From an uncultured virus (IMG/VR IMGVR_UViG_3300046007_012347) (taxonomy: Duplodnaviria > Heunggongvirae > Uroviricota > Caudoviricetes): a stretch of DNA of 20,000 nucleotides. The DNA is taken from the IMG/VR virus record IMGVR_UViG_3300046007_012347; one strand, given 5' to 3'. Within the stretch, counting starts at the first letter, position 1. Each line of letters begins with the position of its first letter. The position numbers were made by a program, and so were the translations under genes. Below are positions 1-20,000 of this stretch, piece by piece. The notes beneath the pieces are model-generated. The model made no database searches and was not told where the DNA came from. It saw nothing but the letters and a program-made list of their open reading frames with translations.

Positions 1-2
1 AG

Positions 3-128
3 CTTCAGGAGCGCGATCTAGAAGCTGCTGATGAGCTGCTTGGTGAAGCTGCTGAAGCCGTTACGCAGTTCGCAATGAAGCAGCAATCCGCTCAAGCCAA
101 AAAGTTTCCTTGGCCGTTTGGGTGGTAA
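3..128 (+). CDS. 3' end of a gene truncated by the window edge (LQERDLEAADELLGEAAEAVTQFAMKQQSAQAKKFPWPFGW*)
   Basis: Manually read open frame from base 3 to TAA at 126-128; overlaps the convergent nuclease gene by 68 bp. Confidence 0.55.
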   Translation, partial: LQERDLEAADELLGEAAEAVTQFAMKQQSAQAKKFPWPFGW

Positions 129-423
129 GAAGAAACACTTTCCAGCCGCCAATGGTGGCAAGATTAAACTTGCGGGCATCACGCTCGTAGCCCGAGCCAG
201 TCACATGCCTGCCTCGGCTGAAAGTGCCCCCTTGAATTTCAATGAGGGAGCGGGAGGGCAGATGAGCGAAATCTGCCCTGTAACGTTTTGAACGCTTGCT
301 TTTTGCATAGCGCTCCTGAAAATCAGCTTCCCAAGCTTCTACATCGCTGAATTCCCGGATCAATGGGAGATCGGGATAATGAGCTTGCCAAAGCCCGAGA
401 AACTGATCTTCGAGAGCGCTCAT
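61..423 (-). CDS. DUF559/Vsr-like PD-(D/E)xK endonuclease
   Basis: Motifs SALE at the N-terminus, YRADFA...LIEIQGG, GRH...YERDARKFN...GWKV typical of phage Vsr/DUF559-like nucleases. Confidence 0.75.
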   Translation of the reverse strand: MSALEDQFLGLWQAHYPDLPLIREFSDVEAWEADFQERYAKSKRSKRYRADFAHLPSRSLIEIQGGTFSRGRHVTGSGYERDARKFNLATIGGWKVFLLTTQTAKETFWLERIAASLRTA

Positions 424-461
424 GAATTCATAATCAATTCTTCATACGATAAGAAGAAAAA

Positions 462-815
462 CTATTTGACAGATTGAAACCCGATGTCATAACGCAATTC
501 TTCAAGATTGCTCTCGACAAGCGACACACAAATGTCTCCTCGTGAAATCAGAGAGCCCATTGCACAATACACTCTCAACTCTTGAATTTTTTGAGAAAGA
601 ATAATGAGTTCATCTTCGGTGAAACCTTCTTCTTTTCGGGCGGCCATAAGACTGAGAGCGGATGCCTCCATGAGGCTCTCAGCGCCTTGTTCGGAGCGAT
701 GAAATTCTAAAGGAGCATTCCACCATTTTTTTAGCGCATTGGCGGCATCAATAACGGTAATGGGATTGCCGCCGTTTGGATACCAGCGCTCTTGAACAGA
801 AGCAGAAACGGTCAT
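462..815 (-). CDS. hypothetical protein
   Basis: 117 aa ATG ORF co-oriented in the operon. Confidence 0.65.
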   Translation of the reverse strand: MTVSASVQERWYPNGGNPITVIDAANALKKWWNAPLEFHRSEQGAESLMEASALSLMAARKEEGFTEDELIILSQKIQELRVYCAMGSLISRGDICVSLVESNLEELRYDIGFQSVK

Positions 816-846
816 GATGCTAAAGGCTTGAAAAGACGGTGGTTAA

Positions 847-1431
847 TTAGACGGCAGCAAAAGCCACTTTGGCTTGCTGATTCTGGTATTTGCCATTGCC
901 ATAGGCGCTTCCCACTTCACTATCAAGCCGGTGGAAGGTCACTTGGACAATGCCTTCATTGGCATAAATGCGAACTGGAAAAGCCAGGGGATTGACAATA
1001 CAAATAGTGAGATGGCCAGACCAGCCAGGCTCAATTGGCGTAACGTTAATGATGGTACCTTGCCGGGCATACGTGCTTTTGCCGTCCGTGATCCCCATGA
1101 TGTTAGACGGCATTGTCAGCAGCTCCACACTCACGCCAAGAGCGTAGGAGAACGGAGGCAGCACGAAGAACGTAGAGCCATTCTCTTCGATGGGAGAAGC
1201 CTCGTACATTAGCTCCTTGTTGAAAGCCTTCACATCCAGCGCTTCTACAGGCTTGCTGTTGTTGATGACCATGAAACCCTTCGGGGAAAGGCGGAGGTCA
1301 TATCCGGCATGGCTCAGTCCGTATGAGAGGGCTTTCGTGCCATTGTCAAGCTCTCTGGTTTTCTCCCCGACGAAAGGAAAAATAATATCATTTTCAGCAA
1401 GAATGCTGATTTCCTTGTCATTAAGAAGCAT
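847..1431 (-). CDS. dcd: dCTP deaminase family (trimeric dUTPase fold) protein; atypical active site
   Basis: LSYGLSHAGYDLRL, GKSTYAR, NVTPIEPGWSG, IYANEGIVQ and GKYQNQ motifs; start placed at MLLND (ATG 1431, preceded by tttaaaacc). Confidence 0.88.
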   Translation of the reverse strand: MLLNDKEISILAENDIIFPFVGEKTRELDNGTKALSYGLSHAGYDLRLSPKGFMVINNSKPVEALDVKAFNKELMYEASPIEENGSTFFVLPPFSYALGVSVELLTMPSNIMGITDGKSTYARQGTIINVTPIEPGWSGHLTICIVNPLAFPVRIYANEGIVQVTFHRLDSEVGSAYGNGKYQNQQAKVAFAAV

Positions 1432-1440
1432 GGTTTTAAA

Positions 1441-1466
1441 GAAAAGAAAAGGGCGCATTAGCGCCC
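1441..1466 (-). terminator. intrinsic terminator-like hairpin between the SSB-like gene and dcd
   Basis: Minus strand gggcgc-taat-gcgccc followed by ttttcttttc. Confidence 0.55.
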
Positions 1467-1488
1467 CAGTGAACAATAAGAAAAGGCT

Positions 1489-1758
1489 TCAGAAGGGATC
1501 GTCGGAAAAGCTTTGCTTGGCCTTATTGCCGTTGTCCCACATCGAAGCGTAAGCCTTGGGAGAGTTGTCAAGTTTGTTGACAGTCACTTGCCCTTTGAAA
1601 TGGGGGGCGGTGTCCTTGTCGCGCTTGTCATTGTCCCAAAGAGCAAAACGCAGGGAATAGTTTCCTTGGGGGTTGGTGCCTGCCTTCTTCATGGCATTGA
1701 GGATGTCGGGGGTGAGATCGACGGTGCCAGAGAAAGCGGGAGAGTTGCCAGCGGGCAT
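1489..1758 (-). CDS. putative single-stranded DNA-binding protein (DUF736-like)
   Basis: 89 aa beta-rich protein, WDNDKRDKDTAPHFKG motif, acidic-aromatic tail SDDPF, adjacent to the exonuclease. Confidence 0.55.
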   Translation of the reverse strand: MPAGNSPAFSGTVDLTPDILNAMKKAGTNPQGNYSLRFALWDNDKRDKDTAPHFKGQVTVNKLDNSPKAYASMWDNGNKAKQSFSDDPF

Positions 1759-1830
1759 TGAGTGGTCCTCAGAGGAGTGTAGTAAGCCCTGGAAGGGGCA
1801 TCAGAAGCATAGCGCTATGGACAGAGGGGG

Positions 1831-2595
1831 TCAAGCCCCACGGTCCATAGAAATCATTAAGGGCTTTCTGCCGGGGTAGTGCTCAAAGAAGAACTGCTGC
1901 ACCTTCTGAACCATGATGCCTGCCTGCATCGCAAGCTCTCCTGCTGAAAGGCTCACGATTTGCGCTTCTTGGGAATGGCCAGTATCAGGATCATGAATGG
2001 CAATGGCACAATGCGCTTCATTCACTTCGATGTCATACATCTGTTCAATGGCTTGCACATAAGCGCCAAGTTGCATTCGATAATCGGCTAGCTGTGTATC
2101 AGGCTTTTCTTTGTAGCTCGTCTTCCAATCCAGCAAAGCATATTGCCCGCTGTTCATTTTGGCGAGCATATCAAAGGTGCCTGAATAGCCAATTTCCTGC
2201 GCAGGATCGTACCAGGCAATGGCACTTTCGACGAGCAATGGACTATCAACGCGCTCAAGGAAACCAACAATGCTCTCAAAATAAGGCACGTAGTTTTCGT
2301 GAGAATCAAGATGCTCTTGAATGTCTTCACCGTTCCAGAAATCTTCTAGAACACCGTGAAGCCAATTGCCTCGATCCACAGCATTACGAGTGCGACGATT
2401 AGCTTCTTCATTGCCCACCTTTTTGCGCCAATTCATTAACGCTGCAATTTTGCCAGGGGGAGAACACGCGCTCGCAATAGTCGTCACAGAAGGCAAAACA
2501 AACCCTTCTGGAACATTTGGAAAATCGTTCAGCAGATAGTAACGCTTTTTCTGAATTTGGAGCCGATTGGGTTCGTAGCGGGGAAACGCTGGCAT
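1831..2595 (-). CDS. PD-(D/E)xK exonuclease (cyanophage exonuclease/MGME1-like)
   Basis: PSVTTI, WRKKVG.EEANR, RG..LH, GTFDM...LLDWKTS and QLGAY motifs; start placed at MPAF (2595). Confidence 0.85.
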   Translation of the reverse strand: MPAFPRYEPNRLQIQKKRYYLLNDFPNVPEGFVLPSVTTIASACSPPGKIAALMNWRKKVGNEEANRRTRNAVDRGNWLHGVLEDFWNGEDIQEHLDSHENYVPYFESIVGFLERVDSPLLVESAIAWYDPAQEIGYSGTFDMLAKMNSGQYALLDWKTSYKEKPDTQLADYRMQLGAYVQAIEQMYDIEVNEAHCAIAIHDPDTGHSQEAQIVSLSAGELAMQAGIMVQKVQQFFFEHYPGRKPLMISMDRGA

Positions 2596-2633
2596 TTGGA
2601 GGGAGGCAAGGCATAGATCGTAACAGGCCATGT

Positions 2634-2843
2634 TTAGTCATGGCTTGAGATGTGGGAACTCAGTTCGTATTCAAGATCGAAAGCTTTGTCGCCTACGCTT
2701 TGAATGTCGGTTTCAAGTTCACCCAAGAAGTTCAAAAGCTTTTCAATACTTACGCCATTTTCTCCCATTAAGCACTCAGCCATAATGCGCCCAACAGGTG
2801 ACAACAATGTGGAGCTGAGTACTGTTTCTTTGTTAGTTTTCAT
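2634..2843 (-). CDS. hypothetical protein
   Basis: ATG (MKTNK) overlaps the upstream stop as ATGA; 69 aa. Confidence 0.6.
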   Translation of the reverse strand: MKTNKETVLSSTLLSPVGRIMAECLMGENGVSIEKLLNFLGELETDIQSVGDKAFDLEYELSSHISSHD

Positions 2844-3160
2844 TTCTCGTTCATGTCCCAGAAATATTCGCAGCCATCTTCCGTGCAAGGCGGCGTTGCA
2901 AAATAACTCTGGAAGCGATTAGCGGGCGCCATGTAACGCCAGCAATTTTCCTTGACAGGGCATTCGTTGCCCTGACACATTGCAATATCAGGCATGAGAA
3001 TAGTTCGTGCAGTTTGATAAAGGAACAAGCGATCAGCCAGAGGATGTTCAGCAATAGCGTGCAGAACAGCAGCAATACGACGATCACTGCTAAGCGTATC
3101 GTCAGGAAAGCTCCAGAACGCTTCATGGCAAGCATCAATCAGAGAGCGATGATTGCGCAC
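2840..3160 (-). CDS. hypothetical protein with a C-terminal Cys-rich module (MPDIAMC..CP...CWRY...C..FW)
   Basis: Open frame; GTG start at 3160 is uncertain; internal ATG at 2995 begins a 51 aa Cys-rich unit. Confidence 0.55.
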   Translation of the reverse strand: MRNHRSLIDACHEAFWSFPDDTLSSDRRIAAVLHAIAEHPLADRLFLYQTARTILMPDIAMCQGNECPVKENCWRYMAPANRFQSYFATPPCTEDGCEYFWDMNEK

Positions 3161-3347
3161 GCTTTTCTTCCATTGTTTCGTATTCTTCAACCATGGTCGC
3201 CATTGCAGCCATTATCGAAGTTTCAAAGAAACCACAGGCCAAGACAAACTGTTTGAAATGCTCGACGATTTCAGGGCAGTAGATGTTGTGGAACGAATAG
3301 GAAACTTTTGTTTCTCCTTCTTCGTAAAGAAAAGTGAAACGGCTCAT
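3135..3347 (-). CDS. hypothetical protein (MSRFTFLYEE...FKQFVLACGF)
   Basis: ATGA-coupled to the upstream small ORF; 70 aa. Confidence 0.65.
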   Translation of the reverse strand: MSRFTFLYEEGETKVSYSFHNIYCPEIVEHFKQFVLACGFFETSIMAAMATMVEEYETMEEKRAQSSLSD

Positions 3348-3484
3348 GGGACTATCAAGGAAAGGATTGCCAGAATTGACAGAGCAAGGATCAAGCATGT
3401 GAAAGTGATGAGAAGGAATAAGCCAAGCGGATCATTCGCCAAATAGGGCGGGAGGAAGCTCAGTAACGGGACAGTCATCATCAT
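3344..3484 (-). CDS. small membrane protein, 46 aa (not in ORF track)
   Basis: Manual translation MMMTVPLLSFLPPYLANDPLGLFLLITFTCLILALSILAILSLIVP*; one hydrophobic helix; ATGA overlap with the next gene. Confidence 0.55.
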   Translation of the reverse strand: MMMTVPLLSFLPPYLANDPLGLFLLITFTCLILALSILAILSLIVP

Positions 3485-3535
3485 CAATGCAAACAATGCC
3501 AGCAAAGGCCCGCGCTAGGCGGGCCGCTGCCAGAT

Positions 3536-4474
3536 CTACTGCTTTTTTGCCACGAAAGCTTTCATGCCTTCAATGATGGCAGTAGTGTCTTCAAGCCCAC
3601 GAACAAGGGAAATCTCCTCTGTCATTTCAGCTTTGCCGATGACAATTTCCTGCTCCTTTGCCCATAGGGTCATCATTGCTGCGACGACGTTTCCGAAGGC
3701 TTGCCAGCTTTTGATTTCTGTGGCACGAGCAAGTCCAATACTTTCAAGAGCAGCTTTGCCTGCAGCCATAGCAGCTTTCTCGTCGGCATAGTTCAAAGGA
3801 TTGGCTTTGCACACTGCTGTGAGAGAAGCTTTTGCGTCGAAGGGCTCAGCGGACCCTGTATCAGCGGTGGCAACAGGCCCCTCGCTTCCAGCAGCAGTAG
3901 CGCTTTCTTTAGGGGCAGTCTTCGTGCGTGCAGACGTCTTGATCGTGTCCTGCTGCAGCTTTGGCGCTTCTTCCTTGGGGATGTCCTCTCCGGCATAGAG
4001 CCGAAGACCAAGGCCCGTGAACGTAGCGATGGCTTTGACGCTGGCACGTTGGATGTTGTCGCTGATTGCACGACCATCGAGCTGTTGAATGGAATTGTGC
4101 TTCCTGTCCATCACGGGGAAGACAAGCGCAGGAGTGCGACGCACGCCGTCCGTGAGATAGGGGCGAAGGATGAACGCACCAGGTTCGCCGAACACGGGCC
4201 ATCCAATGGTCTTCTCTTCAAACGCCACGAACAGCGTTGGGAAATGCTCCTTCAGATAGCGGAAGGCAAAAGGCCACGACAGATAGGAAAGACCTTTGTA
4301 GTCCTTCTCAATGTGAGGGCCGATGTCGGGCGTGTCATAGGCAGCACGAAAAGCTTCTGCAGTGATTTCCAGTGGGGTGAAAATACCAAGAGCGCGTTCT
4401 GTCATTGCTTGTTTTGCGGAGTCTTCCATGCTGGAAAAGTCGGAGGGGGAATAAGTAAGAAAGGTGTGGTTCAT
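3536..4474 (-). CDS. Sak3/DUF1071-family single-strand annealing protein with Ala/Thr-rich linker and C-terminal extension
   Basis: GLSYLSW, PVMD..HN, QRASVKAIA..GLGLRLYAGEDIP motifs characteristic of DUF1071. Confidence 0.82.
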   Translation of the reverse strand: MNHTFLTYSPSDFSSMEDSAKQAMTERALGIFTPLEITAEAFRAAYDTPDIGPHIEKDYKGLSYLSWPFAFRYLKEHFPTLFVAFEEKTIGWPVFGEPGAFILRPYLTDGVRRTPALVFPVMDRKHNSIQQLDGRAISDNIQRASVKAIATFTGLGLRLYAGEDIPKEEAPKLQQDTIKTSARTKTAPKESATAAGSEGPVATADTGSAEPFDAKASLTAVCKANPLNYADEKAAMAAGKAALESIGLARATEIKSWQAFGNVVAAMMTLWAKEQEIVIGKAEMTEEISLVRGLEDTTAIIEGMKAFVAKKQ

Positions 4475-4662
4475 TCTTCAGGAAAAGCGAAACGCCAATC
4501 AAGAAGATACTCTTCGCTTTCTTCGTCAAACGAAAGATTTAGTCCAATCACGGCCACGCCAGTATCAGAAAGGAAGCAATCAAGACAATGAGCCACATTA
4601 AAGTCCAATTCTTTCATGCGAGCATGAAGCTCGGAAGTAGTGAGATTGGGCATTTCCATCAT
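4471..4662 (-). CDS. hypothetical protein
   Basis: 63 aa, 4-bp overlaps with both neighbours. Confidence 0.6.
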   Translation of the reverse strand: MMEMPNLTTSELHARMKELDFNVAHCLDCFLSDTGVAVIGLNLSFDEESEEYLLDWRFAFPEE

Positions 4663-4934
4663 CCCAAATGCGCCATTGCTTTATAGCCGAAGCCAGAAGG
4701 ATTGTATTCGCCATACATAATGACAAACATCTTGCTTGGGCTCTCATTCTTCGTGATGAGGCTGTCACCAGGCAGTGGCCAATCGTTGATCACCCTCACA
4801 TCAGTGGGATCCTCCAAGCACTCAGGATCGTAATTCTCAGAAATCACGCCTTCCTCCCAAAGCAGCTTCACTTCCGTGTCGGCGTGCTCCAGAAGGAAAT
4901 CTTCACAAGCAAGCTTAAGCTCTGAAACCTTCAT
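4659..4934 (-). CDS. hypothetical protein (MKVSELK...)
   Basis: 91 aa acidic ORF coupled within the operon. Confidence 0.65.
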   Translation of the reverse strand: MKVSELKLACEDFLLEHADTEVKLLWEEGVISENYDPECLEDPTDVRVINDWPLPGDSLITKNESPSKMFVIMYGEYNPSGFGYKAMAHLG

Positions 4935-5157
4935 AATCCTCAATTTCGGAAACGATGGAATGGTCTTCAACTAAAGAGAAAGCACCGTCACAAAGAACTG
5001 TGTTTCCTTCCCATGGAGAAGTGGTGCGAATGAGACGCTCCACTGTCTCACTAAGGCTCAATCGTGCTTCATGGGCAATGTTCTTGAGATGAGCGTAGGC
5101 AGTGTCAGTGAGAGTGAAGTGGCGACTTTTCTTGGGCTCGCCGTGGTCAACGGTCAT
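4915..5157 (-). CDS. ribbon-helix-helix (CopG-like) DNA-binding protein
   Basis: KKSRHFTLTDTAYAHLKNIAHEARLSLSETVERLIR fits the RHH strand-helix-helix pattern; first gene of the operon. Confidence 0.65.
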   Translation of the reverse strand: MTVDHGEPKKSRHFTLTDTAYAHLKNIAHEARLSLSETVERLIRTTSPWEGNTVLCDGAFSLVEDHSIVSEIEDYEGFRA

Positions 5158-5365
5158 AGAACAAAGGGCCGAGGAGGTAGCCGATGCTGAAGCCAATAAT
5201 GGCGGCCAGCCAAAGCTCCATGGTTTTGCCTTGCGAGGGACATGGCCAATATAGCCGTTATGGCCAGCCCGTCAAGGCTCAGCAACAGAAGAGCTCGTTA
5301 AGAATTGTGAACGCCTTGCAGCAGCAGGATTCTGGTGCTAGAACGGCCCCATCTCACCTCTCTCC

Positions 5366-7414
5366 ATGGCCTTCTCCATCCTTGACCACCTTGAGCAACT
5401 GGAGCCAAGTAACGAGCCAGGGAAATACCACTGCCCTGCATGCGGTGGCAACGATTTCACAATCAATAAGAACACTGAGGCGTACAACTGCTGGCACGAC
5501 ACCAGCCCTGCTCACCGCGCTGAAATCCGTGATGCACTAGCTCCTCTCACCAGATGGGAGAAGCCGTCTCGTGAAGCCGGCAACTATTCGTTTGTCTACA
5601 AAAATAACCATGGAAAGGAAGTGGTTATTGTTCATCGTGATGACACTTCAGGCTCTAAAAAGATTTGGCAAGACTTTCCTACTATTGACAAAAATGAGAA
5701 GGGCCATAAAACCCAACTCAAGGAAATCAAGGCAAATGTTCTCCCCTATCGTTACGACGATGCAATAGCAAAGAGCGAAGAAACAGGTCTGCCCATTTTC
5801 ATTGTTGAAGGCGAACTCACCTGCGAAGCAGTGTGGATGCTCGACATTCCCTGTATCACGTTTCTCGGGGGCAGCAAACAATATCGCACCAATGGTGACT
5901 ATTCGAGCCTATTCCGCAACAGGAAGCTTGTGCTCTGTCCTGATCGCGACGAACAGGGCGTTGCCTTCATGGCAGAAATTGCCAATGATAATCCTGGGGC
6001 AAGTTGGCTTTATGCAGATCCTCGTTCATGGGAATGGGGCAATCTTCCTTCAGGGAATGGCTACGACTTAGGCGACTACATCGAAGAAGGCGTCACCAAA
6101 GACGATCTCCTTTCCTCCATTGTTTCCAAAAGCAGGCACCAAGGGCAAGATGGTAAGCCTGCCTATGAGGAGATCATTGCCACCATCGAAAATTTTGTTG
6201 GTCTCTATGCCAATGACTCTCGCATTGCTTACGAAACCAGCAATTGGCTAGAGCAACGTGGCGTAAAGATGAGCCAGCAGAATGTTGACAAGATTATCGC
6301 TGAAGCCAAAGACCGCATCTATGGCAGAGAAGAGCTTGAAAGTATTGATGCCCTTTCCATTGCTAATGCCGACAAAGCCCGTGAATGGCTCATTGCTGGC
6401 ATCATCCCTTTGGGTAGCGTCACGCTCCTTGCTGCAGGTGGTGGCACTGGTAAATCAACTGTGGCTTACAATTGGGCTCTTCATATTGGTCTTGGCACAA
6501 AATGGAGCGGACGCCGTTGCATGAAAGGCAAAACTTTGGTCTGCCAAAGCGATGAACCCCTGATTGACACCAGCGAAAAGCTTTCCGTGATTGGCTATCA
6601 AGACACTCCGCTGGCGCCTGGCACCATTGAATTTTGGGAAACCTGGCGCTTTGCCCACATGAAACAGCTCGAAGACTACGTGAGAAAGGAGCGCCCACTG
6701 TTCGTAGTGATCGATAGTCTCACTGCTTGCCTTGCTGGCATGGACGTGGATATGGTGAAGAGCAATGCAGGTGACGTCATTTATGGCTTGCGCGATCTCG
6801 CCAACACCTATCGCTGCTCCATCCTTATCCTCCACCACCTCAACAAGAACGGAGGCCTCCGCGATTCAACTAGCTTCGTGGACAACGTGAGTGAAGTGGT
6901 GAAGCTCACTCGTTCTGAAAGCTTCGATCCAAATGAATTTATGCTCGAATGGATGAAGAGCCGGAGTGGTCTCACGGGCAAGCACGTACTGAAGCGCGAC
7001 AATCTCACCTATGGCTGGCATTACGCTGGGCCGCTTGGTGGTTCCTTGGAAGAGCTTGATCGCGTGGTAAACGTAGTGGAGATGCGAAAGACAGAGCGCT
7101 TCACTAAGCAACAAGTGGCTGGGCTATCAGGAAGCTTTGAAACTGGCCCTACGGGCAAGATGCTGGAAGTGGCCAGGAGGCAAGGCTTGATTAGCAGCAG
7201 CTTTGTTGTTGGTCCCAATGGGGAACGCGAGCGTCTCTACCATTCGTGGGACTACGTTGAGCCTGAGCTTGATTTTCAGGAAGTTTCAACAGAAGCTGAA
7301 AAGGAGCCTGACAATGAAATTCCCGTTCAGGAACAAGCTCCGCAAGAAGAGCCTATTCCCATGGTGACAAATGAAAATCTTCCCGCAAGGGAAGACGAGG
7401 ACGACTGGTTCTAA
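5366..7414 (+). CDS. DNA primase-helicase (Zn finger + TOPRIM + RecA-like AAA_25 helicase)
   Basis: CPACGG...CWHD zinc ribbon; IVEGE and PDRD TOPRIM motifs; Walker A GGGTGKST; Walker B VVIDSL; ILHHLNK; acidic tail EDEDDWF. Confidence 0.9.
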   Translation: MAFSILDHLEQLEPSNEPGKYHCPACGGNDFTINKNTEAYNCWHDTSPAHRAEIRDALAPLTRWEKPSREAGNYSFVYKNNHGKEVVIVHRDDTSGSKKIWQDFPTIDKNEKGHKTQLKEIKANVLPYRYDDAIAKSEETGLPIFIVEGELTCEAVWMLDIPCITFLGGSKQYRTNGDYSSLFRNRKLVLCPDRDEQGVAFMAEIANDNPGASWLYADPRSWEWGNLPSGNGYDLGDYIEEGVTKDDLLSSIVSKSRHQGQDGKPAYEEIIATIENFVGLYANDSRIAYETSNWLEQRGVKMSQQNVDKIIAEAKDRIYGREELESIDALSIANADKAREWLIAGIIPLGSVTLLAAGGGTGKSTVAYNWALHIGLGTKWSGRRCMKGKTLVCQSDEPLIDTSEKLSVIGYQDTPLAPGTIEFWETWRFAHMKQLEDYVRKERPLFVVIDSLTACLAGMDVDMVKSNAGDVIYGLRDLANTYRCSILILHHLNKNGGLRDSTSFVDNVSEVVKLTRSESFDPNEFMLEWMKSRSGLTGKHVLKRDNLTYGWHYAGPLGGSLEELDRVVNVVEMRKTERFTKQQVAGLSGSFETGPTGKMLEVARRQGLISSSFVVGPNGERERLYHSWDYVEPELDFQEVSTEAEKEPDNEIPVQEQAPQEEPIPMVTNENLPAREDEDDWF

Positions 7415-7500
7415 CTGTCTCGCAATAGGAGGGAGGCTCTAACACAGCCTCCCCGCTGCCTACCGTAGCGGACAGCTTTCTTCAGTATAGACCAAGAAGA

Positions 7501-7520
7501 AAGGGGCCATCAGGCCCCTT
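7501..7520. terminator. bidirectional terminator hairpin
   Basis: aaggggcc-atca-ggcccctt flanked by A-rich (left) and T-rich (right) tracts between convergent ORFs. Confidence 0.65.
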
Positions 7521-7528
7521 TGTTTTAC

Positions 7529-7687
7529 CTACTTGCGCTTGCCTTTGAAGCTTTGAGCGTCTATCAGTTTTTGGAATTCCTCCTCTTCTTTGCCTTTACC
7601 ATAAAGCCAAGCCCTAGTGCTCTGACCAGGCTTCGGACCATTCGGTGGCAGCTTGACGATTTTGTAATCCTTGAATTCTTCGTTCAT
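7529..7687 (-). CDS. small basic hypothetical protein (MNEEFKDYKIVKLPP...)
   Basis: 52 aa ORF ending just before the terminator. Confidence 0.5.
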   Translation of the reverse strand: MNEEFKDYKIVKLPPNGPKPGQSTRAWLYGKGKEEEEFQKLIDAQSFKGKRK

Positions 7688-7971
7688 AGTGCAATCCACG
7701 ACAGAGCGGGCAGTGAAGCTGAGGGATGAGACGAGGGTCGCTGTATTTGTGATTGACCAGCCATTCAGTGATGGCTTCCTTGTCCATGGGAAAATCGGAT
7801 GGGGCAATGCCATCATGCCGCCGACCAGATCCGTCTCCGTTTGCCCTGTGCCAGAACAAGAAGCTGCACAAGCCTGCTTGATTTTGGCTCAAACTCCCTT
7901 TACCCTCACCACAGGTCTAGCCAAGTGTCGCAAGCCCATCAGCGATGGCTCCTTAGCGCATAGGCATGGCC

Positions 7972-8117
7972 AGCCAGAGCTAGCGTAGCCCCCAAGGGCG
8001 GAGCGTTCATTCATAAGGCCAAGATCACCTATCAACAACGATCAAAGCCAAACGATGCCCAAAACCTCCGCAATGCCGCTCTAGCCAGAGTGGAGCCCCC
8101 CAAGGGCGTAACGTTCA
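7972..8117. repeat. imperfect direct repeat pair (agccagag...gcccccaagggcg.a.cgttca)
   Basis: Copies at 7972-8009 and 8083-8117 in the spacer downstream of the primase-helicase. Confidence 0.7.
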
Positions 8118-8186
8118 GACAAAAGGCATAGGAAACCTTCAACTGAACAAAATACGCTTAACATTGCAAAGGAAACTTCCAGCGCA

Positions 8187-8423
8187 ATGCTTCTCCCGCC
8201 TAAGCCCGTAGATAAACTCCCTCTGTTGGAGCACAATGGAGCAGAAATTCTGCCTATTGTTCATCACGGTTTTTCAAAGCCTGCTAAAGGACAACAACCA
8301 GCATCACGAACGCTCTATGGGGCCCGTGATAATAATGGAGAGCGCCATTGGCGCTCTAGCTTGCACGAAATCCAGCAATTGATTGATAGTGGTTTCGCAG
8401 TGCAGGAGCAGGTAAATGCGTGA
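8187..8423 (+). CDS. hypothetical protein
   Basis: 78 aa ATG ORF overlapping the next gene. Confidence 0.65.
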   Translation: MLLPPKPVDKLPLLEHNGAEILPIVHHGFSKPAKGQQPASRTLYGARDNNGERHWRSSLHEIQQLIDSGFAVQEQVNA

Positions 8424-8631
8424 ATTCTGCACCAACCCCAAGGATTGCATGGCTCTCGCTTACGAGCGTGAAGCTGAGCATGAAATGGACCCTCGCGGAC
8501 TAGACGCTGCCTATGCAGAAATCGTCGATAGCTTCCACAAAGAAATGGAAGAATTCGTCCGAAAGTACTGCCCCAAAAAGCTGAACGATTTTGACGATTT
8601 GTTAGAAAAAGCCTTCTGGCAGTATCATTGA
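8416..8631 (+). CDS. hypothetical protein
   Basis: 71 aa ATG ORF with ggag upstream; followed by a hairpin at about 8644-8662. Confidence 0.65.
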   Translation: MREFCTNPKDCMALAYEREAEHEMDPRGLDAAYAEIVDSFHKEMEEFVRKYCPKKLNDFDDLLEKAFWQYH

Positions 8632-8673
8632 TCGAGGGGAAACGGGGCGCTTGGTGCGCCCCTTTGCTTAGCT

Positions 8674-8841
8674 ATGGAAACTATCGCGCCATTGTCCGAG
8701 GCTGAATGGGAGGAACTTTGCATGCTCAAGAAAGCAATTGATGATGGTCCGGCCACTGTCGCGGCCTCTCGCATGGAACGTTTCACTGAATTGTTTGTTC
8801 GTACTCTCCATGGGAAAGGAGACACCATGAGAAGCGTGTAG
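8674..8841 (+). CDS. small hypothetical protein, 55 aa (not in ORF track)
   Basis: Manual translation METIAPLSEAEWEELCMLKKAIDDGPATVAASRMERFTELFVRTLHGKGDTMRSV*. Confidence 0.65.
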   Translation: METIAPLSEAEWEELCMLKKAIDDGPATVAASRMERFTELFVRTLHGKGDTMRSV

Positions 8842-8883
8842 CCAAAAGCTTCGCCTACAATGCGAGGAGCAAAATGATAAACA

Positions 8884-9639
8884 ATGCCTCGCCCAGAAAT
8901 TGAATTTGCCACGCCTGAAGAAGAAGAGGCTTATGCAAGGAAAGCTTTAACAAAAGCAGGCGTACCAATCACGCAGTATGAAGCCATTCGTGAGCATAAA
9001 TCCAGGGGCGGCACACACGGTCCTGGTGTTTATACCAGGGAAATGCTTGGCGTAAGGCGATGGATGGTGCAAGAATTGTTGGCAGCAAAGATGAGCAATC
9101 GTCAGATTGCAAATGTTTTACAACTAAGCAAAGAAACAGTCAATGGAGATAGGCATTTCAATAGGGATCTTTACACGCAGGAAATTCTCAAGAATCAAGA
9201 CACGCATCGGGCGCGTCTCCTCAAGGAGCAAATGGACCTGAAAGAGCTTGCATTGGCAAGCTTTGAAACCAGTAAGCGCAAGAAGACAGTCACCATCATG
9301 GACGGCGGTGACGATGGCAGCAAGGAAATGGTGAAGATTGAAGAAAGTGCCGGCGATGCCTCGTTCCTCAACGTGGCCAAGAATTCCTTGGTGGAGCAAG
9401 CAAAGCTCTTGGGCCTCAACGAAATCAAGCCCGTAGAAAACCAAGACACTTCCTACCGAACGTTCCTGAAAGACCTTTCCTCCACCATTGAAAAGGAGAA
9501 GGAAGCGAAGGCTACGGAAGAACGGCGTGGCAATTCTCTTCTTGCGTCCGCTGAGACCATCAGCTTTGATGCTGAACCAGAAAGCGAGCCCCTTCCTGAA
9601 ACCATGCCTTTACAAACAATTAACGAAGATGATTATTGA
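8884..9639 (+). CDS. HTH domain protein, possible terminase small subunit
   Basis: RRWMVQELLAAKMSNRQIANVLQLSKETVNGD helix-turn-helix followed by helical region, beta-hairpin (KKTVT...VKIEE), GDASFL...AKLLGL and an acidic tail. Confidence 0.55.
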   Translation: MPRPEIEFATPEEEEAYARKALTKAGVPITQYEAIREHKSRGGTHGPGVYTREMLGVRRWMVQELLAAKMSNRQIANVLQLSKETVNGDRHFNRDLYTQEILKNQDTHRARLLKEQMDLKELALASFETSKRKKTVTIMDGGDDGSKEMVKIEESAGDASFLNVAKNSLVEQAKLLGLNEIKPVENQDTSYRTFLKDLSSTIEKEKEAKATEERRGNSLLASAETISFDAEPESEPLPETMPLQTINEDDY

Positions 9640-9685
9640 CAATGGCGCCTTAAGGCGCCATTATTAGCGAAATGCTTCCCTTGCA

Positions 9686-10111
9686 TTGGACCAGTTTGAT
9701 TCCGTTGATCAATTCCTTCGCCAAGCCATAGCGGCCAAAGACGGCAAGCGTGAAGCCATCAGCAAAAGCATCTCCCCTGGTCTGCAAGACCATGGCACCG
9801 TAGGCATTCCGCCAAAATTGGCTGCCTCCATAGAAGCCATGCTCCAGAAGCACGGCGATGAAACCTACAGGCAAATCGCCCTGTTCTGCCTGGGCAAATG
9901 GTTTGAGCTGCACATTGGTATGTTTGAAGAGTTGATTGGCGAGGAGCCAAGCATGGCTTGCTCATGTTTGATGGATGCCACACGCATTGCAGATTCTCTC
10001 CACCTCCTCTCAGAAATCAATAGCATTGGAGGCGACGGCAGATGGAAGCCCATGCTTGAAGAAACGCTCAGTCAGCACATTCTTGAAGAGCTTGAGGAGG
10101 AATGTTGGTAA
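9686..10111 (+). CDS. hypothetical protein
   Basis: 141 aa ORF (TTG start), stop overlaps the next ATG (TAATG). Confidence 0.65.
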   Translation: MDQFDSVDQFLRQAIAAKDGKREAISKSISPGLQDHGTVGIPPKLAASIEAMLQKHGDETYRQIALFCLGKWFELHIGMFEELIGEEPSMACSCLMDATRIADSLHLLSEINSIGGDGRWKPMLEETLSQHILEELEEECW

Positions 10112-10281
10112 TGGCATCTTCTTGTCGCACTTATTTAATCACCACTTACGAAGGAAAGAAAATCGCCCTTGGGGCGATTTCGGCAAAACAAGCTGAACAC
10201 TTTATGCTTGCAATGCGCCCTGACGTAAGGATTGCAATGATCGAGGAGATTCCTCCTCTTCCCGAAGATCCTCAACTATGA
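10111..10281 (+). CDS. small hypothetical protein, 56 aa (MASSCRTYLITT...)
   Basis: Manual translation; TAATG overlap upstream and ATGA overlap downstream. Confidence 0.6.
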   Translation: MASSCRTYLITTYEGKKIALGAISAKQAEHFMLAMRPDVRIAMIEEIPPLPEDPQL

Positions 10282-10448
10282 CTTTCTCTTTCCATTGCAC
10301 TGAAGCCACTGGTCATCTTCGGCTAGGACAGTTTTGTTTTCAATGGAGGAATAGCTTTCTCCTTGGCACAATGTATGACGGCTTTGGTGAAAGCAAAATC
10401 ACCATTGGTTCACGCTCCTTTAATTTCGGACAGTTTCGTTTCGCCTAA
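10278..10448 (+). CDS. small hypothetical protein, 56 aa (MTFSFHCTEATGHL...)
   Basis: Manual translation; ATGA-coupled; stop 2 nt before the next ATG. Confidence 0.55.
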   Translation: MTFSFHCTEATGHLRLGQFCFQWRNSFLLGTMYDGFGESKITIGSRSFNFGQFRFA

Positions 10449-10450
10449 CC

Positions 10451-10873
10451 ATGGACATCCAGCTCTCATTTGTTGAAGAGCATTCACTGCCTCGCATGGT
10501 ACACATTTGCATTCCTCCTCAGCTCCAAGAGGATGTGAGGGCGTTAGCGATGGAAGAGCCTCCCATTCATCCAGCATGGCGCAAGGCTCAAGCCAAGGGC
10601 AGGCATTTTGTCATTGCTACGAACGAGCTGGATGACATTACGGAACTTGCCGACTTTGCCCGTACCAACATCGAGGAGCCCGAAGAGCCTCTGAGCAAGC
10701 CAAAGCGCCAAGCCTATCAAATCCTCCTTGATCGCGCATTCAGGCATGCTGAGCTAGAGCCTATGGGCGCTTGCCATGCCATTGCCACGAAATGGAGGAA
10801 GCAGCCTTTGCCATGCCAGAAAAATCTCAGTATTGCCACGCAGGCATTGCGACAGCCAATCAGGCCTTTGTAA
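10451..10873 (+). CDS. hypothetical protein
   Basis: 140 aa ATG ORF followed by a hairpin with T tract. Confidence 0.7.
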   Translation: MDIQLSFVEEHSLPRMVHICIPPQLQEDVRALAMEEPPIHPAWRKAQAKGRHFVIATNELDDITELADFARTNIEEPEEPLSKPKRQAYQILLDRAFRHAELEPMGACHAIATKWRKQPLPCQKNLSIATQALRQPIRPL

Positions 10874-10885
10874 CGATTTGTTAAC

Positions 10886-10908
10886 GGCCCCCTTGATGGG
10901 GGCCTTTT
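10886..10908 (+). terminator. intrinsic terminator-like hairpin
   Basis: ggccccc-ttgat-gggggcc-tttt. Confidence 0.6.
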
Positions 10909-10964
10909 GCTGGCATACTTTGCTCATGCGACGGCGAACGTCGCTAGCCCTCCGCTTTTCCATC

Positions 10965-11297
10965 GTGACCACCACGTTCAGCCACACTCTTCCCGATCAA
11001 CCCATTTGCGCCTTCAAGGATGGAGAATTGGCAATGTTCTTCGGCCAGCCAATGGTGACGCGCAGTTTCTCCATGGGAGACCTTCAAGAATTTATCTGCA
11101 CCATTGAAAAGGCCATAGCTGAAGAGCCTAATTTTGTGCAGCAAATGGCTCTTGAACGCATTCGCTCTGCGTTTATTGTGAGCCTTGACATGCTCAAGGA
11201 GAACCATGAAGAGCTTCAGAAAGAGGCTCCGCTTGGTGCCGACTTCGAGGAATATCTGATGAACTACAACAATGCCATTAAAGGAGGCAAACTGTGA
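10965..11297 (+). CDS. hypothetical protein
   Basis: Frame of track ORF 10776..11297; GTG start at 10965 inferred after a pyrimidine-rich leader. Confidence 0.6.
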   Translation: MTTTFSHTLPDQPICAFKDGELAMFFGQPMVTRSFSMGDLQEFICTIEKAIAEEPNFVQQMALERIRSAFIVSLDMLKENHEELQKEAPLGADFEEYLMNYNNAIKGGKL

Positions 11298-11470
11298 GCA
11301 CGCCCAAAGACACACTTACGGACGCTATTTTTGATTACTTTGACAATGACAATGGCGATCAGTTCGTTAAAGATCTCGCGGAATTGTTGGCGAAAGATCG
11401 GGATCATCATCTTAGGAAATTTCGCGCTCTCTCTCATGCCTACGAACAGCTCTTTGGCCAATCATTCTGA
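11294..11470 (+). CDS. small hypothetical protein, 58 aa (MSTPKDTLTDAIFDYF...)
   Basis: GTGA overlap with the upstream stop, aaggagg upstream. Confidence 0.6.
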   Translation: MSTPKDTLTDAIFDYFDNDNGDQFVKDLAELLAKDRDHHLRKFRALSHAYEQLFGQSF

Positions 11471-11474
11471 CCCA

Positions 11475-11609
11475 TTGCTTGATTGGGACCATGACAAGCG
11501 AAGCGTGATGCAACTTACCACTGCGAAGCTTGAGCGCAGGCTTCAATACTGGCGAGAAAAGGAGCAGGAGGAAATCCTCAAGCGCTATCGTCTCATCACT
11601 TCCATCTGA
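11475..11609 (+). CDS. small hypothetical protein
   Basis: 3' part of track ORF 11331..11609; TTG start inferred. Confidence 0.4.
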   Translation: MLDWDHDKRSVMQLTTAKLERRLQYWREKEQEEILKRYRLITSI

Positions 11610-11611
11610 TC

Positions 11612-11929
11612 ATGACTAACCAACATCCAATCACCCCACCGCCAGAGCTGGTAGAGCAGTGGATGCAAGATCACGCCACTAGGTACGACTTGGCTCGTCA
11701 AGCCGCCCAATGGGGCAGCGACCAGGAGCTGGAGGCGTGCTGTGAGTGGCTTAGTGTTCCTTGCCCCAGTTACGGACGTGAACTCCGCAATGCCCGCCGC
11801 CCCAAGCCGCCGAGCTTGAAGGAGCAGGCGCTGGCTGAGCTTGAAAGATGGGCCGAAGATAAGTATGGCCTTCACAAAGGGCTGGAAGTTGGCCTCATCC
11901 GCCGCGCTCTGGAGGCACTTGATGACTGA
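11612..11929 (+). CDS. HPITPPPEL-family phage protein, copy 1
   Basis: 105 aa; paralogue of the adjacent gene. Confidence 0.8.
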   Translation: MTNQHPITPPPELVEQWMQDHATRYDLARQAAQWGSDQELEACCEWLSVPCPSYGRELRNARRPKPPSLKEQALAELERWAEDKYGLHKGLEVGLIRRALEALDD

Positions 11930-12527
11930 CAACCACCCGATCACCCCGCCGCCGGAGCTGCTGCAGCTTTGGTTTGAGCAGCGCTACGACTACGACAAGG
12001 GAATCAATGAACTTCTGATTGAAGCCGCTCAGTACGGCGCTGACCAGGAGCTGCAGGCGTGCTGTGAGTGGCTGGAAGAAATTGGCCCGTCAGGAGTACA
12101 GCTATGGGGGGATGATTTGCGTAAGAATCGCCGGCCCAAGCCGCCGAGCTTGAAGGAGGAGGCGCTGGCAGCGTTAGACGACGCGATAATGAGGGGTGAC
12201 TGCATCACTATTTCTGACGCATTGCCAACCATCCGCCGTGCCCTTGAAGAACTTCCTGAGAAAATGACTAACCTCTCTCCCGCCGCGCAGGCAGTGTTTT
12301 GGGAATTTAACAGCGCGTTTGACTGGGTTCAAGATGGTGCTCCAGGACCTCAGTACAAAGCTATTGCCGCTGCCCTGCGAGCTGCTGCGGATCAAGTGGT
12401 GCCAGATCAACAAGAGCCAGCCAGCTCACCGCACATGGGCAATTTCATCACCAATGCACATTGGCGCCAATGCCAAGCTATCCGCACCCAACTCCTCGCA
12501 ATTGCTATCGAGCTTGAAGCCCAGTAG
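11922..12527 (+). CDS. HPITPPPEL-family phage protein, copy 2, fused in frame to an MTNLSPAAQAV module
   Basis: ATG 11922 (MTDNHPITPPPEL) overlaps the copy-1 stop; internal MTNLS at 12264. Confidence 0.75.
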   Translation: MTDNHPITPPPELLQLWFEQRYDYDKGINELLIEAAQYGADQELQACCEWLEEIGPSGVQLWGDDLRKNRRPKPPSLKEEALAALDDAIMRGDCITISDALPTIRRALEELPEKMTNLSPAAQAVFWEFNSAFDWVQDGAPGPQYKAIAAALRAAADQVVPDQQEPASSPHMGNFITNAHWRQCQAIRTQLLAIAIELEAQ

Positions 12528-12562
12528 TCAGACCCGCTTCTCGTTGCTGTCAAATTATCACA

Positions 12563-12591
12563 ATTCTCAATAAATGCGGTTTATTGAGAAT
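12563..12591. repeat. perfect AT-rich inverted repeat ATTCTCAATAAA-TGCGG-TTTATTGAGAAT
   Basis: 12-bp perfect arms read directly, between convergent genes. Confidence 0.85.
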
Positions 12592-12595
12592 CCTA

Positions 12596-12793
12596 CTAAG
12601 GCCCCTTGAGGGGCTTTTTCTTTGTCCATGTAGTGTCACCAGGAAGAGGCTCCAACCCAAATTCCCAATCGTCGTAATCGGCCATATTTCTTAAAACACT
12701 CGCGTAATCTTCTTCATTGCGAGGATCGTAAACTTCTCCACTTGCCATCCATCGCTTAAGTCTTTCTCTTTCCTGCTCTGCAGAAAGCTTCAT
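12596..12793 (-). CDS. hypothetical protein
   Basis: 65 aa ATG ORF downstream of the candidate ncRNA terminator. Confidence 0.6.
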   Translation of the reverse strand: MKLSAEQERERLKRWMASGEVYDPRNEEDYASVLRNMADYDDWEFGLEPLPGDTTWTKKKPLKGP

Positions 12794-12823
12794 GACATTC
12801 TCCTAGCCCTTTAAGCATAGGCA

Positions 12824-13028
12824 AAAGAAAAGGGGCCTTACAGCCCCTTCCCTTCACATCCTCCGATGCCTCTGTCCCTAAAGATACAAGGGAGATGATG
12901 CGCCTCGCAGGAGACCATGCATAACTCCTTGGCTAAGCCATACGGCTTTGCCCGCATCATCAGAGGCGTCCACCCTCACGGCTCGCCCGAAGACGAGAGC
13001 AGCAATTAAGCCGCCAGGACCGAATGCT
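12824..13028 (-). ncRNA. candidate structured non-coding RNA (~200 nt)
   Basis: Extended -10 TGtTATGAT (13034-13042, minus); hairpins including CUCGUC-UUCG-GGCGAG; long-range helices; intrinsic terminator AAGGGGC-UGUAAG-GCCCCUU-UUCUUUU; no ORF of 60 aa or more across it. Confidence 0.6.
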
Positions 13029-13140
13029 CAAAAATCATAACACGCTTTGTCCGATCGGCAGTAACGGCTGGTTTTATGGCACAATGGGCGTTGCCTTGTC
13101 GGAGACGGCATGGCCCTCGCTAGTTCTTTCGTACTAATTG

Positions 13141-13488
13141 ATGAAACGATTCCTTTTCTCTCTCCTGCTGTTATGCCCCATTCAGGCGCAAGCAGCTCTT
13201 GAATGTGGCTATGCCTCTCATTACGGCATTGGCGACGGCTACCACGGTCAGCGTGCTGCTGACGGCTCTCGCTTCGATGCCTACGGTCGCACTGCCGCCC
13301 ATCCATGGCTTCCATTTGGCACGCAATTGCGCGTGAAGAATCGCAACAATGGAAAGTCAGTGACGGTGACAGTCACAGATAGAGGCCCATACTACGGAGG
13401 CCGAATCTTGGACTTGTCCTACGGCAGCTTCGCTCGCATTGCTTCCCCTTCTCAAGGCGAAGCGTCCATTTGCATCTCAAGATTATGA
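13141..13488 (+). CDS. rlpA: RlpA-like lytic transglycosylase (double-psi beta-barrel) with signal peptide
   Basis: MKRFLFSLLLL signal; GYASHYG, TAAHPWLPFGT.LRV.N..NGKSV.V.VTDRGPY..GRILDLS motifs. Confidence 0.9.
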   Translation: MKRFLFSLLLLCPIQAQAALECGYASHYGIGDGYHGQRAADGSRFDAYGRTAAHPWLPFGTQLRVKNRNNGKSVTVTVTDRGPYYGGRILDLSYGSFARIASPSQGEASICISRL

Positions 13489-13670
13489 AAGACGCAGCTT
13501 CGTTCCTTCTGCTCACCTTGGTCTTCGGACTAGGCGCCTTTGCCATTGTTGCTTCTCCTAATGTGATGGCAAACAAAGAAGGCTTGACAAAGTGCATGCA
13601 GCTCCATCCTGAGCGCTATTGCCGCATTGCAAACGGCTTTCCCGCAAAGCTTGACAGCTCTGCTCAGTAG
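13485..13670 (+). CDS. small membrane/secreted protein
   Basis: ATGA overlap with rlpA; N-terminal hydrophobic helix, C...HP..YC motif. Confidence 0.65.
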   Translation: MKDAASFLLLTLVFGLGAFAIVASPNVMANKEGLTKCMQLHPERYCRIANGFPAKLDSSAQ

Positions 13671-13680
13671 GCTCTACACT
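13651..13680 (+). promoter_or_regulatory. sigma70-type promoter candidate
   Basis: TTGACA (13651-13656), 18-nt spacer, TACACT (13675-13680). Confidence 0.55.
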
Positions 13681-13757
13681 CTCCCTGGATGACGGACGGG
13701 GCTTCCTACGCGGGAGCCCTTCTTTCCTCCTTGTTCTTTCGCTGGCGACAGCTCCTC

Positions 13758-14036
13758 ATGGACAAAACCTCCCGCATTAAACAGTTCATTTTTAATGCTG
13801 GCCACAGCATTGTTTCTGTGGAATTCATTAAGGCTGATGGTTCCATTCGCAAGCTTCAATTCAACCCTTGGGACACCAAGGAAATCAAGGGTACTGGCAC
13901 GGCAGTAAAGAAGCCCAACATTGTGCGTTGTCGTGATTTCTCCATTGCTCGTAAAGAAGGAGAAGGCGCTTGGCGTTCGTTTGATTGTGAGCGCGTGACA
14001 AGCATCAAAGCCAACGGTCAAACCCTCGTCTTCTGA
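13758..14036 (+). CDS. SH3-fold WYL_2/DUF2693-like protein
   Basis: V.F.KADGS.R...GTG...D......AWRSF pattern. Confidence 0.65.
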   Translation: MDKTSRIKQFIFNAGHSIVSVEFIKADGSIRKLQFNPWDTKEIKGTGTAVKKPNIVRCRDFSIARKEGEGAWRSFDCERVTSIKANGQTLVF

Positions 14037-14040
14037 AACA

Positions 14041-14247
14041 ATGCCTCTCTCCCGCACTCAACAAGCCATTGCAAAAATGGTTTCCAATAATGTTCGCCAT
14101 AAATGGCAAGATTACAGCTCTGATGATCGTTCTTCTGCTCGCAGCTTTATTCTTTCCCGCGCTAATAAGCCCGCTCATAAGAGCAAGAAAGACCTGCTTT
14201 TAACGCTTGCAAATGCTTTGCAAGATGACATCTGGAAAGTGCTTTGA
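14041..14247 (+). CDS. hypothetical protein
   Basis: 68 aa ATG ORF; stop overlaps the next ATG (TGATG). Confidence 0.6.
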   Translation: MPLSRTQQAIAKMVSNNVRHKWQDYSSDDRSSARSFILSRANKPAHKSKKDLLLTLANALQDDIWKVL

Positions 14248-14438
14248 TGGCAACAAAAGATAATAGAAGAGCAGTAATGGCCTTGGCTGCAAAGTATGGC
14301 TTTATTCTCCAGCGTGAGAAAAAGCACTATGTCTTTAAGCATCCTTCTGGCAAGATATTTTGCACAAGCAAAAGCACTTTAGACAAGCGCTTCCTAAGAA
14401 ACGTTGAAAGTTTTATTAAGCGCACTCTTTCCTCCTGA
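14247..14438 (+). CDS. HicA-like (dsRBD-fold) small basic protein
   Basis: helix - GF...R..KHY.FKHPSG - strand - C-terminal helix pattern; 63 aa, basic. Confidence 0.55.
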   Translation: MATKDNRRAVMALAAKYGFILQREKKHYVFKHPSGKIFCTSKSTLDKRFLRNVESFIKRTLSS

Positions 14439-14449
14439 TCTTTAAAACC

Positions 14450-14821
14450 ATGCTTTCCCTCCTTCTCGCAACTGCACTGCCCGAACTGCCTCCCGTGCAG
14501 CAACAAGCTCTTTCTAAAGAAGAAGCGCTCCTAGAGCGCATCATCAAAGAAGGGCAAACTGCCACTGAACGTAAATTTGGCGACTGTCACTACGCCTGGG
14601 GCTCCTGGAAGCTTTCCTCTGATGGCGTCAGAACTACAACGCGCCAATGCAAAGATGAAAGCGCTCACACGCCAGTGTCAATCGCCGTTAGCTGCCCGCT
14701 CCTGAAAGTGAACGTGCTTCAAGACAAGCAATGGCAAGGCTGGCGTAGTCCAGTGGCAAAAGGCGCAAAACCAGGAGAAGCCAATATGGTGGCTGCTCTC
14801 TGCGCCAACGTCACTAACTGA
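14450..14821 (+). CDS. secreted/exported hypothetical protein
   Basis: MLSLLLATAL N-terminus, four Cys. Confidence 0.65.
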   Translation: MLSLLLATALPELPPVQQQALSKEEALLERIIKEGQTATERKFGDCHYAWGSWKLSSDGVRTTTRQCKDESAHTPVSIAVSCPLLKVNVLQDKQWQGWRSPVAKGAKPGEANMVAALCANVTN

Positions 14822-14841
14822 GTTTTGTAACGAAAAGCTAC

Positions 14842-14863
14842 AGGCCCCGAAAACGGGGCCTTT
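14842..14863 (+). terminator. intrinsic terminator-like hairpin
   Basis: aggccccg-aaaa-cggggcct-tttt. Confidence 0.65.
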
Positions 14864-14906
14864 TTCTTGTATTGTTCCTAAGTGTTCGGCGGCGACGCCT
14901 CTCCAA

Positions 14907-15167
14907 ATGGCAACCATCCCCACCATCCATCTCAACGGCACCGGCTTCACCACGCTGCGTGATGAATACGCTGCTGCGTACGATGCCATTGATAAAGCAA
15001 TGGAAGCACTTGCGGCGGCCACTCTCAATGGGCGCGATTACTACCCACAGGAACCTGGCGCTTATTACAAAGCTCGCGCTGAGCGTGATGAAGCTCTAGA
15101 CAAGCTTCGTGATGCCAGCATTTATGTTGGCGAAATGCTCGCTGGCATTTGTGACCAGCAACGCTGA
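14907..15167 (+). CDS. hypothetical phage protein (PTIHLNGT...NGRDYYPQ)
   Basis: 86 aa ATG ORF with its own leader and terminator. Confidence 0.75.
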   Translation: MATIPTIHLNGTGFTTLRDEYAAAYDAIDKAMEALAAATLNGRDYYPQEPGAYYKARAERDEALDKLRDASIYVGEMLAGICDQQR

Positions 15168-15177
15168 TTCCTAGACT

Positions 15178-15200
15178 AGGGGCCATTAGGCCCCTTTTTT
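15178..15200 (+). terminator. intrinsic terminator
   Basis: aggggcc-atta-ggcccct-ttttt. Confidence 0.7.
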
Positions 15201-15413
15201 ATGCCCTTCTCCATTGGAACCCTCGTTGATCTCTACGATTCAGGCTTCAAACAATGGAGAGGCGAATACACAGTGGTGAAGATATATCCTGAAACTGGCC
15301 TGCATAAGATCAAAAACACCAAAACCAACAGTCAACAATTCGTCAGTGAAGACAAGCTTCGTATGGGCCGGCTTCGGCCCTTTCGCATTGAGAGCCTTTA
15401 TGAAGGTTTGTAA
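15201..15413 (+). CDS. small SH3/KOW-like beta protein (hypothetical)
   Basis: F.IGTLV...W.G.Y.VVKI......KIKN......FV.E..L pattern. Confidence 0.6.
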   Translation: MPFSIGTLVDLYDSGFKQWRGEYTVVKIYPETGLHKIKNTKTNSQQFVSEDKLRMGRLRPFRIESLYEGL

Positions 15414-15469
15414 CAAGCCTCGTTGAGCGGGACATGGTGCTGTATTGTTCCTTTGTTCGCAACCAAGCC

Positions 15470-15715
15470 ATGCATTGCACCATCGAAGGCCACAGAGAGG
15501 ATCCCTATCTGGCCAAGCTTGAAGCTGATCGCCAAGCGCAACATAGCGGCTATGGCGTTCGCTCCTATCTTTGCACCGATGGCTCCACAAAATGGGAAGT
15601 CTATGGATGGGAGCGCATAACTGAATTCCAGCTCCACGACACTTCCTACGGCTTGTTTGACCACAAGTGGGAAGCTGAACAGTATTTCAACTCTTGCATT
15701 TACGGCCAACAATGA
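15470..15715 (+). CDS. hypothetical protein (MHCTIEGH...)
   Basis: ATG 15470 after a putative -10; ATGA overlap with the next gene. Confidence 0.65.
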   Translation: MHCTIEGHREDPYLAKLEADRQAQHSGYGVRSYLCTDGSTKWEVYGWERITEFQLHDTSYGLFDHKWEAEQYFNSCIYGQQ

Positions 15716-15942
15716 ACAATTCACAGTTAGCCCTTTCTATTAATCAACGCAATGTCTATTTGCATTATTTAGCTCACAAGAAGAAGCACGGAGATGAACC
15801 ATGCAAGGCCCCGAAATGTCCATTACAAGGGAACAGACTTGCAGATCATTTGAAGGCAATGGAAAAGCTCGAAGAGCGAGGATTCATTCGCCTTATTCGT
15901 CACTCTGACGATTATCTTTCCTGGACTATTGTTTCGCCTTAA
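15712..15942 (+). CDS. winged-helix protein resembling the LexA N-terminal DNA-binding domain
   Basis: LSINQRNVY..Y..H...HG.EP ... ADHLKAMEKLEERGFI resembles LexA LT.RQ.EV...I..H....G.PP ... EEHLKAL.RKG.I. Confidence 0.45.
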   Translation: MNNSQLALSINQRNVYLHYLAHKKKHGDEPCKAPKCPLQGNRLADHLKAMEKLEERGFIRLIRHSDDYLSWTIVSP

Positions 15943-15946
15943 AACC

Positions 15947-16171
15947 ATGCCTTTCCCCATTTCTTTTGTTTCAGAAGATGAATATGGTGTGCCCTGTGCA
16001 GCACGCACTTTCTCTTCCATTGAAGAGCTCTGTGACGAAATCAGAGCCTTAGAAGAACTGCTTGATGAAAGCTCTGTTAGCAGGGGCTACATCATTCAAG
16101 CTGCCCTAGATCAGCTCAAGCAGCTTGCTCACGAAATCGAAGACGAACCACTCTCCACTTACGACCAATGA
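15947..16171 (+). CDS. acidic hypothetical protein
   Basis: 74 aa from ATG 15947 (aaaaccATG). Confidence 0.65.
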   Translation: MPFPISFVSEDEYGVPCAARTFSSIEELCDEIRALEELLDESSVSRGYIIQAALDQLKQLAHEIEDEPLSTYDQ

Positions 16172-16470
16172 TCACCACCATCAAAACGCACCAAGACAAT
16201 GGCCCTTACTTTGATGCAACCAAGGGCAGTTACCAAGCAGCCAGGCTCCAGCAGCTCATCTTTCACATTCGGCTTGCAATGGAGGACAGAGAGCATGTCA
16301 TTGGCGTGTACGGGCCTGATGGGGCCTGCAAGGGCATTTGGCAGCTCGACATCGAAGGGCATGTGGACAGCGCAGGCGACAGCATCGTGGACCATGAAGG
16401 CTACGAGCTGCTACGCCCTGACACTAGGGAGCAATGGATGTGGGGCAGGCTTCAGGATCAACTAGTTTGA
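16168..16470 (+). CDS. hypothetical protein
   Basis: 100 aa, ATGA-coupled. Confidence 0.7.
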   Translation: MITTIKTHQDNGPYFDATKGSYQAARLQQLIFHIRLAMEDREHVIGVYGPDGACKGIWQLDIEGHVDSAGDSIVDHEGYELLRPDTREQWMWGRLQDQLV

Positions 16471-16519
16471 GCTTCAAGCAAGGGGCGCCCAAAGCGCCCC
16501 GTTCTCCCCTCCTTAAACC

Positions 16520-16678
16520 ATGATCCTCATTGATTTCTTTGATGCCGAATGCTGCAAAGGCACTGAACTAGTAGAAGGCTGGTATTGGTATGACGATGAT
16601 GATGAAAATGGCGTGGGAGGGCCTTATGAAAGCGAAGAAGCTGCCGCCAAGGCAGCTTTTGATGGACATTACTGGTAA
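16520..16678 (+). CDS. small acidic protein, 52 aa (GWYW...GPYESEEAA; not in ORF track)
   Basis: Manual translation MILIDFFDAECCKGTELVEGWYWYDDDDENGVGGPYESEEAAAKAAFDGHYW*. Confidence 0.7.
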   Translation: MILIDFFDAECCKGTELVEGWYWYDDDDENGVGGPYESEEAAAKAAFDGHYW

Positions 16679-16762
16679 AGAAAATAATTGCTAGCATGGC
16701 GAAACATCGCGAGACTGGCATCTCGTGACGTTTCTAACCACCACCAAAGGAGCAGTTTGGCC

Positions 16763-17389
16763 ATGGCTGAATACAAGCATAGCAACGTGCCTACAGGGTT
16801 TAAGGAGATCCCTGGGTACGACGAACGCTATTTCATCAATGAAAATGGAGAAGTTTGGAGCGTAGCAGCACGGCGATTAATGAGCCAGCAATGGGATGAA
16901 AAGCATCCCTATCCTTGGCTTTTATTGCGTTGCAGTGACGGCAAGCTTCGTACCGTAGCGGTACATCGCATGATGGGTCGCACATGGCTTGAATTGCCAC
17001 CTGGACCTATTGGTAGTAAAAAGGGGGAATATTGCATCAATCACAAGGATGGAAATAAGCAAAACAATAATGCTACGAATCTAGAGTGGATAACTTGTGA
17101 AGAAAACGTGCGTCACGCTTGGATTACTGGACTGAATCAGTCGATAGGGGAAAAGTCTTGTAATACAAAACTAAAGTCTGCTGAAGTTCGCCGAATACGC
17201 AAAGATTTTATTTCCGGGAAATCACTTTCGAGTCTTGCCAATGAATACAAAATGAGCGTACAGGGCATTCACGATATTTGCCGTTTTCGGCGCTGGAAAT
17301 CCCAAGATTTTGACTTGTTGGTCCCAATGAAAGAAAGGTCATCTTCGGTATTTATTGAGAAGTTTATTGACGGCAAAAGCAAAGATTAA
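16763..17389 (+). CDS. free-standing HNH homing endonuclease (NUMOD4 + HNH + C-terminal HTH)
   Basis: FKEIPGY..RY.INENG.VWS (NUMOD4), VHR, INHKDGNKQNN...NLEW.T..EN..HA (HNH), KL....V..IR...LANEY.MS (HTH). Confidence 0.9.
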   Translation: MAEYKHSNVPTGFKEIPGYDERYFINENGEVWSVAARRLMSQQWDEKHPYPWLLLRCSDGKLRTVAVHRMMGRTWLELPPGPIGSKKGEYCINHKDGNKQNNNATNLEWITCEENVRHAWITGLNQSIGEKSCNTKLKSAEVRRIRKDFISGKSLSSLANEYKMSVQGIHDICRFRRWKSQDFDLLVPMKERSSSVFIEKFIDGKSKD

Positions 17390-17505
17390 CTACTGGCTGG
17401 CTTTGTATCATATAAATTTTCTACCGGCTGACTTTGTATCAGTAAAAAATTTTGTACCGGCTAGCTCCGTATAGCAAAAAATTACTACCGGCTAGCTCCG
17501 TATAG
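17390..17505. repeat. four 21-bp imperfect direct repeats separated by A/T tracts
   Basis: ctactggctggctttgtatca (17390), ctaccggctgactttgtatca (17421), gtaccggctagctccgtatag (17454), ctaccggctagctccgtatag (17485); periods 31, 33, 31. Confidence 0.9.
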
Positions 17506-17599
17506 TAATATTGTTGCATTGTGAAAATATGTTATCGACATACAATGATATAACGATACAACGATATGGTAATATGACGCTAGCGTCATAGCCGCATGG

Positions 17600-17669
17600 T
17601 AGTACAGGCGTACTATAGTACACACGTACTAGTGCCAATCCTGAACTGTCACATAGTACAAACGTACTA
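17600..17669. promoter_or_regulatory. three TAGTAC-N4-GTACTA palindromes matching the cyanobacterial LexA (SOS) box
   Basis: 17600-17615, 17616-17631, 17654-17669; each fits RGTAC-NNN-DGTWCB on the minus strand. Confidence 0.65.
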
Positions 17670-17782
17670 TATAAGCTGAGCCTATATGACAGATAAGCTG
17701 AGCTTATGTTTCGAAATGTCACAAAAGCTTGCCTATGGGATCGTGATATAACGATAGCGTTATGCGTTCTACGGTTTGCCGT

Positions 17783-17826
17783 TATCACACTTCCGTTGTT
17801 TGTAGTATCACACTTCCGTTGTTTGT
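17783..17826. repeat. tandem 21-bp direct repeat tatcacacttccgttgtttgt x2
   Basis: Exact copies at 17783-17803 and 17806-17826. Confidence 0.9.
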
Positions 17827-18149
17827 GAAATGCCGTTTGCGTTGTTTGCATTATCACGATGGCGTTATGGGCTGGAATGTTGCGAAATATTGCAGCGCTT
17901 GATTTTTGGTCGGTCGCCGTGATACGCGCGGGCGCGCGTTTCCTTTTATTAGTGGCCGACATAATGCCCAATCGGGAGCCCGTACCGTATGGGGCGGCCT
18001 GGTGTCAAGGCAACGGCCGCCGATAGTGTGCGCTTTGCTAGGTGACCCTATTTGCGCGGCGTTGACAGGATTTCGCTCAGCCATGCCGTATTGTTGTTCC
18101 AACGGCAAAGGGGAGCGATCCCCGGGCCGCCCTTCTCCAAACTCTTAAA

Positions 18150-18314
18150 ATGCACGCACTTTCTCTCACCGCCAAACTCTCCACGCTGTTTGCCGGTTCC
18201 CTGTTCGCGCTGTTTGTCGTAAGCCTCGCTTCAGAGGATCAACGCCAGTTCGTCTCCTGCCGCGCTTCTGGCGCAAGTGCCGATGCTTGTCTGCTACAGA
18301 TCAGCGGCCGCTGA
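18150..18314 (+). CDS. small membrane/secreted protein, 54 aa (not in ORF track)
   Basis: MHALSLTAKLSTLFAGSLFALFVVSLASEDQRQFVSCRASGASADACLLQISGR*. Confidence 0.65.
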   Translation: MHALSLTAKLSTLFAGSLFALFVVSLASEDQRQFVSCRASGASADACLLQISGR

Positions 18315-18355
18315 TTCTCTCAAACATTCCGCAAACATTCTCTCAAACTAAAATT

Positions 18356-19267
18356 ATGCCCGCCACAATCAACAGCCGAGCCAAACTGCCCACTAATCTC
18401 GCATCGATGGGAAAACAGTATAAAATCTCCTACCGTGATCTGCTGTCGACTAATCCTAAGACGGAGAAAAGTAAAGTTCAAACATACATCCTACATCTCG
18501 CCCCCGATAATACTTCCGGCGTTAATGTTTGTCCGGGCGCTGGCAATTGTCGTAAAATCTGCCTACATTTCGCGGGTAATCCTGTCTATATGACAAACAA
18601 ACAAGCGGCCAGAATTCGCCGAACACTAGCCTATACAGCCGATCCTCAGCGATTCTCACGGCTGATTGTTTGCGCGATTCTCGGCAAGCTTGCCAAGCAT
18701 CCCGGCGAACCTATTGCCATCAGACTAAACGGAACGTCCGATATAGCTTGGGAGAATGTAGACTTCACCATTGCGCCAGAGTTTGCAACATTCTGCCGCG
18801 TTAAGTTCGGTCAGGATCTGCCTATCGGCAAGCGTAATATATTTGAAGTGTTCAACTATATTGCAAACAATGGGGGGCCAAGGGTGCAATTTTACGACTA
18901 CACAAAAATTAAGCGTAATTGGGCAGAATGCACACGCCTTGGCTATCACTTGACTTTTAGTTTCGATGGTTGGGCCAATGCCGCCAATCTTAAAATCTGC
19001 TGCGATGCTTTGCAAGCTGGCGTTAACGTTGCTGCAGCATTCTCTCTTAAGCGCGGCCAATCTCTGCCGGATTGCATCGACGGAACCCGCTTCAATCTCC
19101 CGCAAAAGTGTCTCTTTACCGGTGGAGTTCTGGCAGTTCTTGACGGTGATCTTACGGATTATCGCCCTTCCGATGCAAGCGGCGGCCACATCGTAGGCTT
19201 ACGCTTCAAACTACCGCACGGCATCAAATACTCCGAATCTGATAAGCAAGCATTCTGTATAGCCTGA
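18356..19267 (+). CDS. Gp88-like phage protein with Cys cluster (possible Fe-S, radical-SAM-like)
   Basis: LHLAP...NVCP.A..C...CL..AG, IRLNGTSDI.WE, FYDYTK, YHLTFS, G.NVA..F, DGD.TD.R..D..G.IVGL.FK motifs; start placed at ATG 18356. Confidence 0.7.
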   Translation: MPATINSRAKLPTNLASMGKQYKISYRDLLSTNPKTEKSKVQTYILHLAPDNTSGVNVCPGAGNCRKICLHFAGNPVYMTNKQAARIRRTLAYTADPQRFSRLIVCAILGKLAKHPGEPIAIRLNGTSDIAWENVDFTIAPEFATFCRVKFGQDLPIGKRNIFEVFNYIANNGGPRVQFYDYTKIKRNWAECTRLGYHLTFSFDGWANAANLKICCDALQAGVNVAAAFSLKRGQSLPDCIDGTRFNLPQKCLFTGGVLAVLDGDLTDYRPSDASGGHIVGLRFKLPHGIKYSESDKQAFCIA

Positions 19268-19319
19268 TAATAAAGGCCGCATAAGCGGCCTTTCTAGCCA
19301 TCCTTTCGCAATCTCCAAA

Positions 19320-19511
19320 ATGTTCTACATCACAGAATCAGACTACGGCCAGACTTTCTACGCTGAAACATTCCCCACTTTTGATGATGCCTGCGATGCC
19401 CTTAATGCTATGGAATACGCGCAAGACTGCGCATATAGCTACGCTCGCGAACTTGCCATCTCAGAACTAAAAAGTCAAATACAAGACTTTCTAGAAGAAA
19501 GCACAGACTGA
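19320..19511 (+). CDS. acidic hypothetical protein
   Basis: 63 aa ORF bracketed by the repeated elements. Confidence 0.7.
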   Translation: MFYITESDYGQTFYAETFPTFDDACDALNAMEYAQDCAYSYARELAISELKSQIQDFLEESTD

Positions 19512-19572
19512 TCAGCACAGCCCATAAGGCCGCATCTCGCGGCCTTTCTAACCATCCTCTCGCAATCTCACA

Positions 19573-19734
19573 ATGAACACTGCGCGCGCCACAAAAGCAC
19601 AACTAATCGAGATTCTCGAAACCATCACCACTGAAAAGCAAACTGCACTCAGTCTTGCTAGCCAAAAACAACAGCAAACAACAGTAGCGCTAGCGCTAGC
19701 GGCCATAGCTTCCCTGTTTGCTCTCCTGTTCTGA
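19573..19734 (+). CDS. small protein with C-terminal membrane anchor, 53 aa (not in ORF track)
   Basis: MNTARATKAQLIEILETITTEKQTALSLASQKQQQTTVALALAAIASLFALLF*; bracketed by the repeated elements. Confidence 0.7.
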   Translation: MNTARATKAQLIEILETITTEKQTALSLASQKQQQTTVALALAAIASLFALLF

Positions 19735-19880
19735 GAAGCTTCCAAAAGGCCGCATAAGCGGCCTTTCTCATCGCCCGGTAGGCTCGCCCCTACCGGGCTT
19801 TATCGTGTCAGGATGGCAACCCTAGGTGGGCCTGGTGAGCAGTCCCCTACTGGCGATCCTGTGGGATGAGAGACTATTTG

Positions 19881-19992
19881 CTTATGGTACGGCATCGTAT
19901 CACCTAGGCAAAACCTGCCCTTATGATACGAAATCGTATCAGCAAGCATTTACACTGTTTGTAACGTAGTGTGAAACGGTATCAACGGATAC
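19881..19992. promoter_or_regulatory. paired TGATACG-N4-CGTATCA-type palindromes and an NtcA-box-like site
   Basis: cttatggtacggcatcgtatca (19881-19902), cttatgatacgaaatcgtatca (19920-19941), GTA-tcaacgga-TAC (19979-19992). Confidence 0.5.
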
Positions 19993-20000
19993 AGCGCAGT

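Follow-up and report, generated by a model that had tools for sequence, protein, structure and literature searches.

A predicted structured RNA gene next to rlpA in S-CBS4-like cyanophages

The locus and its genes

The DNA analysed here, called the window, is a stretch of 20,000 nucleotides from an uncultured member of the Caudoviricetes (IMG/VR record IMGVR_UViG_3300046007_012347). Its primase-helicase is 57% identical to the protein of Synechococcus siphovirus S-CBS4 over 97% of its length, and no other full-length match was found among 50,697 phage records. By protein similarity, the window phage is related to S-CBS4. The rlpA gene and the small downstream open reading frame (ORF) are also syntenic between the two.

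Between rlpA (13138-13488, plus strand) and a 65-amino-acid ORF (12596-12793, minus strand) lies a candidate gene for a non-coding RNA. Its transcript is predicted to run along the minus strand over 12823-13029, which is roughly 205 nucleotides with the terminator. The structured body runs from 13029 to 12854, and the CM match covers the same positions.

The rlpA product has a DPBB_1 lytic transglycosylase domain (PF03330, E 1.4e-20), and its hydrophobic N-terminus is read as a signal peptide. The gene lies outside the RNA as its divergent neighbour. This arrangement, already described in an earlier note made from the window alone, recurs in 97 of the 98 loci with at least 500 nucleotides of flank, and rlpA is also upstream in most of 32 variant loci found later. 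A small divergent subgroup (L197/L455, L437, L500 and L535) has other genes directly upstream of the RNA, so the tie between rlpA and the RNA looks like synteny and not an obligatory partnership. In this subgroup the RNA core is kept and the P7-P10 arm is rebuilt.

The 5’ leader of rlpA has features of its own. In the window it contains a GNRA-capped hairpin (GAGA or GCGA) at 13070-13110 on the plus strand; several of ten leaders folded have one, with differing stems. It is possibly a stabilising or regulatory element. Some rlpA loci without the RNA (L040 around 2370-2420; L044 and L045 around 2310-2350) have a different conserved motif upstream, which on the minus strand reads ACGGACGAATCCG-Y-AAAGC...TTAGGGA and for which Rfam gave no match.

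The downstream neighbour is small and acidic, and is a homologue of S-CBS4 gp092. A search at E<=0.001 recovers 46 relatives; family and Atlas searches gave no match. It carries the motif DYDDWExGxEPxPGDxxW, which also starts longer proteins in other phages. Its orientation relative to the RNA flips between clades: of 108 loci, 52 have the ORF next on the strand of the RNA and 36 have it on the other strand; the remaining 20 lack it.

The 52 same-strand loci are what one would expect if the RNA were a cis-acting leader or riboswitch for this ORF, but the loci with the ORF reversed or missing do not fit that role. A related idea is that the RNA is the mRNA of a short peptide that starts at a loop NUG codon, and in the window's clade there is indeed an AGGAG ahead of the loop AUG. 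Against this, the frames from loop codon to AUCGGA are spread 18/20/20 over the 58 of 63 representative copies (see below) that could be counted, where the count took the first matching codon, in some rows not the loop codon. The earlier note had also seen an ssrA-tag-like LAA ending in an ORF whose ATG overlaps the -10 box. That reading did not hold up across relatives, as an ORF from this ATG ending in Ala-Ala-stop is present in only 9 of the 63. A cis element or peptide mRNA is thus extremely unlikely.

Further genes in the window were noted along the way. A basic 64-amino-acid ORF at 14244-14438 (plus strand) is phrog_2053, of unknown function, and has no Pfam match; to us it looks HicA-like. 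Tandem phrog_32006 domains occupy 11612-12527 (plus strand), as a 105-amino-acid ORF followed by a 228-amino-acid ORF with the beginning of a third copy, and this region is closed by a terminator-like hairpin at 12598-12617. A free-standing HNH endonuclease gene lies at 16688-17389 (plus strand).

Copies in related phages

Copies of the RNA were gathered by scanning collections of viruses, metagenomes and genomes for its motifs. The scans gave at least 141 distinct matches. Five of these (L392, L439, L456, L458 and L459), with the terminator absent on inspection and no CM match, were dropped as false before counting. This leaves at least 136 distinct copies, or at least 63 at a 90% identity cut, and these form the representative set of 63. 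The family is diverse. An alignment of 99 rows has a median pairwise identity of 50%, and blastn with the window RNA fails to recover even the S-CBS4 copy, which lies unannotated at 64540-64728 of that isolate and exceeds its counterpart in the window in length.

Loci can also be fetched by their proteins. RlpA alone retrieved 45 viral loci, of which 36 have the RNA, 3 are cut off early and 6 lack it; in these last 6, RlpA is 54-60% identical. The downstream protein retrieved 43 loci, 41 of them with the RNA. In a survey anchored on the primase, 7 of 15 loci have the RNA, 4.2-6.4 kb from the primase, while the other 8 extend at most 5.5 kb beyond it. Five records of such RNA-less primase loci (18-54% complete) contain no RNA match. 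Two relaxed scans yielded 127 loci, 32 of them CM-confirmed, including copies with a variant P2 helix.

Each of five near-complete relatives has exactly one RNA match. A CM search of five other rlpA-bearing cyanophage genomes (S-CREM1, S-PM2, S-SZBM1, S-CRM01 and S-CBP4) found nothing, and neither did a blastn search of plasmids with one homologue. Across 185,579 species genomes, an exact search for the motif gave 6 matches, 3 real and 3 false, with all the real ones on phage-like contigs of non-cyanobacterial MAGs. These contigs (L454, L455 and L457) are short, come from Bacteroidetes, Rhodobiaceae and Aquiluna MAGs, and are probably mis-binned. In the collections searched, the RNA is found in one cyanophage lineage only. 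As far as sequence comparison goes, then, it is a gene of S-CBS4-like Synechococcus siphoviruses, retained lineage-wide.

The control elements are conserved as well. The earlier note had pointed to an extended -10 promoter and a U-tailed terminator, and both recur in relatives. The promoter, TG-t-TATGAT, lies at 13034-13042 on the minus strand. Its consensus TGnTAnnnT ends 12-16 nucleotides ahead of the equivalent of conserved G13021 in 61 of 63 representatives, which would place the transcription start near 13029-13027. The terminator, GGGGCU-GUAA-GGCCCC plus U tract, lies at 12823-12847 on the same strand. The U tract is present in all 63, and hairpin and tail were scored in 52; on inspection, the stem of the remaining 11 continues into the U tail. 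A generic promoter and terminator scanner lists neither element; it requires a -35 box, which is why no extended -10 promoter is reported here.

Fold and fixed letters

The minus strand folds with a minimum free energy of -93.3 kcal/mol (z -3.19; 1 of 200 shuffles equally good). The plus strand reaches z -3.95, so folding energy alone leaves the strand undecided. The earlier note had taken G-U pairs to fix the minus strand; they do support it, and the assignment also rests on the GNRA and UUCG loops, the promoter and the U-tail.

The fold has ten helices, all on the minus strand. P1 pairs 13022-13027 with 12856-12861 and seals both ends of the RNA, using many pair types. P2 pairs GUCC (13020-13017) with GGAC (12971-12968), and its 5’ strand is flanked by the invariant G13021 and U13016 (together 13016-13021). 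Then come two hairpins. P3 (12998-13015), GGCGGC-UUAAUU-GCUGCU in the window, has the loops UUAACC, GUAACA, GAAA or UUCG in relatives. P4 (12982-12997), CUCGUC-UUCG-GGCGAG with a cUUCGg loop, is highly variable in length. The stretch 12968-12981 holds P5, a hairpin of two pairs reading CC-GUGA-GG (12981-12974), a linker N-U and the 3’ strand of P2.

The second domain spans 12868-12967. It is entered through P6 (12967-12963 with 12872-12868), GCCUC(U)/(A)GAGGC, and continues into P7, GAUGAUGCG/CGCAUCAUC (12961-12953 with 12902-12894). P7 carries the arm P8 (12952-12931), AAGCC-GUAU-GGCUU, and P9 (12929-12909), AGGAG/CUCCU, whose loop contains CAUGG at 12919-12915. A GYRAGG-like junction follows at 12908-12903, and then P10, UCCCU/AGGGA (12893-12875). 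Back at the base, the invariant single strand AUCGGA (12862-12867) lies in the P1/P2/P6 junction. All told there are three three-way junctions, P1/P2/P6 (with strands G, none and AUCGGA), P6/P7/P10 and P7/P8/P9, and the four-way junction P2/P3/P4/P5.

Covariation carries this fold. In an alignment of the 63 representatives that was fitted to the structure, 52 of 56 pairs change on both sides. Standard pairs fill 97.2% of 3286 cells, against 42-48% for slid partners, and none of 500 shuffles reaches the observed value. A count free of alignment, made outward from the motif anchors, finds P1 paired in 62-63 of 63 copies at each of its 6 positions and P6 in 59-63 at five positions; slid registers fail overall. 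Ranked by mutual information in the 99-row alignment, the top 25 pairs all belong to helices, and no pseudoknot shows up.

Most of the helices had been read correctly from the window alone. The strings quoted in the earlier note are all in place, and P3, P4, P7, P8, P9 and P10 as drawn there are upheld by covariation. It had also drawn a long helix, GACGCCUCUG/CAGAGGCAUC. Its GCCUC(U)/(A)GAGGC portion survives as P6, but GGAC turns out to pair with GUCC, and AUCGGA is unpaired. P1, the core GUCC/GGAC helix and the two-pair GYRA hairpin had been missed, and GAC had been mis-paired with AUC.

The case for P2 needs some care. The seeming invariance of GUCC/GGAC arises because the search patterns selected those letters. 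Protein-anchored loci and the relaxed scans contain the variants GUCC/GGGC, GCCC/GGGC, CCCC/GGGG, GUUC/GAAC, GCUC/GAGC and UUUC/GAAA, along with one copy with a C-A mismatch. These variants establish P2 and refute the extension of GAC with AUC, as well as an alternative pairing of UCC with the GGA of AUCGGA.

The same caution applies to the fixed letters: G13021, the last P2 pair (including C13017), U13016, CC-GYRA-GG-N-UG and AUCGGA. Every DNA scan demanded CCG-NRA-GG, and all but two also demanded AUCGGA, so only protein-anchored loci test these motifs without bias. Such loci retain the core letters of both, and AUCGGA occurs in each of the 35 canonical copies anchored on rlpA, which were found without the motif, and in the P2-variant copies. 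All 99 aligned copies, which were pattern-selected, have GUGA, GUAA, GCAA or GCGA as their P5 loop.

The P5 tetraloop (L5) appears to touch P1. Its third position co-varies with the P1 pair 13025-12858: L5 is GYGA with A-U there in 46 of 50 cases, and GYAA with G-C in 33 of 49, the rest being 13 A-U and 3 C-G. A tree that leaves out P1 and those loop columns implies 22 changes of the loop, 13 of the P1 pair and 24 of the joint state; 11 of the 13 pair changes coincide with a change of the loop. Both sides of the pair occupy the top four of 201 column tests, and L5-P1 ranks first in 9224 tests of loops against everything, after a filter for agreement in at least 75 of 99. Among 25 further sequences, many from one clade, all 21 GYGA copies have A at this place. 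A test of independent pairs on well-supported branches, which is underpowered, gives 3.3 the same way and none the opposite way, and is not significant (median p 0.25). The P1 column beside the covarying one shows similar behaviour. By comparison, a covariation of L8 with a P7 pair appears to be clade-driven.

The GUGA tetraloop prefers a CU:AG receptor. In GYRA/helix docking, as described in PMC7913685 and PMC6326782, the loop reaches two neighbouring pairs through its positions 3 and 4, with CC:GG optimal, and covariation of loop position 3 is reported for type I/II A-minor docking. In the phage RNA, loop position 3 co-varies with the pair beside a mostly G-C pair, a pattern that would fit the module of RNase P and group I/II introns. 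Since the covariation is as expected for docking, L5 quite probably docks at 13025-12858, and there is probably a tertiary fold around an invariant core of G, CC-GYRA-GG and AUCGGA.

With a conserved promoter and terminator, a covarying fold and no conserved ORF, comparative evidence indicates that this is an independent non-coding RNA gene, and we hold it to be very nearly certain that its product is a functional structured RNA.

Transcripts and possible roles

Expression data came from four RNA runs (X2, X5, X6 and X15) of four studies, chosen for containing the region. X5 and X6 each have a contig identical to the window, over 12861-13014 and 12862-13012, and X15 has one with 5 differences, over 12846-13013. 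All three contigs lie wholly within the RNA, start within 3 nucleotides of each other and have empty bins on either side. Run X2 covers most of a 3-kb stretch, and this signal may be DNA or general phage transcripts. Contigs lack strand, ends and level, and the runs were selected by region, so the three confined contigs, from three studies, are a hint of a discrete abundant RNA and not proof. The RNA likely accumulates in nature.

The RNA matches no catalogued family. Rfam 15 on the window returns one terminator-only match, ctRNA_p42d, at 24.8 bits against a threshold of 50. Fifteen divergent loci give 25 sub-threshold matches, mostly terminators and none from a riboswitch or ribozyme family; a weak PrrB_RsmZ match (E 2) overlaps one RNA body. 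Within the RNA body, matches as good as E 1 are absent for all Rfam 15 families, including the cyanophage motifs manA, wcaG and PhotoRC, which have the host group in common with it. Possible likenesses to a T-box, SRP helix 8, 16S h27 and the 11-nt receptor were considered; none of them has an Rfam match behind it.

There is a local likeness to tmRNA. P3 of the window contains GCGGCUUAA, which resembles a tag-ending helix, but ARAGORN finds 0 genes and no tRNA in the window, and the consensus fold has no tRNA-like domain (acceptor stem, T arm) and no CCA end. GCN GCN TAA, or Ala-Ala-TAA, occurs in P3 of only 10 of 63. The RNA is not a tmRNA, and the earlier note had not recognised it as one.

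A ribozyme, acting on itself or on host or phage RNA, would suit the compact invariant core, whose unpaired junction letters could equally form an active site. GYRA/helix contacts are frequent in group I/II introns and RNase P, as described in PMC2275092. That module would be the only thing the RNA has in common with them; no catalytic-core family scores, and the Rfam searches match no known self-cleaving class. In three runs single contigs cross the core from P3 to AUCGGA, a weak argument against efficient self-cleavage inside it, and its own promoter and terminator would leave a self-cleaver little to process. We consider this role quite unlikely.

The junction could instead be a ligand pocket. 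A free aptamer would sponge up a small molecule, such as a nucleotide alarm signal, at the G/AUCGGA junction and have no expression platform. A three-way junction whose unpaired purines never vary and which a GNRA contact clamps would suit a pocket as well as it suits protein binding, and c-di-GMP-I riboswitches share this general layout. But we know of no natural free-standing aptamer sponge, and given that no riboswitch family scores in Rfam, such an aptamer seems unlikely.

Loops are another place to look for function. The phi29 pRNA is a phage RNA of about this size that contains multi-way junctions and is transcribed from a promoter of its own, and the RNA studied here could similarly be virion-associated and multimerise. 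The CAUG of L9 is self-complementary, and at least four self-pairs are possible in 96 of 99 copies, a figure that also counts pairing within the loop. No two different loops, however, are more complementary within sequences than in the between-sequence control. The P9 loop has CAUGG in 69 of 99 copies and UGR in 95, and one clade does without UGG. The RNA sits among small ORFs some 10 kb from terL, and S-CBS4 encodes a TerL, portal and head protease of the usual kind, hence a TerL/portal motor. A pRNA-like role is very unlikely. Pairing of the loop UGG with the CCA of tRNAs was also considered and dropped, with UGA variants uncompensated and the UGG missing in that clade.

P4 CI and P1 C4 are antisense or immunity RNAs with which cloverleaf-like junctions invite comparison. 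An RNA of this type, with loops pairing to phage leaders, would fit a stand-alone gene beside an early-type operon. It would not explain why the hairpin loops are short and freely swapped (UUAAUU, GAAA, UUCG). The sole fixed single strand is six letters within a junction, and the RNA overlaps no gene. An antisense role is likewise very unlikely.

What is left is a stable RNA that acts in trans by its three-dimensional shape, as a protein decoy or scaffold. We give this a probability of roughly 45%, and we arrived at the decoy role by elimination. Helices that tolerate any sequence, next to junction letters that stay constant, are typical of shape recognition. In outline, host RNA polymerase would transcribe the RNA early in infection from the extended -10 promoter. 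The P5 tetraloop would dock in the minor groove of P1, clamping the four-way junction P2/P3/P4/P5 onto the three-way junction P1/P2/P6 and thereby gathering the invariant letters (G13021, C13017, U13016, CC-GYRA-GG, UG and AUCGGA) into a compact core. The P7-P9 arm would offer a second, more variable surface. Ends sealed in P1 may lend stability and let the RNA accumulate, and the junction core would bind and hold one partner. For a decoy this would most likely be a host protein that acts in defence, in RNA turnover or in translation, and for a scaffold a phage protein. Roles other than those named here have a small chance.

Other highly structured, stand-alone RNAs of orphan function are known: raiA, ROOL, GOLLD and OLE. 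According to a preprint (bioRxiv 10.1101/2024.12.08.627333), phages or prophages encode ROOL and GOLLD, and raiA is a monomer of 205 nucleotides. The cyanophage RNA differs in having no Rfam match, no pseudoknot or kissing-loop signal and no tRNA in the window, and in being confined to one cyanophage lineage.

No description of this family turned up in the openly accessible literature. The main text of PMC5737381 mentions neither cyanobacteria nor rlpA, a term search of PMC12873609 gives no phage, and in PMC10690425 the passages and four supplement files searched give no motif or RlpA match. That last study has 8,495 unnamed IMG/VR candidates, and a fragment of the RNA may be one of them. The earlier note's suggestion of an undescribed structured phage RNA thus stands, on covariation, the conserved promoter and terminator, the RNA-confined contigs and the absence of Rfam and ARAGORN matches.

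What is new here is the RNA family and its fold; the function may be of a known kind. To our knowledge, few new RNA classes of about 200 nucleotides combine four junctions with a tertiary clamp. Earlier RNAs of comparable complexity were ribozymes, riboswitches or RNP cores. It is conceivable, if rather unlikely, that the RNA represents a functional class of its own, with the G/AUCGGA junction as its pocket or active site, and by itself binds a host alarm nucleotide or cuts host RNA. If true, this would be the RNA counterpart of anti-defence sponge proteins.

Across a diverse freshwater and estuarine cyanophage lineage, the RNA is found at a fixed locus. The cultured pair of S-CBS4 and Synechococcus CB0101 carries it, so its expression, structure and partner are directly testable.
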